Origin: Clostridia bacterium
GTDB taxonomy: Bacteria > Bacillota > Clostridia > Christensenellales > CAG-138
Reading direction: 5' to 3'
Assembly (NCBI GenBank): GCA_017394835.1
Contig: JAFPXD010000003.1
Location: 78,221 to 142,220, forward strand
Length of the DNA: 64,000 bases
Shown: one piece after another, positions 1-64,000 of the stretch
Layout of the letters: each line of letters opens with the position of its first letter
Position numbering within the stretch: position 1 is the stretch's first letter
Notes under the pieces: generated by a model
Told to the model about the DNA's origin: nothing
Seen by the model: the letters and a program-made list of their open reading frames with translations, nothing else
Database searches by the model: none
Translations under genes and position numbers: made by a program

Positions 1-1
1 G

Positions 2-1459
2 AACGAGCCCTACAAGGTAGAGCTTATCGAGGATCTGCCCGAGGACGCCGTCATAAGCTTCTACAAGCAGGGCGATTTCGTAGATCTTTGCGCGGGCCCT
101 CACGTTGAGAACACCGGCAAGGTAAAGAATTTCAAGCTCATGAGCATCGCGGGCGCGTATTGGCGCGGCAGCGAGAAGAACAAGATGCTTCAGCGCATCT
201 ACGGCACTGCTTTCGAAAAGAAGGCCGATCTCGACGAGTACATCACCCGCATCGAGGAAGCCAAGAAGCGCGATCACCGCAAGATAGGCCGCGAGCTCGG
301 TCTCTTCACCATCATGGATGAAGGCCCCGGCTTCCCCTTCTTCCTTCCCAAGGGCATGGTGCTTCGCAATACGCTGATCGACTACTGGCGCGAGATCCAC
401 AAGCGCTACGGCTACGTTGAGATCTCCACCCCGATCATTCTGAACCGCACCCTTTGGGAGCGTTCCGGTCACTGGGGACATTACAAGAACAACATGTACA
501 CCACCGTGATCGACGATGAGGATTTCGCCATAAAGCCCATGAACTGCCCCGGCGGTATGCTCGTCTACAAGCTCGAGCCTCACTCCTACCGCGAGCTGCC
601 CCTGCGCTGCGGCGAACTCGGCCTCGTTCACAGGCATGAGCTTTCCGGCGCGCTGCACGGCCTCTTCCGCGTGCGCTGCTTCACGCAGGACGACGCGCAT
701 ATCTTCATGACGCGCGAGCAGATGAAGGATGAGATAAAGGGCGTGGCGACGCTCTTTGACGAGGTCTATTCCCTCTTCGGCCTGAAGTACACGATAGAGC
801 TTTCCACCATGCCCGAGGATCACATCGGCACCGAGGAGGAGTGGATCGAGAATCAGGAGATACTGAAGGCCGCCATCACCGAGATGGGAAAGGAATTCGT
901 TATCAACGAGGGTGACGGCGCCTTCTACGGCCCGAAGCTCGACTTCCATCTTGAGGACTGCCTGGGGCGCACCTGGCAGTGCGGCACGATCCAGCTCGAC
1001 AGCCAGCTTCCCGAGCGCTTTGAGCTCGAGTACATGGGCGCGGACGGCTTAAAGCACAGGCCCGTCATGATCCACCGCGTCGTGTTCGGCTCCATCGAGC
1101 GCTTCATCGGCGTTATCACGGAGCATTTCGCGGGCGCGTTCCCCACCTGGCTCTCCCCCGTGCAGGTAAAGGTCATGGCCATGACCGACCGCACGGCAGA
1201 GCAGGCGAAGGCGATCGCCGCAGAGCTCGAGGCCGCAGGTCTCAGGGTCGAATGCGATCTTCGCAATGAGAAGATAGGCTTCAAGATCCGCGAAGCGCAG
1301 ATGCAGAAGATCCCCTACATGCTCATAATCGGCGACAAGGAAGCCGAAAACGGCACCGTTGCCGTGCGCTCCCGCAAGGGCGGCGACCTGGGCACGATGA
1401 CGCTTGCCGACTTCAAGGCCAAGGTCGTTGAGGAAGTAACGACCAGGGCGCGCGACTGA
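2..1459 (+). CDS. thrS: Threonine--tRNA ligase, 5'-truncated by window edge (track lists only 140..1459)
   Basis: The frame is open from nt 2 (NEPYKVELIEDLPEDAVISFYKQGDFVDLCAGPHV...). Class II aaRS core and anticodon-binding region are recognisable (FRVRCFTQDDAHIF, GTIQLD, VMIHRVVFGSIERFIGV, PYMLIIGDKE). Confidence 0.93.
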   Translation, partial: NEPYKVELIEDLPEDAVISFYKQGDFVDLCAGPHVENTGKVKNFKLMSIAGAYWRGSEKNKMLQRIYGTAFEKKADLDEYITRIEEAKKRDHRKIGRELGLFTIMDEGPGFPFFLPKGMVLRNTLIDYWREIHKRYGYVEISTPIILNRTLWERSGHWGHYKNNMYTTVIDDEDFAIKPMNCPGGMLVYKLEPHSYRELPLRCGELGLVHRHELSGALHGLFRVRCFTQDDAHIFMTREQMKDEIKGVATLFDEVYSLFGLKYTIELSTMPEDHIGTEEEWIENQEILKAAITEMGKEFVINEGDGAFYGPKLDFHLEDCLGRTWQCGTIQLDSQLPERFELEYMGADGLKHRPVMIHRVVFGSIERFIGVITEHFAGAFPTWLSPVQVKVMAMTDRTAEQAKAIAAELEAAGLRVECDLRNEKIGFKIREAQMQKIPYMLIIGDKEAENGTVAVRSRKGGDLGTMTLADFKAKVVEEVTTRARD

Positions 1460-1489
1460 TAAACGACTAAATTATCAAGGAGGTAAAAT

Positions 1490-2200
1490 ATGCCCGTTCC
1501 CACTCCCCATATCACCGCAAAGCTCGGTGATTTCGCAAAGACCGTTCTGATGCCCGGCGATCCCAAAAGGGCAAAGTTCATCGCCGATAATTTCCTTGAG
1601 GACGCGGTGCTCGTGAACGACGTTCGCGGCGTTCAGGGCTACACGGGTTTTTATAAGGGCAAGCGCGTTTCCGTGATGGCTTCCGGCATGGGCATGCCCT
1701 CCATAGGCATCTATTCCTATGAGCTCTTCAACTTCTACGGCGTGGAGAACATAATCCGCGTTGGCTCCGCGGGAGCGCTGCACAAGGAGCTGCACATCCG
1801 CGATATAGTGTTGGGTCAGGCCGCGTGCACGAATTCCAACTATGTTTCGCAGTATGAGCTGCCCGGCAATTACGCCCCCATCGCGAGCTACAAGCTCTTA
1901 AGGCGCGCCGCCGAGACCGCCGAGAGGATGGGCTTGCGCTATATGGTGGGCAACGTGCTCTCCTCCGACACCTTCTATGACGATTCCATGGGCACCGCCA
2001 AGTGGTGCAAGATGGGCGTCCTGGCCGTTGAGATGGAATCCGCCGCGCTCTATATGAACGCCGCGCGCGCGGGCAAGAACGCGCTGTGCATCTGTACGAT
2101 CTCCGACCATATCGTGAACGACGAGCCCCCGACGACCGCCGAGGAGCGCCAGGAAAGCTTCACCGCAATGATGGAGCTTGCGCTGGAGGTAGCGGAATAA
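1490..2200 (+). CDS. deoD: Purine nucleoside phosphorylase, DeoD type
   Basis: 236 aa. N-terminus TPHI...GDFAKTVLMPGDPKRAKFIA, plus SVMASGMGMPS and VEMESAALY motifs typical of hexameric PNP. GGAGG RBS lies upstream. Confidence 0.9.
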   Translation: MPVPTPHITAKLGDFAKTVLMPGDPKRAKFIADNFLEDAVLVNDVRGVQGYTGFYKGKRVSVMASGMGMPSIGIYSYELFNFYGVENIIRVGSAGALHKELHIRDIVLGQAACTNSNYVSQYELPGNYAPIASYKLLRRAAETAERMGLRYMVGNVLSSDTFYDDSMGTAKWCKMGVLAVEMESAALYMNAARAGKNALCICTISDHIVNDEPPTTAEERQESFTAMMELALEVAE

Positions 2201-2217
2201 GATCCCGATACGTTAAA

Positions 2218-2247
2218 GGAGCGAGACGCCTGTCCCGCTCCTTTTTT
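2218..2247. terminator. Bidirectional intrinsic terminator between convergent deoD and the anti-sigma-like gene
   Basis: Hairpin GGAGCGAGAC-GCCT-GTCCCGCTCC followed by TTTTTT. Confidence 0.7.
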
Positions 2248-2256
2248 ATCATCTTA

Positions 2257-3816
2257 TCATTTATAAAACAGCTTGAATTCGCCCGTTCTCAGCCTTTCCG
2301 TCATCGTTCCTTCGCTGTTGAACCGGTAGCGGATGACCTCGCTGTAACCTATGAATGTATATGCGTTCGTAGCGGGTGAATACCTTGTATAACGGATATC
2401 ATGCGTATCCCAAACGAGATCACCGTTTTCGCCGATCCTGAGTTCCGCCCCCATTCCGCCGCCGACCGAATAGAATTCTTGAGGAGCGTTCTTTTCGGGA
2501 TCGAATATCAGGAGCATTGCGTTGTAGCGTTCCTTTATCTTTTTAGTGAGCCAAGGCCTGTCGACGCCATCGGGATCGCGCCCCAATAGACCGATGAGAG
2601 GTTGGAGTTCATAATGGTTCGAGTAATAGTCCTTCAGCCATTCATCATCACTATTGATAATGACGTCGTCCGGAACCGTGTAAACGGAAAGCCAGATCCT
2701 TCCTTCGTATTCTATCACGTCTTTAACAATGCAGACCTGTCCGTCCAGCTCGATCCTGAAGCGATCCGTGATATTGCCTTCTTCGTCCGTAAGCACGAAA
2801 GAACCGAGCTCGCTTCTTTTCGAGGTTTCGAAAGTGCCTAAATAGCCGCCTCCGCTCAAGGGAGCTTTTGCCGTGTAATGATCGCTTAGTGGATGCTCAT
2901 AACGCTCGAGTATCTCTCCGCCCGGCGATACGACCGAAAGCACGACGCCATTGAAACCGATATTGCTGAATACCGCGATGCTTCCGTCATCCTTTGGGAT
3001 AAGCGAGTATATCCTTTCCCGCCTCTCGCCGAATTCGATATCCCATAAGGTGTTCCCATTCGGATCGAGCTTAATAAGCCTCGAATGGCAATCACTCTCG
3101 TCATCATTCCATTCGCCGCCGAATACCACCCCGTCCGCGGTCTCGGCAACGTGATAGACGCTTAGCCCCTCGTATTTCCGCTCCCAGATGAGCTCATCTC
3201 CGGAATGCTTCTCTATCACCATCCCCGCGAAGTCGGTCATTCCGTCTTTTTCTTCGATCAGGGATCTCATTACGTATCTGTTCCCGGAAAGCTCCGTCTG
3301 CTCCTGCTTCCAAATCATGTTGTTATTATCGGGACGCTCATCTATATAGTCAAGATCCGTAAGACGCCAACCTTTGACAGTGCCCGAAATAAGCGCATTT
3401 TCAACGATATCCGCCGTCTTATCATAGGTGAAGCTTTCGGTGGTTATATCGCGGTAGACGGCCTTGAGCTCCGTGCGGGTCAAGCCCTCGGTCGAAAGAC
3501 CGTTATCCATAAAAAACTCCTTTGCGGCTTTATATTCTTTCGCTTCAGCGGCGTAAGCGTAAGTACCGGCGCCTAAGGCGATAAGCAGCGCCAATGCAGC
3601 CGCGAGCGCCCATATGAGCCTGCGGGGCAGGCGCTTTCTGCCCGAGGGCGCGCGCTCCGGACTGCGCGAGCTTGCCGAAGCGCCCATGCGGCCTGCGACG
3701 ATGCTCGAGAGCCGCTTCACTGCGGCTTTTTCCCCCTTCTCCTCCACTCCGTCAAGAAGCAGATCGAGCTCCTCGGGAGGGAGCCCGTCTATAATATCGG
3801 TAAAGCTCTTTTTCAT
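2257..3816 (-). CDS. Putative anti-sigma factor / membrane protein with a large extracytoplasmic domain
   Basis: Its start overlaps the stop of the upstream ECF sigma gene by 4 nt (ATGA coupling). It has a short cytoplasmic N-terminus, one TM segment (LIWALAAALALLIALGAGTYAYA) and about 430 aa outside. No recognisable zf-HC2 motif. Confidence 0.5.
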   Translation of the reverse strand: MKKSFTDIIDGLPPEELDLLLDGVEEKGEKAAVKRLSSIVAGRMGASASSRSPERAPSGRKRLPRRLIWALAAALALLIALGAGTYAYAAEAKEYKAAKEFFMDNGLSTEGLTRTELKAVYRDITTESFTYDKTADIVENALISGTVKGWRLTDLDYIDERPDNNNMIWKQEQTELSGNRYVMRSLIEEKDGMTDFAGMVIEKHSGDELIWERKYEGLSVYHVAETADGVVFGGEWNDDESDCHSRLIKLDPNGNTLWDIEFGERRERIYSLIPKDDGSIAVFSNIGFNGVVLSVVSPGGEILERYEHPLSDHYTAKAPLSGGGYLGTFETSKRSELGSFVLTDEEGNITDRFRIELDGQVCIVKDVIEYEGRIWLSVYTVPDDVIINSDDEWLKDYYSNHYELQPLIGLLGRDPDGVDRPWLTKKIKERYNAMLLIFDPEKNAPQEFYSVGGGMGAELRIGENGDLVWDTHDIRYTRYSPATNAYTFIGYSEVIRYRFNSEGTMTERLRTGEFKLFYK

Positions 3817-4373
3817 TGTTCCTTTCCTCCGAACATTTCCTTTAGTCGCCCGACGGCTCTGTGAGCCCTCGTATCTACGTTCGAAACCGTCATTTTAAGC
3901 CTTTCGGCTATCTCCTTCGAGCTCTGCCCCAAATAGTACTTACGCATCAGTATTTCCCGGTCGGGATCTCCCAGCGCGAGCACCGCCTCCGCAACCGCAC
4001 GCCGCTCTTCCATATCGATGAAATCGCCCTCGAGTGAAAAGCTGTCGGCAACGTCGGGAGCGTCATCCGCGTCGATCGGGAAAGTGAACGCTTCCTGCCT
4101 CTTTTTTCGAAGCATATCGAACGCGTTGTTGCGGGCAATGGTGCAGAGCCATGCCTTTATCCCGCATCGGGCGGGATCGTATCCGTCAAGACCCAGATAG
4201 AATTCGCTGAAGGTATCGGCGACGCAATCCTCGATATCAGCCTCCGAAAAGGCGCCGCGGTAAAGTCTTGCGCGCACGACGGAATAAACTATCCCCGAAT
4301 AGCGGTCTATGAGCGCCTTCATCCCGCGGTCGGGATCGCTCTTAAGCTTTTCGAGCAGTTTTTCGTCCTTCAT
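3813..4373 (-). CDS. RNA polymerase sigma-70 family ECF sigma factor
   Basis: 186 aa. Region 2 (YSGIVYSVVRARL, DIEDCVADTF) and region 4 HTH (LGQSSKEIAERLKMTVSNVDTRAHRAVGRLKE) are present. Confidence 0.85.
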   Translation of the reverse strand: MKDEKLLEKLKSDPDRGMKALIDRYSGIVYSVVRARLYRGAFSEADIEDCVADTFSEFYLGLDGYDPARCGIKAWLCTIARNNAFDMLRKKRQEAFTFPIDADDAPDVADSFSLEGDFIDMEERRAVAEAVLALGDPDREILMRKYYLGQSSKEIAERLKMTVSNVDTRAHRAVGRLKEMFGGKEQ

Positions 4374-4475
4374 CGAATGCCTCCGTCTTTGACGTTCTGT
4401 TATCCAATGCGCAGTCTCCGCAAATATCTTACACTAAAAGCACGAAATTTTCGAGTCCTATATCGTATATTTTCC

Positions 4476-4504
4476 TTGACAAGGACCTCGGTTTTAGATA
4501 TAAT
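4476..4504 (+). promoter_or_regulatory. Sigma-A type promoter for carD/PIN-TRAM
   Basis: TTGACA (4476-4481), 17-nt spacer, TATAAT (4499-4504). Confidence 0.55.
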
Positions 4505-4592
4505 AGCATGTGGGGGAATGATTGCATTGTGCATCCGGTCCCGTGCGGACCGCATACCGCTTTCCGTCAAACTATATTTCGGAGGGGATACC

Positions 4593-5060
4593 GTGTTTTC
4601 CATCGGTGATACGATTTGCTACCCCATGCACGGCGTGGGGACCGTCGAAGGGATAGTCAGTCAGACCGTTCTGGGAGTGACTGCCGATTATTATTCGCTT
4701 AAATTCAGAGCGGGAAAAATGACCGCGCTGATACCCGTCGCCACGGCTGAAAAGGTCGGTCTCCGCACCCTGATCGAGCCTTCCGAATGCGAAAAGGTAT
4801 TCACTTACATGCAGGAACCCGGCGTCCGCGGGAGCGATAACTGGAACCAGCGTTACCGCGAAAACATGGAAAAGATGAAGAGGGGCACCGTTTACGACGT
4901 TGCGGACGTTGTAAAATGCCTGAAGCTGCGCGAGCTCGAGAAGGGCCTTTCCGCAGGCGAGCGAAAGATGCTCGCAACGGCAAAGCAGATAATAGCCGGC
5001 GAGCTTGCGACAGTGCTCGGCTCCGACGTTGAAGAGATGGAAAAACGCATTAGCGAATAA
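4593..5060 (+). CDS. carD: CarD/CdnL family transcriptional regulator
   Basis: GTG start at 4593 preceded by GGAGGGG RBS. VFSIGDTICYPMHGVGTVEGI... matches the CarD N-terminal RNAP-interacting domain. The 72 extra N-terminal residues of the 4377 track ORF span the promoter and are not coding. Confidence 0.85.
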   Translation: MFSIGDTICYPMHGVGTVEGIVSQTVLGVTADYYSLKFRAGKMTALIPVATAEKVGLRTLIEPSECEKVFTYMQEPGVRGSDNWNQRYRENMEKMKRGTVYDVADVVKCLKLRELEKGLSAGERKMLATAKQIIAGELATVLGSDVEEMEKRISE

Positions 5061-5083
5061 AACTTTTAGGAGGTCAGCAGGAT

Positions 5084-6178
5084 TTGAACAAAAAGATAGG
5101 TCGGGCGCTTATCACCGTATTCGGCGTGTTTTTCGGAATGAGCCTCACGTGGATGCTGTATAAAAATAAGGACGCCCTCGGGATCAAGGATCTTATTTCC
5201 CGGCTCCCTTCCTGGACAAACACCGTTGCCTACATCATCGGCGCGATCATATTCGGCATTATTTTTTTCATATTGGCGCCAAAGATAATAGGCTTCGTTT
5301 CCAGGTTGGTTTCAAAACTCGAAAAGAGCTCGCGTGAGCTTTCAATGCAGCAGATCTTCGTTGGGGCGATAGGTCTTCTTTTCGGTCTTATTATAGCGGC
5401 GCTTATCAGTCTGCTCATCCAGAAAATACAGATCAACGCGATAGTTATAGGGCTCGATATACTCGTTTTCATAACGTTCGCGTACCTCGGATTCAAGATC
5501 CCCTCCAGCCGCATAAAGGAGATCAACCTTCCCAACTGGTTCAAAAGAGGCGGCGAAGTCTCCCCCGTCCGCTCCGCCTCGGCAAAGCCCAAGGTGCTCG
5601 ATACCTCCGCTATAATAGACGGCAGGTTTTTCGACGTTTATAAGACGGGTCTCGTCGAAGGAAAGGTGATAGTCCCCCGCTTCGTACTGGATGAACTGCG
5701 CCATATTGCCGACAGCCCCGATCCGTTGAAGCGCGCAAGAGGCAGGCGCGGGCTCGACGCGATAAACGCCCTTCAGGAAGCTCACCCCGATACCGTTGAA
5801 GTGAGCGACGCCGATTACAAGGAGCTTGACGAAGTCGATACGAAGCTTCTTCGCCTCGCGCTCGATCTCGGCGGGATCGCGGTGACGAACGATTATAACC
5901 TCGGAAAGGTCGCCGCGGTGCAGTCGGTACCCGTCTTCAACATAAACGATCTTGCGAACGCGCTTAGGATAAACGTTGTTGCGGGCGAGCTTATCGACGT
6001 GACGATCGTTAAGGAAGGCAAGGAACCGGGTCAGGGCGTCGCCTATTTCGACGACGGCACCATGATAGTTATCGACGGCGCGGCCAAGCTCATAGGCGAG
6101 ACCGTGACCGCCGCAGTCACGAGCGTACTGCAGACCTCGGCGGGCAGAATGGTATTCGCCAAGCTCGAGGAGCAGTGA
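5084..6178 (+). CDS. yacL: PIN/TRAM domain membrane protein (YacL-like)
   Basis: TTG start after AGGAGG. Four N-terminal TM helices, a PIN domain (VLDTSAIIDGRF, TNDYNL) and a C-terminal TRAM-like beta domain. Conserved carD-yacL synteny. Confidence 0.8.
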   Translation: MNKKIGRALITVFGVFFGMSLTWMLYKNKDALGIKDLISRLPSWTNTVAYIIGAIIFGIIFFILAPKIIGFVSRLVSKLEKSSRELSMQQIFVGAIGLLFGLIIAALISLLIQKIQINAIVIGLDILVFITFAYLGFKIPSSRIKEINLPNWFKRGGEVSPVRSASAKPKVLDTSAIIDGRFFDVYKTGLVEGKVIVPRFVLDELRHIADSPDPLKRARGRRGLDAINALQEAHPDTVEVSDADYKELDEVDTKLLRLALDLGGIAVTNDYNLGKVAAVQSVPVFNINDLANALRINVVAGELIDVTIVKEGKEPGQGVAYFDDGTMIVIDGAAKLIGETVTAAVTSVLQTSAGRMVFAKLEEQ

Positions 6179-6210
6179 AGCAATATATACTCCGCCGTAT
6201 AAATTTGCTG

Positions 6211-6239
6211 TTGACAAGGGATAATTAGTTTGGTATAAT
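6211..6239 (+). promoter_or_regulatory. Sigma-A type promoter for the tRNA-Ser pair
   Basis: TTGACA (6211-6216), 17-nt spacer, TATAAT (6234-6239), about 20 nt upstream of the first tRNA. Confidence 0.6.
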
Positions 6240-6258
6240 TCGCTTGTTGTCCGAGTAT

Positions 6259-6347
6259 GGAGAGATGGCCGAGTGGTTTAAGGCGCCGGTCTTGAAAACC
6301 GGTGATGTCGCAAGGCACCGGGGGTTCAAATCCCTCTCTCTCCGCCA
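6259..6347 (+). tRNA. tRNA-Ser (anticodon UGA), CCA encoded
   Basis: Acceptor stem GGAGAGA/TCTCTCC, anticodon loop CUUGAAA, long variable arm, T-arm GGGGG-TTCAAAT-CCCTC, 3' GCCA. Confidence 0.92.
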
Positions 6348-6356
6348 ACGCTATAT

Positions 6357-6448
6357 GGAGAAGTACCCAAGAGGTCGAAGGGGCTCCCCTGCTAAGGGAG
6401 TAGGATCTGCGAAGGGTCGCCAGGGTTCAAATCCCTGCTTCTCCGCCA
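6357..6448 (+). tRNA. tRNA-Ser (anticodon GCU), CCA encoded
   Basis: Acceptor stem GGAGAAG/CTTCTCC, anticodon stem CTCCC/GGGAG with loop CUGCUAA, long variable arm, T-arm CAGGG-TTCAAAT-CCCTG, 3' GCCA. Confidence 0.92.
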
Positions 6449-6451
6449 AAA

Positions 6452-6480
6452 AAATACCACCCATTCGGGTGGTATTTTTT
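6452..6480 (+). terminator. Intrinsic terminator after the tRNA pair
   Basis: AATACCACCC-ATTC-GGGTGGTATT hairpin followed by a T-run. Confidence 0.8.
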
Positions 6481-6492
6481 TGTGCAGATAAA

Positions 6493-6653
6493 AGAAGCTG
6501 GGATTTGAACGGGCAGGCTGTGAGCGTCACCGAAGGTGTTTCAAGCATCCGGTGGATGTTTGAAAAGCGAGCAGAGGTCGGCTGCGTCCGACCGTCCCGC
6601 CCTGACCGAGGCGGCATCAGTGCCGCCGAGAGCAAATCCCTGCTTCTCCGCCA
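6493..6653 (+). repeat. Structured repeat unit A bounded by inverted copies of the tRNA-Ser(GCU) 3' end
   Basis: The left arm AGAAGCTGGGATTTG is the reverse complement (1 mismatch) of the right arm CAAATCCCTGCTTCT. The right arm continues CCGCCA, exactly as in the tRNA. Internal hairpins are at 6539-6565, 6577-6594 and 6610-6627. Confidence 0.85.
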
Positions 6654-6654
6654 A

Positions 6655-6690
6655 AATAATTAGGACGCCAAATGGCGTCCTAATTATTTT
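6655..6690 (+). terminator. Intrinsic terminator directly after repeat unit A
   Basis: AATAATTAGGACGCC-AAAT-GGCGTCCTAATTATT perfect 15-bp stem running into T residues. Confidence 0.75.
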
Positions 6691-6699
6691 GACAAAGAA

Positions 6700-6859
6700 A
6701 GAAGCAGGGATTTGAACGGGCAGGCTGTGAGCGTCACCGAAGGTGTTTCAAGCATCCGGTGGATGCTTGAAAAGCGAGCAGAGGTCGGCTGCGTCCGACC
6801 GTACTGCCCTGACCGAGGCGGCATTAGTGCCGCCGAGAACAAATCCCTGCTTCTCCGCC
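6700..6859 (+). repeat. Structured repeat unit B (near-identical to unit A)
   Basis: Perfect 15-bp closing inverted repeat, 6700-6714 with 6840-6854. Only about six substitutions relative to unit A. Ends CTTCTCCGCC like the tRNA 3' end. Confidence 0.85.
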
Positions 6860-6925
6860 GCTGCGCAGCGTGGAGCACAAGCAGCGAGTGCCAATGTGCA
6901 AAAACCAAATCCCTTTTTCTCCGCT
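6860..6925 (+). repeat. Second repeat family, copy 1, ending in a decayed tRNA 3'-end-like sequence
   Basis: GCTGCGCAGCGTGGAGCACAAGCAGCGAGTGCCAATGTGCAAAAACCAAATCCCTTTTTCTCCGCT. Paralogous to 7059-7124. Confidence 0.75.
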
Positions 6926-6928
6926 AAA

Positions 6929-7003
6929 GGTCGGCTGCGTCCGACCGTCCCGCCCTGACCGAGGCGGCATTGTTGCCGCCGAGAGCAAATCCCTGCTTCT
7001 TTC
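6929..7003 (+). repeat. 3' half-copy of the structured repeat unit
   Basis: GGTCGGCTGCGTCCGACC...GGCGGCATTGTTGCCGCC...CAAATCCCTGCTTCTTTC. Its last 18 nt are the exact reverse complement of 6697-6714. Confidence 0.8.
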
Positions 7004-7008
7004 AATAG

Positions 7009-7030
7009 AAAGCAACGGTGTTGCTTTTTT
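7009..7030 (+). terminator. Small intrinsic terminator-like hairpin after the half-copy
   Basis: AAAGCAAC-GGT-GTTGCTTT followed by TTT. Confidence 0.5.
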
Positions 7031-7058
7031 CGGCGGCCGGGTTTTTGTCACGGCCGAT

Positions 7059-7124
7059 GCTGCGCCGTGTAGAGCACAAGCAGCGAGAGCCAATGTGCAA
7101 AAAACAAATTCCTGCGTCTTCCCC
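7059..7124 (+). repeat. Second repeat family, copy 2
   Basis: GCTGCGCCGTGTAGAGCACAAGCAGCGAGAGCCAATGTGCAAAAAACAAATTCCTGCGTCTTCCCC. Paralogous to 6860-6925. Confidence 0.75.
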
Positions 7125-7255
7125 TCTGTCATTCCCTGCGGCTTTCAATTCTACATCCTCTCTTTTTGCACAGATCCTTTTGTTTTTTTCCCTTCTGTGC
7201 TATAATTATTTTACGGCGCCGTTCCGCCGCAACCAATATGAAAAAGGAGAAAAAC

Positions 7256-7906
7256 ATGAAAAGGTTTATCGCACTGCTTATCAGCGTTCTTTTGATCGCC
7301 TTGCTGCCCAATATGATCCTTGCCGAGGCGCAGTCCGAGCCCAAGGATGAGCTCATTCCCATCCACGAGGTTTATATAATGGGCTTCCGTCCCGCCGTTG
7401 CGGGCTCCACGCCGGAATTCGCCGATCCGCTTTTCACGTATGAGGGCGTATTCGATATTTACTCCCACGTCTATTCCTACTGGCATGACAATACGGAAGG
7501 ACACGATATGTTCGAAGAGCAGGTACCCTTCGTGATCGATCATGAATACAGCGAGGGATGCATGATCGCCGCTGGCGACGGCTATTATTTCGCGGAAGAC
7601 TGTGTTTTCTACATCAACGGGCACGCGGAATTCGTCGATTTTGTCATGCCGCATCAGTATTTCGATAACTGCGTATATGTTCAGTCGATCGCCTTCCCCT
7701 GCTATGAGCAGTACGTGCTCGGCGATATAAACGGTTCCGGCGCCATCGAAAGCGAAGACGCGCTCCTCGCGTTCCGCAGCGCAATGGGCCTTGGCACGTT
7801 CACCGAGGAGCAGGCTTTCATAGGCGACGTCAACTTCAGCGGCAGCGTGACCTCATCGGACGCCTTGAACATCCTCCGCGCCGCGCTTGGTATGATAGAG
7901 CTCTGA
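7256..7906 (+). CDS. Secreted dockerin-containing protein with an uncharacterised N-terminal domain
   Basis: ATG at 7256 lies 6 nt after AGGAG. Signal peptide MKRFIALLISVLLIALLPNMILAEA. C-terminal type I dockerin duplicated Ca-binding repeats (GDINGSGAIESEDAL, GDVNFSGSVTSSDAL). An extended -10 TGCTATAAT is at 7198-7206. Confidence 0.8.
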   Translation: MKRFIALLISVLLIALLPNMILAEAQSEPKDELIPIHEVYIMGFRPAVAGSTPEFADPLFTYEGVFDIYSHVYSYWHDNTEGHDMFEEQVPFVIDHEYSEGCMIAAGDGYYFAEDCVFYINGHAEFVDFVMPHQYFDNCVYVQSIAFPCYEQYVLGDINGSGAIESEDALLAFRSAMGLGTFTEEQAFIGDVNFSGSVTSSDALNILRAALGMIEL

Positions 7907-7959
7907 TCCCTGGCCTTCCGCGGTATGCCGCGTAATATCATTCTCTTTTCCGTCTTAAC

Positions 7960-7995
7960 GGGATCGCGGTCTTTTCGGGACCGCGATCCTTTTTC
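7960..7995 (+). terminator. Intrinsic terminator after the dockerin gene
   Basis: GGGATCGCGGTC-TTTTC-GGGACCGCGATCC followed by TTTTT. Confidence 0.8.
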
Positions 7996-8025
7996 ATGCA
8001 GACGCGGAGAAATTACCGTAAACCT

Positions 8026-8067
8026 AAACTGTAATTCGAATTTGAGAAAACTGTAATTCGAATTTGA
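8026..8067 (+). promoter_or_regulatory. Tandem 20-nt direct repeats (candidate operator or activator sites) abutting the -35 element
   Basis: AAACTGTAATTCGAATTTGA occurs at 8026-8045 and again at 8048-8067, a 22-nt period. Each copy contains the palindrome AATTCGAATT. Confidence 0.5.
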
Positions 8068-8076
8068 AAAAACCTA

Positions 8077-8105
8077 TTGCAATATGGCATGGCATCGTTT
8101 ATAAT
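8077..8105 (+). promoter_or_regulatory. Sigma-A type promoter of the hydrolase/GNAT island
   Basis: TTGCAA (8077-8082), 17-nt spacer, TATAAT (8100-8105). It is followed by a non-coding leader of about 420 nt. Confidence 0.55.
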
Positions 8106-8529
8106 AGGATTTAGGCCAAACGAGCCTGCGCCGCGCTCCCCAAGGAGCGCGAATGATCAGAAAGGGGATCGACCGATGTTTTTTATCGCATTATGACCTG
8201 TGCGTCAATACCCAAGTATTGACGGCGTGCAGCCGGAGTTTCACAAGAAGGGACAGAGCCGTGAAAACAAATCGCATACATTGCGTTATTTGTGATGAAC
8301 GAGCTTGATTTCTATACCCGGAAAGCTGCACACAGATCGTTTTGCGGCAAAGAGCATAGTCGGCCCATATGGGCGATCCCGCTTCCGAAAATGAGCGGAT
8401 CATACCTACGTTTGATTTTGTGCAGGAGCATTTCGCTTTTCATACAAATCGACCGCGGATCGGCAATCGCTTTGCCCGGTCCGATTTTTATATATAAACT
8501 CACGTGTTTTACAAGGAGAAACAATCATT

Positions 8530-9900
8530 ATGGATAAGAAATCATTGATGGAAAAACTGGCCCGCGCGGCCTATGAAAAGGGCGGCTTCAACGGCGCGTG
8601 GCTTTACGCCGAGAACGGCGAGATCGTATCAAAGGGTGCTTACGGCTTCCGCGACCCCGAAAACACTCTCACGATAGAGGAGGATTCGATATTCCAGCTG
8701 GCGTCCGTGACAAAGCAGTTCACGGCGGCGGCGGTAATGCTGACTGTGCGCGAGGGGAAGCTCGGCCTTGATGACGAGATATTAAAGTTCTTTCCGGAGC
8801 TTGAGAAATACAAGGGCGTGACGGTGCGCCATCTTTTGACCCACACGAGCGGCATCCCCGATTACTTCGACGATATGGATTGGTTCATCGATCTCTGGAA
8901 GAAGGAGAACCGCGTGCCTTCGGGCGCGGAGATACCGCGCTTCCTTCTCGAAACGGAGGCGGAGCCCTACGGCGCGCCGGGCGAGACGTTCCAGTATTCC
9001 AACACCGGCTACAATCTTTTGGCGGAGATTGTCGAGAAGGTCTCCGGAACGCCGTTTGAGGAGTTCCTTAAGAAGAACGTTTTCGAGCCCGCGGGCATGG
9101 AAAATACCCGCTGCTGCCATATCCGCCGCGACGGCGTTCCCTTCGATAACTACGCTCGCGCGACGGTCATCGAGGACGATAAACTCGTCGCCGACGTGGA
9201 TTCCGAGGATTACCGCGACGTGACCGCGTTCGACGGCCTGAACGGCGACGACTACGTTTTCACCAACATCTTCGATATGTTCAAATGGGACCGTGCCCTG
9301 CGCGAGGGCAAGGTCATCACGCTCGAGGAGCAGAAACTGATGTACACTCCCGGGAAGCTCAATAACGGCGAGAACGCCGGCTTTGAAGGCGATGAGGGCT
9401 ACGGCTTCGGCTGGTGCGTCAAAAACGACGAAAAGCTCGGCCTCGTAGTCAGCCACTCCGGCGGCATGCCCGGCGTCGGTACATTGTTCGAGCGGTTCAT
9501 CGACGCGGACAAGATGCTCGTCATTCTCACCAACCGCGACTGGGTCGACGCCAGAGCCTATATGAGCTTTGAAGACGGCGTCAGGGGCATGGCGCACGGC
9601 AGGGAGCCCGAGCCCATCCGCGCCGTCGAGGATATAGCGCTCAAGGATCCCGACAAGTCCAACTGGGAGAGCTTCTGCGGAAAATACGAGCATCCCGAGG
9701 ACGAGGATTTCATCATCGACGAGGTCTATATGAAGGACGGCGAGCTTTATGCAAAGGCCATCGACGGCGACGGCGACGATCTCGAATTCATGCTCTACCC
9801 CATAGGGGAGAACGAGTTCGGAAGGAAACGCGGCATGATAAAGCTGACCTTCGGCGAGGATAACGTTACTTACGGCGGGAATACCTGCAAAAAAGATTAA
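8530..9900 (+). CDS. Beta-lactamase-fold serine hydrolase (class C / DD-peptidase / esterase family) with a conserved C-terminal module
   Basis: SxxK motif ASVTKQF, YSNTGY (YxN) and HSGG (box III-like). No signal peptide. The last 85 aa or so (WESFCGKYE...LYPIGENEFGRK...) recur on three other proteins in the island. Confidence 0.85.
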   Translation: MDKKSLMEKLARAAYEKGGFNGAWLYAENGEIVSKGAYGFRDPENTLTIEEDSIFQLASVTKQFTAAAVMLTVREGKLGLDDEILKFFPELEKYKGVTVRHLLTHTSGIPDYFDDMDWFIDLWKKENRVPSGAEIPRFLLETEAEPYGAPGETFQYSNTGYNLLAEIVEKVSGTPFEEFLKKNVFEPAGMENTRCCHIRRDGVPFDNYARATVIEDDKLVADVDSEDYRDVTAFDGLNGDDYVFTNIFDMFKWDRALREGKVITLEEQKLMYTPGKLNNGENAGFEGDEGYGFGWCVKNDEKLGLVVSHSGGMPGVGTLFERFIDADKMLVILTNRDWVDARAYMSFEDGVRGMAHGREPEPIRAVEDIALKDPDKSNWESFCGKYEHPEDEDFIIDEVYMKDGELYAKAIDGDGDDLEFMLYPIGENEFGRKRGMIKLTFGEDNVTYGGNTCKKD

Positions 9901-9920
9901 AGAATAAAAGGAGAATTATT

Positions 9921-10439
9921 ATGGAAAACTCAACCGATAACGTAAGACTTGTAAAGGTGGATACGGACAATCTTGATGAACTTATCAAGCTTACCGTAAA
10001 CGACTATCAGAAAAACTTTGTTGCAAGCAACATATACAGCCTTGCGGAGGCCTATGCCACCGTCGCCGAGGGCGGCTTTGCGCAGCCCTTCGGCATATAT
10101 GCCGACGAGGAGCCGGTAGGGTTCCTGATGATAGGCTATTTCAAAAAGGACGATGAGGATGACGACGAAGAGGAAACGCCCGACTACGTTTTCGAAAACT
10201 ACCTCTTCTGGCGTTTCATGATCGACAAGGAGTATCAGCAGAAGGGCTACGGCCGTGAGGCGCTGAAGCTCGCGCTCGATTACATCCGCACCTTCCCTGC
10301 CGGCCCCGCCGAATACTGCTGGCTTTCCTACGAGCCCGAGAACGAGGTGGCAAGAAAGCTTTACGCCTCCTTCGGCTTCGTTGAAGAGCCCGAAATGCCT
10401 AAAGGCTGGGACGAGATACCCGCTCTCCTGAAGCTGTAA
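9921..10439 (+). CDS. GNAT family N-acetyltransferase (paralog set 1)
   Basis: 172 aa. Acetyl-CoA binding region WRFMIDKEYQQKGYGREALKLAL and ARKLYASFGF. An acidic insert (KKDDEDDDEEE) is present. Confidence 0.85.
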   Translation: MENSTDNVRLVKVDTDNLDELIKLTVNDYQKNFVASNIYSLAEAYATVAEGGFAQPFGIYADEEPVGFLMIGYFKKDDEDDDEEETPDYVFENYLFWRFMIDKEYQQKGYGREALKLALDYIRTFPAGPAEYCWLSYEPENEVARKLYASFGFVEEPEMPKGWDEIPALLKL

Positions 10440-10478
10440 ACCGGCAAAAAGCTGTGAAGCAAAAACAAAAAAACGGAA

Positions 10479-11513
10479 GTGAGAAAAGTGATATTTGAAC
10501 TTAAAGATACGAAGAAGGCCGCACCGCTCTTTGAAGGGCTGCATGACTCGCTGATCCAGACCTGCCTCGACGGCATGCTTGGCGGCAAGATATACGTTAC
10601 CGATACGGAAGCGCCGCGCTCTGCGATGGCTTTCGTCGCGGAATTTGCGTATTTCGCAGGCGAGCCCGACCGCGAGCTTGCCGCGTTCAAGCCCAAGGGA
10701 TACGTCGGCATGGTGCCGCCGGATGAACGCTGGGCTCAGCTTATCGAGGAATACTGGCCGGACGCCGACAAGACGACCCGCTATGCGCTCAAAAAGGATG
10801 GGAAGTTCGACCGCAAAAAGCTCGAAAGCTTTATCGCCGCTATTCCGGACGGATATGAGCTTAAAAGGATCGACGGCGATATCTACGATATGCTGATCAA
10901 GGACGAGGATTTCGACGACAGCGTCAGCCATTTCGAATCCAAGGAACAGTACCTTGATATGGGGCGAGGCTTCGTCATAATGAAGGACGGCGAAATCGTT
11001 TCCGCCGCCTCGAGCTACACCGTTTACAGCAAGGGCCTGGATATTCAGATCGACACGGCAAAGGAAGAGAGACGCAAGGGCTTGGCGAGCGTTGCCGGAG
11101 CGGCGCTGATCCTCTCATGCATGGACGACGGGCTTGCCCCAAGATGGGATGCGGCAAATACGGATTCGCTGCATCTTGCCGAAAAGCTCGGTTTTGAATT
11201 CAGCCATGAGTACCTCTGCTATTGGGTGGACGCGATATTCGACCGCGTTATCAAGGATCCGGACAGGTCCCTTTGGGATTCCTTCTGCGGCCGCTACGAG
11301 ATGGAAAACGAGAGCCGTAAAGTATTCGAGATCCTTTTGAAGGACGGCGATCTGTATTGCGCGTTTTCCGGCAAGGACGGCGATCCGTTGGAGCTTAAGC
11401 TTTTCCCCGTCGGAGAGAACGTCTTCGGCTTCATGTGGGCGGACGATGAGATCGTTTTTAAGGACGGCGCGTTGATCGTCAACAATATCAAATGCAATAG
11501 AACGAAAGACTGA
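10479..11513 (+). CDS. Two-part protein: ZmaR-like GNAT acetyltransferase fused to the island's C-terminal module
   Basis: GNAT core DIQIDTAKEERRKGLASVAGAALI...HLAEKLGF in the long-N-terminus GNAT_acetyltran architecture. The C-terminus LWDSFCGRYE...LFPVGENVFG is homologous to the hydrolase tails. The GTG start is uncertain (10479 or 10488). Confidence 0.7.
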   Translation: MRKVIFELKDTKKAAPLFEGLHDSLIQTCLDGMLGGKIYVTDTEAPRSAMAFVAEFAYFAGEPDRELAAFKPKGYVGMVPPDERWAQLIEEYWPDADKTTRYALKKDGKFDRKKLESFIAAIPDGYELKRIDGDIYDMLIKDEDFDDSVSHFESKEQYLDMGRGFVIMKDGEIVSAASSYTVYSKGLDIQIDTAKEERRKGLASVAGAALILSCMDDGLAPRWDAANTDSLHLAEKLGFEFSHEYLCYWVDAIFDRVIKDPDRSLWDSFCGRYEMENESRKVFEILLKDGDLYCAFSGKDGDPLELKLFPVGENVFGFMWADDEIVFKDGALIVNNIKCNRTKD

Positions 11514-11542
11514 AAGCTGTGATAGGCAGCTTGGGAGGAAAT

Positions 11543-12022
11543 ATGATCCATCTTGAAAAACTGACTTATGATAACTTTTACGACGTATTTGGGCTCAAAG
11601 TGAAGAAGGTCCAGTACCCCTTCGTGGCGAGCAATATGTTCAGCGTCGCGGAGGCTTACGTCACCATGATAAACGGCGGGCACGTTTACCCATTCGCCAT
11701 CTATAACGACAAGAAGCTTGTGGGCTTTATCCAGCTCGCCTACGGCGAAAACGCCGATCAGGACGGCGTGAGCATGGAGAAGGACAGCTACGAGGTCTGG
11801 CGCTTCATGATCGACAAGCGCTATCAGGGCCGCGGCTACGGAAAGGAAGCGCTGAAACTGGCGCTGGATTTCATACGCACCTTCCCCGCGGGGCCGGCGG
11901 AGCTCTGCTGGATATCCTACGAGCCGGAGAACGAGACCGCAAGGAAGCTCTATGCCTCCTTCGGCTTCGAGGAGACCGGCGAAATGTGCGGCGATGAGAT
12001 CGTCGCGGTACTTAAACTATGA
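11543..12022 (+). CDS. GNAT family N-acetyltransferase (paralog of 9921..10439)
   Basis: ATG at 11543 after GGGAGG. WRFMIDKRYQGRGYGKEALKLALDFIRTFPAGPAELCWISYEPENETARKLYASFGF is near-identical in motif order to the 9921 product. Confidence 0.85.
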   Translation: MIHLEKLTYDNFYDVFGLKVKKVQYPFVASNMFSVAEAYVTMINGGHVYPFAIYNDKKLVGFIQLAYGENADQDGVSMEKDSYEVWRFMIDKRYQGRGYGKEALKLALDFIRTFPAGPAELCWISYEPENETARKLYASFGFEETGEMCGDEIVAVLKL

Positions 12023-12040
12023 TCATTAAGGAGAAATATT

Positions 12041-13750
12041 ATGAAATTTTCGGAAATGCCTTATGAAAGGCCCGACGTTGAGGAGATGAAAAAGAGCATC
12101 CGCGCTTTCACGGAAAGGCTCAAAAACGCCGCGAGCTATGAAGAAGCGCGCGAGGTATTCCTCGAATACGATAAACAGTACAAGAAGGACGACGCGCCCA
12201 TAACCCTCGCCTACATCCGCCAGTCGATAGACACGCGTGATGAGTTCTATAACGCGGAAAAGGAATTCTGGGACGAGAACCTTCCCGAGATAGAGGAATA
12301 CGAGCAGGAGTGGATAGAGGCGCTGGTAGAAAGTCCCTTCCGCGCGGAGTTCGCCGCTGAGTTCGGCGACCTCATGTTCGTCAAGGCGGAGATGGAGAAA
12401 AAGACCTTCTCGCCCGCGATAATCGAGGATCTGCAGAAGGAGAACGAGCTCGTCAGCGAATACGACGATCTCATTGCCTCCGCGCAGATACCATTCGAGG
12501 GCGGCGTCTACACGCTCTCGCAGCTCTGGCCCTTTGAAAGCGACCCCGACGACGAAAAAAGGCTCGCCGCCAACATCGCCGACGGCAAATGGTACGCGGA
12601 AAACGGGCAGCGCCTTGACGAGATCTACGACGAGCTCGTGCGTCTTCGCGACGGCATGGGCAAGAAGTTAGGCTTCGGCGGCTATACCAAGCTCGGCTAT
12701 TACCGAATGGGGCGCAACTGCTACACGGAGGAGGACGTAAAGAGCTTCCGCGAGGCGGTTATAAAATACGTCGTTCCCATTGCGGAGCGCTTGAAGCGCC
12801 AGCAGGCGGAAAGGATAGGCAGGCCGTATCCCATGTATTGGGCGGATCAGGGTCTTAAGTTCCGCAAGGGCAATCCCCGCCCCGCGGGCGACGCGGATTA
12901 CATACTCGGGCAGGGAAAGAAGTTCTATGACGAACTCTCCCCCGAAACGAGCGAGTTCTTCCACACGATGCTTGACGAGGAGCTCATGGACGTGCTCTCC
13001 ACCGAGGGCAAGCAGTCCGGCGGCTATGAGAACAGTATCGATTATTATGAGCGCCCGTTCATTTTCGCCAATTTCAACGGCACTCAGGGCGACGTGGAGG
13101 TCGTCACGCACGAGGCGGGGCACGCCTTCGCCTACTGGATGAACCGCAAGCGCGTTCCCTTCACAAGCTGCGAGCCCTCCGCCGAGGCGTGCGAGGTGCA
13201 TTCAATGAGCATGGAGTTCTTCGGCTGGAGGAATGCCGAGGGCTTCTTCGGAGCGGACGCCGATAAGTTCAAATACAGCCATCTTGCCTCCGCGCTGACC
13301 TTCATCCCCTACGGCACGCTCGTGGATCATTTCCAGCATATCGTCTATGAAAAGCCCGAAATGACCCCTGCCGAGCGCCACGCGGAGTGGAAGCGCCTGA
13401 GCGCGATCTATATGCCATGGGAAAGGCTCTCCTGTGACGATCCCGTGCCCTTCTACCCCGAAGGCAGGGTCTGGCAGAGCCAGGAGCATATCTATCAGGC
13501 GCCTTTCTACTATATCGATTACTGCCTCGCGCAGACGGTCGCTCTGGAATTCTGGGCGCTGCTGCAGAAGGATGAAAAGGAAGCATGGGAGCGCTATATG
13601 GACTATACCAAGCAGGGCGGCACCCGCACCTTCACGGAACTGCTGAAGCACGCGGGCCTCAAGACCCCCTTTGACGAGGAGTGCTTAAAGGAGGTCTGCG
13701 AGACCGCCGATAAGTGGCTCGACGAATTCGATCTTACCGGGATCGAATAA
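12041..13750 (+). CDS. pepF: M3B family oligoendopeptidase F
   Basis: 569 aa with the zinc motif HEAGHAF in the expected context. The length and C-terminal helical domain are typical of PepF. Confidence 0.85.
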   Translation: MKFSEMPYERPDVEEMKKSIRAFTERLKNAASYEEAREVFLEYDKQYKKDDAPITLAYIRQSIDTRDEFYNAEKEFWDENLPEIEEYEQEWIEALVESPFRAEFAAEFGDLMFVKAEMEKKTFSPAIIEDLQKENELVSEYDDLIASAQIPFEGGVYTLSQLWPFESDPDDEKRLAANIADGKWYAENGQRLDEIYDELVRLRDGMGKKLGFGGYTKLGYYRMGRNCYTEEDVKSFREAVIKYVVPIAERLKRQQAERIGRPYPMYWADQGLKFRKGNPRPAGDADYILGQGKKFYDELSPETSEFFHTMLDEELMDVLSTEGKQSGGYENSIDYYERPFIFANFNGTQGDVEVVTHEAGHAFAYWMNRKRVPFTSCEPSAEACEVHSMSMEFFGWRNAEGFFGADADKFKYSHLASALTFIPYGTLVDHFQHIVYEKPEMTPAERHAEWKRLSAIYMPWERLSCDDPVPFYPEGRVWQSQEHIYQAPFYYIDYCLAQTVALEFWALLQKDEKEAWERYMDYTKQGGTRTFTELLKHAGLKTPFDEECLKEVCETADKWLDEFDLTGIE

Positions 13751-13784
13751 ATATGAACATTACCGAAAAATAAAGGAATTTATT

Positions 13785-15524
13785 ATGGAAACCATAACCT
13801 TAAGACCCATAACCGAAGAAAACCGCGAGGCGGTGCTCGCGCTCACGGTAAGAGACGATCAGCCCTTCGTCGCGCCGAACGACGCTTCATTGGAGGAGGC
13901 GGAAAAGGCCAACGCCGAAAACCCCGGCTATGCACGCCCGTTCGGCATCTACGCCGATGATAAGCTCGTCGGCTTCTGCATGTTCGCCTTCGATCCCGAG
14001 GACGAGGATGAGGAGGATCGCTACTGGCTCTGGCGCTTCATGATCGATAAAAACGAGCAGGGTAAGGGCTACGGCCAGGCGGCGCTTTCCGAGATCATCA
14101 ATTATTTCAAGGAAAACGACGCGGACAGGCTCTACCTTTCCACAGAGCCCGAGAACGAGCTCGGCCTGCACGTTTACCACAAGGCGGGCTTCCGCGAGAC
14201 CGGCATGATCAGCTACGGCGAGGCCGTTATGATGCGCATGCTGAAGGGGCCGAACAGGCTCCTCAAGGACTTTTACGGCTTTGATATCGACGGGCCTCTC
14301 GGCATCAAGGGAAAGAAGGGCTACGGCGTCAGCATGGCGGCCAGCTGCGAAGACGGCGTGATCAACACCTACTGCTCCGGCAGCGGAAGGTTCGGGCAGG
14401 ATTTCCCCGTGAACCCCGACATGCTGTTCCAGGCGGGCTCAGTTTCAAAGCCGGCCTTCGCCGCGACCGTGATGCGCTACGTCGACAAGGGCAAGATAGA
14501 CCTTGACGCGGATATTTCGGGAATCGTTCCGGAGTTCGTCAAGAAGGGCCCCGTTACTTTCTCCGCGCTGCTTTCGCACACCGCGGGCTACAACGTGCAC
14601 GGCTTCCCCGGCTACCGCGCGGATCATGCGCCGCTTTCGCTGGAGGACGTATTGAACGGAAAGGGCGTCACTCCGCGGCTCCGCAGGATAAAGCCCTACG
14701 GCAAGCAGCACGTTTATTCCGGCGGCGGCATCACTTTAGCGCAGCTCGCCTTTGAGCGCATCACGGGCACGACCCTGCGCGAGGCATTCCAAAAGGAGGT
14801 CGCGGAGCCTCTGGGCTTAAAGCGCACCGGCTTCTTCCAGCCCCTTGACGAGGAGCTCGTCAAGAACGCCGCGTTCGGCGGAAAACTCGGCATAAAGGAG
14901 GATCCCGAGCACGGGTATCATTACTATCCCGAGCACGCCGCGGCGGGCCTGTGGTCAACGCCCACCGAACTCGTGAAGATAGGCCTCGCGCTCTCGAAGA
15001 GCTACCGCAGGGGCGGCTTCCTCAAAAAGAAGACCGCGCGCCGCATGCTGACCCCCGTTATGGACAGTTACGGCCTCTGCGTTTACAACCTCAGAGGCGA
15101 TATCGGCGAGCACTCCGGCTGGAACGAGGGCTTTGTGACCGAGTGGATGTTCTCACTTCGCGAGGATATGTGCATAGCCTCCATGCTCAACCACTCCACG
15201 GATGATCTCGATTGGGGTCAGACCAAGCTCGCGCTCAAGCTGTTCCAGGACGGTGAGGAATACCTTGCCGGGGAACCGAGCAAAAGGGCGCTGAATTCCT
15301 ATTGCGGAAAGTACTCGCATCCCGATGACGCGGAATTCTTCGTCGAAGAGGTATTCATGAAGGACGATGAGCTGTATGCGAGATTCAAAGACGCCGACGA
15401 GGAATTCGAGAACAGGCTCTATCGCATAGAGAAGAAGACCTTCGGCCGCATCGGAGGTTTTACAAAGCTCGTATTCGATGAGGACGGCGCTTACGTGAAC
15501 GGCGTCACGTGCAAAAAGCTGTGA
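13785..15524 (+). CDS. Fusion protein: GNAT acetyltransferase + beta-lactamase-fold serine hydrolase + shared C-terminal module
   Basis: The N-terminal 150 aa or so are paralogous to the 9921 and 11543 GNATs (WRFMIDKNEQGKGYGQAAL). Then come SxxK (GSVSKPAF), a YSGGG motif at the position of the hydrolase YxN element, and the tail NSYCGKYSHPDD...LYRIEKKTFGR. Confidence 0.85.
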   Translation: METITLRPITEENREAVLALTVRDDQPFVAPNDASLEEAEKANAENPGYARPFGIYADDKLVGFCMFAFDPEDEDEEDRYWLWRFMIDKNEQGKGYGQAALSEIINYFKENDADRLYLSTEPENELGLHVYHKAGFRETGMISYGEAVMMRMLKGPNRLLKDFYGFDIDGPLGIKGKKGYGVSMAASCEDGVINTYCSGSGRFGQDFPVNPDMLFQAGSVSKPAFAATVMRYVDKGKIDLDADISGIVPEFVKKGPVTFSALLSHTAGYNVHGFPGYRADHAPLSLEDVLNGKGVTPRLRRIKPYGKQHVYSGGGITLAQLAFERITGTTLREAFQKEVAEPLGLKRTGFFQPLDEELVKNAAFGGKLGIKEDPEHGYHYYPEHAAAGLWSTPTELVKIGLALSKSYRRGGFLKKKTARRMLTPVMDSYGLCVYNLRGDIGEHSGWNEGFVTEWMFSLREDMCIASMLNHSTDDLDWGQTKLALKLFQDGEEYLAGEPSKRALNSYCGKYSHPDDAEFFVEEVFMKDDELYARFKDADEEFENRLYRIEKKTFGRIGGFTKLVFDEDGAYVNGVTCKKL

Positions 15525-15559
15525 TACTGTGAAATAGACCGAATATAAGGAGAAATATC

Positions 15560-16924
15560 ATGGAAAAGAAAGAATCAATGGAAGAGCTCGCCCGCAAAGC
15601 CTATGAAAAGGGCGGCTTCAACGGCGTTTGGCTTTACGCCGAAAACGGCGAGATAGTGTCGAAGGGCGCTTACGGCTGGGTGGACGCGGAGAACACCATA
15701 CCCATGCGCGAGGATACCATATTCGAGATGGCGTCCATAACGAAGATGTTCACCGCCACGGCGATAATGCTCCTCGTGCGCGATGGCAAGCTCTCCGTCG
15801 ACGACGAGTACGTGAAGTACTTCCCCGAATTCCCCTATGAGGGCGTGACGATCAAGCATCTTCTCACCCATACGAGCGGCATGCCCGAGGACCTCGGGAC
15901 CGACGACTGGGTGGAACCCATTTGGGAAAACGAGCACAGGATCCCGCCCTGCAGCGAGATCATCCGCTTCCTGATCGACAGCGGCAGGGAGCTCGACTGC
16001 GCCCCCGGCGAAAGGTTCGAGTACAGCGACATCCACTACTGCCTGCTGGCAAATCTAGTTGAAAAGCTCTCCGGCGAGAAGTTCGAGGACTACCTCAAAA
16101 AGAACGTGCTGGAGCCCTCCGGCATGAAGGATTCCGCCATACTCCACACCCGCAGGGACGGCAGGCCCTCGAGCCGCATCGCCCGCAATATGGTGCTGGA
16201 GGACGGTGAATACGTGCCCTCCGACCTTTCGAAGGACGCCTCCTATGTGTGCGGTTCGGACGGCCTCAACGGCTGCGATTATCTCTACACCACGGTATTC
16301 GACATGCTCGCGTGGGACCGCGCGCTGCGTGAAGAGAAGGTGCTCACCCGTGAGGAGCAGGCGGTCATGTTCACGCCCGTGAAGCTGAATTCGGGCGAAG
16401 ACTACGCCGACGAGGACGGCGACGGCTACGGCTTCGGCTGGGGCGTCAAGCGGGATGAGGAGCACGGCCTCATCGTCTCCCATTCCGGCGGCATGCCCGG
16501 CCTTAATACCTGGTTCGAGCGCTACGTCGATGAGGATAAGGTTCTGATATTCTTCTTCAACCGCGACTTTACGGATATGCGAGCGTGCGGCGGCTTCTGG
16601 GATGGCATGATGGCGATCGCCAACGACGATGAGCCCGAACCCCTCGTCACGATCGAGGACGTTATGGTAAAGGATCCCGATAGGTCGGATTGGGAGAGCT
16701 TCTGCGGCAAGTACGAGCGCCCCGAGGACGAGGAATTCATGATCGACGAGGTCTTCATGAAGGACGGCGAGCTTTACGCCAACGCGGTCATCGAAGGCGA
16801 CGAGGAGACCTTCCGCCTCTATCCCCTCTCCGAGAACGAGTTCGGCAGGAAGGGCGGCTTCTTAAAGCTGGCCTTCGCCGAAGGCTGCATCAAGTACGAC
16901 GAGAATACCTGCAAAAAGCTGTAA
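15560..16924 (+). CDS. Beta-lactamase-fold serine hydrolase, close paralog of 8530..9900
   Basis: SxxK ASITKMF and HSGGMPG. Near-identical N-terminus (ARKAYEKGGFNGVWLYAENGEIVSKGAYG) and shared C-terminal module. Confidence 0.85.
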   Translation: MEKKESMEELARKAYEKGGFNGVWLYAENGEIVSKGAYGWVDAENTIPMREDTIFEMASITKMFTATAIMLLVRDGKLSVDDEYVKYFPEFPYEGVTIKHLLTHTSGMPEDLGTDDWVEPIWENEHRIPPCSEIIRFLIDSGRELDCAPGERFEYSDIHYCLLANLVEKLSGEKFEDYLKKNVLEPSGMKDSAILHTRRDGRPSSRIARNMVLEDGEYVPSDLSKDASYVCGSDGLNGCDYLYTTVFDMLAWDRALREEKVLTREEQAVMFTPVKLNSGEDYADEDGDGYGFGWGVKRDEEHGLIVSHSGGMPGLNTWFERYVDEDKVLIFFFNRDFTDMRACGGFWDGMMAIANDDEPEPLVTIEDVMVKDPDRSDWESFCGKYERPEDEEFMIDEVFMKDGELYANAVIEGDEETFRLYPLSENEFGRKGGFLKLAFAEGCIKYDENTCKKL

Positions 16925-17026
16925 AAGGCAGATCGCCAACTTCTAGTTTAGCGAGCAGATCAGCCGGTGTACTTTTTACCCATTAACCCTTGAAAAGTGC
17001 ACTTTTTGCCCATTAAACACATGAAA

Positions 17027-17075
17027 GAAACCTCTTTTGTCTACCAGAGCAAGAGAGGTTTTCTTGTTGTTTTTG
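17027..17075 (+). terminator. Probable terminator ending the hydrolase/GNAT operon
   Basis: AACCTCTT...AAGAGAGGTT stem followed by a T-rich run (TTCTTGTTGTTTTT). Confidence 0.55.
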
Positions 17076-17130
17076 GCAGCACCGTATGGTATGATTAATA
17101 CGATAAATCGAACTTTGTGGAGCGCTTGTT

Positions 17131-17619
17131 ATGATCGAGATAAAAGAAACAACGATCAAAGATATTGATAATGTTCAAAGACTTTGGGCTGACGGCGATG
17201 TTATGCGGTTTGTTGGATTCCCCGATGGATTGCACCAAACAACTGAGGAAATGAAAGGTTGGTTTCGGTGGATCGAATCCAATCGGCCGGTTCTGAATCA
17301 CTACTCGATATTTGAAGACGGGAACTACTGCGGAGAATCTTTTTATGAGATCGATGCAGCGCATCGAAGCGCCGCTCTGGACATAAAACTGTTTGGATTT
17401 GCACGGGGACGTGGAATTGCAGCGGCAGGGCTCTCCCATGCGATCAGGGAAGCGTTCCTGAACGGCGCGGAGACCGTATGGGTCGATCCGAATCCGGGAA
17501 ACATGAAAGCAATCGCATTGTATGAGAGGCTTGGCTTTCAGCAGAAAGACTTTCCTGAGTACCTGATTTCCGAGGATCAGGAGCAAATCTCAATCTATAT
17601 GGAACTTCGCAAAAACTGA
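17131..17619 (+). CDS. GNAT family N-acetyltransferase (visibly AT-richer cassette)
   Basis: 162 aa. GNAT motif A region FARGRGIAAAGLSHAIREAF and ALYERLGF. The composition is clearly AT-richer than its neighbours by eye. Confidence 0.8.
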   Translation: MIEIKETTIKDIDNVQRLWADGDVMRFVGFPDGLHQTTEEMKGWFRWIESNRPVLNHYSIFEDGNYCGESFYEIDAAHRSAALDIKLFGFARGRGIAAAGLSHAIREAFLNGAETVWVDPNPGNMKAIALYERLGFQQKDFPEYLISEDQEQISIYMELRKN

Positions 17620-17814
17620 TTCCATACGCATATTTCGGTTTGCAGAGGCAACCGGCACGAAGGCGCTTACCTTTTCGCTTTTCTTTCTATGGTTTGGTAC
17701 CTTTTAGCGCGTCTTTCGCATAAAGAAAACAGCTTTTGTCTACCTCGATAAAGGTTGTTTTTTTGTGCTTTCAGGCCGAAATACAGGCAAAATAAGCAAA
17801 AATCGGGCTTAAAC

Positions 17815-17857
17815 GGGCTCCGGAGCGGTCAACCGGCTGCTTCGGAGCCCTTTTTTT
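17815..17857 (+). terminator. Orphan intrinsic terminator
   Basis: GGGCTCCGGAGCGGTCAACCGGCTGCTTCGGAGCCC followed by TTTTTTT. Confidence 0.6.
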
Positions 17858-17973
17858 GTGCCCGCAAAAACGAAAACAGGTGTACTTTTTGTTCTTTTAT
17901 TGCGTCAAGAAGAATGAGTAAAAAGGTACATGGCAAGAGGACTTGAACCTGAAATGACTGGCCGCGTGTTATA

Positions 17974-18585
17974 ATGAAAGAACAAAATAGTTACGGAGGC
18001 AACAAAAATGGCAAGCAGCACATGTACTCCGGCGGCGGCATCACGCTGGCACAGCTCGCCTTTGAGCGTATCACCGGCACTACCCTCTGCGAGGCCTTCC
18101 AAAAGGAGGTCGCCGAGCCTCTGGGGCTGAAACACACCGGCTTTTTCCAGCCGCTGGACGAAGAGCTGGTTTCCAACGCGGCGTTCGGCTTCAGACTGGC
18201 GCAGAAGGAGGACCCTGCCCACGGGTATCACTATTATCCGGAGCATGCGGCGGCGGGCCTTTGGACCACGCCGACGGAGCTGGTCAAGATCGGCCTCGAG
18301 CTTTCCAGGAGCTATCGCAAAGGCGGCCTCCTCAAAAAGAAGACCGCGCGGCGCATGATGACGCCTGTCATGGATGACTACGGCCTCTGCCTCGATGTTT
18401 GGGAATCGGAAGCGCGCAAAGACAGCGTCGCCGGTCACGACGGAGAGAACTGGGGTTTTCTGACCAGCTGGGTCTTCTCCCGCAAGAAAGACATCTGCGT
18501 TGCCGTGATGTACAACAACGTCACGGAAGCAGCCGACGAAGCGATGAACGGCATCGCCTGCGAGATCTACAGGAACGCAAAATAA
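17974..18585 (+). pseudogene. 5'-truncated remnant of a beta-lactamase-fold hydrolase (paralog of 13785..15524)
   Basis: Homology starts abruptly at GKQH(M/V)YSGGGITLAQLAFERITGTTL, aligning with residue 306 or so of the fusion protein. It lacks the SxxK nucleophile region and the C-terminal module. Confidence 0.7.
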
Positions 18586-18698
18586 AAAGCGCTCCTGTGA
18601 AGGGAGCCATCCTGCGGAAGGCTCCCTTTCGTTTGAGAAGGCCCTTTGCATTCTGCCCCCGAATATGTTATCATCTATATGAAAAACCCGAAAGGACA

Positions 18699-19115
18699 AT
18701 GAAAATGGAACCTTACAGGCATACCGTTCAATACTATGAAACGGATAAGATGGGAATAGTGCATCACTCGAATTATATCCGCTGGATGGAGGAAGCGCGC
18801 ATAGACTTTTTGAGGCGCATCGGATGGAGCTTCGAAAGGCTCGAAGCGGAGGGGCTCGTCTCCCCCGTCACCGCCGTCGAATGCAGGTACAGGGCAAGCG
18901 CCGTATTCCCCGACGAGGTCGCAATAAGCGTTCGCGTCGGCGAGCTTAAGGGCGCGGTCATGCGGTTCGATTACGTCATGACCGTCGGGGATAGGACAGT
19001 CTGCGAAGGCCGCACAGAGCATTGCTTCCTTGACGGAAATGGGAGAATAGTCCGCATGAACAGGGCTTATCCCGGGTTTTACGAAAGGCTCCGCTCCGAG
19101 ATGGAGACCGAATGA
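18699..19115 (+). CDS. Acyl-CoA thioesterase, 4HBT/YbgC hotdog family
   Basis: MKMEPYRHTVQYYETDKMGIVHHSNYIRWMEEAR carries the catalytic Asp context of YbgC-like thioesterases. Confidence 0.8.
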   Translation: MKMEPYRHTVQYYETDKMGIVHHSNYIRWMEEARIDFLRRIGWSFERLEAEGLVSPVTAVECRYRASAVFPDEVAISVRVGELKGAVMRFDYVMTVGDRTVCEGRTEHCFLDGNGRIVRMNRAYPGFYERLRSEMETE

Positions 19116-19146
19116 ACAGTAATAATCCAGGATCGGAGGCGATCGA

Positions 19147-19680
19147 ATGAAGCTCATTGAACCCACGCCGGAATATGCCGATCAGATAGCGGCTTACCGC
19201 AGGGCCTTTCTTGAATACGGGGGCTCCATGGACGGGTGCGGCCCGCTGAGGCGGTATGAGGATCCTATGGAATGGCTCGCGTTTGTCGAAGCCATGAAAA
19301 AGCCCGAAACCACTCCGGAAGGGCTCGTCCCCGCGACGCAGCTCATTTACGTGCATGAGGAGGACGGGAAGATCGCCGGGATGATCCAGATACGGCATTA
19401 TTTCAATGAATACCTTGAAAAATACGCGGGGCACATTGGGTATTCCGTGGCCCCCGACGAGCGGCGCAGGGGTCATGCGACCGCGATGCTTCGCCTTGCT
19501 CTGCCCATATGCCGCGAGCTTGGGATAGAAAAGGCGCTCGTTTGCTGTCTTGTGGAAAACGAGGCCAGCCGAAGGACCATCCTCAACAACGGCGGCGTTT
19601 ATGAATCCACCGTTTACGAACCGGAACGCGACATGCGCCTTGAAAGATACTGGATCGATACCCGCAGCGCAGAGCGATAA
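19147..19680 (+). CDS. GNAT family acetyltransferase (COG3981-like)
   Basis: 177 aa with GHIGYSVAPDERRRGHATAMLRLAL. Confidence 0.75.
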   Translation: MKLIEPTPEYADQIAAYRRAFLEYGGSMDGCGPLRRYEDPMEWLAFVEAMKKPETTPEGLVPATQLIYVHEEDGKIAGMIQIRHYFNEYLEKYAGHIGYSVAPDERRRGHATAMLRLALPICRELGIEKALVCCLVENEASRRTILNNGGVYESTVYEPERDMRLERYWIDTRSAER

Positions 19681-19770
19681 GCTGCGTTCTGTAACACCTC
19701 GGGCTGCTCCCGACAAGGACGGCTTGATGCGTTTTCTTTTTGTGCGCCTTTCCAAAATGCGTTTGACCTC

Positions 19771-19798
19771 TTGAATAATCGCAGTATTGTGCTATAAT
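19771..19798 (+). promoter_or_regulatory. Promoter with extended -10 for trkAH
   Basis: TTGAAT (19771-19776), 16-nt spacer containing TG, TATAAT (19793-19798). Together these read TGCTATAAT. Confidence 0.5.
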
Positions 19799-19831
19799 AT
19801 AGTTGTCAAAATTTTTTTCGAGGGATCTTCA

Positions 19832-21190
19832 ATGAACATTATTATTGCCGGATACGGAAAAGTCGGATCAGCTCTTACAAGGCAGCTTTCAGCCGAAGGG
19901 TACGATCTTACCATAATCGATTCCAACAGAAAGAAGCTCGAATCGGGGCAGGAGCTTTACGACGTGCTCGTAGTGCACGGCAACTGCGCCACCATGAGCG
20001 TGCTTGAGGAAGCGGGCGTAAAGAACGCCGATATCCTCATTGCGGCGACGAGCGCGGATGAGATAAACCTCCTCTGCTGCCTCACCGCGCACAAGCTGAA
20101 TAAAAACATCCACACCATAGCGAGAATAAGGAACCCCGAATACAGCGAACAGATAGTCCTGATGCGTGATTCGCTCGGCCTTTCGCTGCTCGTCAATCCC
20201 GAAAAGCAGGCCGCGCAGGAAATGGAGCGCCTTATTCGCTACCCCGGCTTTATGAAGCGTGAAAAATTCGCTCACGGCCGCGTTGAGATCGCGGAGCTGC
20301 GCGTCACGGCGGACAGTCCCTTATGCGATATCCCCCTCATGCAGATGGGGAGCGTTACGAAATGCCATTCGCTCGTGTGCACCGTTCTGCGCAACGGCAA
20401 TGCAATAGCCCCGAACGGCCACTTTATACTGAAGGAGGGCGACAGGCTCTTTGTCACGGCTACCACGAACGAACTTGCTCTGCTTTTGAAAAACCTCGGC
20501 ATAGTCACCCACAGGGTAAAGCGCGTCATAATCTGCGGCGGCGGCAAGAGTGCGCCCTATTTGGCGCAGATGCTCGAAAAGGGCAATATAAAGGTGCAGA
20601 TAGTCGAGCGCGATCAGAAGAAATGCCTGGAGCTTGCGGAGCTTCTTCCCTTTGCCGATATAGTGAACGCGGACGCTTCCGACCTTTCCCTTTGGGAGAG
20701 CGAGCGGCTTTCTTCCGATGATGCGATAGTTGCCATGACGGGGCTTGACGAGCTCAACATGATGATAACGCTCTACGTCAAGAGCTGCGGAGTGCATCAG
20801 ACCATTACCAAGCTCAGCAGGACGGAGAGCAGCGCGCTTCTTGATAAGCTCGATCTCGGCAGCGTGATCTGCCCCAAGGATCTTTGCAGCAACACGATAG
20901 TCGGCTACGTCCGCGGGATGAAGAACCAAACGGGCGCTTCCATAGCCGTACACAGGATCGCGGACGGCAAATCCGAAGCTACGGAATTCCACGTCACAAA
21001 GGATACCCTTTACTGCGGAGTGCCGCTCAAGGATCTTAAGCTCAAGAAGAACGTGCTCATAGCTTCCATACTGCACCTTTCGCAGTGCGTTATCCCGAAC
21101 GGCGAATCGTGCTTCTACCCCGGCGATACGGTGATAGTCGTTTCCGACAGCGACAGAGCAATATCCCGCCTTAACGATATTTTCGAATGA
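19832..21190 (+). CDS. trkA: Trk system potassium uptake protein TrkA (two RCK/NAD-binding modules)
   Basis: MNIIIAGYGKVGSALTRQL Rossmann GxGxxG, with a second copy RVIICGGGKSAPYLAQML. Adjacent to trkH. Confidence 0.88.
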   Translation: MNIIIAGYGKVGSALTRQLSAEGYDLTIIDSNRKKLESGQELYDVLVVHGNCATMSVLEEAGVKNADILIAATSADEINLLCCLTAHKLNKNIHTIARIRNPEYSEQIVLMRDSLGLSLLVNPEKQAAQEMERLIRYPGFMKREKFAHGRVEIAELRVTADSPLCDIPLMQMGSVTKCHSLVCTVLRNGNAIAPNGHFILKEGDRLFVTATTNELALLLKNLGIVTHRVKRVIICGGGKSAPYLAQMLEKGNIKVQIVERDQKKCLELAELLPFADIVNADASDLSLWESERLSSDDAIVAMTGLDELNMMITLYVKSCGVHQTITKLSRTESSALLDKLDLGSVICPKDLCSNTIVGYVRGMKNQTGASIAVHRIADGKSEATEFHVTKDTLYCGVPLKDLKLKKNVLIASILHLSQCVIPNGESCFYPGDTVIVVSDSDRAISRLNDIFE

Positions 21191-21206
21191 TCGAGGAAAA
21201 GCTGCC

Positions 21207-22667
21207 ATGAATTTCCGCATGATAGGGCGAATAATCTCGTTTATACTGATAGTCGAGGCGATATTCATGCTCCCCGGCATGGTCCTCTGCGCCGTCGGCG
21301 GGCAGATGCAGTCGGCGCTTGCATTCCTCATTACCATCGGTATCATATTTGCCACTTCGAGCGCGCTTTGGCTCCTTTGCAGAAAGGCGCAGAAGGGCTT
21401 TTATTCGCGTGACGGCCTCGTTTGCGTCGGGCTCTGCTGGATAATAATGAGCCTCTTCGGCGCGCTGCCCTTCACCATCTCCCACGAGATCCCCCGATAC
21501 ATAGACGCCGTATTTGAGATAGCCTCCGGCTTCTCCACCACAGGCGCTTCCATATTGAACGACGTTGAGGCGCTTTCAAAGGGAATGCTCCTTTGGAGGA
21601 GCACGAGCCACTGGCTGGGCGGCATGGGCGTGCTCGTATTCCTGCTTGCGCTCGTTCCCATCAGCGGGCGGAGCGACGGCTTTACGATGCATCTGCTGCG
21701 CGCGGAAAGCCCCGGCCCCGACGTGGGCAAGCTCGTCCCCCGCATGAAGCAGACCGCGATAATCCTTTACGGGCTTTACATTCTGCTCACCGTTCTCGAT
21801 TTCATATTCCTCGTGATAGGCAAGATGCCCGTGTTCGACGCGGTTTGTATCGCGATAGGCACCGCGGGCACGGGCGGCTTCGGCGTATTGAATACGAGCA
21901 TCGCTTCCTATTCACCCTATATCCAGACCGTTTGCACCGTGTTCATGCTGCTGTTCGGCGTGAACTTCTCATGCTATTATCTGCTGCTCTGCGGCAAGAT
22001 CAAGAACGTGCTGAAGGATGAAGAGCTTCACTGGTATTTGGGGATCGCCGTGTTTGCGATAGCTGTGATCACCCTTTCGCTCTCACTCAAGCACTTCTAC
22101 CCCACCTTCGGCGAAACGCTGAGGCATTCCGCATTCCAGGTAGGCAGTCTTCTTTCCTCCACCGGTTTTGCCACCACCGATTTCGACCTCTGGCCCGCAA
22201 TAGCAAAAGCGATACTCTTCTCACTCATGTTCATCGGCGCAAGCGCGGGCTCCACGGGCGGCGGCTTCAAAATAGGCAGGATGCTGCTCGTGCTCAAAAT
22301 GATGCGCAGAAACGTGCGTCAGGTGCTCTATCCGCAGAAGATACAGGTCGTTAGGGTAAACGGCAGGGTCGTTGATGAAGCCGTCCTGCGCAACACAAAC
22401 GCGTATCTGTGCACCTACGTCATGATAATACTTGTAAGCTTCCTCATCGTTTCGATAGACGGGTTCTCCACCACCACAAACATAACCGCGGTGGTTTCCT
22501 GCTTCAACAACATGGGCCCCGGACTTGAAGGCATAGGCCCGTCGCTCAATTATTCGGGCTACGGCACGATCTCGAAGATAGTGCTGATATTCGATATGCT
22601 CGCAGGCAGGCTCGAAATATTCCCCATCCTTGTGCTCTTCTCAAGGAGCGCATGGAAGAGGCGCTGA
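21207..22667 (+). CDS. trkH: TrkH family potassium transporter
   Basis: 486 aa polytopic membrane protein. Repeated selectivity-filter-like motifs (SGFSTTGAS, GTAGTGGFG, SSTGFAT, GASAGSTGGGFK). Confidence 0.88.
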   Translation: MNFRMIGRIISFILIVEAIFMLPGMVLCAVGGQMQSALAFLITIGIIFATSSALWLLCRKAQKGFYSRDGLVCVGLCWIIMSLFGALPFTISHEIPRYIDAVFEIASGFSTTGASILNDVEALSKGMLLWRSTSHWLGGMGVLVFLLALVPISGRSDGFTMHLLRAESPGPDVGKLVPRMKQTAIILYGLYILLTVLDFIFLVIGKMPVFDAVCIAIGTAGTGGFGVLNTSIASYSPYIQTVCTVFMLLFGVNFSCYYLLLCGKIKNVLKDEELHWYLGIAVFAIAVITLSLSLKHFYPTFGETLRHSAFQVGSLLSSTGFATTDFDLWPAIAKAILFSLMFIGASAGSTGGGFKIGRMLLVLKMMRRNVRQVLYPQKIQVVRVNGRVVDEAVLRNTNAYLCTYVMIILVSFLIVSIDGFSTTTNITAVVSCFNNMGPGLEGIGPSLNYSGYGTISKIVLIFDMLAGRLEIFPILVLFSRSAWKRR

Positions 22668-22685
22668 TAAAATATCAAGACATAC

Positions 22686-22717
22686 AAAACCCCGGGATCG
22701 CAGGATCCCGGGGTTTT
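22686..22717. terminator. Bidirectional terminator between convergent trkH and rnfB
   Basis: AAAACCCCGGGATC-GCAG-GATCCCGGGGTTTT. Confidence 0.8.
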
Positions 22718-22728
22718 CGTTTCGGTGA

Positions 22729-23565
22729 TCAATCGTTGAATCTGTGCCTGCCGGAAAGATCGGCAAACTGGATGGCGTGGGTCGGGCATTTATCCTTGCA
22801 TTTGCCGCAGCTCACGCACTTTTCATAGTCTATTACGGCAAGGTTGTTTACTACGGATATGGCGCCGTGCTCACAGGTCCTTGCGCAGAGTCCGCAGCCC
22901 AAGCACCCGGCGGAGCATTGTGCGCGGACGAGCGCGCCCTTTTCATGACTGGAGCAAACTACTACTACCCTGCGGGTATCGGGGAAGAGCTCTATCAAAT
23001 GATTGGGGCAGGTCTTTGCACATAAGCCGCAGCCGATGCACTTGCGGGGATCGACGTGCGCTATGCCGTTTTCGATGCAGATCGCGCCCTGCGGGCAGGC
23101 CTTCTGGCAATCGCCCAAACCGATGCAGCCCATCGTGCAGGCGCGGCTTCCGCCATAGAGCATCTGCGCGGCGCGGCAGGACTCGATGCCGCGGTAATCG
23201 TGGATGGTCTTGCGGTTTATGCAGTCGCCGCTACAGTGGACGAATGCGACCTGCTCTATAACGTCCTCGAACTCCACCCCCATAACGTCCGCTATCTTCT
23301 GAGCGACGGCGTCGGCGCCGGGAACGCAGAGATTTGTCTTGGTGCCCTCGACCTCCGCAAGAGCCTTGGCATAGCCGTCGCAGCCGGTGAAGCCGCAGGC
23401 GCCGCAGTTTGCGCCGGGAAGGCACTCGCGCACCTTGACCTCAAGCTCGTTTACGGGGACCTTCATGAAGTGCGAGGCGACGGCGAGTATTGCGGAGCAG
23501 ATAAGGCCGATCGCGGTGACGGATATAATCGCTAAAAGTATAGGGCTCATACTATCACTCTCCAA
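22729..23565 (-). CDS. rnfB: Rnf complex subunit B (polyferredoxin)
   Basis: N-terminal TM anchor and multiple CxxCxxCxxxCP 4Fe-4S motifs. Last gene of the rnfCDGEAB cluster. Confidence 0.9.
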   Translation of the reverse strand: MESDSMSPILLAIISVTAIGLICSAILAVASHFMKVPVNELEVKVRECLPGANCGACGFTGCDGYAKALAEVEGTKTNLCVPGADAVAQKIADVMGVEFEDVIEQVAFVHCSGDCINRKTIHDYRGIESCRAAQMLYGGSRACTMGCIGLGDCQKACPQGAICIENGIAHVDPRKCIGCGLCAKTCPNHLIELFPDTRRVVVVCSSHEKGALVRAQCSAGCLGCGLCARTCEHGAISVVNNLAVIDYEKCVSCGKCKDKCPTHAIQFADLSGRHRFND

Positions 23566-24157
23566 ACAGGCTGGTCACTATACCGCCGAAGCCGTAGAAT
23601 GCCATCGAAACGATGGAAGCGGCGACGAGGGTGATGGGGATGCCGCGGAACGCCTTGGGAGGATCGGATTCCTCCATCCTCTCGCGGACGCCGGCAAATA
23701 TCACCATTGCAAGCAGGAAGCCCAAGCCGCAGCCAAGCGAGCTCACCATCGACTGAAGGAAATTGTACCCATCGGTGATGTTGTTGATGGTGACGCCCAG
23801 CACGGCGCAGTTGGTGGTGATAAGGGGCAGATACACGCCCAGCGACTTATGCAGCGAGGGCAGGTACTTCTTGAGCACTATCTCGACGAACTGGACGAGC
23901 GCCGCTATGACGAGAATGAACACGATCGTCTGCAGGTAGCCCATGCCGTTGGGATCGAGCAAATAGGTCTGGATGGGCCAGGTCGCCGCAGTGGCGAGCA
24001 GCATTACGAATATGACCGCAACGCCCATGCCGGACGCCTGATCGAGCTTCTTCGATACGCCGAGGAAGGGGCATATTCCCAAGAACTTCGAGAGGACGTA
24101 GTTATTGACCAGCACGGAGGTCATTATTATCTTCAAAAGCAGTTTGAATTCAGCCAT
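23555..24157 (-). CDS. rnfA: Rnf complex subunit A
   Basis: 200 aa polytopic protein. LGICPFLGVS and ITTNCAVLG motifs typical of RnfA/NqrE. Confidence 0.9.
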   Translation of the reverse strand: MAEFKLLLKIIMTSVLVNNYVLSKFLGICPFLGVSKKLDQASGMGVAVIFVMLLATAATWPIQTYLLDPNGMGYLQTIVFILVIAALVQFVEIVLKKYLPSLHKSLGVYLPLITTNCAVLGVTINNITDGYNFLQSMVSSLGCGLGFLLAMVIFAGVRERMEESDPPKAFRGIPITLVAASIVSMAFYGFGGIVTSLFGE

Positions 24158-24850
24158 TTAGTTCGCCTCCGTTTCCGCCTGCGCACCGCAGGAAGCCTTA
24201 TCCTTGCGGCAGAACGCCGCGGAAGGACAGCCCTCGCAGTCGAAGCTCTTTCTCTGCGGCGCCTTGCCGCGGGTGATGTATGCAACGAGCGCTATCAGAC
24301 AGCCGAATACGAGGAAGCCGCCCGGAGGAGCCGTCAGAATGGGGATCCTGTAATTCTGAAGGAAGCCTATCTTCATACCGGCAAAGCTGCCGTTGCCTAA
24401 AACTTCCCTGACGGTCGCCATGGCGAGGAGCGCCAGCGTGAAGCCCGCGCCCATGCCGAGGCCGTCAAGAGCGGATTCCAATACGTTATGCTTGTTCGCA
24501 AACATTTCGGCCCTGCCCAATATGATGCAGTTTACGACTATCAGCGCAAGGTAAACGCCGAGCATCTCGTAAAGATCGGGAAGGTATGCTTCCATGAGCA
24601 TCTGGACGAGGGTAACGAAGCCCGCGATAACGACTATATAGCAGGGGATCCTGACCGTATCGGGTATGACCTTTCTCAAGAGGGAGATGACCATATTCGA
24701 GCAGGTGAGCACGGCCGCCGCCGCGAGGCCCATCGCTATCGCGTTTATTACCGAAACGCTCATTGCAAGGGTCGGGCAGGTGCCAAGCACCAACACGAGG
24801 ACGGGGTTCTCCTTGAGGAGGCCGTTCAGGAATATCTTAAGCTTTTTCAA
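24158..24850 (-). CDS. rnfE: Rnf complex subunit E
   Basis: NPVLVLVLGTCPTLA and LIVVNCIILGRAE motifs typical of RnfE/NqrD. Confidence 0.9.
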   Translation of the reverse strand: MKKLKIFLNGLLKENPVLVLVLGTCPTLAMSVSVINAIAMGLAAAAVLTCSNMVISLLRKVIPDTVRIPCYIVVIAGFVTLVQMLMEAYLPDLYEMLGVYLALIVVNCIILGRAEMFANKHNVLESALDGLGMGAGFTLALLAMATVREVLGNGSFAGMKIGFLQNYRIPILTAPPGGFLVFGCLIALVAYITRGKAPQRKSFDCEGCPSAAFCRKDKASCGAQAETEAN

Positions 24851-25380
24851 TTGATCTCACCGCCTTCCTCAATGAGCTTTATGACGGCGAACGCATCGCC
24901 GATGGCCTTCTTGAACGCCTTGGAGGAATAGGTAACTCCCGCGAACGCATCGACGTCCGCGTAATTTTCCCCGGTTACGCCGATGTAATTCAGAGGGTAG
25001 GTATCCTTGCCGAAATCCTTTGATTCACGGTAGGAGGTGATGGTCACGCCCTCGAGCTTTCCGTCCGGCGAGACGCCCGCGGTGATGCCCATATCGCCCG
25101 AGGAATATGAAGACATGGTGGCAAGCACCACGGCATAGCTGCCGTCCGCCGCCTTATAGACGGACTTGACGGTGGAGGGAGCGCCTTCCGGCAGCTCGAT
25201 TTCTTCAAAGCCTTCGGCGCTCGGGAGCACGCTTTTGAGCGATTTTTGGATCTTATCCGCCCTCGATCTTGCGATAACGGGAGAAGTGAAGCTGTTGGTA
25301 ACGGCGAGCAGAGCCGTCACAACGAGGCATATCACGGTGAGCACTATCACGCTCTTCGCGTTTTCATTGAGCTTCTTCAT
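24847..25380 (-). CDS. rnfG: Rnf complex subunit G (FMN-binding)
   Basis: 177 aa with an N-terminal TM. The FMN attachment context GVTYSSKAF resembles the S(G/A)AT(Y/F)S-type site. Position within the rnf cluster supports the call. Confidence 0.85.
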   Translation of the reverse strand: MKKLNENAKSVIVLTVICLVVTALLAVTNSFTSPVIARSRADKIQKSLKSVLPSAEGFEEIELPEGAPSTVKSVYKAADGSYAVVLATMSSYSSGDMGITAGVSPDGKLEGVTITSYRESKDFGKDTYPLNYIGVTGENYADVDAFAGVTYSSKAFKKAIGDAFAVIKLIEEGGEIN

Positions 25381-26324
25381 GCCTTCACCCCCCCGAGAGG
25401 CTTACGCTTGGTCGCCTTGTCGATATAGTTGGTAAAGAGGTTCATGAGCAGTATCGAGAATGAAACGCCTTCTGGATACGAGCCGAACTTTCTTATTATC
25501 ACGGTGAGCAGGCCGCAGCCCAAAGCGAATACGCATTTGCCGAGGTTGGAGGTCGGCGTGGTAACGTAATCGGTCGCCATGAATATCGCTCCCAGGAGCA
25601 GGCCGCCCGAGAGCACCTGAACGAGCGCAGCCCCGGCGCTGCCGTATATCGCCCATGAGAGCAGGAACACCGTCCCAATGAACACTACGGGAGTATGCCA
25701 GGTAATTACCTTGCGGATAATGAGATAGACTCCTCCGAGCAGGAGAGCGATCGCGCAGGTCTCGCCCAGAGCGCCGCCCCTCAGGCCGAGGAGCATATCG
25801 GTGATCTTGGGTATCGCGCCTTCCGCGCCCTTCATTACGGCAAGGGGCGTGGGCGAAGCGACGGCGTCCGCCGCGATCTTGATGGGCGCGGTGCTCGCCA
25901 TTGCATCGGTGAAAGCCAGGAGCATCATCACCCTTGCCGCCGCGGCGGGATTGGCGAAATTCTTTCCGAGCCCGCCGAAGAGGCACTTGATCACTATTAT
26001 CGCGAAGAGGCTGCCTATCACGACGGGATAAACGCCTATCGAAGCGGGGAGATTGAGCCCCAGAATGAGGCCCGTTACCACCGCGGAAAGATCCCCGACG
26101 GTATGCGGGCGCTTGGTGATGAGGTTAAACAGCGTTTCACCCGCGACGCATACCGCGATGCTGACGGCGACTATCAGAAGCGAACGGAGGCCGAATATCA
26201 CGGCTCCCGCCGCGAGCGCGGGCAGGAGGGCGATTATAACGTCCAGCATTATGCCCCTCGTAGTCCTTCCGGAGCTGATATGCGGCGAAACGGAAACAAT
26301 GAGCTTGGGATCTTTTTGCTCCAT
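25377..26324 (-). CDS. rnfD: Rnf complex subunit D
   Basis: ATG at 26324 overlaps the rnfC stop (TAATG), and an AAGGAGG RBS lies 9 nt upstream. Polytopic protein with the C-terminal FMN-site context FMATDYVTTP. The TTG start at 26357 in the track is less likely. Confidence 0.88.
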   Translation of the reverse strand: MEQKDPKLIVSVSPHISSGRTTRGIMLDVIIALLPALAAGAVIFGLRSLLIVAVSIAVCVAGETLFNLITKRPHTVGDLSAVVTGLILGLNLPASIGVYPVVIGSLFAIIVIKCLFGGLGKNFANPAAAARVMMLLAFTDAMASTAPIKIAADAVASPTPLAVMKGAEGAIPKITDMLLGLRGGALGETCAIALLLGGVYLIIRKVITWHTPVVFIGTVFLLSWAIYGSAGAALVQVLSGGLLLGAIFMATDYVTTPTSNLGKCVFALGCGLLTVIIRKFGSYPEGVSFSILLMNLFTNYIDKATKRKPLGGVKA

Positions 26325-27655
26325 TATGCCTTGCCTCCTTTTTGTGAATTCTGCCAATCCCGCAAAGCAGCCTTGGCGAGCTTATGCCTCTGCACTATGG
26401 GCTGATGCGCGGGGCAGACGAAAGCGCATGCGCCGCACTCCATGCAGAGATTGACCTTTTGCTTGACGAGCGCTTCCATATTGCCGGAGTTATACGCCTT
26501 TGCGATAGCGGGCGGATCGAGACGCATCGGGCAGTGATTTACACAGTTGCCGCACCTGAGGCACGGAGTCGCCTCCTTATAGGCGGCGTCATGCTCGTCA
26601 AAAGCAAGGATGGCGTTGGTGTTTTTGAGTATGGGAGCTTCGAGGCTCGGAACCGCGGTGCCCATCATGGGCCCTCCGTAGAGCACCTTTGCGGGGGCCG
26701 ATTTGAAGCCGCCGCAGAACTCGAACACATCCCCGAGCCTTGTGCCGATCGGGACGGCCACGTTCATCGGGTTCTTGACCGCGGAGCCATCGACCGTCAC
26801 TACCTTTTCCACAAGGGGCATGCCCGTTTCGATATAGCGCTCTATATTGGCGAGGGTGGTGACGTTCATAATGACAACGCCCACGTCAAGGGGAAGTTTG
26901 CCTTCCGGCACTATCCTTCCGGTGGTGTTGTAGATGAGCACCTTTTCGCCGCCCTGCGGGTACATCGAGGGGAGCGCCTTTACGATGATGGTGGGATCGT
27001 CCGCGAAAACCTGTTTGAGCTTCGCAACGGACTTCGGCTTGTTGTTTTCAATGCCGATATAGACCGCCTTGGGCTTCAGGTATTCGGAAATGCGGCGGAC
27101 GCCCCTTTCGATAAGATCGGAATGCTCGAGCATGGTGCGGGTATCGCTCGTGATATAGGGCTCGCACTCCGCGCCGTTTATGACGAAATACTCCGCCTGT
27201 TCGATATCCTTTATCGCAAGCTTTACCGAGGTCGGGAAGCCCGCTCCGCCGAGGCCCACTATGCCGCTTGCCCTTATCGCCTCCGCAAGGTCGGCAAGGG
27301 AGTTGATCTCCGGCTTTGCGAGCCCTTCGTAAACGGTCATTTCTCCATCGGATTCTATAATGATCGCGGGAGCGTTCCTGCCGTTGCTCAAAGTGATCTC
27401 TTCCACTTTTTTGACGACGCCCGAAACGGAAGCGTGTATGGGAGCGGAAACGAACCCGCCCGATTCCGCTATGAGCTGACCGACTGCGACCTTATCGCCC
27501 GCCTTCACTATGGGCTTTGCGGGCGCGCCGATGTGCATGACCGTGGGGATCACGACCGACTTGGGCGGCGGCATAACGACCGTCTCCATAAGGGCGGTGT
27601 TCTTCCTGTGAGGCACGTGCACACCCTTCAAAGAGCTGAATAAACCTTTTGCCAT
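26324..27655 (-). CDS. rnfC: Rnf complex subunit C
   Basis: Start MAKGLFSSLKGVHVPHRK at 27655. NADH/FMN-binding GLGGAGFPT and two C-terminal ferredoxin motifs (CLRCGNCVNHCP, CMECGACAFVCP). Confidence 0.9.
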   Translation of the reverse strand: MAKGLFSSLKGVHVPHRKNTALMETVVMPPPKSVVIPTVMHIGAPAKPIVKAGDKVAVGQLIAESGGFVSAPIHASVSGVVKKVEEITLSNGRNAPAIIIESDGEMTVYEGLAKPEINSLADLAEAIRASGIVGLGGAGFPTSVKLAIKDIEQAEYFVINGAECEPYITSDTRTMLEHSDLIERGVRRISEYLKPKAVYIGIENNKPKSVAKLKQVFADDPTIIVKALPSMYPQGGEKVLIYNTTGRIVPEGKLPLDVGVVIMNVTTLANIERYIETGMPLVEKVVTVDGSAVKNPMNVAVPIGTRLGDVFEFCGGFKSAPAKVLYGGPMMGTAVPSLEAPILKNTNAILAFDEHDAAYKEATPCLRCGNCVNHCPMRLDPPAIAKAYNSGNMEALVKQKVNLCMECGACAFVCPAHQPIVQRHKLAKAALRDWQNSQKGGKA

Positions 27656-27734
27656 TGTTTCTCCGATCTGCCGCTGCGCGGCTGTGGGATAGCGCAAAAA
27701 AGCGCATAATAAACACTTATAGTATTCCGAACAT

Positions 27735-27763
27735 ATTTTAGCACCCAATATATTGTGTGTCAA
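27735..27763 (-). promoter_or_regulatory. Sigma-A type promoter for the rnf operon
   Basis: On the minus strand: TTGACA (27763-27758), 17-nt spacer, TAAAAT (27740-27735). Confidence 0.5.
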
Positions 27764-27838
27764 TGTTTTTTTCTTCCTCCCGCGCCCTTATTTCGAGAAT
27801 GCGGAAGGAGGAACGGCATGGCGCCGGAAGCTTAATGC

Positions 27839-27867
27839 TTGCGCTTTTTTGTTCGGGGCATTATAAT
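27839..27867 (+). promoter_or_regulatory. Promoter for the DUF3810 gene
   Basis: TTGCGC (27839-27844), 17-nt spacer, TATAAT (27862-27867). Confidence 0.45.
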
Positions 27868-27892
27868 TAGGTGTATCAAAAGGAGGCGCACC

Positions 27893-29014
27893 GTGAAAAA
27901 AAGAGATTCCTTCGTTCATCAGTTATTGAGGCTGCCGGCGCTCATAATGCTCGCGGTCACATTCTTCGCGGTCAAGGCCGCCTCCTCCCACCCCGCCTTC
28001 ATTGAAGCCGTCTATTCCGAAAGGGTTTATCCCGCCATCCGGAACGCCGTCTCTGCATTGACGAGGCAGGCGCCGTTTTCCGTTGCGGAGGCGATCGCTG
28101 CCGTGCTCGCGGTGCTGTTCGTCGTTTTCCTGATCGTAAGGCTCATAAGGCTGATCATGTTCAAGGAGCACGCGCTCGTCAGGTTCGTTTCGCTCATCAT
28201 AACGGCGGTGCTCACGGTCTCCGCCCTTATCACGCTCTTCTATATCATGTGGGGCTTCAACTACTTCCGTCAGCCCGTGGGCGAAAAGCTTGCCCTTCCG
28301 GAAAGGGAATACACTGCCCAAGAGATAAGATCCGTCTGCAAGGAGCTTGCTTACAAGGCCTGCGCGTTGAGATCGGAGCTCCCCGAAAACGAAGCGGGGA
28401 TCTATGCCGAACCGATCGGCGATACCGTATCGGGCGTTGTTTCCGCCTATACCGAATTCGGCTCCACAAGGCCCTCCTTCCGCGCCGACGTTCCCCCCGC
28501 AAAGTCCCTCGTCACCTCGAGCTTCTTTTCCGATGCGGGCATATCGGGCATATACATACCGTTTACCGAGGAGCCTTCCTTCAACAATGAGGAGCCCTGC
28601 ATATACCTCCCCTTCAACATCGCTCACGAAACAGCGCATTATCTCGGCTGGGCGCATGAGGAGGACGCCAATTTCATAGCGTTCATAGTCGGTTATTCTT
28701 CCGAAAACAAGGCGCTCGGATATTCGAGCTGCATGCACGCTCTCAATCACCTGATAAGGGCTTTGAGGCCCGTCGATCCCGAAGGCGTGTCGGAGGTCTA
28801 TTCTATCTACACCGACGCGGTGAAGCGCGATCTTGCCGATTACGCGGCCTTCTACGATGCGCACGATACCAAGGTGCGCGAGACCTCGGACAAGATCAAC
28901 GACGCGTATCTCAAAGCGAACGATCAAGAAAAGGGCGTGCTCTCCTATGAGGAGGACGTCGCCCTTATACTCCGTTATTTCGACAGCCGCGGGTTCTTTG
29001 ACCGCGGAGCGTGA
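27893..29014 (+). CDS. DUF3810-like membrane protein with a putative zinc-metallopeptidase motif
   Basis: GTG at 27893 after AAGGAGG. Three TM segments, then an HETAH (HExxH) motif in NIAHETAHYLGWAHEEDANF. Confidence 0.65.
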   Translation: MKKRDSFVHQLLRLPALIMLAVTFFAVKAASSHPAFIEAVYSERVYPAIRNAVSALTRQAPFSVAEAIAAVLAVLFVVFLIVRLIRLIMFKEHALVRFVSLIITAVLTVSALITLFYIMWGFNYFRQPVGEKLALPEREYTAQEIRSVCKELAYKACALRSELPENEAGIYAEPIGDTVSGVVSAYTEFGSTRPSFRADVPPAKSLVTSSFFSDAGISGIYIPFTEEPSFNNEEPCIYLPFNIAHETAHYLGWAHEEDANFIAFIVGYSSENKALGYSSCMHALNHLIRALRPVDPEGVSEVYSIYTDAVKRDLADYAAFYDAHDTKVRETSDKINDAYLKANDQEKGVLSYEEDVALILRYFDSRGFFDRGA

Positions 29015-29021
29015 TATTTTG

Positions 29022-29450
29022 TTATTGAGCCGCCTTCGAAACGCCTATATCGAGGGTGCCGTTAACGTTCCAAACAAGGGTCAGCTCAACGCTGCCCTTT
29101 TTGAATATGGGCACGCCGCTGATACCCTCCGTCATCCATATGGAGGATTCGGGATCGAGCGTGAAACCGTAATTCGACATATTGCGGGCGTATGTTTCGA
29201 AATCATCCGCGGGAACAGCAAGGTAGGAAACGACAGTCATCCCGTTTTTTCCCTCATAAACGTTTTCGAAAAAGCCCGTGCCGGTATAGCGCGGAACGGG
29301 ATCGAGGATACCGTACTCATCCCACTTGGCAAGCACCTCAGGATCGTTCGCGGGCTTGGGAAGCTCCGTTTTATCATCTGTTTTTTTCGCACATCCCGCA
29401 AGCGCCGCCAGTATCAGCGCGGCAAGGATCGCACACAACGCCTTTTTCAT
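29022..29450 (-). CDS. Small lipoprotein of unknown function
   Basis: MKKALCAILAALILAALAGC lipobox. The start at 29450 is preferred to the track start at 29486. Confidence 0.6.
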   Translation of the reverse strand: MKKALCAILAALILAALAGCAKKTDDKTELPKPANDPEVLAKWDEYGILDPVPRYTGTGFFENVYEGKNGMTVVSYLAVPADDFETYARNMSNYGFTLDPESSIWMTEGISGVPIFKKGSVELTLVWNVNGTLDIGVSKAAQ

Positions 29451-29537
29451 AGCCGCCTCCATTGAAAATATAGCTGATTTTAGCATACTCGCCCTCTTTT
29501 TTCAAGTCCCGCATAAAAAGCGCGTTCAAAGCCGAAA

Positions 29538-30248
29538 ATGGTTTTAAGATCATTTTGGGAGGACGTCGTGCTGACTTTGTTTTTGAGAACGGTGATAGTC
29601 TATGCCGCCGTTGCCGCAGTACTGAGGCTGATGGGCAAAAGGCAGATAAGCGATATGCAGCCCTTCGACCTCGTAGTGACGCTGCTCATAGCGGACGCCG
29701 CCTCTTCCCCGCTTTCGGACGTTTCCGTGCCGCTTTTGAGCGGGGCAATACCCGTGCTTGCGCTCTTCATACTGCACAGGGCGGTATCGTTTATTTCGCT
29801 CCGTTCGCGCTCGGTAAGGAAGCTCGTCTGCGGGAGCCCGGTGGTGGTGATCCGCGATGGGGTGATACTTGAAGACGCCATGCGCGCGGCAAGCCTCACG
29901 CTCTGCGACCTTACCGAACAACTGCGGGCAAAGGACGTTTTCTCATTCACGGAGGTCGCTTACGGCATACTCGAAACGAACGGCTCGCTCTCGGTGCTGA
30001 AAAGCTCGCCCGGCGGATCGGAAACGCCCGCATCCCTGCTCGTTTCTGATGGAAAGCTCGAACAGGAGGAGCTTTCCGCTTCGGGAGTCGCCGAAAAAGC
30101 GCTGCGGAGGAGGCTGAAAGTTTTGGGAGCCGATCCCGCGGATTGCCTTTACGCAAGCCTCGAGTCGGACGGGACTCTTTTGGTCCAAACAAAAAGCCAC
30201 GGCCGATCGAAGCCGCGGATACTGAAGGAGGGCAGGAATGAAAGCTGA
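29538..30248 (+). CDS. DUF421 (YetF-like) membrane protein
   Basis: RLMGKRQISDMQPFDLVVTLLIADAAS is the hallmark DUF421 N-terminal region. Confidence 0.75.
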   Translation: MVLRSFWEDVVLTLFLRTVIVYAAVAAVLRLMGKRQISDMQPFDLVVTLLIADAASSPLSDVSVPLLSGAIPVLALFILHRAVSFISLRSRSVRKLVCGSPVVVIRDGVILEDAMRAASLTLCDLTEQLRAKDVFSFTEVAYGILETNGSLSVLKSSPGGSETPASLLVSDGKLEQEELSASGVAEKALRRRLKVLGADPADCLYASLESDGTLLVQTKSHGRSKPRILKEGRNES

Positions 30249-30648
30249 CGCCAACAAGAGGATGCAGACGGCCGTTGTGACGGCGCTTATCGTTTCCGCG
30301 CTCATAGTCGCGGCGGCATGCGCGCTGCCCGCCTTCTGCATGGGATCGCTGAACGGCGAATGCCTCCCCCTGCTCGAAAGCGCACGCGAAGCGGCCATTG
30401 CAGGCGACTTCGGCACGGCGCACGAGCTTCTTGCCCGCGCGGCGAAGATCGAGGAAGCGCACCTTCCGCATCTTAAGCTTTTTTTCGATCATAACAGCAC
30501 GGCCGCGCTCGACCTTTCGGTGAGAACGGCCTGCGATCTTGCGATCACAGGCGAAGCTTCACAGCTCATTGCGGAGATAGATTCCGCAATAGGCAGCCTG
30601 CGGTTCCTGAACGGAGTCACGCAGAGCGGCCCCGGCGAGTTACTGTGA
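30238..30648 (+). CDS. DUF4363-like small membrane-anchored protein
   Basis: 136 aa. Overlaps the DUF421 gene by 11 nt. N-terminal TM followed by a helical domain. DUF421-DUF4363 pairing is common in spore formers. The assignment is tentative. Confidence 0.5.
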   Translation: MKADANKRMQTAVVTALIVSALIVAAACALPAFCMGSLNGECLPLLESAREAAIAGDFGTAHELLARAAKIEEAHLPHLKLFFDHNSTAALDLSVRTACDLAITGEASQLIAEIDSAIGSLRFLNGVTQSGPGELL

Positions 30649-32166
30649 TCGGCGGGAACGGCGGCGGAGCATCCTTTTTACGACGCTTATGAGATACTTA
30701 ACGTCATTTCCGTAAAACAGGAGCGATGAAACGGCTGTGATTGCGGCTGCGATCCCGAACACGACGAAGCCTTCCGCTATCCAGCCCATCCAGCCTTCGG
30801 AGAACGCGATCCGGTCCTCCGCGAAAAGCGATACGAATATTATGACGGCGCCTGTCAGAACGAGCCAAATGAAGCGGAGTACGATCTCCTTTATGCTCCT
30901 TTCGAGAATGTGCTTTGAAACGAAAGCGGCGTATTGGCAGGTCCTGAAAAGATTTGCCGCAAGCGTGCCGAGTATGACGCCCTCTATCCCTATCAGGTTT
31001 ATAAGCACCAGCGAAACGGCGAGGTTGAGCAGCGCCTCAGCCATTGCGCCGTTTTTTGTTTCGCGGTAGAAGCCCGCCGCCTGCACGAGCATCAAATAGG
31101 GTTGCCTTATGCAATAGAACGCTTCCGCCGCGGTGATGAGCACCGCAAGCAGCGGCCTTATGTACTCTATATCCGTTACGCCGTAAGTATAGCGCCTGAG
31201 AAAAGGCAGTATGAGCAAACCAACGCAGGAGAAAACCACCGCGGTGAATGTGAACATGACGTATTCGTAGGCGCGGAAATTCCGTTTTAGGGACTCCATC
31301 TCCCCCCTCGCCCACATATTGCCGAACGCCGCCTCAATGCCGCTCGTCACCACCTGCATGAGCTGTTTGATCTTGCCCACTACAAGGTAATAGACCGTAT
31401 AGACCGAGATCACCTTCGCATCGGTGAAAAGGGTCAGGAGAACGAGATCGACGTTGTTGTGGATGAGGTTTGCTATCGAATGGAACGCCACGGCTCCGCG
31501 TTCTTTTATGCCCGTATTGTCCGGCTCGCACTTGGAGCTGAGCTGATACTTCCTGCGCACGTAGGCGTTCATTACAGCGGGAGTGATAAAGAACACGATC
31601 GAGCTGACAAGCTTGACCTCATAAACGGAACGGCCGAGCTTTATGAGGAGCGCCGTCAGCAAAGTATTGACTATTATCTTTACGGTATCGAGCGCATAGA
31701 CGATATAGCTGGCTTGATCCGCCTGCAGAAGGGTCTGGTTTGAAATCCCGAAGAAATACTGCGCGAAAGTGCCTATGCTCACTATCGCGATTATTGCGGC
31801 GTTCTGAGTTTTGTTGAGATCGTTATGCGAAATATAGGGATAGACTAAGCACAGTACCGCCGCGTAAGCTATAACGCAGAGAGCGACCTTTCTCATATAG
31901 ATCTTGGTCGCCTTCATTATGGCGCTCGTGCCTTCCCTGTCATCTTTGCCGAGAGTCTTATAAAGCGCCACCCTCGTCGCTCCGGTTATGCCGAGGGTCA
32001 ATACGCTTATCATGGAAAGGAAATGAGCGGCCGAGTTTATGACGCCGTTATACGTTGAACCGAACGCTTCGAGGATGAGCCTCGGCGTGATAAGGCCGCA
32101 GATAACAGACACGATCTGATAGATCGCGGCGAGCACCATATTCTTGAATGCTTTTTCGGTCCTCAT
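30640..32166 (-). CDS. wzx: Wzx-type oligosaccharide flippase (MOP superfamily)
   Basis: 508 aa with about 14 TM helices. N-terminus KNMVLAAIYQIVSVICGLITPRLILEAFGS is typical of polysaccharide biosynthesis flippases. Last gene of the glycan locus. Confidence 0.8.
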   Translation of the reverse strand: MRTEKAFKNMVLAAIYQIVSVICGLITPRLILEAFGSTYNGVINSAAHFLSMISVLTLGITGATRVALYKTLGKDDREGTSAIMKATKIYMRKVALCVIAYAAVLCLVYPYISHNDLNKTQNAAIIAIVSIGTFAQYFFGISNQTLLQADQASYIVYALDTVKIIVNTLLTALLIKLGRSVYEVKLVSSIVFFITPAVMNAYVRRKYQLSSKCEPDNTGIKERGAVAFHSIANLIHNNVDLVLLTLFTDAKVISVYTVYYLVVGKIKQLMQVVTSGIEAAFGNMWARGEMESLKRNFRAYEYVMFTFTAVVFSCVGLLILPFLRRYTYGVTDIEYIRPLLAVLITAAEAFYCIRQPYLMLVQAAGFYRETKNGAMAEALLNLAVSLVLINLIGIEGVILGTLAANLFRTCQYAAFVSKHILERSIKEIVLRFIWLVLTGAVIIFVSLFAEDRIAFSEGWMGWIAEGFVVFGIAAAITAVSSLLFYGNDVKYLISVVKRMLRRRSRRSQ

Positions 32167-32180
32167 CGGCAGATTCGCTT

Positions 32181-32987
32181 TCAGTCAAGCTTTACGGTAA
32201 AGGAAGGCCCGCAAAGCCGCCCCTCGATCCTTTTGTATTCTTCCGTGCTTTTGAGCTTTGCATCCGCGCCGAGCTCTTCAAGCAGGCGCAGGCACGAATA
32301 CGCGTCGTTATAAGTCCTCAAGCCGCCGTTCTGCACGAAATAAGTGCCGGGACGCGCATTGTAATCTATCTCGTTTTCCCTTCCCATTATGCGGCTGATC
32401 CCGAAATCGAGCAGTATCGGGCCTTTCGATCCGTACATGAGATTGCCCTTGTGAATATCCGCATGGACGATCCCGAAGCGTTCAAGCTCCTCCAGTATTG
32501 AAACCATATCGCGCAGGACGGCCTTCCCGCCGCAGTCAAGCGAGACCTCATGCAGACCTTCCACATAGTTTATCGCAAGCATTGCGGTCTCTTTCCCAAA
32601 GCTTTCCGTGCCCGCCGCAAGCTTGGGAAAAAGCTCCGATCCGCTGTTTATGTATTCAAGCAGCCTCAGCTCGTTCACCACGGTAGCGTCCCTTGATCCG
32701 ACCTTGATAAAGCAGCGCGCACCTTCCTTGACCGCTGTATAATAACGCCTTTCGGCGCCGTCTTTGCCTTTGCCGATGCGCCACGCTTCGATCATCACGG
32801 GCTTTGTTTTAGAAAAACCGAGTTCATCAAATCGAGCCAGCTCCTCTGCGCGAAGCCCCCTGCGATACTTGGAATAATAGGCGAAATGCCCGTCGCGCAG
32901 CGGTGTGACTATCTTGCTCTTGATCTTTTTGAGCGGGCGGTAGATCGCGCCGCACCGTTTTATGATGCTTTTGATCCCGTTGATCAT
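32181..32987 (-). CDS. Protein-kinase-like fold protein (WaaP/Kdo-kinase or choline/aminoglycoside kinase-like)
   Basis: Catalytic loop IVHADIHKGN (HxDxxxxN) followed by LLDFGIS (DFG). Confidence 0.6.
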   Translation of the reverse strand: MINGIKSIIKRCGAIYRPLKKIKSKIVTPLRDGHFAYYSKYRRGLRAEELARFDELGFSKTKPVMIEAWRIGKGKDGAERRYYTAVKEGARCFIKVGSRDATVVNELRLLEYINSGSELFPKLAAGTESFGKETAMLAINYVEGLHEVSLDCGGKAVLRDMVSILEELERFGIVHADIHKGNLMYGSKGPILLDFGISRIMGRENEIDYNARPGTYFVQNGGLRTYNDAYSCLRLLEELGADAKLKSTEEYKRIEGRLCGPSFTVKLD

Positions 32988-34027
32988 TTCGTTCCCCCGA
33001 TGATCCTTTCAATATAGGCTTCGGACTCCTTTCTGAGTTCGGCGATCCGTTCTTCCGTTTCTTTCGCGTCATACACGGTCAGCTTCCCCGGCTCCGCTTC
33101 CTTTATCCCCGCCGCGGCGATAAGATCGGTCAAGCGGCGGTTTGCCGAAGCTTTTTCCAGTTCCATCCGGACGAACGGGCGTCCGAATGCAATACAGAAG
33201 GAGAGGCAGTGATATGAATCGGTAACGACCGCTTCCGCATCCGCGATAAGCCCCAGCCACCTGCGCATGCTTACAAACCGCTTGACCTTCGCGCCCTTTA
33301 CGGACCTCAAAGGATTGCCGATGAGCAGTATCCGCGCGTTGAGTTCCCCGGCGATGGGCTCGGCGGCTTTTACCGCCCGGTATGCGCTGCCGACGGCATA
33401 AACCGCGATATAAGGCTTTTTTGCTCCGGAAGGTTCTGCAAACCTGCGCCAACGGTCTGCGGGAAGCATGAGCAGAGGATCGAGATCGCGCCTTGCGGGT
33501 ACGCCGAGCTTTCTTATCGCTTCGGCGCCGCTCTCCTCGCGGAGTGAGACGGTTTCAAATCCCTTCAGCAATGAGGCGATACCAAGCTCCTTATCGCAAG
33601 CTTCCGCATCCGCTCCGCCCATCGATACCGCATAGGACAGCTTTCTGCTCTTCGTTTCGATGGGAAGGAAGAAGCCCATATCCTTCCCCGTCAGATCAGG
33701 ATTCCAAACCTGGTCGCTGCCTACAACTATCGCATCATATCCGCAAAGATCCATATCGTTCGCGGAATACCTTTCCTTAGAGCGGTGAAAGCGGCTTTTT
33801 CTGAACCTTTCTCTGGAAATATGATCGAACACTCTGTACGGTACGGAAATAAGCGCTTTGATCGAGAAACCGTGCAGTATCCTGCGGCTGTTTTCGAGCT
33901 TCGGGCACCTGTAATCTATCAGCTCCGCATCGCACCCGTGTGCGCGAAACAGCTCCTGCATGGCATACGCCTGCAGGTCAGTTCCGTTGTTATCCGTTCG
34001 TGAAGCTGTCAAGATCCCGATCTTCAT
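32984..34027 (-). CDS. Polysaccharide pyruvyl transferase family protein
   Basis: MKIGILTASRTDNNGTDLQAYAM and VGSDQVWNP motifs. The start at 34027 (GAAGGA RBS) is preferred to 34060. Confidence 0.78.
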   Translation of the reverse strand: MKIGILTASRTDNNGTDLQAYAMQELFRAHGCDAELIDYRCPKLENSRRILHGFSIKALISVPYRVFDHISRERFRKSRFHRSKERYSANDMDLCGYDAIVVGSDQVWNPDLTGKDMGFFLPIETKSRKLSYAVSMGGADAEACDKELGIASLLKGFETVSLREESGAEAIRKLGVPARRDLDPLLMLPADRWRRFAEPSGAKKPYIAVYAVGSAYRAVKAAEPIAGELNARILLIGNPLRSVKGAKVKRFVSMRRWLGLIADAEAVVTDSYHCLSFCIAFGRPFVRMELEKASANRRLTDLIAAAGIKEAEPGKLTVYDAKETEERIAELRKESEAYIERIIGGTK

Positions 34028-34028
34028 A

Positions 34029-35126
34029 TCATTTCCTTCGTTTTTCCGGATCGAGCGCATCCATAATATAAGCCTTTGATCTTTCGATAAGCGGCATGAG
34101 GTTTTTATAGTGCTCCGCCCCTTCGATCACATGTGTTTTTTCATCAAGCTCTTCGTTTTCATGCAGTTGGCGGCCGTGAACGCCCGCTTCCGAAAGCAGG
34201 TTTTCGATCCTCGTATTCCTTTTGGAATGCGCCGCGCTTATGAGCTTTCTTCCGAATATGAGGGCGAACGCCGCCCCGTGGAATGAGTTTGTCACCACGT
34301 ATTCGGCGCCTGAAATAACGCCGAGGAACTCAGCGGGGCCGAGCCCGTTGAGCTCTTTCCCCAATACGCGGGCGCGGGGAGAGCCCTTGACCGTGACTGC
34401 GGGGACCCCGAGTTTTCGGCTGATGGCCTCCGCCGCGCGGAACAGCGCTTCTGAATCCTCCATCGCATATACGCAGACGTACCTTTCGGGGAGTTTCTTG
34501 GGTTTATTCGCAGTCATCCTCCACTCCTCGGGCGAAAGCAGCAGCACGGGATCCGCAACAACGGGGGGCCTTGCGCCGAGTATCGCCTCTACGGCGTCCG
34601 CGCCGGAAGCTTCCCGCATGGACAGTCTTTCCAAGCGTGAAAGCGCGGAGGCCGTAAGCTCCCTTTCGGTTTCGTTCAGAACGTCCTTGCCGAAGCTCGA
34701 AGCATAGGATACCTTTATCGCCGGAGTATCGAAATCGAGATAGAACGCCCTTGAGCAGCCTGTAAGTTCAGTATTGAGGATCTGATCCGATCCGGATATA
34801 AGAACATCATAACGAGGCGGACGGGCCTTTATCGCTCCATCGCCCAAATACTTATCATGCGATAAAACAAGGTTCCTTTTACGGAAGCCCTCAAACCGTT
34901 TTTCCTTTATGAAGGCTTCCATTCCTCCGCGGCCCCTCAGAGTATCGACCGCGCACTTTGCCGCGCTCCTGAGAGCGGCAAAACGGGCGGGGATCGCATT
35001 ATTGGGGTAATAATCTATTATCTCGCACTCCGCATGGCTTTTCCCGATATACCTTTGAAACGCCGCCGCCTGAAGCACCGCTCCGTAATTATTGGCCCTA
35101 TGAAAAGTAAAAACGCCTATCCTCAT
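34029..35126 (-). CDS. Polysaccharide pyruvyl transferase family protein (second copy)
   Basis: MRIGVFTFHRANNYGAVLQAAAF and ISGSDQILN motifs. Confidence 0.78.
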   Translation of the reverse strand: MRIGVFTFHRANNYGAVLQAAAFQRYIGKSHAECEIIDYYPNNAIPARFAALRSAAKCAVDTLRGRGGMEAFIKEKRFEGFRKRNLVLSHDKYLGDGAIKARPPRYDVLISGSDQILNTELTGCSRAFYLDFDTPAIKVSYASSFGKDVLNETERELTASALSRLERLSMREASGADAVEAILGARPPVVADPVLLLSPEEWRMTANKPKKLPERYVCVYAMEDSEALFRAAEAISRKLGVPAVTVKGSPRARVLGKELNGLGPAEFLGVISGAEYVVTNSFHGAAFALIFGRKLISAAHSKRNTRIENLLSEAGVHGRQLHENEELDEKTHVIEGAEHYKNLMPLIERSKAYIMDALDPEKRRK

Positions 35127-36244
35127 GATCCTTTGACTCCGTAAATCGCTGCGTATCGGGCGGAGATGGCGTCTGAGGCAAGGTCGCTGACGTCCCAGTT
35201 TCCATGCACGCCGCGGTACAGCATATGATCCGCCGCGATCCTTTTTGCCCAGCCTTCCGCGCCTTCTTCAAGGGGGATATAGCTTACGCCTCCCCTGTCG
35301 GCGGCTCCGGGCACCCCTTCGGAAGCATAGCAGCGAAGGCCCATTGCCTGCGCCTCCGCCAAAACTATGCCGAAACCTTCGTTTAGCGAAGGAAGCAGGA
35401 GGCACGCGGAGCTGCTCATCACGGCCGGTGAATCCGCATCGCCTTCAAGCATATCCACTCTTTCAAGCAGGCCCATCCGCTCTGCGGCGCTTTTCACCTT
35501 CTCTTTATAATCTCCAATGGGGAACCCTATGAAAACGAGCCTTGCTTCGGGCTCAAGCTTGACAAGCTCGGCTAAGACCTTTACGGAAAACAACTGGTTC
35601 TTGGTAGGATTGAAGCTGCCTATCTGCACCATTTTGAGAGGATGCGGGCCACTATCGTCAAAGCGTTTTCTGTCAAAGCGTTTTTCATCATAGGCGTTGG
35701 GAATGACGAGCGTGTTCTTATCCGTGCCGTAAAGGGCTTTGCAGGCTTCGGCGGAGCATCCTATGCGGACGGTCGCATATTTGTTTATCATCCTTCGCCT
35801 ATGAGAATCCATCGCGTCCGCAATTATGTTGCCGCCGAAGCCCCGGGTATGGGAATGCATTATCCTTATGGGGACCCCGGCTTTCTTCGCCGCCTTTAAT
35901 ACGAGCGCCCCTTCAAATGCGTTATTGCAGTGGACGGCGTCGTAAGCAGGCTGCTCGGCAAACAGCTTGAGCAGCGCTCTGTAAAGCCTCGGCCCTCTTA
36001 CGTAGCGATCAAGCTTCCTCATCAGTCCGGAGCTTCCTTCGTACTTGGGAATGCGATGGATCGTTCCCCCGAAGCTTTGAAATTCCCTGTCGTAATGCCG
36101 TATCTCTTCGGTAAAAAGAAGCGCGTCGAACAAGCAGCTCCCGCTGAGGGAACGGACTATGCTCATCATTACCGCCTGCACTCCCCCGTTGCCCAAACCG
36201 TCGCAGGAAACGAGCAGGACCCTTTTCTTTTCCGAAGCTTCCAT
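35123..36244 (-). CDS. Glycosyltransferase family 4 (GT-B)
   Basis: EGFGIVLAEAQAMGLRCYAS E-x7-E region. N-terminal GGVQAV motif. Confidence 0.8.
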   Translation of the reverse strand: MEASEKKRVLLVSCDGLGNGGVQAVMMSIVRSLSGSCLFDALLFTEEIRHYDREFQSFGGTIHRIPKYEGSSGLMRKLDRYVRGPRLYRALLKLFAEQPAYDAVHCNNAFEGALVLKAAKKAGVPIRIMHSHTRGFGGNIIADAMDSHRRRMINKYATVRIGCSAEACKALYGTDKNTLVIPNAYDEKRFDRKRFDDSGPHPLKMVQIGSFNPTKNQLFSVKVLAELVKLEPEARLVFIGFPIGDYKEKVKSAAERMGLLERVDMLEGDADSPAVMSSSACLLLPSLNEGFGIVLAEAQAMGLRCYASEGVPGAADRGGVSYIPLEEGAEGWAKRIAADHMLYRGVHGNWDVSDLASDAISARYAAIYGVKGS

Positions 36245-37387
36245 TTACTTCTCCGACTCTCCTATCTCGTTCTTCAGAACTTCTATCGAAAGCTCCCGCC
36301 AGGTCTCGCACTCTATAAGATTGCGAATGCGGAGGAGGCCCGCTTCCCCGTATTTCCGGCGCTTGGCGCGATCCCTTAAGCGGTTGCCGGAAAGGCGGTT
36401 CAGCACCTTGAATATGAAGCTTTCCCTGCCGTAAAAATCTGTGATGACGCCGTATTTCTGCTCACTCGCATATTCCTTGTAGCTTTTTTCCACAAAGCCT
36501 TCTTCCGCGATACGGCGTGAGCGCTCTTCAAAACCGCTCATTATCTTTTCGGTTTCCTCCGGAGAGGCGGCACTTACGCCGCATCCGTTTTTTACGACCG
36601 GCTTGAAGCCGAGCTTTCCGTTATCGCCGATAGTTACGAGGAGACCGCTTTGGGCGGCTTCATCGGCGTTCCCGTCGAACAGGAAATTACCGGTGCCGTA
36701 AACTATGGCCGCACCTTCGTGGGTCTCCATACAGCCTATACAATGGCTGTGCTGACAGAGCACTATATCCGCGCCTTTTTCGGCAAACCTGCGGCATACC
36801 TTCCTGAGGCGCGGCGAAGGGTACCTGTAAAGCTCCTTTCCCCCGTGATACAGCACTATGAGCATATCGCAGAGTTTTTTCGCCTCTGCAGTCTCATCAT
36901 AGACGTAAAGAGGATCGAACGGAGCGGCCCCAGGCTTGTTCTCTTCCGCGCAGGAAAACTCATGCTCGGTATAAGCGATCACGCCTATACGCCTGCCGCA
37001 CGCATCCATAAAATACGGCCTTCCCGCCGAGAGGAGGTCTTCCCCTGCGCCGAAGAACGTTATGCCGTTTTCATTAAGAGCGTTCAGGGTCATGCGCAGT
37101 CCGGCTTCTCCGCGATCCATGATATGGTTGTTCGCGATGGATACGGCGCCTATATGCGCGGCCTTAAAGCCGTTGACGCATTCGATGGGGGCGGATAAAG
37201 CGGGGCCGCACTTTTTGATAGGGTGAAGCTCGCCGCACAGCGGAGTTTCGAGGTTTACTATGCAGTGCTCCGCAGAGTTCAGCAAGGATACTATCTCCCC
37301 TCCGAACAGGGCTTCCGCATCCCCTTTGATAAAAAGCTCTCTGTTGCTTGCCGTGGGGCAAACGTCTCCGCCTATTATCACACTCAT
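36245..37387 (-). CDS. CapA-family (PGA_cap, metallophosphatase-like) protein
   Basis: MSVIIGGDVCPT..., NLETPL, SIANNHIMD and VLYHGGKE match the CapA/PgsA-type calcineurin-like fold. Confidence 0.75.
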   Translation of the reverse strand: MSVIIGGDVCPTASNRELFIKGDAEALFGGEIVSLLNSAEHCIVNLETPLCGELHPIKKCGPALSAPIECVNGFKAAHIGAVSIANNHIMDRGEAGLRMTLNALNENGITFFGAGEDLLSAGRPYFMDACGRRIGVIAYTEHEFSCAEENKPGAAPFDPLYVYDETAEAKKLCDMLIVLYHGGKELYRYPSPRLRKVCRRFAEKGADIVLCQHSHCIGCMETHEGAAIVYGTGNFLFDGNADEAAQSGLLVTIGDNGKLGFKPVVKNGCGVSAASPEETEKIMSGFEERSRRIAEEGFVEKSYKEYASEQKYGVITDFYGRESFIFKVLNRLSGNRLRDRAKRRKYGEAGLLRIRNLIECETWRELSIEVLKNEIGESEK

Positions 37388-37388
37388 A

Positions 37389-38324
37389 TCATTTTACCTT
37401 CCTTTCGGGAAGCTCGAGCCAGCTTCCGAGAATACCGTCCCACTCCTCGGGTTCGAATCTGCCGAAGCCCGAATTGGGATAGAGCGTGAATTCGCTGAAC
37501 AGGATCCTTCCGCCAACGTTGTAGAGATCCACGCGGACGAACGGATGCGTTCCCGCCGTTTTCTCCGCAATGGCGATCATTTCATCGAGATCTTCCGGGA
37601 TAGCAAGCTCCGCATCGTAATTGGGCGGACATACCGTTTCGCCGAAGCGGAGCAGCCTGCCTTCCCTGTCATAATAATTCGCGCGATGCTCTATAAACCT
37701 GTCGAAGTCGATCTTGAATACCCTCACTCTTCCGTTGAAGCAGAAGAACTTATAATCCCTCAGCTCCTCTTCGCCGTTGGAAGATACGGAGGAATGCAGA
37801 TACTCTTCGCAGATTATCCTGTGCGGAACGCGTTTATACGGCCACTCGCGGACGGTCGAATAAAAATCCTGATCCAGCGCCGCGCGCAGTTCCTTTACCG
37901 CCTTTTTGCGGTCGAGCCCTTTCTTATCACGGCATACTATAACTCCTTTGCCGGAGTTATGAGTGCATTTCAATACAAACCTTTCGGGGAGCTTATCAAA
38001 ATCTATATCCTCGGCTCTTTCCCAAACGCCTATCTCCGGCACGACGTATTCCGGCCCCAGCAACTCCGAAATAAAGCCTTTTGCGGCGTGTTTATCAACG
38101 AGGGTCGTATATACGGGATCCCTGTCATAAAGCTTGAGCCACTGGAGCTTTTCGTTAAAGGTCTTTGGATCGGAAAGATCGAGCTCGTATCCGAACAGGA
38201 GCTCAAACCTCTTCTTCAGATATTCCTCATCCGAAAGGCCGTTGTAAAAGCCCCTGTTCATAAGGTTGATCTGCCTGTATTTTTTGTTGGTGATGAACTC
38301 GATCCCTTTTGAAACAATACTCAT
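37389..38324 (-). CDS. TupA-like ATP-grasp protein
   Basis: DPKTFNEKLQWLKLYDRDPVYTTLVDKHAAKGF and FVLKCTHNSG are characteristic of the ATPgrasp_TupA family (teichuronopeptide-type). Confidence 0.75.
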   Translation of the reverse strand: MSIVSKGIEFITNKKYRQINLMNRGFYNGLSDEEYLKKRFELLFGYELDLSDPKTFNEKLQWLKLYDRDPVYTTLVDKHAAKGFISELLGPEYVVPEIGVWERAEDIDFDKLPERFVLKCTHNSGKGVIVCRDKKGLDRKKAVKELRAALDQDFYSTVREWPYKRVPHRIICEEYLHSSVSSNGEEELRDYKFFCFNGRVRVFKIDFDRFIEHRANYYDREGRLLRFGETVCPPNYDAELAIPEDLDEMIAIAEKTAGTHPFVRVDLYNVGGRILFSEFTLYPNSGFGRFEPEEWDGILGSWLELPERKVK

Positions 38325-38330
38325 AGCCTA

Positions 38331-39581
38331 TCACCTCAATATCGGGATTCTTCCGCGCCCTTCCGTCATTCTCGCTTTTTCAAGGAAGAATACCATAAAG
38401 AAGAAATACGTGGATTTCGAAAACAATGCGACGAACCCGTACTCCGTTACCACAAGGATCATCATGAGGATGAGGCAAGTAGTATAAGCTTCGTCATATG
38501 CGAATCCCCTGTGCGATAAGTAATTGTAAAACAGATCCAGATAAAACGAGTAATAAACGATCAGACCTACCAGGCCTCCGCACGCGAGCAGCTCTATATA
38601 GTTATTGTGAAGATAGGTATCGCTGCCTATTACCGGCTTAACGATAAGGTGCGAACACCCTATCCCGATACCGAGCAGCGGAGTTTTTTTGAACTGCTTT
38701 AATCCGATCTCGACCATTTGCTTTCTAAGCATAGCGCTGCGCCCGGCGTCTCCTTCGCCTGTTAACGACGCCATCAGTTTATCCATTCGGTTCATAACCG
38801 CACTGAATATGGGCAGTTTGAGTATCTGCCTGATCAGAACGACCGAGATAACGGCGATCAAACAGATCCTTATTACCGTTTTCGCGCCGTTCCGCGAATC
38901 GACGTTCCTGAACACGGCGGACAAAATGACGCCGACTATCAGCATAACGAACGCTTTTCGGCTTTGAGTCGCTATAAGCATGTAAAACGAGGGGATACAG
39001 AACAATGCTGATAACGAAAACCTTTTGTTTGCAAATATCTGATCGATCTGGATCGTGATACCGACAGCGGTAAGCATTCCTATGGTATTGATGTTTGCGT
39101 ATTCGTTCTCGATCCTGACGCCGCTCTGAACCATTTGGGTTATGTAATCGACGCCATAGAAAAGCAGGGAATAGACCGCTATAAGATAACTCGACCATTT
39201 AATAACGGAAAGGAGTCTGTAAACGCCGTCTTCCTTGTAGTAATAGTAGTTATAAACGAAGAAGATGCAGAAGAATATCTCGGTCAGGGTTATACCCTTT
39301 GAAATGGGGTCGTTGAACGCCATCCCCCACGCAGAGCTCATGAAGGTGAAGAATATGAGCGCCAGGAAATGATAATGATAGCTGCCTATAACGTATCTGT
39401 AATTCGAAGAATTATCGATTATCGAAAACAGCGCGATCAGCACGGAAACGCCGAGAAGGACGTACCTTCCCCATGAATACGTTTCAAAAATGGTAAACGA
39501 ACAGAACAGTATCAGCGTGAGGAGCCATATTATTTTGTCCTTATTGGACATTCTTTTGAATAATCCTCGGCTTGTGTTCAT
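38331..39581 (-). CDS. wzy: Wzy-type O-antigen/EPS polymerase (O-antigen ligase family membrane protein)
   Basis: 416 aa with 10 or more TM helices and a large loop. AT-richer than its neighbours, as is typical for wzy. Confidence 0.7.
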   Translation of the reverse strand: MNTSRGLFKRMSNKDKIIWLLTLILFCSFTIFETYSWGRYVLLGVSVLIALFSIIDNSSNYRYVIGSYHYHFLALIFFTFMSSAWGMAFNDPISKGITLTEIFFCIFFVYNYYYYKEDGVYRLLSVIKWSSYLIAVYSLLFYGVDYITQMVQSGVRIENEYANINTIGMLTAVGITIQIDQIFANKRFSLSALFCIPSFYMLIATQSRKAFVMLIVGVILSAVFRNVDSRNGAKTVIRICLIAVISVVLIRQILKLPIFSAVMNRMDKLMASLTGEGDAGRSAMLRKQMVEIGLKQFKKTPLLGIGIGCSHLIVKPVIGSDTYLHNNYIELLACGGLVGLIVYYSFYLDLFYNYLSHRGFAYDEAYTTCLILMMILVVTEYGFVALFSKSTYFFFMVFFLEKARMTEGRGRIPILR

Positions 39582-39597
39582 GGTTTACCTCAAAGAT

Positions 39598-40701
39598 TCA
39601 TTCATTGAATACGGCGTGCACGAATACCCGCACGGCTTCATTGATATCGTAGCCCGCAGAGCGCAGCTTTTGGGATGCGGAACCCCTGTTCGTTTCCGCG
39701 GAAAGGACCGCCTCCGCCCAAACGGAAGGCGCCGAAGCGAGCGGAAGATACTTGACTCCTCCCGTTACGTTCGCTTCACGTGTGATAGTATCGGAAATGA
39801 TGCAGGGGACGCCTACGGCCTGCGCTTCGATTATCACGTTCGGCATGCCTTCATACAGTGAAGGCAGCGCAAAGGCGTCGAACGCGGAAAGTAGTTTCGG
39901 CACGTCCGAACGGATCCCCGCAAATATGACGGAGCCCTTCGTTCCGAGCTCGTTAGCCTTATCGCGGATGCTGCTTTCAAGCTCTCCCCCGCCTATGAGG
40001 AGGAGCTTTGCATCGGGGCGCCTTTTAAGTATCTCCGCAAATATCTCAAGCAGGTACCCGTGGTTTTTCTGTTCGCTGAATCTGCCCACGTGCCCGAGCA
40101 GGAATACGCCTTCGGAAATTCCGAATTCCTCGCGCACGGAGCGGCGCGCTTCGGGATCGAATCTATACTGATCGAGGTCTATTCCGTTGTTGAGGAATAG
40201 GACTTCGCCGTTTTTAACTCGTTTTTTGCCGAAGGTGTATTCCGCCGCAAGGTCGGAAGGCGCGATCCTCACGTCTATGTATCTGTCGAAAAGCAGTCTG
40301 CCCGCGATATGGGCAAGCTTCATCTTGAGGCTTCCGCCGTCGCTCGAGTTGGAGCTTCTTGCGGAGCATACCTCCGCCCCGGCTCGCTTTGCGATCTTGA
40401 GATCGAGGAACGCCATGGCGTTCGAGGCGATACGCAGGATGTATTTGTATCCGCCTTTTTTGACGACCTCAAACAGCTCTTTTTTGAAACGGTCAACGTC
40501 CTTGGACTTGGGGGTGATACGGTGGATCATGCCGCCCATGGAGACTATCTCATCTTCATAGACGCCCTTTTCCGGTTCGCTTACGCAGAAATCCATTTGA
40601 TAACGGGCGCGGTCAAGCGACCGATACAGCTTCATGAGGAAGGTCTCGGCGCCGCCGGCATTCATTGAGCTTACTATGCAGAGCAGTCTTTTCATTATCA
40701 C
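39598..40701 (-). CDS. Glycosyltransferase family 4
   Basis: NAGGAETFLMKLYR N-terminus and YEGMPNVIIEAQAVGVPCIISD E-x7-E region. Confidence 0.8.
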   Translation of the reverse strand: MIMKRLLCIVSSMNAGGAETFLMKLYRSLDRARYQMDFCVSEPEKGVYEDEIVSMGGMIHRITPKSKDVDRFKKELFEVVKKGGYKYILRIASNAMAFLDLKIAKRAGAEVCSARSSNSSDGGSLKMKLAHIAGRLLFDRYIDVRIAPSDLAAEYTFGKKRVKNGEVLFLNNGIDLDQYRFDPEARRSVREEFGISEGVFLLGHVGRFSEQKNHGYLLEIFAEILKRRPDAKLLLIGGGELESSIRDKANELGTKGSVIFAGIRSDVPKLLSAFDAFALPSLYEGMPNVIIEAQAVGVPCIISDTITREANVTGGVKYLPLASAPSVWAEAVLSAETNRGSASQKLRSAGYDINEAVRVFVHAVFNE

Positions 40702-40716
40702 GAATCCGTCCTGCGC

Positions 40717-41763
40717 TCACCGCCGGATGAGTTCATCGGCAATGAGCTTCACATATCTTTCGGGGCTGTATTTTTCCGAAGCCCTGACGCAGTTTTTCTT
40801 CATTCGGATGAGCTCTTCCGCGCTCATTTCCCAGATGCGCGTAATTGCGTTTTTCAGCGCTTTCTCATCCTTTTCCGGATATATGAGCCCGGTTTCTCCA
40901 TCCGTTACTATTTCGGGATCGCTCCCGTGATCGGAAGCGAGCACGGGGAGCCCCGCGCTGAATGCATCGACTATCGTGCCGGGGAACCCCTCGCCTTCCC
41001 AGTAAGTCGGGAACAGGAGCGCATCATAACCGCTTATCGTTTCAACGCTCTTATCGTAAGGGACGCTCCCGCAGAAGCGTATGCTGCGATGCGCCGAGCT
41101 CATTATTTCATTGAAACGCTCCGAATATCCGGGATCGGGATCGCCGTATATATCAAGAAGGCACTCCCTGCCTTCGGCGTTCAAACCGCCGACGGCGCTT
41201 ATTGCGATCTCGATACCCTTTTCGGGCAGTATGCGTGAGAACGTGCAGAGCTTCAGCGGGCGGAGAGAAACGGAAAGACCGTCTTCCGAAACGGGATCCA
41301 GTCTTTTGAAATTGGGGATCACTTCGGTATTCTTTACGCCAAGTTTTTCGAGGCAGTCCTTCAGCAGCGCCGTCTCGACCCAGTTTACGCGGAACGAGCG
41401 CAGGAAGCGGCAGAATTTTGGCGAAGCCTCCGCATATTTATGCAGGTTCCCGCCTATCACGTCATGATAGACGCGCGTTCCGAACACCTTCGCGAAAAAA
41501 TGCAGTATGGGAAAGTAAAAATTCATTCCGTTTCCCGAAAGCAGCACTATAATGTCCCGAACGCCGATAAGTGTACGCAGGCTTTTGAACAGGAGCTTTA
41601 CGGGCGCGGTGCGTTTCAGGTACGTATCGACCTTTTGTATGTCGAACAGTTCCGTTTTGTTCAGCTCGTCATACAGGATGCGGGTCTTTACGGTCTGCCC
41701 GTCCCTGAGATCGGCGCCTTCGGCAAAATGACCTATTATAGCTATGCGCTTTCTTTTGCTCAT
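40717..41763 (-). CDS. Glycosyltransferase family 4
   Basis: WEGEGFPGTIVDAFSAGLPVLASD E-x7-E region. Confidence 0.75.
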   Translation of the reverse strand: MSKRKRIAIIGHFAEGADLRDGQTVKTRILYDELNKTELFDIQKVDTYLKRTAPVKLLFKSLRTLIGVRDIIVLLSGNGMNFYFPILHFFAKVFGTRVYHDVIGGNLHKYAEASPKFCRFLRSFRVNWVETALLKDCLEKLGVKNTEVIPNFKRLDPVSEDGLSVSLRPLKLCTFSRILPEKGIEIAISAVGGLNAEGRECLLDIYGDPDPGYSERFNEIMSSAHRSIRFCGSVPYDKSVETISGYDALLFPTYWEGEGFPGTIVDAFSAGLPVLASDHGSDPEIVTDGETGLIYPEKDEKALKNAITRIWEMSAEELIRMKKNCVRASEKYSPERYVKLIADELIRR

Positions 41764-41769
41764 TCTCCC

Positions 41770-43764
41770 TTAAGCCTCTTCGGCCATCTCTTCATCTTCA
41801 TTGCCGCCTTGACATTGAGGCTCCGAATCGTCATGCTTGAAATTAGGTACAAGCTCCTTTATGCAGTCTATGACCGCTGCGCTGTTCGCATCGGCAAGGG
41901 CAAGGAGCTCCCCTATCTTTTCGTTGAACACATCATCGTCTATCTCGACGGGGCGCGCCTTCATTATCCTGCCGTGCGCAGTCTTCTCCATCTTCTTCTG
42001 TTCTTCGGAAGTGAGCAGCTCCTCGTACATCTTTTCGCCGGGACGGAGACCCGTGATCTCGATGGGCATATCCACGTTCGGTTCGAAGCCATGGAACTTG
42101 ATGACCTTTTCCGCAAGCTCATAGATCCTTACGGGTTCGCCCATATCGAGCACGTAAATCGCGCCGGTTTCGCCCAAAGCGCCCGCCTGCAGAACGAGCT
42201 GGGCTGCCTCGGGGATGGTCATAAAGTATCTTGTGATGTTTTTATCCGTAACAAGCACGGGGCCGCCGGATTTGATCTGCCTTTCAAAGAGAGGGATAAC
42301 GCTCCCGTGGGAGCCCAAAACGTTGCCGAAACGCACTGTCATACAGCGCATTATGCTGTTTTTTGCGAACTGCTGGACAATGAGTTCGGTTATGCGCTTT
42401 GTCGCGCCCATTACATTAGAGGGATTGACCGCCTTATCGGTCGAAAGCTGCACGAACCGCTTGACCCCGTGCTCCTCAGCAGAGCGAAGCACGTTAATGG
42501 TGCCGGCAACGTTGTTCTTGACCGCTTCTGCAGGGCTTTCCTCCATAAGGGGAACGTGCTTATGCGCGGCGGTATGCAGCACGATATCGGGATGGAACTC
42601 CTCCATTACGATATCGAGCCTTGCCTTATCGCGGACCGAGCCGATGCGGATCACGGCGTCCAGCCAGGGGTGCCTCTGCTTCAATTCGCAGTAGAGCTCG
42701 TAAGCATTGTTTTCGTAAATATCGAATATGATGAGCTTGGATGGATAGAACAGCGCCGTCTGACGGCAGATCTCGGAGCCGATCGAGCCGCCTCCGCCCG
42801 TAACAAGCACGCATTTATGTTCCAGATACCCTTCTATGGCGCGGACATCGAGATCGACTTCGGGGCGGAACATTACGTCGGAAATGTTCGTCTCCCTTAT
42901 GTCGCGCATGGTGGGGGTATCGTTCAGATCCTTCAGCGGAGTCATAAGGCGGACGTGGCATTTCGTTTCGCGGCAGATGGTCACGAGCTCCGCCCTGCGC
43001 TTGGAGGTAAGGCTCGGGATCGCGATTATGATCTCCTGCACGCCGAGTTTCTTAACCACAGCGGGGATATCCTCCGAAGTGCCGTAAACCTTCACTCCGT
43101 CTATGCGCATGCCCTTTTTGGCCTTGTTATCGTCAATGAAGCCGACCGTTACGCAGTCCGATTCGCCTCCGTGCCCGTTCATTATCTGGGAATGGACGTA
43201 TGCGCCGAAATAGCCTGCGCCTACTATAAGCGTGGGCTTTTTTTCAAGGGTGCGGGAGCCCTTCTCCGTATCGATTATGACCCTTCTGATTATCCTGTAG
43301 CCGAACCTTGTAATGAACACGAGCGCGCACAGCACCATTGCTGCCAGGCATATCCCCGCTCTGCCCCTGTTCAAAAAGCCGAAGCTGCGCAGGAAGGGTA
43401 TTTTGGAAAACAGGTAGTTTACGAGTATGCAGAGCAGCGCGCCGACGCCGACGCCGGCTATCGCCATTATTCCTTCATTGAGGCCGGATACGCTCCAAAT
43501 GCTGGAATAGAGCCTGAAAAGCATGAATGAAACTATGTAGAGTAATGTGAAAACGCCGATCTGAGTAAAGGTATAGTAATCCTTCAGAGGGCCGTTTGCA
43601 ATGGTTGAAGCCATGAACGGAAAACCGTAACCGTTTTCTACGGCGCTGTGCAGGAACCATGTCGCAAAGGCGAATGCGGCGCAGCAGCACAGGCAATCTA
43701 TCAAAACGAGAAGCACTATGCGCGATATGCGCTCAATATTGGCTTGTTTTCCGGTCATAAACAC
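41770..43764 (-). CDS. capD: Membrane-anchored nucleotide-sugar 4,6-dehydratase/epimerase (CapD/WbpM/PglF family)
   Basis: GTG start after GGAGGA. Four or five N-terminal TM helices and two Rossmann motifs (LIVGAGYFG, VLVTGGGGSIGSE), plus YGATK-like MGATKR. The 696-aa plus-strand ORF here is a shadow ORF. Confidence 0.88.
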   Translation of the reverse strand: MFMTGKQANIERISRIVLLVLIDCLCCCAAFAFATWFLHSAVENGYGFPFMASTIANGPLKDYYTFTQIGVFTLLYIVSFMLFRLYSSIWSVSGLNEGIMAIAGVGVGALLCILVNYLFSKIPFLRSFGFLNRGRAGICLAAMVLCALVFITRFGYRIIRRVIIDTEKGSRTLEKKPTLIVGAGYFGAYVHSQIMNGHGGESDCVTVGFIDDNKAKKGMRIDGVKVYGTSEDIPAVVKKLGVQEIIIAIPSLTSKRRAELVTICRETKCHVRLMTPLKDLNDTPTMRDIRETNISDVMFRPEVDLDVRAIEGYLEHKCVLVTGGGGSIGSEICRQTALFYPSKLIIFDIYENNAYELYCELKQRHPWLDAVIRIGSVRDKARLDIVMEEFHPDIVLHTAAHKHVPLMEESPAEAVKNNVAGTINVLRSAEEHGVKRFVQLSTDKAVNPSNVMGATKRITELIVQQFAKNSIMRCMTVRFGNVLGSHGSVIPLFERQIKSGGPVLVTDKNITRYFMTIPEAAQLVLQAGALGETGAIYVLDMGEPVRIYELAEKVIKFHGFEPNVDMPIEITGLRPGEKMYEELLTSEEQKKMEKTAHGRIMKARPVEIDDDVFNEKIGELLALADANSAAVIDCIKELVPNFKHDDSEPQCQGGNEDEEMAEEA

Positions 43765-43826
43765 GGCAGTTATCCTCCACGGGCCGAGGCGCAGAATTTA
43801 TAAAACGCCATACGGATTCAAATTTA

Positions 43827-43855
43827 ATTATACAACATTCGGCCGCCCTTTGCAA
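43827..43855 (-). promoter_or_regulatory. Sigma-A type promoter of the polysaccharide locus
   Basis: On the minus strand: TTGCAA (43855-43850), 17-nt spacer, TATAAT (43832-43827). Confidence 0.5.
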
Positions 43856-43936
43856 GCGCGATACGCCTGCCAAAGACGGCCGAATTGTGAATAATTTGCC
43901 TTTGTTCGAATAAAACCCGAACGCCGCTTCCCTTTC

Positions 43937-44440
43937 TCAGTGAGCCGCGTTTTCAACGTCCTTTCCGAGATCGCAGGTGAAAAGCCACCTTATCTCATCC
44001 CCGTCGGAAAGCTTATACTGTGAGCAGCCGTAATTGGGAAACACGCCGTTCACGCTGTACTCCCATCCGCTGAGCTCGCCGCAGTCAAACTCATAGATAT
44101 TGTTTATGCCCTCTATATAGGCGGAGTTATAGACGGGCGTGAACGAGGATTCCAAATGTATCCCTCTTGCGCGGAGCTCCCTTTGGAGCACGTCGAATAC
44201 CGTATCTCCTTCGGAGAAGGCGCACGTGACGGTATCCAATATTATCCCGTCCTCCGGGACAAGCTCCGCCTTGTTCGGATCGAGCATATCGCGGTTATCG
44301 AGGATGGTCCTGCAGTCTATATAGAGGGTGCAGGAAAGCTCTTGCCCGCCCGCTTCGTCATTCTTTTTGCAGGAGAAGGCAGCGCAGGTGAAAACCAATG
44401 CGAGCACAAGCGTTATAAAAAGCTTAATCCTTCTTTTCAT
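43937..44440 (-). CDS. DUF4430 (transcobalamin beta-domain-like) secreted or lipid-anchored protein
   Basis: Signal peptide ending FSC. The hallmark GELSGWEYSVNGVFPNYGCSQYKLSDGDEIRWLF is present. Third gene of the riboswitch-led operon. Confidence 0.75.
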   Translation of the reverse strand: MKRRIKLFITLVLALVFTCAAFSCKKNDEAGGQELSCTLYIDCRTILDNRDMLDPNKAELVPEDGIILDTVTCAFSEGDTVFDVLQRELRARGIHLESSFTPVYNSAYIEGINNIYEFDCGELSGWEYSVNGVFPNYGCSQYKLSDGDEIRWLFTCDLGKDVENAAH

Positions 44441-46010
44441 TCTTTCTCCTTACAGCTATCGCGGCCGCGCATACGGCTGTGACCGCCGCCGCTGCAAGCG
44501 GCAGCCAGAAGCCGATACCGGGCTTTTTTTCATTTTTGGCAGTATCGCCGTTTTCCTTCGCTGCCGCGGGTGTTTCGGATTCTGCCGCGGGCTCTGATGG
44601 CGCCTCTGTCGCAGGTATTGCCGTCGGCCCGGCGGTGGGTCCGGCCGGAGGTATGGTCGTCTCCGGGGTCGGAACGGAAGTCGGCGATCCGGTCGGCAAT
44701 TCACTCGGCACATCCGTCGGCGAATCGGTAGGAATATCCGTGGGCGCATCCGTAGGAGCTTCGGTTGGAGCGGCGGTCTGCGTTTGCAGAGGGGCGTCCG
44801 TCGCAGCAGGCGATTCGGTCGGCTTCGGGGTCGCCGTGGGCTTAGGAGTCGCCGTGGGCTTAGGCGTCGCTGTGGGCTTAGGGGTCGCCGTGGGTTTAGG
44901 CGTCGCCGTGGGCTTAGGAGTCGCCGTGGGCTTAGGAGTCGCCGTGGGCTTAGGAGTCGCCGAGGGCTTAGGCGTTGGCGTAGGCTTAGGCGTCGCCGTG
45001 GGCTTGGGAGTTGCCGTGGGCTTCGGGGTCGAAGTCGGTTTAGGCGTCGTTCCGCCGATGGGCGTCACATCGCTCATGTTATAAAGGTCGTTTTGACCTG
45101 CCCTGTATCTGGAATAGGCGCAGAGCGCGTATGCGGCCTGTTCAGAGGCCATTTGATTAACCACGCCTCCGGATATATGTGCGAAGCCGGAACCTCTGAA
45201 ATAGGCCGTGAGGGCGCTTAAAAGCGAATGCCCGTTTTTGATGAACCGCTGATCGGTATCCGGATCTATGCCGACGGTCGAAAGCGCGGTCACCACCTGC
45301 GCACAGCTTTCGCAGGTCGCGGTGCCGAACGAGGTGAAGCCGCCGTCGGGATCCTGGATAAGGGAAAGCCTTGCGACCGCCCTCTCTATCGCCGAGGACG
45401 CCCTTTGATACGGAGCGAGCGCGGTTATAACGATCCCCGTAACGTCGGGATCGGCCTCGCCGCTGCCGAGCACCCAGCCTCCGCCTGCAAGCTCCCTTCC
45501 GAGCAGGAAATCGACGTAAGCGTTTTTTGTCGCCGTTTCGCCATAGGAAGCGCGTGAATCGAGCGCGAGCAGCGCAAAAGCCGCTCCCGTTACGCCCTGC
45601 CGCTTCACTCCGCTTTGGTTGGTCAGCGGTTCAACAAGGTCATACCCCGAAACGTCACGTGCGTTCCTCCCTATTGAAGTGAGCGCGATCACGAGTCTCG
45701 AGTTTTCGGTAAGCTTATTGGAGTTTATAACTCCGCTCCCGTTTGCGGCGATCATCCGCTCAATGCGGCTGTAATAAGAGGAGCACCAAGCGTCCGCGGG
45801 CCCGACTCTTCCGCTCCTTGCGAGCGCAAAAACGAGCCATTCCCCGCCGACGGACCCGAACGAAGGCGTCATACCCTCGAAACGGTCAAGAGTCAGCTCA
45901 TAAGGGCGGGTATAATCTGTAGCGGCAAATGAGGAAAGCGGCGCCGCCGCCGTAAACAAAACGGCAAGCAGCACCGCGAAAAACCTTTTTTTAAGTGACG
46001 CCTTCATCAC
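44424..46010 (-). CDS. Surface protein: prenyltransferase/terpene-cyclase-like alpha/alpha-toroid domain + (TPKPTA)n linker + C-terminal TM anchor
   Basis: Signal peptide. Repeated toroid motifs (GGEWLVFALA, GGGWVLG, DPDVTGIVITAL, DPDGGFTS). 13 hexapeptide repeats, a Pro/Thr/Ala-rich stalk and a terminal TM followed by RRKNEKKD. Confidence 0.75.
   Translation of the reverse strand: MMKASLKKRFFAVLLAVLFTAAAPLSSFAATDYTRPYELTLDRFEGMTPSFGSVGGEWLVFALARSGRVGPADAWCSSYYSRIERMIAANGSGVINSNKLTENSRLVIALTSIGRNARDVSGYDLVEPLTNQSGVKRQGVTGAAFALLALDSRASYGETATKNAYVDFLLGRELAGGGWVLGSGEADPDVTGIVITALAPYQRASSAIERAVARLSLIQDPDGGFTSFGTATCESCAQVVTALSTVGIDPDTDQRFIKNGHSLLSALTAYFRGSGFAHISGGVVNQMASEQAAYALCAYSRYRAGQNDLYNMSDVTPIGGTTPKPTSTPKPTATPKPTATPKPTPTPKPSATPKPTATPKPTATPKPTATPKPTATPKPTATPKPTATPKPTATPKPTESPAATDAPLQTQTAAPTEAPTDAPTDIPTDSPTDVPSELPTGSPTSVPTPETTIPPAGPTAGPTAIPATEAPSEPAAESETPAAAKENGDTAKNEKKPGIGFWLPLAAAAVTAVCAAAIAVRRKNEKKD
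44821..45054 (-). repeat. 13 tandem 18-nt coding repeats (TPKPTA hexapeptide)
   Basis: On the plus strand: GGCTTAGGAGTCGCCGTG and variants, exact 18-nt period from 44821 to 45054. Confidence 0.9.
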
Positions 46011-46999
46011 ATGACCGCGCGCAGGATAAGGAGCGCGTCGCTAAGGTCGATCTCGCCGTCGCCATTGTAATCGGCATACATGAGGGCGATATCGGAGTCT
46101 TCAACAAGACCCATGCCATAGCGCATTACGAGAAGCGCGTCTTCGGAATTGACAACAAGATCAAGATTGACGTCGCCCATCTCGATCACGGGATTGAGGA
46201 AATCGCGTATCGCCTGCGCGGCGTCGTCGATCTCTGCCTGGGTGGCGTTCACATCAAAGAGCGCATCGAGGAAATTGTTGAAAAGCTCGGAATCACGGCC
46301 AAGCCTATCCATGGACTCCTCATCGGCATTAAGCTCGGCAAGCAGGCGGTCGGCTTCAACGCGGCTCACACCCTCCATGGGGTTGTCGAACAGGGGGAAG
46401 GAACCCCAGCCGTCGCTCAAGCCGTAATCCATACCCCAGCCGTAAATGGAGAAGAACCACTGATAGACGGAGCCGATATTGACGACGGTCGCATCCGCGC
46501 CGGTCGAAAGAGCGATATTGTCCTCAACGAACATCCAACCGGACATGGTGCAGTACTCGCCCGCGGAAAGGGAACGGTCATCATCGAATTCGCCGGTCCA
46601 CTCGCCGAAATTGTAGCCAAACTGCTCGTCCGCCCAATCGGGATAGGCAAGGATCTCGTTCATCAGATATTCGGGAACGTTGGGATCAGTGTATTCACAG
46701 CCGACGCCGGTGAGATAGAAGCCCTCCTCCACCGTGCCGTAATAGGAACACGCGCGGCCGGTCTCTTCGAATACGCGGGCCGTCACCGCGGCAAGAGTCT
46801 CGCCCTCGTGAACGGGAACGAGCTCGGGATACATGATGTAGCCCCATCCCATCGTAAGTGCGGAAACGCCGAATACGACGTAACCGTCATAGCCTTCGGG
46901 CACTTCGGGCACCTGGGGAGCTTCCGCAAGAGCGGGAACGCAGAGAAGGAGCATTGCGGCTGCGATCAGCGCGGCAAGGAAACGTTTGCAGGATTTCAT
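46007..46999 (-). CDS. Secreted DUF4430-like domain protein with a C-terminal type I dockerin
   Basis: Signal peptide (...VPALAEA). DUF4430-like core (SAGEYCTMSGWMFVEDN...GSVYQWFF). Dockerin repeats GDVNLDLVVNSEDAL and ADYNGDGEIDLSDAL. GGAGG RBS lies 9 nt upstream. Confidence 0.7.
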   Translation of the reverse strand: MKSCKRFLAALIAAAMLLLCVPALAEAPQVPEVPEGYDGYVVFGVSALTMGWGYIMYPELVPVHEGETLAAVTARVFEETGRACSYYGTVEEGFYLTGVGCEYTDPNVPEYLMNEILAYPDWADEQFGYNFGEWTGEFDDDRSLSAGEYCTMSGWMFVEDNIALSTGADATVVNIGSVYQWFFSIYGWGMDYGLSDGWGSFPLFDNPMEGVSRVEADRLLAELNADEESMDRLGRDSELFNNFLDALFDVNATQAEIDDAAQAIRDFLNPVIEMGDVNLDLVVNSEDALLVMRYGMGLVEDSDIALMYADYNGDGEIDLSDALLILRAVM

Positions 47000-47029
47000 T
47001 TGACATAACCTCCGTGTCTTATTTTCCGG

Positions 47030-47225
47030 GTCTGCGGCCCATAAGGGAGAATACTCTCCCCCGGCATAGAGCTCCTGCGCAAGGTCTTCCGGCTCGCGGC
47101 TTGACCTAATCGCCCTGCCTTCCCACGCATTATGCGCAGTGACTTGATCCGGGCTTTCGTATCCGCATACGGCAGCGGAGGCTGCTGCGGCATTTCACCG
47201 CATTCCCTTTTCGCAGCAAGCTTTT
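47030..47225 (-). ncRNA. Cobalamin (B12) riboswitch
   Basis: The minus-strand RNA reads ...AAAAGGGAAUGCGGUGAAAUGCCGCAGCAGCCUCCGCUGCCGUAUGCGG...GUCACUGCGCAUAAUGCGUGGGAAGGC...GAGCCGGAAGACCUUGCGCAGG. This matches the conserved core (AAGGGAA-N-GGUGAAA-N-CCGC...CCCGCUxCxGU), the GCCACUG...GGGAAGGC element and the B12 box (AGCCaGGAgACCUGCc). It lies between a promoter and the operon RBS. Confidence 0.8.
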
Positions 47226-47235
47226 TGCCAATATG

Positions 47236-47264
47236 AATATAGCATTGCGTATCCGCTTTGTCAA
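47236..47264 (-). promoter_or_regulatory. Sigma-A type promoter driving the B12 riboswitch operon
   Basis: On the minus strand: TTGACA (47264-47259), 17-nt spacer, TATATT (47241-47236). Confidence 0.55.
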
Positions 47265-47323
47265 TAGGAAATGGGCCCTTCGGCATCATATACAGGCTGA
47301 CGCCCGGCCTCTTTCCCCATCGG

Positions 47324-47974
47324 TTACGCGGGGAAGAACGCGTTATGGCCCAATCTTATCAAAAACGCTATCGCAAGGGTCATAACCGCCATCATAACGA
47401 CCGACAGGTACCATCTGCCGCCCTTATTGAAGCCGTAAAAATCCTCCCAGCCGCCTTTTTCGGGGCCCTTGATAACGACCATCCTGAAATACACGCAGCC
47501 GTATATCACAACGGGAATGAGCGCGAGCCATACGGCGAAAAGAGGGAGCCTGCCGCCTCCGTCGAAGAGTATGCAGGAAGCCATACAGAGCACGGGCACA
47601 ATAAGGTGCAGATGGAGGCTGCCGCCTTCCAGCATGTGCGCGTAACCCGCATAAGGCGCAAGCAGCAGCATGACGACGAAGAACGTGACTCCCACGGCTG
47701 CGGCGCCCACGAATTTAAGGATGGCGGCCCATTCGGGGATCGCCTCCCCCGTAAAGAAGCCTATTATATTGAACACGAGCATTATGATGCACGCCGCGGC
47801 TGCCAAAAGGTTTGAATCGACGGTGAAATACTCAAAGCACCTCGCCTTTTTTACCTGCATATTCGCCCTGCCGCCCTTTGCGGAATAGAATTCGAGCATT
47901 GCGACGGCAACAAGCGCCGCCGATACCGCATTGCAAAGCGCCGAAAGTATGTTGTTTATCAAGCCCCTGTCCAT
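47324..47974 (-). CDS. Integral membrane protein (possibly Pr6Pr family)
   Basis: 216 aa with about 6 TM helices and a YFTVDSNLL motif. The family label is recalled from memory only. An extended -10 TGCTATAAT is at 48023-48015. Confidence 0.55.
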   Translation of the reverse strand: MDRGLINNILSALCNAVSAALVAVAMLEFYSAKGGRANMQVKKARCFEYFTVDSNLLAAAACIIMLVFNIIGFFTGEAIPEWAAILKFVGAAAVGVTFFVVMLLLAPYAGYAHMLEGGSLHLHLIVPVLCMASCILFDGGGRLPLFAVWLALIPVVIYGCVYFRMVVIKGPEKGGWEDFYGFNKGGRWYLSVVMMAVMTLAIAFLIRLGHNAFFPA

Positions 47975-48111
47975 GGATCCGCCTCTTTTCTTTACAATGA
48001 TTTTTTACTTTTTCATTATAGCACAGGAAATGTGAAAAACAAGGTCGCCAGCGAAATTGCGAATAATGAAAAAGCCCCCGCTTTTTCAAGCGGAGGCTTC
48101 GGATCTTAAGC

Positions 48112-50745
48112 TCAGAACTTTTTGGACATAGTCCAGAACTCGTTATCGTATATGTCGGTGAGACAATAGCTTACGAGAGCGGTAAGATCGTCGGGGATGG
48201 GAACGTTGGTGACTTCGGGCATTTGCTTGCCTATGGTAAGAGGATCGCCGAAGAAGTAGCTCGCCTGATAGGTCTTATCATAGCCGTAGAAGTCGCAGAC
48301 GAATTCGAGCTTATCGCCTTCCTTGAGGGCGATAAGGCCCCTGCCCAGGGTATCCGTTTCATCCTTGTAGTTGTAACGGACGCCCGCGACGTAACCGTAT
48401 TCGTTATCCTCCGTCTCGTTATCGAATACGATAATGACGTAAACGAGATGGTCGTGATCACCGTTCAGATATGCGGGAACGCGGCCGGTGATGACGTAAT
48501 CATCGCCGTCGGTGACGTTGCTGATCATGTAATAGGGCACGATCTGACCGTCGAGCGCGATCCAGGTGCGGTCATAGTCTATCAAAAGATCGCCGTCGCT
48601 GTCGAACTCATAGACGTTGTCCATGCCGAGATCGATATAGCCTTCGCCGTCGTCAACGAAAACGTTGAGCTGGACGTTCTGCACCATTTCCCACTTCTCT
48701 TTGGAGAGGGAGAGAACGGTCTTGTCGCCCTTTACGGTGGTCATCATATCGTCCGCATAGATGACGTGGGTATCGTAATAATCGGCGTTGTCGAGCACCT
48801 TCTGCGCGTCGAACCAATCGTTATCACCGATGGATCTGCCGCCCAGAATGGAGCCGATGAGGGAGCCCGCTATATCGCCGCTTCCGCCGGAGCTGCCGCC
48901 GCCGAGGAAGCTGCCGAGCAGACCGCCCAGAACGTCGGAAGAGGAGGAAGAGCTCGTAGTGCCGGAAAGGTCTCCGAAGAGGGAGCCAAGCGGCGAGGAG
49001 GTGCTGCCCGTTGCGATCTGGCCGCCGGCAGCAAGGCTCGCAAAGCTCTTTATGCAGGCGGAATACTGGGGATCCACGCCGATGGCGTTATACAGGCTGA
49101 CGGCGCTGTTGACGCTCGAGAAGCTCGTATAGGGGAAATAGATGGACATACCGTACGCATTGGTCATGGACTTGGAGGTACGGTTATACTTGATGCAGCC
49201 CTGAAGAGCCTTTATGAGGCTCTGCGCCTCGCTCGTGCCGACGCCGTTGGCAAGGTGGATAAGATCGACGTGGTTGATGCCCGCGGAAGCGCCGAACTCC
49301 CTTGCGCTGCGCCTTGCGTTGGCGACAACGTCATACTTCTTGGTATCGAGCAGACCGCTGACGCTCGTCGCAAAATCTCCGAAGGCCCTGGGAACCGTGC
49401 TGTGGAACTCGGCAAGATCGACAATGGAAAGGGTCGTGGAATCGCCCGCGTTGTTCTTCTTGCAGACGTCGTTGAAGTCGTCGATAATGGTCTTGGCAAG
49501 GGTGACCGTGTTGATGGAGGTATTCTTGGAAAGCTCGGTGAGCCATTTCGTGTAATACCAGCCGCAGCCGGGCTCAGTCTCCTCGGAAGCGATGAGGTAA
49601 TCGGCGTACTGGTCGATAACTACCGCATTCTCCAGGGTTGCCATGAGGCAGGCGTCGAAGCCGATGAAATCGAATTTCACGCCGCCGTCGTAAAGCGCCC
49701 TGTTGATCTTATCGAGGGTCATGGACCCGTTGAAGTTCTGATCGTAACCGTAACCGGAGAGGGATCCTCCGCCGTGATCCCAGAATATGAGCATGTAGCG
49801 ATCCGCAGGGTATTTGGAAGCGCAGTACTTGATGAACTCGGTAAGGGTCTTGTTATCGGTCATGGCCTTTTTGCCGAGATCCTTTTCAAGCGCCTGCATG
49901 CCGCGGCTCGTAACGCGCCAGATCTGGTTTGTGGAGTTGGAAATGACGTTGTTCTTCCAGGTCTTGGTGCCGCCCGTTTCAACGATGATATTGACCTTAT
50001 CGTCATTGAGCTGCGCCTTGAGCATCTCGTTCAGGTCGTTGGTCGCCATGCCGTACTTGGATTCGAGGTCGGTACCGCACATATAGACCATTATGGTGAC
50101 TTCATCGTTGCCGTTGCCCCTGAGCTTGGTGTATTTATCCCTCGCAGAGGAATCTATGGTAAGGTTGGGGGTGGCAACGGAGGTGCTGGAGCTCACCGCC
50201 GCGGGAGCGGAAAGATCCGCCTGATCGTAGGTATTAACGGTATTGAAACTGGAATCGTTGTCAAACGTCATGAATCCGGAGGTATCTCCACCGCTGGTCA
50301 TTCCGCCGAGAAGGCTCGAAAGATCGCACTTCTTGCCCTTGAAGAGGAACAGGAGCACGAGCGCGATGAGGATAATGGGAAGAAGCTTGCCGAGGCCGCT
50401 CTTCCTGCCGCCGGAGCTGCTGCCGCCGCCCAGGAGCGAACCCAATAAGCCGCCGCCAAGGCCGCTTGAGCTGCTTTGAGAGCTTGTATTATTGGAGCTG
50501 CCGGAATTGCCGGAGCCGCTCAGCATGCCGCCGATAAGGGAACCCGCGATATCGCCGAGAGCGCCCTTATCGCCGTTATCGCCCTGGGGCTGCTGATTTG
50601 CGCCTTCCTCACGGCCGGAATATCCATCCTCACGGCCTACGGGACCGCCCGTCTGAGCGGGCTTACGCTTGCCGAAAGCGCCGTTGCCCTGGCCGGTTTT
50701 CTTTTTTCTGCCGCCTGAATTGGGGGTGTTATTCATATTCATCAT
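48112..50745 (-). CDS. Membrane-anchored clostripain-family (C11) cysteine peptidase with a Gly/Ser-rich N-terminus
   Basis: His-Cys dyad contexts LIFWDHGGGS and IGFDACLMATLE. VTIMVYMCGTDLES start of the C11 domain. One TM (LLPIILIALVLLFLF). The 741-aa plus-strand ORF is a shadow ORF. Confidence 0.82.
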   Translation of the reverse strand: MMNMNNTPNSGGRKKKTGQGNGAFGKRKPAQTGGPVGREDGYSGREEGANQQPQGDNGDKGALGDIAGSLIGGMLSGSGNSGSSNNTSSQSSSSGLGGGLLGSLLGGGSSSGGRKSGLGKLLPIILIALVLLFLFKGKKCDLSSLLGGMTSGGDTSGFMTFDNDSSFNTVNTYDQADLSAPAAVSSSTSVATPNLTIDSSARDKYTKLRGNGNDEVTIMVYMCGTDLESKYGMATNDLNEMLKAQLNDDKVNIIVETGGTKTWKNNVISNSTNQIWRVTSRGMQALEKDLGKKAMTDNKTLTEFIKYCASKYPADRYMLIFWDHGGGSLSGYGYDQNFNGSMTLDKINRALYDGGVKFDFIGFDACLMATLENAVVIDQYADYLIASEETEPGCGWYYTKWLTELSKNTSINTVTLAKTIIDDFNDVCKKNNAGDSTTLSIVDLAEFHSTVPRAFGDFATSVSGLLDTKKYDVVANARRSAREFGASAGINHVDLIHLANGVGTSEAQSLIKALQGCIKYNRTSKSMTNAYGMSIYFPYTSFSSVNSAVSLYNAIGVDPQYSACIKSFASLAAGGQIATGSTSSPLGSLFGDLSGTTSSSSSSDVLGGLLGSFLGGGSSGGSGDIAGSLIGSILGGRSIGDNDWFDAQKVLDNADYYDTHVIYADDMMTTVKGDKTVLSLSKEKWEMVQNVQLNVFVDDGEGYIDLGMDNVYEFDSDGDLLIDYDRTWIALDGQIVPYYMISNVTDGDDYVITGRVPAYLNGDHDHLVYVIIVFDNETEDNEYGYVAGVRYNYKDETDTLGRGLIALKEGDKLEFVCDFYGYDKTYQASYFFGDPLTIGKQMPEVTNVPIPDDLTALVSYCLTDIYDNEFWTMSKKF

Positions 50746-50825
50746 CTCCTGATCTGGGTATGGTGTATAGATTATAACATATCTTTACGCAAAATATAAG
50801 GGGTTTGCGCAAAAAATGTATAATA

Positions 50826-52196
50826 TCACAGCGTCTTGGCCGCAAAGGGACGGCCTTCGGTGAAAATGAGCTCGCTTTCATGCGCCTTATCCACGTTCAC
50901 CACCGCGGGCTCGGCCTTAGTGATGAAGCTTATGAGCATGCCGCTCTCCCCCGCCTCCGCGGCGGCGTGCCTAACGCCCTCCTCATCGGGAGCGGTTATC
51001 ATCCTGTAAGCCAGAATTGCGGAATCGACCGCGCTGCCCGAGTAGGATACCGCGGAGGATGAGAGCAGCAGATCGTAAACCTCGCCGTTTTGATAATTGT
51101 AATGCGGGTGGCAGAGGTGAGCTTCGGAGCCGACCGAAACAGTATAATAGCCCCACGCATCCTCAAGCGGGAAGGTGCGGTAATGGCTGAATGCGGCGCC
51201 CGCCTTCATCTTCATCCTGCAGGCCTGCGCGGGCTCGTTCTCATAAAGGGTGTATTCGAGGAATACGCCCCCGTCGCCGAGCCCCTTCAGCGCAAGAGTG
51301 ATGCTGCCGTCCGAAGAGGCGAGATAACCGTTGGTAAAGCCGGCCTCCTCGAGCCTCCCTGCGGTGTATTCTATTTCAAACGCCGTTTTGAGGAAGCCGA
51401 GATCGATCACGTTTTTGGAAAGCTCGTAGTTTTCTATAAAATCGAGATAATCCTGCGAAACGGTGAATATGACCTTGCGTTCGGCTTCGCTAACCGTTTC
51501 AAGGCTGAAATTGGAAATATCCGCCGTCTTTTCCGCAATGGCCGAAATACGCTCCGCCTCGTTATCATTGGACTTTGGATCGTAATCGGCGGCGTCAGCA
51601 AGAGTCAAAACGGAATTCCACTCCTTATTGAGCGCGCCGGCGAACATATTGAAGCAGCCCTCTGATGTAAGCTCTTTCGCCCTCATAAGTATGTCATACA
51701 GGACGGGATCGAGCTCGATCTCCTCGCCGCGGTGGGCGTTTATATAGGCGATATTGACGTAGCCGTTATAGGTATTTTGGTGATCGAGAAGCTTATAGAT
51801 ATGGGAAAGCGCCGCGCTGTATTCCCTGCGTGTCTCGGTCATGGCAGTGCGTATCTCCGTGCTTTTGCCGTCAAAATAGCAGGTAAGCATCAGCTCCTTC
51901 TGATAGAGCATGGCGTCCGCGACGGGATCGGTATCGATATGGTAGAAGCCCGGATCCCTGTGCATATAGCTCGTTATGCCCGCTGCAAAGGCGGCTGCGG
52001 CTGCCGCAAATGCGGCGACCGCGGCGATTATCTTTATTATGAGCTTGCGTTTGCGCTGCTGTTCGGTCTCCGGCTGTTTTTCTTTCTTTTTCTTCTCTGC
52101 CTTTACGGGCTTTGGGGAGATCTTTTCGGTTTTGTTCTTGCTCACTTTGAGTCCTGTTCCGACGGCTGCGCCGTCAAATAGATAGTCGTTTTTCAA
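50826..52196 (-). CDS. Membrane-anchored extracytoplasmic protein, distantly ApbE-like (tentative)
   Basis: Lys-rich N-terminus plus a TM segment. The segment order resembles ApbE (…INAHRGEEIELDPVLYDILMRAKELT…, IDLGFLKTAFEIEY…, …SSSAVSYSGSAVDSAILAYRM). However, the canonical GGIAKGY-type motif is degenerate. Confidence 0.3.
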   Translation of the reverse strand: MKNDYLFDGAAVGTGLKVSKNKTEKISPKPVKAEKKKKEKQPETEQQRKRKLIIKIIAAVAAFAAAAAAFAAGITSYMHRDPGFYHIDTDPVADAMLYQKELMLTCYFDGKSTEIRTAMTETRREYSAALSHIYKLLDHQNTYNGYVNIAYINAHRGEEIELDPVLYDILMRAKELTSEGCFNMFAGALNKEWNSVLTLADAADYDPKSNDNEAERISAIAEKTADISNFSLETVSEAERKVIFTVSQDYLDFIENYELSKNVIDLGFLKTAFEIEYTAGRLEEAGFTNGYLASSDGSITLALKGLGDGGVFLEYTLYENEPAQACRMKMKAGAAFSHYRTFPLEDAWGYYTVSVGSEAHLCHPHYNYQNGEVYDLLLSSSAVSYSGSAVDSAILAYRMITAPDEEGVRHAAAEAGESGMLISFITKAEPAVVNVDKAHESELIFTEGRPFAAKTL

Positions 52197-52200
52197 AAAC

Positions 52201-52228
52201 GCAGCCGGCCGTTTTGCGGCCGGCTGCT
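52201..52228 (-). terminator. Terminator after oppF
   Basis: GCAGCCGGCCG-(loop)-CGGCCGGCTGC perfect 11-bp stem with flanking T/A runs on both strands. Confidence 0.75.
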
Positions 52229-52239
52229 TTTGTTCATTA

Positions 52240-53193
52240 TCAGGCTTCGCCGCCTTCGAAGCGGATCTTCTTGTACTTTTCGATCTCGCTCGGGCTGCCG
52301 AAAACCATGTGGCCGTTGCCTATATCGACCAGCTCTGGCTGCTCGGTGGAATAATCGTGGACGCTCGTATCATAAATGAAGAGCTTCTTGGACTTCTCGA
52401 GCTTGGGATCGGGCACGGGGATAGCGGACATCAAGGACTTCGTATAGGGATGCAGCGGATAATGGAAGAGCTCTTCCGTTTCCGCGATCTCCATTATGCG
52501 GCCCTTGTAGATAACGACAATCCTATCGCTGATGAAGCGGACGATGGAAAGATCGTGCGCTATGAACAGATAGGTCAGGCCCCTCTCCTTCTTGAACCTT
52601 TCGAGAAGATTCAATACCTGCGCACGGATCGAAACGTCCAGCGCGGAGATAGGCTCGTCGGCGATTATGAACTCGGGCTCCATGACGATCGACCTTGCAA
52701 GGCCTACACGCTGGCGCTGACCGCCGGAGAACTCATGGGGATAGCGGGTAAGATGCTCGGGAAGAAGGCCGACTTCCTCGGTGATCTTCTCGATCTTGGC
52801 CATCCTGTCCTTCTCATCCTTGTAAAGATGGAAGTTGTAGAGACCTTCGGAAATTATGTATTCGATCGTGGCGCGCTCGTTAAGGGAGGCCGCGGGATCC
52901 TGGAATATCATCTGGATCTTGCGGATGACCTCCTTATCGTCCTTGCGGGAGAGCTTGCCGGAGATCCTCTTTCCCTTATAGTAGATGGCGCCAGCAGAGC
53001 AGGGGTTGATCCTTATGATGGCGCGGCCGATGGTGGTCTTGCCGGATCCGGACTCGCCTACGAGGGAGAGCGTTTCGCCCTTGTAGATATCAAAGCTTAC
53101 GTTGCTGACAGCCTTGAAAGCCCTCTTGCCTCTGCCGAAGACAACATCGAGATTTTGTATTGAAAGCAATACTTCTTTTTCATTGTTTTCCAT
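52240..53193 (-). CDS. oppF: Peptide (Opp/Dpp-type) ABC transporter ATP-binding protein
   Basis: Walker [10 protein letters not shown], signature FSGGQRQR, Walker [13 protein letters not shown] and the C-terminal oligopeptide-type extension. Confidence 0.88.
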
Positions 53194-53205
53194 AATGCCG
53201 TCTCC

Positions 53206-55008
53206 TTACGCCTTGTATTCCACGTAGCTCTTCTGCATCTTTTCATGCAGATTCTGAATGTTTTCGGGAGTTTCCATCTTGGGAGCCCTCGGATCGAGCA
53301 GCCAGGTCTTCGCATAATGTGTATCGGTGATCTTGAACATGGGAGGTTCCTTCTCAAGATCGATGGCCATGGCGTACTTGTTTCTGGGAGCAAACGCGTC
53401 GCCCTTTATCTTGTTATAGAGGGAAGGCGGCGTGCCGGGAATGGAGAACAGATCCGTACCCTTTTCGCAGAGCTGCGGCAGCGAGGACAGAAGCGCCCAG
53501 GTGTAGGGATGGCGGGGATCGTAGAAAACTTCCTCGACCGTGCCTATCTCGACGATCTGGCCCGCATAGAGAACGGCGACGCGCTCCGCAACGTTCGCAA
53601 CGACGCCGAGGTCGTGCGTGATGTAAACGGTGGTGTAACCGAGCTCCTGCTGCAGATCCTTTATGAGCCTTATGATCTGCGCCTGAATGGTAACGTCAAG
53701 CGCGGTGGTGGGCTCGTCGCAGATGAGTATCTTGGGCTGGCAGGAAAGAGCGATGGCTATAACTATCCTCTGACGCATACCGCCGGAATACTCGAAGGGA
53801 TAATCGTTGAAACGTTCTTCGGGATTGGGGATGCCGACCTTGCCCATTATATCGATGGTGCGGCGCTTCGCTTCGGCCTGAGAGCACTTCTGGTGCTTCA
53901 ATATGACCGTCATGATCTGCTTGCCGATGGTGATAACGGGGTTCAGGGAGGTCATGGGGTCCTGGAATACCGTCGCGATGCGGCGGCCGCGGATCGCCTG
54001 CCAGTCCTTGGTGTATTTGACCTTGGCGCAGTCGATAATAGCGTAGCCGTGAAGCTCTTCCTTCTCCTCATCATAACTGCGGTATTCGACGCGGAACGCG
54101 GCGACCTCGAATATCTTGTTGAGGACTTCGGGATCGTTAAGATCCTCGCCGGTGGCCATAGCGACCTTGAACGCCTTGTTGAGCTTCGAGCGGAACTTCA
54201 TCTGGGTGCTTATGGGGTACCTTTCGATGGAGAGCAGGAGCTCCTTGGCGATCTTCTCATTACGGACGATCACCTCATCGGAGAGCCCGTTGGGATTGGC
54301 GGGATTATCGTGCGCGGCGATCTTGGCATTGCGCTGAGCTTCGAGGTTTTTAAGCTCTTCCCTGTCCTTCAGGGCCTTTTCCTTATTGTTGTTGTAATCG
54401 GCCTTGCGGGAAGCGATGAGCGCTGCCCTTTCCTTCTCGAGAGCTTCACGCTGCTCGTTCAGGGAGGCGACGTCCGCCTTGAGTTTCGCCATCTCGGCGG
54501 CGTCGTCGGCATTGCGCTTATCGAGGGTCTGCATATAGTTGTTCTTATCGACGGCATTGTCGGTAAGCTGCTTGATCCTTGCGGCGTAATCGGCTTCCTC
54601 ATCCTCGCTTAAGGACTGGGCCGCCTCGATCTCCTTCTTCTTTGCGAGGATCTGCCTGTACTCTTCCGCACCGCGCTCGAGAACGGAGTTCTTATTGAGC
54701 ATATCGGTGAGGTTCTTCAAGCTCCTCTTATTTGCCGGAGTGAGCTTGACGGTGGTTTCGGAGATCTCGTCATCGGAGAATATGATGGAGCCGTTGGAAA
54801 TGAAGCCGTTGGTCTCGAGCATGCCGGCGAAGGTCTTGGTAAGAACGGATTTGCCGGAGCCGGACTCGCCGACTATCGCGAGGGATTCATTCTCGTAAAT
54901 ATCGAGCGAAACGCGGCGGATAGCGGTCAGGATACGGCCGCGGACGTTGAACTTGACTTCAACATCCTTAAGGGACAGCAGGACTTTTCTTTCTTTGTTG
55001 TTTTCCAT
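53206..55008 (-). CDS. oppD: Peptide ABC transporter ATP-binding protein with a coiled-coil-rich insertion of about 240 aa
   Basis: Walker A GESGSGKSV, then a long Lys/Glu/Ala-rich insert before VFQDPMTSLNP. Signature YSGGMRQR and Walker B ILICDEPTTALD. 600 aa, against about 330 for canonical OppD. Confidence 0.85.
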   Translation of the reverse strand: MENNKERKVLLSLKDVEVKFNVRGRILTAIRRVSLDIYENESLAIVGESGSGKSVLTKTFAGMLETNGFISNGSIIFSDDEISETTVKLTPANKRSLKNLTDMLNKNSVLERGAEEYRQILAKKKEIEAAQSLSEDEEADYAARIKQLTDNAVDKNNYMQTLDKRNADDAAEMAKLKADVASLNEQREALEKERAALIASRKADYNNNKEKALKDREELKNLEAQRNAKIAAHDNPANPNGLSDEVIVRNEKIAKELLLSIERYPISTQMKFRSKLNKAFKVAMATGEDLNDPEVLNKIFEVAAFRVEYRSYDEEKEELHGYAIIDCAKVKYTKDWQAIRGRRIATVFQDPMTSLNPVITIGKQIMTVILKHQKCSQAEAKRRTIDIMGKVGIPNPEERFNDYPFEYSGGMRQRIVIAIALSCQPKILICDEPTTALDVTIQAQIIRLIKDLQQELGYTTVYITHDLGVVANVAERVAVLYAGQIVEIGTVEEVFYDPRHPYTWALLSSLPQLCEKGTDLFSIPGTPPSLYNKIKGDAFAPRNKYAMAIDLEKEPPMFKITDTHYAKTWLLDPRAPKMETPENIQNLHEKMQKSYVEYKA

Positions 55009-55023
55009 GTTGCCGCCTCCTTA

Positions 55024-56001
55024 TTACATGTGGGTCTTGGGATCCGTAGCGTCCGCAAGGCTCTGACCGAGCAGGTAAAGAATGATGGTCAGAAGGGATG
55101 CGTAAGCCACGGGAGGCCAGAACTCCCAGGGGTAGGTGATGAACGCCGTCTGCGCGTCGGAGATCATACGGCCGAGGGTCGGGATCTTCGCGCTCATACC
55201 GAGACCGATGAACGCCATGTAGGTATCCAAGCTGATGTAGGAGGGGACCTCGGTGGCGAGCAGGGTGACTATAACGGAGGTCAGGAACGGGAGGATGTTC
55301 TTGGAAACGATCCTTCCGACGGGAGTGCCCAGGCACTTGGATGCGAGGGAATACTCACGGTCGCGGATGATCATTACCTGCGTCCTGAAGAAGAACGCAA
55401 CGCCTATCCACTGGGTAACGGTCATAGCGAAAACCATCGACCAGAAGCCCGCGCCGACTATGTAGATAAGAACGGCTACGAGGAGGATGTAAGGAACATT
55501 CGCTACGATGTTGTAGATGGGGATCAATATCGCGTCGAGCCTCTTTGAGAAGCCCCAAACGGCGCCGACGATGATGCCCAAGGTCATGTTGACGAGCGAA
55601 CACATTATGGCGAGGAAGAGCGAGGTCCTGGCGCCTGCGAAAATGTTGTACATGATCGAGTTGCCGGAAGGACCGGAGCCCAACAGCCATTTGAAGGAGT
55701 GGCCGAAACTCGCCATGGCCTTTGCGGGACTCAGGTTATAGGTGGTCGCATCCGTTATGTTCTCATAGGGATCGTATTTGCAGATCATCGGCACGAATAT
55801 CGCGGAGGTGATCATGAGTACGAACAGGGCTATGAGGAGGATGTTTCCCTTATGCTTGAAGAATACACGGAAAACGGACTTCCAATAGGAATACCTGGGG
55901 GCGATGATCTTCTCGGAGGCTATGGCGTCGTTGCCGACCACGTTGAAGTTCATCTCTTCGAGCTCTTCGGTATTGTTTACATTTACTCTTTCGTCGTTCA
56001 T
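55024..56001 (-). CDS. oppC: Peptide ABC transporter permease
   Basis: 325 aa with 6 TM helices. The EAA-like loop region LASKCLGTPVGRIVSKNILP is present. Confidence 0.85.
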   Translation of the reverse strand: MNDERVNVNNTEELEEMNFNVVGNDAIASEKIIAPRYSYWKSVFRVFFKHKGNILLIALFVLMITSAIFVPMICKYDPYENITDATTYNLSPAKAMASFGHSFKWLLGSGPSGNSIMYNIFAGARTSLFLAIMCSLVNMTLGIIVGAVWGFSKRLDAILIPIYNIVANVPYILLVAVLIYIVGAGFWSMVFAMTVTQWIGVAFFFRTQVMIIRDREYSLASKCLGTPVGRIVSKNILPFLTSVIVTLLATEVPSYISLDTYMAFIGLGMSAKIPTLGRMISDAQTAFITYPWEFWPPVAYASLLTIILYLLGQSLADATDPKTHM

Positions 56002-57584
56002 TACTTTCTACCTCCGCCGCTTTCTGTGCTAAGGGAAATACGCGGGTCGTAGGCTGCGAGCAGCAGGTCGCCCAGAATGAGGCCCAGAATACTTATAGCG
56101 GTAATAATGAGCGTCATTGCGACGATGACCGAGTTATCGTGCTTGCTGATAGCTTCGATAAGCAGGCCGCCTACGCCGGGAACAGAGTAAACACGCTCGG
56201 TCATAAGAGCGCCGGTCAAGCAGAAGAGGATGCTCGAGGGGATGCCCTGTACGAGATAGATGAGAGCGTTCCTGGAGATGTGGATGTTGTAGATCTCCTT
56301 CTCGGACATACCCTCCGCCCTCGCAAACTTGACGTAGTCGGAGTTCATCTGGTCGATCATGTAGCGCCTTGTCCACTTCATAAGGGAACCGATGGAGCCC
56401 AGCGAGAGCGAAATGGTGGGCAGGATATATGCGAGTATCTTGACCTCCGCGCTCGCGAACTTGTAAGGCAGCTTCAGTATCCTTGTACCGAACGCCGCTA
56501 CAAGGAATATGTAAGCGAGCGAAGGTACCGCCGCAACGAATACGATGTACGCGTTGCCGATCTTATCGAATATGCCGTCCTTATGGCGGGCCATCGCGAT
56601 ACCTATCGAAACGCCCAGACCGTAGGCCAGGAATACGGAGATAAGACCTATAACGAAGGAGTTTTCGAGGCGGGTCAGACCCGATCTGTTGTAGGAATAG
56701 ACAGTGTAATTGTCGTTGAACATTTCCCTGTCATGATCGGTGATGATGCCCGAAGCGTTATAGGTGAGCGAATGGAAATCGATGGCCGTTTTCTCGTACT
56801 TATCGGTGCCGAGCGCAGTCGGATACTGCTGCATCGTTTCCTTAATATCGCCCGTCGGCGTGGTTATAACGTCTGTGATCTCCTGGCCCCTGTATGTGGT
56901 GTACGAGGTGCCGAGGTTGAAATGCATCCAATTCTGATGGATGAACGGGAAGCGCCCGTCGAAATAGAGCTGGTACTTATGCTGAGTGCCGGAACCCACT
57001 ATTGCGAACAAGCCGGAATAGGGGTCCTTTTCCACCTTGATGTAGCGTTCGGTCAGATTCTCATCCTTCACCTGATTCTTGTTCTCGAAGGAGATGATGT
57101 GGGTAAAATAGTCCCACAGACGAGAAAACACGCTCCTTTCGTGAACGGCAATAAGGTAAGGGGTCCCGCCGGGCTTTAACCTGCCGTTCTTATATGTTTT
57201 CGGCTCCATATAGACGATGTCATCGCCCTTGTATTTTTCTTTGAATTCCTGAACGCTGGCATTCTCAAGAGCCTTCTCTGCATTCTGGATAGCGTCGCGA
57301 TCGGCTTTGTAATCATCATGATTGGCATAGTCGTCGCCATATAATGCTTGATACTTCTCCTTCAGGAAGCTGCCGTAATCGACGTACGTCAGATAACCGT
57401 ATTTTTGATACTGGTTATACTCGTACAATTTTTGATCGTTCTCGCTCTTCTTATTCCACATATCATCCGACTGGAATATGACGTCCCTGTGGATGAAGGT
57501 ATAGATAAGAAGCATGACGACAGCGATAACTATTATCAGCGAGAAGATGGAGAAGAGTATGCGTTTAAGCAAGTATTTACTCAT
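56001..57584 (-). CDS. oppB: Peptide ABC transporter permease with an enlarged extracytoplasmic loop after TM1
   Basis: N-terminus MSKYLLKRILFSIFSLIIVIAVVMLL is typical of OppB, and the EAA loop FARAEGMSEKEIYNIHISRNAL is present. About 275 aa lie between TM1 and TM2. 527 aa, against about 310. Confidence 0.85.
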   Translation of the reverse strand: MSKYLLKRILFSIFSLIIVIAVVMLLIYTFIHRDVIFQSDDMWNKKSENDQKLYEYNQYQKYGYLTYVDYGSFLKEKYQALYGDDYANHDDYKADRDAIQNAEKALENASVQEFKEKYKGDDIVYMEPKTYKNGRLKPGGTPYLIAVHERSVFSRLWDYFTHIISFENKNQVKDENLTERYIKVEKDPYSGLFAIVGSGTQHKYQLYFDGRFPFIHQNWMHFNLGTSYTTYRGQEITDVITTPTGDIKETMQQYPTALGTDKYEKTAIDFHSLTYNASGIITDHDREMFNDNYTVYSYNRSGLTRLENSFVIGLISVFLAYGLGVSIGIAMARHKDGIFDKIGNAYIVFVAAVPSLAYIFLVAAFGTRILKLPYKFASAEVKILAYILPTISLSLGSIGSLMKWTRRYMIDQMNSDYVKFARAEGMSEKEIYNIHISRNALIYLVQGIPSSILFCLTGALMTERVYSVPGVGGLLIEAISKHDNSVIVAMTLIITAISILGLILGDLLLAAYDPRISLSTESGGGRK

Positions 57585-57754
57585 ATTAGTATCCGTATGA
57601 GTACGGCTTCAAGCCGTAATCTCCCTCTCATTTAGGATTTGGTACCGCGGGCAGACGCCCGGGGCGAAAGGACAGCGGCGGAAGCGTTTCCGCCATAACA
57701 GATCGGGTGAAATGAGCCTTCGGCAGAGCCGAAAAAGCCATTAATCTAAAATGT

Positions 57755-57782
57755 GCATATAGGGGGTTGCCCCCCTATATGC
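57755..57782 (-). terminator. Intercistronic hairpin / partial terminator between oppA and oppB
   Basis: GCATATAGGGGG-(loop)-CCCCCTATATGC, followed on the minus strand by a weak U tract. Confidence 0.5.
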
Positions 57783-57816
57783 ATAAGGTTCAAAGCTGAT
57801 CTGGAAAGTTCGTGAA

Positions 57817-59997
57817 TTAGAACAGACCGATAACCTTGGTCATGTAGCCGGCACCGAGACCGAGGAAGGTATCCAGGTAGGTGCAGGGATCACCGAAGTC
57901 GGGACCCCAACCGGAGCCGTAGAACATATCGAAGTTGCCGGCAAGACCGCTGCGAGCGCGGTAACCGCAGGCGTAGAAGTCTTCCTCAACGGTGGCCTCA
58001 ACGAGGTTGACTACAACATTCTCAGCACCGAGGCAATCCTCGATGATCTTCTTGTAAGCCTGAGCCTGGTTGGTGTTGGCAGCAGAGGGAGAATAGTAAA
58101 CAACGTCGATGGTGACAGGCCAATTGACCGCATCACCGAGCTCGGCCTTGGCGGCCTCGAGGCACTTCTTGGCCTCTTCGGGGAAATACCAGCCGTTTAC
58201 GCCGTCATGTACGTCGATGGGCATGCCGAGCTTCTCGCAGTAGTACTGGACCATGTCGCCATAGAAGGTACCGGCGGGGAACTCATGGCCATCCTCATCG
58301 GTGGTAGCATTCTCGAGCTTTACGAACTGAGGATGGGTGTACATGTTGCGGAGGGAGGTGAGCTTCAGGTCTTCGCCGCGGGAAACCGCATTGTAGGTAC
58401 CCTTATCGAAGGAGTACTGCAGAGCGAGACGGAAGTTCCTGTTCAGGAGAGCGAGCTGGGTGTCGATCTTCTGATCATCGGTCTTGGGGGAGGCGCAGGC
58501 GCCGCTCTCAAGAGCGTAGGTACCGCGGTTGACGTTCAGACCGCCGAAGTAGGTGGTCGAAGTGGTGTCGGAGATGTAGCCGTACTTCTCGAAGTTACCG
58601 TCGGCCTTTGCCATATCGAGGATACCGGTGGAGGCGGTAAGAGCACAGCCGGCATAGATGCCGTTGCAAACGTCGGTGTAGAAGGCAGTGGGGTTGGAAC
58701 CGTCGTCGAAGATCCACTTGACCTGCTCAAGGTTGACCTTGTCAGCATTGTAGTAGTTGGGGTTCTTGACGATGAGGATCTCGGAGGACTTCTCGAGCTT
58801 CCTTACGAGGAAGGGTCCGCAATAGACCTGAGAAGCGACGTCGTCCTGCTTACCGAAGGTGTAGGTGTTGGTATCGGCGGAAGCAGCCTGATACTCGGCA
58901 ATGCCGTAAACACCGCCATGGGACTGATAGAAGGAGTCACACATGGGAAGGAAGCAGGAGTAGGTGAGCATGGTGAGGAAGTAGGAGGTGGGCTGCTCAA
59001 GGGTGATCTCGAGGGTATGCTCGTCAATGGCCTTGTAACCAACGTCATCGAAGGAACCGCCCTTGGTCAGGTACTCGGTAGCGCCCTTAACAACGCCCTC
59101 AACGAGCCACTCAAGACCTGCAGCGGCGTCGAGCATGTGATGGAAACCGGCAACGAAGTCGTTAGCGGTTACAGGAGCGAACTCCTTACCCTCGGAGGTG
59201 TACCACTTCGCATCCTGACGGATCTTGAAGGTGTAGGTCAGACCGCCGTTGGTGGGCTCGGGGATAGCTTCGGCAAGAGCGGGCTGCATGGTGCCGAGGT
59301 TGTCGTACTGAACGAGACCGTCAACGCAGTTAACGGTGATCTCGGTATCGGACTGGGAAGAGGTGTTCAGCCAGTCAAGGGTTACGGGAGCGGTGGAGAA
59401 GGTCAGGGTGTAGTCGTTCCTGAGGGTGTGGCCCTGAGAAGTAAGGTAAGCGGCGGGATCATAAGCGCCTTCGCCGGCAACAGCCTTGTTCCACAGCTCA
59501 ACGAGAGCGTCGCGCTCTTCGGTCTTGATGAACTCATTCGCAATTACGAGGCCGAAAACACGGTCATCGTCATTGCCCCAGTTGACGTAAGGAACAGTCC
59601 TGTAGGCAATGCGGCTGATCTGATAGGCGCCGCCCTGGGTGGTGGTGGGGATCATAACGCCGGAATTGAGAAGATAAGCCTCAGCCTGAGCATAGAGGAC
59701 GAAGCGCTGATCGATGGTCTCGGCGTTCTTCGCCTTATCCATCATAGCTTCGTAATCGCCGAGGACGAGCTCATAGATGGCTTCGTCATCGCCGCGTACC
59801 CAAGAATCGGGACGGACAACGGGCTCGGGTTCGGGAGTGGGCTCCTCTTCGGGGGGCTGGGTCTGATCGCCGCTGTTCTCGGTGGGAGTAGTGGCTTCAG
59901 TGGGGTTGGTGGGGTTGTCGGGGTTGGCGGGGGTCTTGCAGCCTACAAGAGCGACAGCCATCAGGACAACGAGAAGCATTGCGAGAAATCTCTTCAT
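57817..59997 (-). CDS. oppA: Peptide ABC transporter substrate-binding lipoprotein (SBP family 5)
   Basis: Start at 59997 after AGGAGG. Lipobox LVGC, a Pro/Thr/Glu-rich linker and a family 5 SBP body of about 650 aa. The 601-aa plus-strand ORF is a shadow ORF. Confidence 0.85.
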   Translation of the reverse strand: MKRFLAMLLVVLMAVALVGCKTPANPDNPTNPTEATTPTENSGDQTQPPEEEPTPEPEPVVRPDSWVRGDDEAIYELVLGDYEAMMDKAKNAETIDQRFVLYAQAEAYLLNSGVMIPTTTQGGAYQISRIAYRTVPYVNWGNDDDRVFGLVIANEFIKTEERDALVELWNKAVAGEGAYDPAAYLTSQGHTLRNDYTLTFSTAPVTLDWLNTSSQSDTEITVNCVDGLVQYDNLGTMQPALAEAIPEPTNGGLTYTFKIRQDAKWYTSEGKEFAPVTANDFVAGFHHMLDAAAGLEWLVEGVVKGATEYLTKGGSFDDVGYKAIDEHTLEITLEQPTSYFLTMLTYSCFLPMCDSFYQSHGGVYGIAEYQAASADTNTYTFGKQDDVASQVYCGPFLVRKLEKSSEILIVKNPNYYNADKVNLEQVKWIFDDGSNPTAFYTDVCNGIYAGCALTASTGILDMAKADGNFEKYGYISDTTSTTYFGGLNVNRGTYALESGACASPKTDDQKIDTQLALLNRNFRLALQYSFDKGTYNAVSRGEDLKLTSLRNMYTHPQFVKLENATTDEDGHEFPAGTFYGDMVQYYCEKLGMPIDVHDGVNGWYFPEEAKKCLEAAKAELGDAVNWPVTIDVVYYSPSAANTNQAQAYKKIIEDCLGAENVVVNLVEATVEEDFYACGYRARSGLAGNFDMFYGSGWGPDFGDPCTYLDTFLGLGAGYMTKVIGLF

Positions 59998-60082
59998 GAT
60001 TTTTCCTCCTAAAATATTTATTGCTCCGATCACGGGAACGCCCTAAAGAGCATACCCATACCATTGCAATATTGTATAGCTT

Positions 60083-60111
60083 ATTATATCGTTTCCGTTT
60101 CGGAAATGCAA
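60083..60111 (-). promoter_or_regulatory. Sigma-A type promoter of the opp operon
   Basis: On the minus strand: TTGCAT (60111-60106), 17-nt spacer, TATAAT (60088-60083). Confidence 0.5.
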
Positions 60112-60285
60112 TACCTTTTACGCAAATGTGACAGGATATTGTTTAATTAACCTGCGTCCCCACTGTGTTATGTAAATTTTCCAACAAAATCGCTTTCAAA
60201 AACCCACGATAGACGGTCGGGCTTCCTATTATATACTTTACTGCACAAGGCGCGAAACGCGTATTTTATTTTTCATGCGGCTCCT

Positions 60286-60328
60286 TCAAAAAAGGCATTT
60301 GCCGCCCGTGTGAAAGCGCGGACGGCAA
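60286..60328 (-). terminator. Intrinsic terminator after cotJC
   Basis: On the minus strand: TTGCCGTCCGCG-CTTTCACA-CGGGCGGCAA followed by ATGCCTTTTTT. Confidence 0.7.
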
Positions 60329-60373
60329 AATATATTTTACCCGGAAGGGGTCTCCCCCTCTCCCGCTTCATCT

Positions 60374-60997
60374 TCAGCGATCTATGTCAACGGGCGCCGC
60401 GCCCGGGAAGCGCATCATCGCTCCCGGCCTTCTCATTCCGTCGGGATAGAGCTCCTTCAGGATGTTCATGCACTCGGAGAAGCGCTGGAAGTGCACTATC
60501 TCGCGCTCACGCAGGAAGCGGAGCGGCGCAAGGTACTGTTCGTTTTCCGTCTGATCCATTATGTGTTCGTAGGTCGCGCGGGCCTTCTGCTCGGCGGCGA
60601 GATCCTCGAATATGTCGGCAAAGGGGTCGCCCGTCGCCTGGATATAGCTCGCGGTGAAGGGCACGCCGTTGGGATCCGCGGGATAGACCGCCCTGCCGTG
60701 CATGGTGTAATAGCCGGCAAGCCCTGCGGCCTCTATTTCGGCGAGGCTCGCGCCGCAGACCGTCTGATGGATCATGGTACCGATCATCTCCCAATGGGCG
60801 ATCTCCTCCGTACCTATATCGTTCAGCGTGGCGCGGAGGCGGTCGTCGGGCATGGAGAAACGCTGGGTGAGATAGCGCATGCCCGCGCTGAGTTCGCTGT
60901 CCGGCCCGCCGTACTGAGCCATGAGCGCTTTTGCGACGTTGAGATCGGGCGTTGTGATGTTGATGGGGAACTCAAGCTTTTTCTGATAGATCCACAT
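60374..60997 (-). CDS. cotJC: Manganese-catalase-family spore coat protein CotJC
   Basis: MWIYQKKLEFPINI..., GGPDSELSAGMRYLTQR and EEIAHWEMIG di-metal ferritin-like motifs. Follows cotJA and cotJB. Confidence 0.88.
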   Translation of the reverse strand: MWIYQKKLEFPINITTPDLNVAKALMAQYGGPDSELSAGMRYLTQRFSMPDDRLRATLNDIGTEEIAHWEMIGTMIHQTVCGASLAEIEAAGLAGYYTMHGRAVYPADPNGVPFTASYIQATGDPFADIFEDLAAEQKARATYEHIMDQTENEQYLAPLRFLREREIVHFQRFSECMNILKELYPDGMRRPGAMMRFPGAAPVDIDR

Positions 60998-61009
60998 ATT
61001 CCTTCCTCC

Positions 61010-61255
61010 TTACGCTTTTTCCCAGGGCCAAACGGAATTGACCCAGCAGCCCTTATCCGTGGGCGAGTGTCCGAACCCCAGCAGGGGGCCGTACTGCGAC
61101 TCGTAATCCGCGATGAGCTCGGTCAGGAGCCCGGAATACGCAAGCATATCCGCGCGGGCGTCCTCGTCCGCGGGATGGGTATCGAGATACAGATTGAGCT
61201 CGACGCAGACGAACTGCACCTCGGAGATCCTGTTCAAAAGTTCATTTTCCGTCAT
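61010..61255 (-). CDS. cotJB: Spore coat protein CotJB
   Basis: 81 aa. EVQFVCVELNLYLDTHPADEDA is the CotJB signature. The start is chosen at MTENELL; 61270 is an alternative. Confidence 0.8.
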   Translation of the reverse strand: MTENELLNRISEVQFVCVELNLYLDTHPADEDARADMLAYSGLLTELIADYESQYGPLLGFGHSPTDKGCWVNSVWPWEKA

Positions 61256-61259
61256 ACCG

Positions 61260-61490
61260 TCAACTCCCATACTTGTTGTAAAGCTCGGGGAACATAGTGC
61301 CCCTCTCGAGCGCCGTGCCCGGGCAGTACCCGGACGTATAGATCTGATCGGCGGCGTTGAGCTTGGGAAGGCTCTGAGCCGCCGTCTCATAACCGCATAT
61401 ACCGAGCTGACCGGAGACGTCCCCCGCGGGAAGAGTCGCGGGAGTATCGCCGTTCATTCCGCTGATGCGGCACATACTGCATGTCAACAT
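61260..61490 (-). CDS. cotJA: Spore coat-associated protein CotJA
   Basis: 76 aa with C-terminal ALERGTMFPELYNKY, typical of CotJA. AAGGAGG RBS upstream. First gene of cotJABC. Confidence 0.7.
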   Translation of the reverse strand: MLTCSMCRISGMNGDTPATLPAGDVSGQLGICGYETAAQSLPKLNAADQIYTSGYCPGTALERGTMFPELYNKYGS

Positions 61491-62038
61491 GTTTTCAAAA
61501 CCTCCTTATTGGTTTGATACATACTATGAAAAAAAGCGTGATGCTGTGAGAGCGTCATACGGTCGTACGAGGCTTGTCCCCCACGCTTCGTACAGTCGTA
61601 TGACTGACGCCATGCGGCGCTCGGCGGATCCCCAAAAAAGCTCGCCCGTTTTTCATGATCATCGTACGAACGTATGAAACACCTGCCGAATAGCCGCCGC
61701 GCGGCCCGCGCATACTTGAAATCGTATTATTATATTAGGAAAGGATGCTTGAAACCGAAATGAACGACAGAAATATCCCCGATCCTTCCGCGGGTTCTTT
61801 TTGCGGCAGGCCCGCCCATGAAAAGGAGATCCGCAGAAGGGAGCCCTCCCCAATGGGGAGCGCTCGTCCGAACCCCGCCGCGGCCGAATCGCCCGGAGCC
61901 GAAAATATACTTTAATAATAGGAAAAACCGTCTTGTTTCGAGCCCTTCTGTGGTTTATAATTAGGGGTGATATAGGCCATAATGGTCATCTATGGGCATT
62001 ATGGTAAAAACACTTATATTATTTTCACAGGAGGATAA

Positions 62039-64000
<1,962 letters not shown>

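Follow-up and report, generated by a model that had tools for sequence, protein, structure and literature searches.

A dockerin-bearing, transcobalamin-like protein encoded directly after a cobalamin riboswitch in a bacterium of the Clostridia

The operon and its leader

The DNA analysed (the window) was a stretch of 64,000 nt from a Clostridia bacterium (CAG-138; GCA_017394835.1, contig JAFPXD010000003.1, positions 78,221 to 142,220 of the forward strand). The organism is a bacterium of Clostridia type, of the gut or rumen, and its genome is 93% complete. Three genes, here termed p1, p2 and p3, form an operon; the next one downstream is a CapD-type polysaccharide operon. The following features were recorded.

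47236–47264, minus strand: Sigma-70-like promoter, TTGACA, 17 nt spacer, TG-TATATT (11 of 12 hexamer matches plus the extended -10 TG)
47062–47266, minus strand: cobalamin riboswitch aptamer, RF00174 (88.7 bits against a gathering score of 31.5, E=1.4e-20, full model 1–189)
46007–46999, minus strand: p1, a secreted protein of 330 aa with an extended DUF4430/transcobalamin-beta-like body, a helical linker and a type I dockerin (ORF and translation)
46925–46999, minus strand: predicted signal peptide of p1, residues 1–25 (...VPALA/EA), read from the sequence
46370–46894, minus strand: body of p1, residues 36–210, DUF4430/SLBB beta-grasp (PF14478 in orthologues, hhalign, Foldseek)
46196–46360, minus strand: helical linker of p1, residues 214–268 (AlphaFold2 model)
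46016–46177, minus strand: type I dockerin of p1, residues 275–328 (PF00404, 37.9 bits against 22.9, E=2e-9)
44424–46007, minus strand: p2, with signal peptide, alpha/alpha-toroid domain, Pro/Thr/Lys stalk and C-terminal membrane anchor (ORF)
45051–45923, minus strand: toroid domain of p2, about residues 30–320 (PDB sequence matches, identity to fusions)
44526–45050, minus strand: low-complexity stalk of p2, including (TPKPTA)n (translation)
44451–44516, minus strand: C-terminal transmembrane anchor of p2, IGFWLPLAAAAVTAVCAAAIAV, then RRKNEKKD (read from the translation)
43937–44440, minus strand: p3, a DUF4430 protein of 167 aa with a signal or lipoprotein-type N-terminus (ORF, PF14478)

The aptamer is part of the p1 5' leader, in the orientation of the gene, with its 3' end 62 nt upstream of the p1 ATG, and p1 is the first gene of the operon; the riboswitch assumed for it in an earlier sequence-only reading was thereby confirmed. 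The promoter was called by consensus match only and overlaps with the beginning of the Rfam aptamer match. No clear terminator-like site was found between the aptamer and the p1 ATG, and the leader folded no better than its shuffles (z=-0.10). A GGAGG stands 9 nt before the p1 ATG. The likely ATG of p2 at 46007 overlaps the p1 TGA (TGATG), while p3 starts 17 nt inside the end of p2 and its ATG is preceded by AGGAG. No cohesin was found in or near the operon, and the operon itself carries no importer genes.

Gene order was kept in all 33 related species genomes, the p2 toroid gene following p1 in every one. The p3 gene is present in 30 of the 33 loci, and the other three loci end within p2 or shortly behind it. 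A Cbl or AdoCbl riboswitch was located directly upstream, at the same place, in 32 loci from two distant clades; it is absent from the remaining one.

Domains of the three proteins

The AlphaFold2 model of p1 had a mean pLDDT of 86.7. The N-terminus is basic, and in the model a hydrophobic helix at residues 2–20 is followed by a disordered segment at 22–27. The body was compared with known families by profile and by structure. The p1 of the window itself gave no PF14478 match at E<=0.1 in the Pfam search; PF14478 was matched by 16 of 24 p1 orthologues (best 1.6e-6), and the p1 family profile aligned with p3, the operon's own DUF4430 protein, at an hhalign probability of 94% (E=1.3e-7). The best Foldseek match of the body was the isolated transcobalamin beta domain 5np4 (TMt 0.76, probability 1.00), and the top 19 matches comprised transcobalamin (2bb5/5np4), haptocorrin (4kki), intrinsic factor (2pmv) and the DUF4430 structure 3u7z. 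Judged from these profile and model comparisons, the body appears to be a divergent DUF4430/transcobalamin-beta-like domain, in agreement with its first description as DUF4430-like. Relative to p3 it carries a helical insert of about 42 residues at about residues 102–143 (hhalign), and it ends in a conserved tail, YGWGMDxGxSDGWGxFPxFDNP. The linker was modelled as four helices (residues 214–225, 227–235, 237–248 and 254–268).

The C-terminal module had been taken for a duplicated type I dockerin on the strength of the motifs GDVNLDLVVNSEDAL and ADYNGDGEIDLSDAL, both of which are included in the p1 ORF, and this assignment held. Dockerin_1 was matched by all 24 aligned p1 family members, and PF00404 was precomputed in 78 of 80 full-length p1 relatives (E<=1e-57). 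PDB profile matches to solved dockerins reached E=5.7e-13. In Foldseek, the modelled dockerin superimposed on the Clostridium thermocellum dockerin 1ohz_B with a TM of 0.92 and an rmsd of 1.0 Å; further matches were 2ccl_B (TMt 0.86) and 4fl4 (TMt 0.77). Each of the two duplicated segments contains a 12-residue EF-hand-like Ca loop, DVNLDLVVNSED and DYNGDGEIDLSD, followed by a helix. Both loops keep D or N at positions 1, 3, 5, 9 and 12. At position 6 of loop 1 stands a Leu, where dockerins normally have Gly; this Leu is fixed, and the dockerin invariant, in 25 near-identical (98–99%) versions of p1 from public databases. The evidence supports p1 as a non-enzymatic, riboswitch-controlled module of ligand-binding type with a genuine dockerin.

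Residues 165–254 of p2 matched the SQHop_cyclase_C proteins 7xq4 and 8zg1 in the PDB sequence search (squalene-hopene-cyclase C-domain, E=7e-9). The stalk matched nothing in the PDB except Pro/Thr linkers, and the anchor gave a weak CoaP_CTERM-like NCBIfam match. The DUF4430 domain of p3 was matched by PF14478 at residues 78–155 (67.5 bits against 23.8), and p3 is likely lipid-anchored. Transcobalamin binds a single B12 molecule between its toroid and its beta domain. The three proteins together resemble a split transcobalamin, of which p1 would be one subunit in a three-gene system. The proposal that p1 is a non-enzymatic, nutrient-capture cargo was kept in part: the ligand-binding-type module with its dockerin stood, and the notion of a stand-alone binder was given up in favour of one subunit of three.

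The human carriers transcobalamin, intrinsic factor and haptocorrin (2bb5, 5np4, 2pmv, 4kki) have the same two folds as the p1- and p2-type proteins, at only 13–18% identity. The bacterial fusions described below have the domains in the opposite order (beta, then alpha), the window has separate genes, and the human proteins lack the insert of about 42 residues and the conserved Gly/Trp-rich tail of p1. They are bound by receptors; the window system would be anchored by dockerin, stalk and transmembrane segment.

Relatives, cohesins and dockerins

In seven Clostridium-type loci (L035–L041) a single protein of about 885 aa combines the p1 body with the p2 toroid. DUF4430, SQHop_cyclase_C and Dockerin_1 were each matched in all seven fusions. 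The p2 toroid is 38–42% identical to the toroid part of these proteins, and p3 matched their p1-like part at E=1e-9 to 1e-12. Fusion of these parts suggests that p1 and p2 act together. Among more than 3,990 relatives, the same body-toroid fusion was also seen joined to different anchors (SLH, Big_2, CWB2). In the AlphaFold2 model of one fusion the toroid matched transcobalamin over about 355 columns (probability 1.00); at a pTM of 0.47 this model is uninformative on domain packing and shows no transcobalamin-like closed arrangement of the two domains. A cohesin-like beta-sandwich was modelled between toroid and dockerin of the fused protein, and one relative (P0126) had a precomputed PF00963 match.

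Directly after the dockerin fusion, all seven Clostridium-type operons encode an N-terminally membrane-anchored cohesin protein (best E=2.3e-8). This cohesin was the only one of its genome in four of five Clostridium-type genomes tested, the fusion carried the only dockerin in three of four, and among the four genomes checked for both modules the operon pair was the sole cohesin and sole dockerin in three. An EcfT-like gene follows in all seven operons, and an S component comes next in L035, L037 and L038, where the locus reaches far enough. The S component of L037, the only one tested, matched 6fnp_A (E=1e-10), a chain of the ECF-CbrT B12 importer. Such private pairs, as read from sequence, provide strong comparative support for cohesin tethering of the capture system. 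The Clostridium-type operons share with the window the DUF4430 body, the toroid, the DUF4430 third gene, the Cbl/AdoCbl riboswitch and a dockerin on the capture protein; they differ in that body and toroid are fused and the operon supplies its own dedicated membrane cohesin as well as ECF importer genes, where the window has split genes and neither cohesin nor importer in the operon. The window operon was therefore rejected as a member of this private cohesin-dockerin ECF-B12 type, lacking as it does a membrane cohesin and ECF importer genes.

Cohesins were searched for in the rest of the window genome, as the sequence-only reading had proposed, and scaffoldins were indeed present. Ten cohesin modules scored over threshold. 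One scaffoldin (G000:C24:106274-109018) carries four cohesins in a single frame and ends in a PPVTG-hydrophobic-basic tail of cell-anchor type. Cohesins were found in six of six tested genomes of the split-p1 type, the window genome included; the other five, with a split dockerin-bearing p1, have 4–9 modules each. No homologue of the Clostridium operon-type cohesin was found in the window genome (93% complete). The dockerin of p1 is 55–59% identical to other dockerins of its genome and equally similar to those of its orthologues; on this comparison it is of the genome's common resident type.

Dockerins are best known from fibre-degrading complexes and normally recruit glycoside hydrolases to cellulosomal scaffoldins. 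The genome encodes 36 full-length dockerin proteins, with adhesin repeats, proteases, a nuclease and a lipase as cargo, and three dockerin proteins also carry cohesins. A second dockerin protein within the window, proposed at 7256–7906, proved real (ORF 7166/7256–7906, plus strand; Dockerin_1, 31.8 bits at 7718–7873). No glycoside hydrolase was found among the 25 commonest Pfam families of the 36 proteins, six single-member families lying outside that list. GH48 and GH9 were not found in the window genome (93% complete), and one clear GH5 match and a second below the cut-off are both outside dockerin ORFs. A cellulosome or amylosome was considered and rejected: an anchored multi-cohesin scaffoldin is present, yet the dockerin cargo is not dominated by glycoside hydrolases, and no cellulosome is assumed because no GH48, GH9 or dockerin-bearing glycoside hydrolase was found. 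The earlier idea that p1 extends cellulosome-type display was dropped for the same reason; with no glycoside hydrolase among the commonest families of its dockerin proteins, non-enzymatic cargo is the norm in this genome, not an extension.

In Ruminococcus flavefaciens and R. bromii, proteins other than CAZymes also bear dockerins, and non-cellulosomal cohesin-dockerin systems were reportedly treated by Peer et al. in 2009. The cohesins of Archaeoglobus fulgidus (2xdh) and the GH84C cohesin modules of Clostridium perfringens (2w1n/2jh2) likewise stand outside cellulose degradation. The literature search returned no paper on a dockerin of a vitamin-binding or riboswitch-controlled protein, and no publication was found on private cohesin-dockerin B12 uptake operons of the Clostridium type.

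Proposed capture of corrinoids at the cell surface

In the interpretation favoured here, which is considered rather probable, corrinoids are captured at the cell surface by a transcobalamin-like system split among three proteins, with p1 as its beta-type subunit, tethered through the dockerin. Low intracellular cobalamin would permit expression of the operon through the riboswitch, as is inferred from cobalamin riboswitches generally. Three exported proteins would be made from genes with overlapping stops and starts, p3 being held at the membrane. By analogy with transcobalamin, the beta-type subunit (p1 and/or p3) would close over a corrinoid lying in the p2 toroid. The Ca-binding dockerin of p1 would plug into a resident cohesin of its own genome, the most plausible partners being two scaffoldins anchored to wall or membrane, G000:C24:106274-109018 with four cohesins and C36:28759-29742 with one. 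Docking would hold p1 at the outer surface, beside adhesins and proteases plugged into the same sockets; in short, a B12 catcher is probably fastened to the cohesin scaffold of the cell surface. The corrinoid may then be handed over to a BtuF-like binding protein and an ABC importer of BtuCD type, which are encoded at a separate cobalamin riboswitch pair on contig C65.

Bacterial surface proteins that combine transcobalamin-like SLBB and toroid domains were predicted in 2007 to be extracellular B12 scavengers of Gram-positives (Burroughs, Balaji, Iyer, Aravind, Biol Direct 2:4, PMC1796856). In common with the window operon, they have secreted SLBB (DUF4430) domains with the toroid partner fused or next door, and a second paralogous SLBB protein occurs in the same operon. 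Their anchors are of Gram-positive type, and fusions to Ig, FIVAR, fasciclin and propeller domains were described; the words dockerin, cohesin and riboswitch are absent from the paper. Those operons carry CbiO/CbiQ genes, whereas the window operon has no importer, and the carriers usually lack B12 synthesis, whereas the window genome has cbi genes. The scavenging role as such had been predicted; the dockerin tether was found in none of the papers searched.

The nature of the ligand was considered in the light of the other corrinoid genes of the genome. These comprise CbiD, CbiF, CbiC-like and two CbiK-like (chelatase) genes, one chelatase being an exported lipoprotein behind a riboswitch, and a BtuC-like permease with a corrinoid-type ABC ATPase behind another riboswitch. 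Since cbi biosynthesis genes are present, the system is not simply the scavenger of an auxotroph. The ligand could instead be another tetrapyrrole, either heme or an incomplete corrinoid such as cobinamide or cobyric acid, to be salvaged and remodelled, the riboswitch only coupling expression to the corrinoid pool. The ring-synthesis genes and the two chelatases fit precursor salvage better than pure B12 auxotrophy, the 2007 paper allowed for "B12 or its precursors" or for a distinct metabolite in producers (PMC1796856), and for L. sakei, separate transcobalamin-like alpha and beta proteins of an ECF operon have been proposed as a heme importer (bioRxiv 10.1101/864751). The heme proposal, however, rests on docking. 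A non-cobalamin ligand is judged unlikely in view of the riboswitch conserved in both distant clades, the match of the L037 S component to the B12 importer, and the B12 carriers as closest folds of the p1 body.

Tethering to the organism's own scaffold was weighed against a p1 that is set free as a soluble corrinoid carrier and recaptured by p2, and against a relic dockerin with weakened Ca binding. The Leu at the Gly position of loop 1 would suit such readings, as would the lack of a cohesin in the operon and of an operon-type cohesin in the genome; with membrane anchors on p2 and p3, a third anchor could also be dispensable. Both readings are nevertheless judged improbable: the dockerin is retained in nearly all full-length relatives and unchanged among the near-identical versions, every Ca-ligand position is preserved, the module resembles the other dockerins of its genome, all tested split-p1 genomes have cohesins, and in a distant clade this system has a cohesin and dockerin of its own. 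That the dockerin serves assembly, joining p1 to another capture component or to the cohesin of a neighbouring cell (cross-feeding, piracy) rather than to the general scaffoldins, is hinted at by the beta-sandwich of the fusion and the PF00963 match of P0126, which may reflect cohesin-dockerin contacts within the system, and by the three proteins that bear both modules, but is very improbable, as Pfam and NCBIfam found no cohesin-like region in p2 or p3 and only low-complexity stalk follows the p2 toroid.

Attachment of p1 to the resident scaffold might form part of a wider scheme, which is put forward tentatively. Cohesin and dockerin could act as a general-purpose, wall-anchored socket board whose cargo is set by nutrient status, B12 limitation loading p1, through the riboswitch, onto multi-cohesin scaffoldins that at other times bear adhesins and proteases. 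The corrinoid might then be relayed from p1 (scaffold) to p2 (stalk), p3 (membrane) and BtuF-CD, and the arrangement may have evolved from a private operon pair to a public scaffold. An analogous relay is that of BtuG and BtuH in Bacteroides, where surface B12 capture has been worked out (PMC8941943, PMC10404256). These riboswitch-linked accessory proteins bind cobamides at the surface before the transporter takes them up; they differ from p1 in their unrelated folds, in acting at a Gram-negative outer membrane and in having a lipid anchor instead of a dockerin. DUF4430 and transcobalamin are not mentioned in the BtuH paper.

The advance lies in a variant and in sharp experiments, not in a new principle. 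B12 is a keystone micronutrient of gut and rumen communities, and to our knowledge its capture at the surface of Gram-positive Clostridia has hardly been studied by experiment. The operon offers a concrete, testable three-protein capture system akin to the human B12 carriers, and the genomes whose sole cohesin-dockerin pair serves capture offer a minimal pair convenient for biochemistry. The cohesin-dockerin connector would here be used to mount a B12-type capture system on the cell, and the common-type dockerin of the window genome raises the question of how a nutrient-regulated cargo shares the scaffold.

The riboswitch-controlled operon and its dockerin

The dockerin protein p1 is encoded by the first of three genes (p1, p2 and p3) on the minus strand of the window, behind a cobalamin riboswitch. 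The anatomy of this operon, as described here, is regarded as nearly certain.

Features of the window discussed in the text
47324-47974, minus strand: gene for a Pr6Pr-family membrane protein (31.8 bits, cut-off 30), directly upstream of the riboswitch
47062-47266, minus strand: cobalamin riboswitch (Rfam match, 88.7 bits)
46007-46999, minus strand: p1 ORF, 330 aa, containing the dockerin motifs quoted in the sequence-only reading
44424-46007, minus strand: p2, with a signal peptide, a toroid-like domain and, after it, a long Pro/Thr/Lys stalk that leads to a membrane anchor at the C-terminus
43937-44440, minus strand: p3, a clear DUF4430 protein (67.5 bits) whose gene start overlaps the last 17 nt of p2
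7166/7256-7906, plus strand: second dockerin protein (216-246 aa, according to which start codon is used), with Dockerin_1 (31.8 bits) at 7718-7873

A strong sigma-70-like promoter was located at the 5' edge of the riboswitch, and GGAGG lies 9 nt 5' of the p1 ATG. No convincing terminator was found in the expression platform of the p1 leader, which folded no better than its shuffles. The p1 TGA and the p2 ATG share bases (TGATG), and an unrelated CapD-type polysaccharide operon begins 3' of p3. The Pr6Pr-family gene, found at the same position in 9 of 33 related loci, lies outside the riboswitch-controlled unit.

Those 33 loci, which encode relatives of p1, come from a scan that took one genome for each species. 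The order p1, p2, p3 was kept in all of them wherever the DNA extended far enough, and a Cobalamin or AdoCbl riboswitch was placed directly upstream, on the same strand, in 32. The leader of the sole exception (L012) seems to have been deleted, since about 105 nt alone (L012:5895-6001) separates p1 from the upstream gene for a Pr6Pr-like membrane protein. Of the 33 loci, 26 are of the window type; their sources are chiefly uncultured Clostridia of rumen and gut, among them records under the names Christensenellaceae and Clostridium sp. CAG:138. When the window's taxonomic order (301 genomes) was surveyed with the p1 profile, about 10 genomes matched the body, a rough figure because dockerin-only matches swamped the result.

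Residues 275-328 of p1 matched Pfam Dockerin_1 at 37.9 bits (cut-off 22.9), and in a PDB profile search the p1 family profile matched solved dockerins with E down to 5.7e-13. In an AlphaFold2 model built on 24 relatives (mean pLDDT 86.7), the C-terminus was superimposed on the Clostridium thermocellum dockerin 1ohz_B with a TM of 0.92 and an rmsd of 1.0 A. D or N occupies positions 1, 3, 5, 9 and 12 of both Ca loops. By domain threshold, Ca-ligand positions and modelled fold, the dockerin proposed in the sequence-only reading is thus confirmed, as is, by its Dockerin_1 match, the one it placed in a second protein; the latter has a signal peptide followed by a domain of ~150 aa without a family match. 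At position 6 of loop 1, residue 281 of p1 (dockerin at window 46016-46177) is Leu in place of a near-universal Gly. Since the same Leu stands in 25 near-identical versions of the protein (98-99% identity) from the public database, it is not an error of assembly; the relative P0025 (89% identical) has Gly.

Transcobalamin likeness of p1, p2 and p3

The window's own p1 gave no PF14478 match; 16 of 24 orthologues did. The p1 family profile was aligned to p3 using hhalign (probability 94%, E=1.3e-7), with a ~42-residue helical insert in p1 visible in the alignment. The structures closest to the body of the p1 model were human transcobalamin, its beta domain alone (5np4, TM 0.76), haptocorrin, intrinsic factor and 3u7z, a DUF4430 structure. 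From the orthologue, hhalign and structural matches, the earlier label "DUF4430-like" proves right, p1 being a divergent paralogue. PDB sequence searches returned only dockerin and EF-hand matches for the p1 body and no matches for p3; the transcobalamin likeness comes out only when folds or profiles are compared.

Transcobalamin consists of a toroid and a beta-grasp domain that sandwich B12 (PMC1796856). The domain of p2 is similar in sequence to squalene-hopene-cyclase C-domain toroids (E=7e-9) and, with the beta-grasp of p1 and p3, gives the transcobalamin architecture, here on separate genes. In seven loci of Clostridium type (L035-L041) the p1 body and p2 toroid are joined in one protein of ~885 aa that keeps the C-terminal dockerin; DUF4430, SQHop_cyclase_C and Dockerin_1 were each matched in 7/7. 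Such a fusion speaks for p1 and p2 acting as partners. An AlphaFold2 model of the fused protein was set aside as evidence for a closed, transcobalamin-like sandwich: the domains folded well, and at pTM 0.47 their packing was uninformative.

Other arrangements were also observed. Two tandem extended DUF4430 bodies precede a single dockerin in the related proteins P0028 (569 aa) and P0030 (577 aa) and at locus L019:3701-5398. Two genomes of the window genome's family (G122:C1:127938-129059 and G276:C1:124385-125509) have a p1-like body and dockerin within ORFs of 964-974 aa, in which the dockerin is internal, not C-terminal, and is followed by several hundred in-frame residues.

Corrinoid genes and the ligand

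Four cobalamin riboswitches were found in the window's genome, including that of the p1 operon; one other precedes a gene for a CbiK-like cobaltochelatase. Outside the window, two lie back to back (contig C65, G000:C65:67293-67820 and flanks). One side encodes a 393-aa exported lipoprotein that carries a CbiK-like cobaltochelatase domain (168 bits to SiroCoChCbiK), and the gene after it an exported protein of 375 aa without an NCBIfam match, read by eye as BtuF-like. The divergent side encodes a BtuC-like permease, a corrinoid-type ABC ATPase (BtuD-like), a CbiC-like protein, CbiD and CbiF, the last two above equivalog cut-offs; cbiA, cbiG, cbiH and a fused cbiJ/E/T were read by eye. An extracytoplasmic CbiK-like protein here adjoins corrinoid importer genes.

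With this permease and ATPase, the cell has a predicted importer for captured corrinoid, as well as ring-synthesis genes. The latter complicate the picture of an auxotrophic scavenger and leave precursor salvage open, so that the ligand might be a different tetrapyrrole; a preprint on Lactobacillus sakei describes a transcobalamin-like pair, split into alpha and beta subunits and encoded in an ECF operon, for which it argues that the ligand is heme (bioRxiv 10.1101/864751). Such a ligand is considered unlikely for the p1 operon. Clostridium-type loci continue, after a cohesin gene, with genes for a longer DUF4430 protein and an EcfT-like protein, and an S component is next in L035, L037 and L038, where the locus extends far enough. 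The S component of L037, the one checked, matched PDB 6fnp_A (E=1e-10), a chain named only "Membrane protein" in an entry that we take to be the B12 importer ECF-CbrT.

Cohesins available to the dockerin

In all seven Clostridium-type loci the gene after the fusion encodes a ~211-241 aa protein in which an N-terminal membrane helix is combined with a cohesin domain (best E=2.3e-8); a profile of these cohesins matched solved cohesins weakly. This was the sole cohesin match in four of five Clostridium-type genomes, and the fusion carried the sole dockerin match in three of four. These B12 operons thus appear to embed a private cohesin-dockerin pair, the best evidence at hand that dockerins of the p1 family would serve for tethering. 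With the fusion as query, a wider search returned >3,990 relatives, anchored by SLH in Paenibacillus, by Big_2 and CWB2 in Terrisporobacter and Romboutsia, and by dockerin in Clostridium, Christensenellaceae and Faecalimicrobium. Because the anchoring modules differ by lineage, the dockerin is probably one of several interchangeable mounts for the same capture protein.

The window's genome (2.38 Mb, 55.6% G+C, 93% complete) has 10 cohesin modules over threshold, including four in one protein, which supplies the cohesins that the sequence-only reading had looked to elsewhere in the genome.

Cohesin proteins of the window's genome (G000)
C24:106274-109018: scaffoldin-like protein with four cohesins, its C-terminus being PPVTG followed by hydrophobic and then basic residues
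C36:28759-29742: protein with one cohesin and a tail similar to that of the C24 protein

(S/P)PxTG signals occur as sorting signals in Clostridia, and both tails were read as predicted sortase-type or membrane anchors. A further cohesin-bearing protein, cut by the contig start (G000:C42:153-3389), has a long C-terminal run of TGRETTGRE-type repeats.

Dockerin matches numbered 43, in 43 ORFs. Partner domains were counted in 36 full-length dockerin proteins, p1 and the second dockerin protein of the window being left out. The commonest were Listeria-Bacteroides repeats (10), Big_2 (4), Cleaved_Adhesin (3) and cohesin (3); BspA-type LRR, subtilases, CotH, MucBP, M23 peptidase, endonuclease I and lipase also occurred. 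No glycoside hydrolase family was among the 25 commonest partner families, and GH48 and GH9 were not found in this 93% complete genome. One clear GH5 match and a second below cut-off lie outside the dockerin ORFs. On this gene content the set is best described as a non-cellulosomal display system; the core of the earlier interpretation, a riboswitch-controlled module of ligand-binding type with a genuine dockerin, stands, but its cellulosome framing does not.

The p1 dockerin is 55-59% identical to several others of its own genome, which are as close to it as are the dockerins of p1 orthologues. Dockerins of the Clostridium fusions are of a different type, and no homologue of their operon-type cohesin (family A2) was found in the window's genome. 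Cohesin modules also occur, at 4-9 per genome, in five other genomes whose p1 is split and dockerin-bearing. On the simplest reading, p1 would use public cohesin sockets of its own cell. That p1 is instead a released carrier, or a carrier with a relic dockerin, is judged quite improbable.

Between toroid and dockerin, the fusion of L039 has beta-sandwich domains (L039:7620-8300, fusion residues about 583-810 of 885) whose best structural matches were cohesins (2w1n, 2xdh and 5lxv_A, probability 1.00), and one relative, P0126, has a precomputed PF00963 match; on these grounds the Clostridium-type capture protein may carry a cohesin-like module and a dockerin together. Assembly by the dockerin within the capture system or between cells is very unlikely as its role in p1.

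The favoured model, rated reasonably probable, is that a riboswitch-controlled, split transcobalamin-like system would capture corrinoid with its outer beta-subunit, p1, held on a resident cohesin. The earlier interpretation is partly anticipated by Burroughs et al. 2007, who defined a transcobalamin-like SLBB clade with signal peptides, toroid fusions in either order, and operons with a second paralogous SLBB gene and CbiO/CbiQ neighbours, and assigned to it a predicted role in gathering B12 or its precursors; the text of that paper is without dockerin, cohesin or riboswitch (PMC1796856). BtuH of Bacteroides, considered as a candidate DUF4430 protein, was dropped as a comparison, the BtuH paper mentioning neither DUF4430 nor transcobalamin. 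In a literature search, no paper turned up that brings together DUF4430 and dockerin, or dockerin and "cobalamin riboswitch". The dockerin passages of PMC10553843, in which dockerin, cohesin and vitamin B12 are all present, concern cell adhesion, without B12; in the nine other papers with these three terms, no title or abstract connects the two subjects. The p1 operon is suited to clean experiments.
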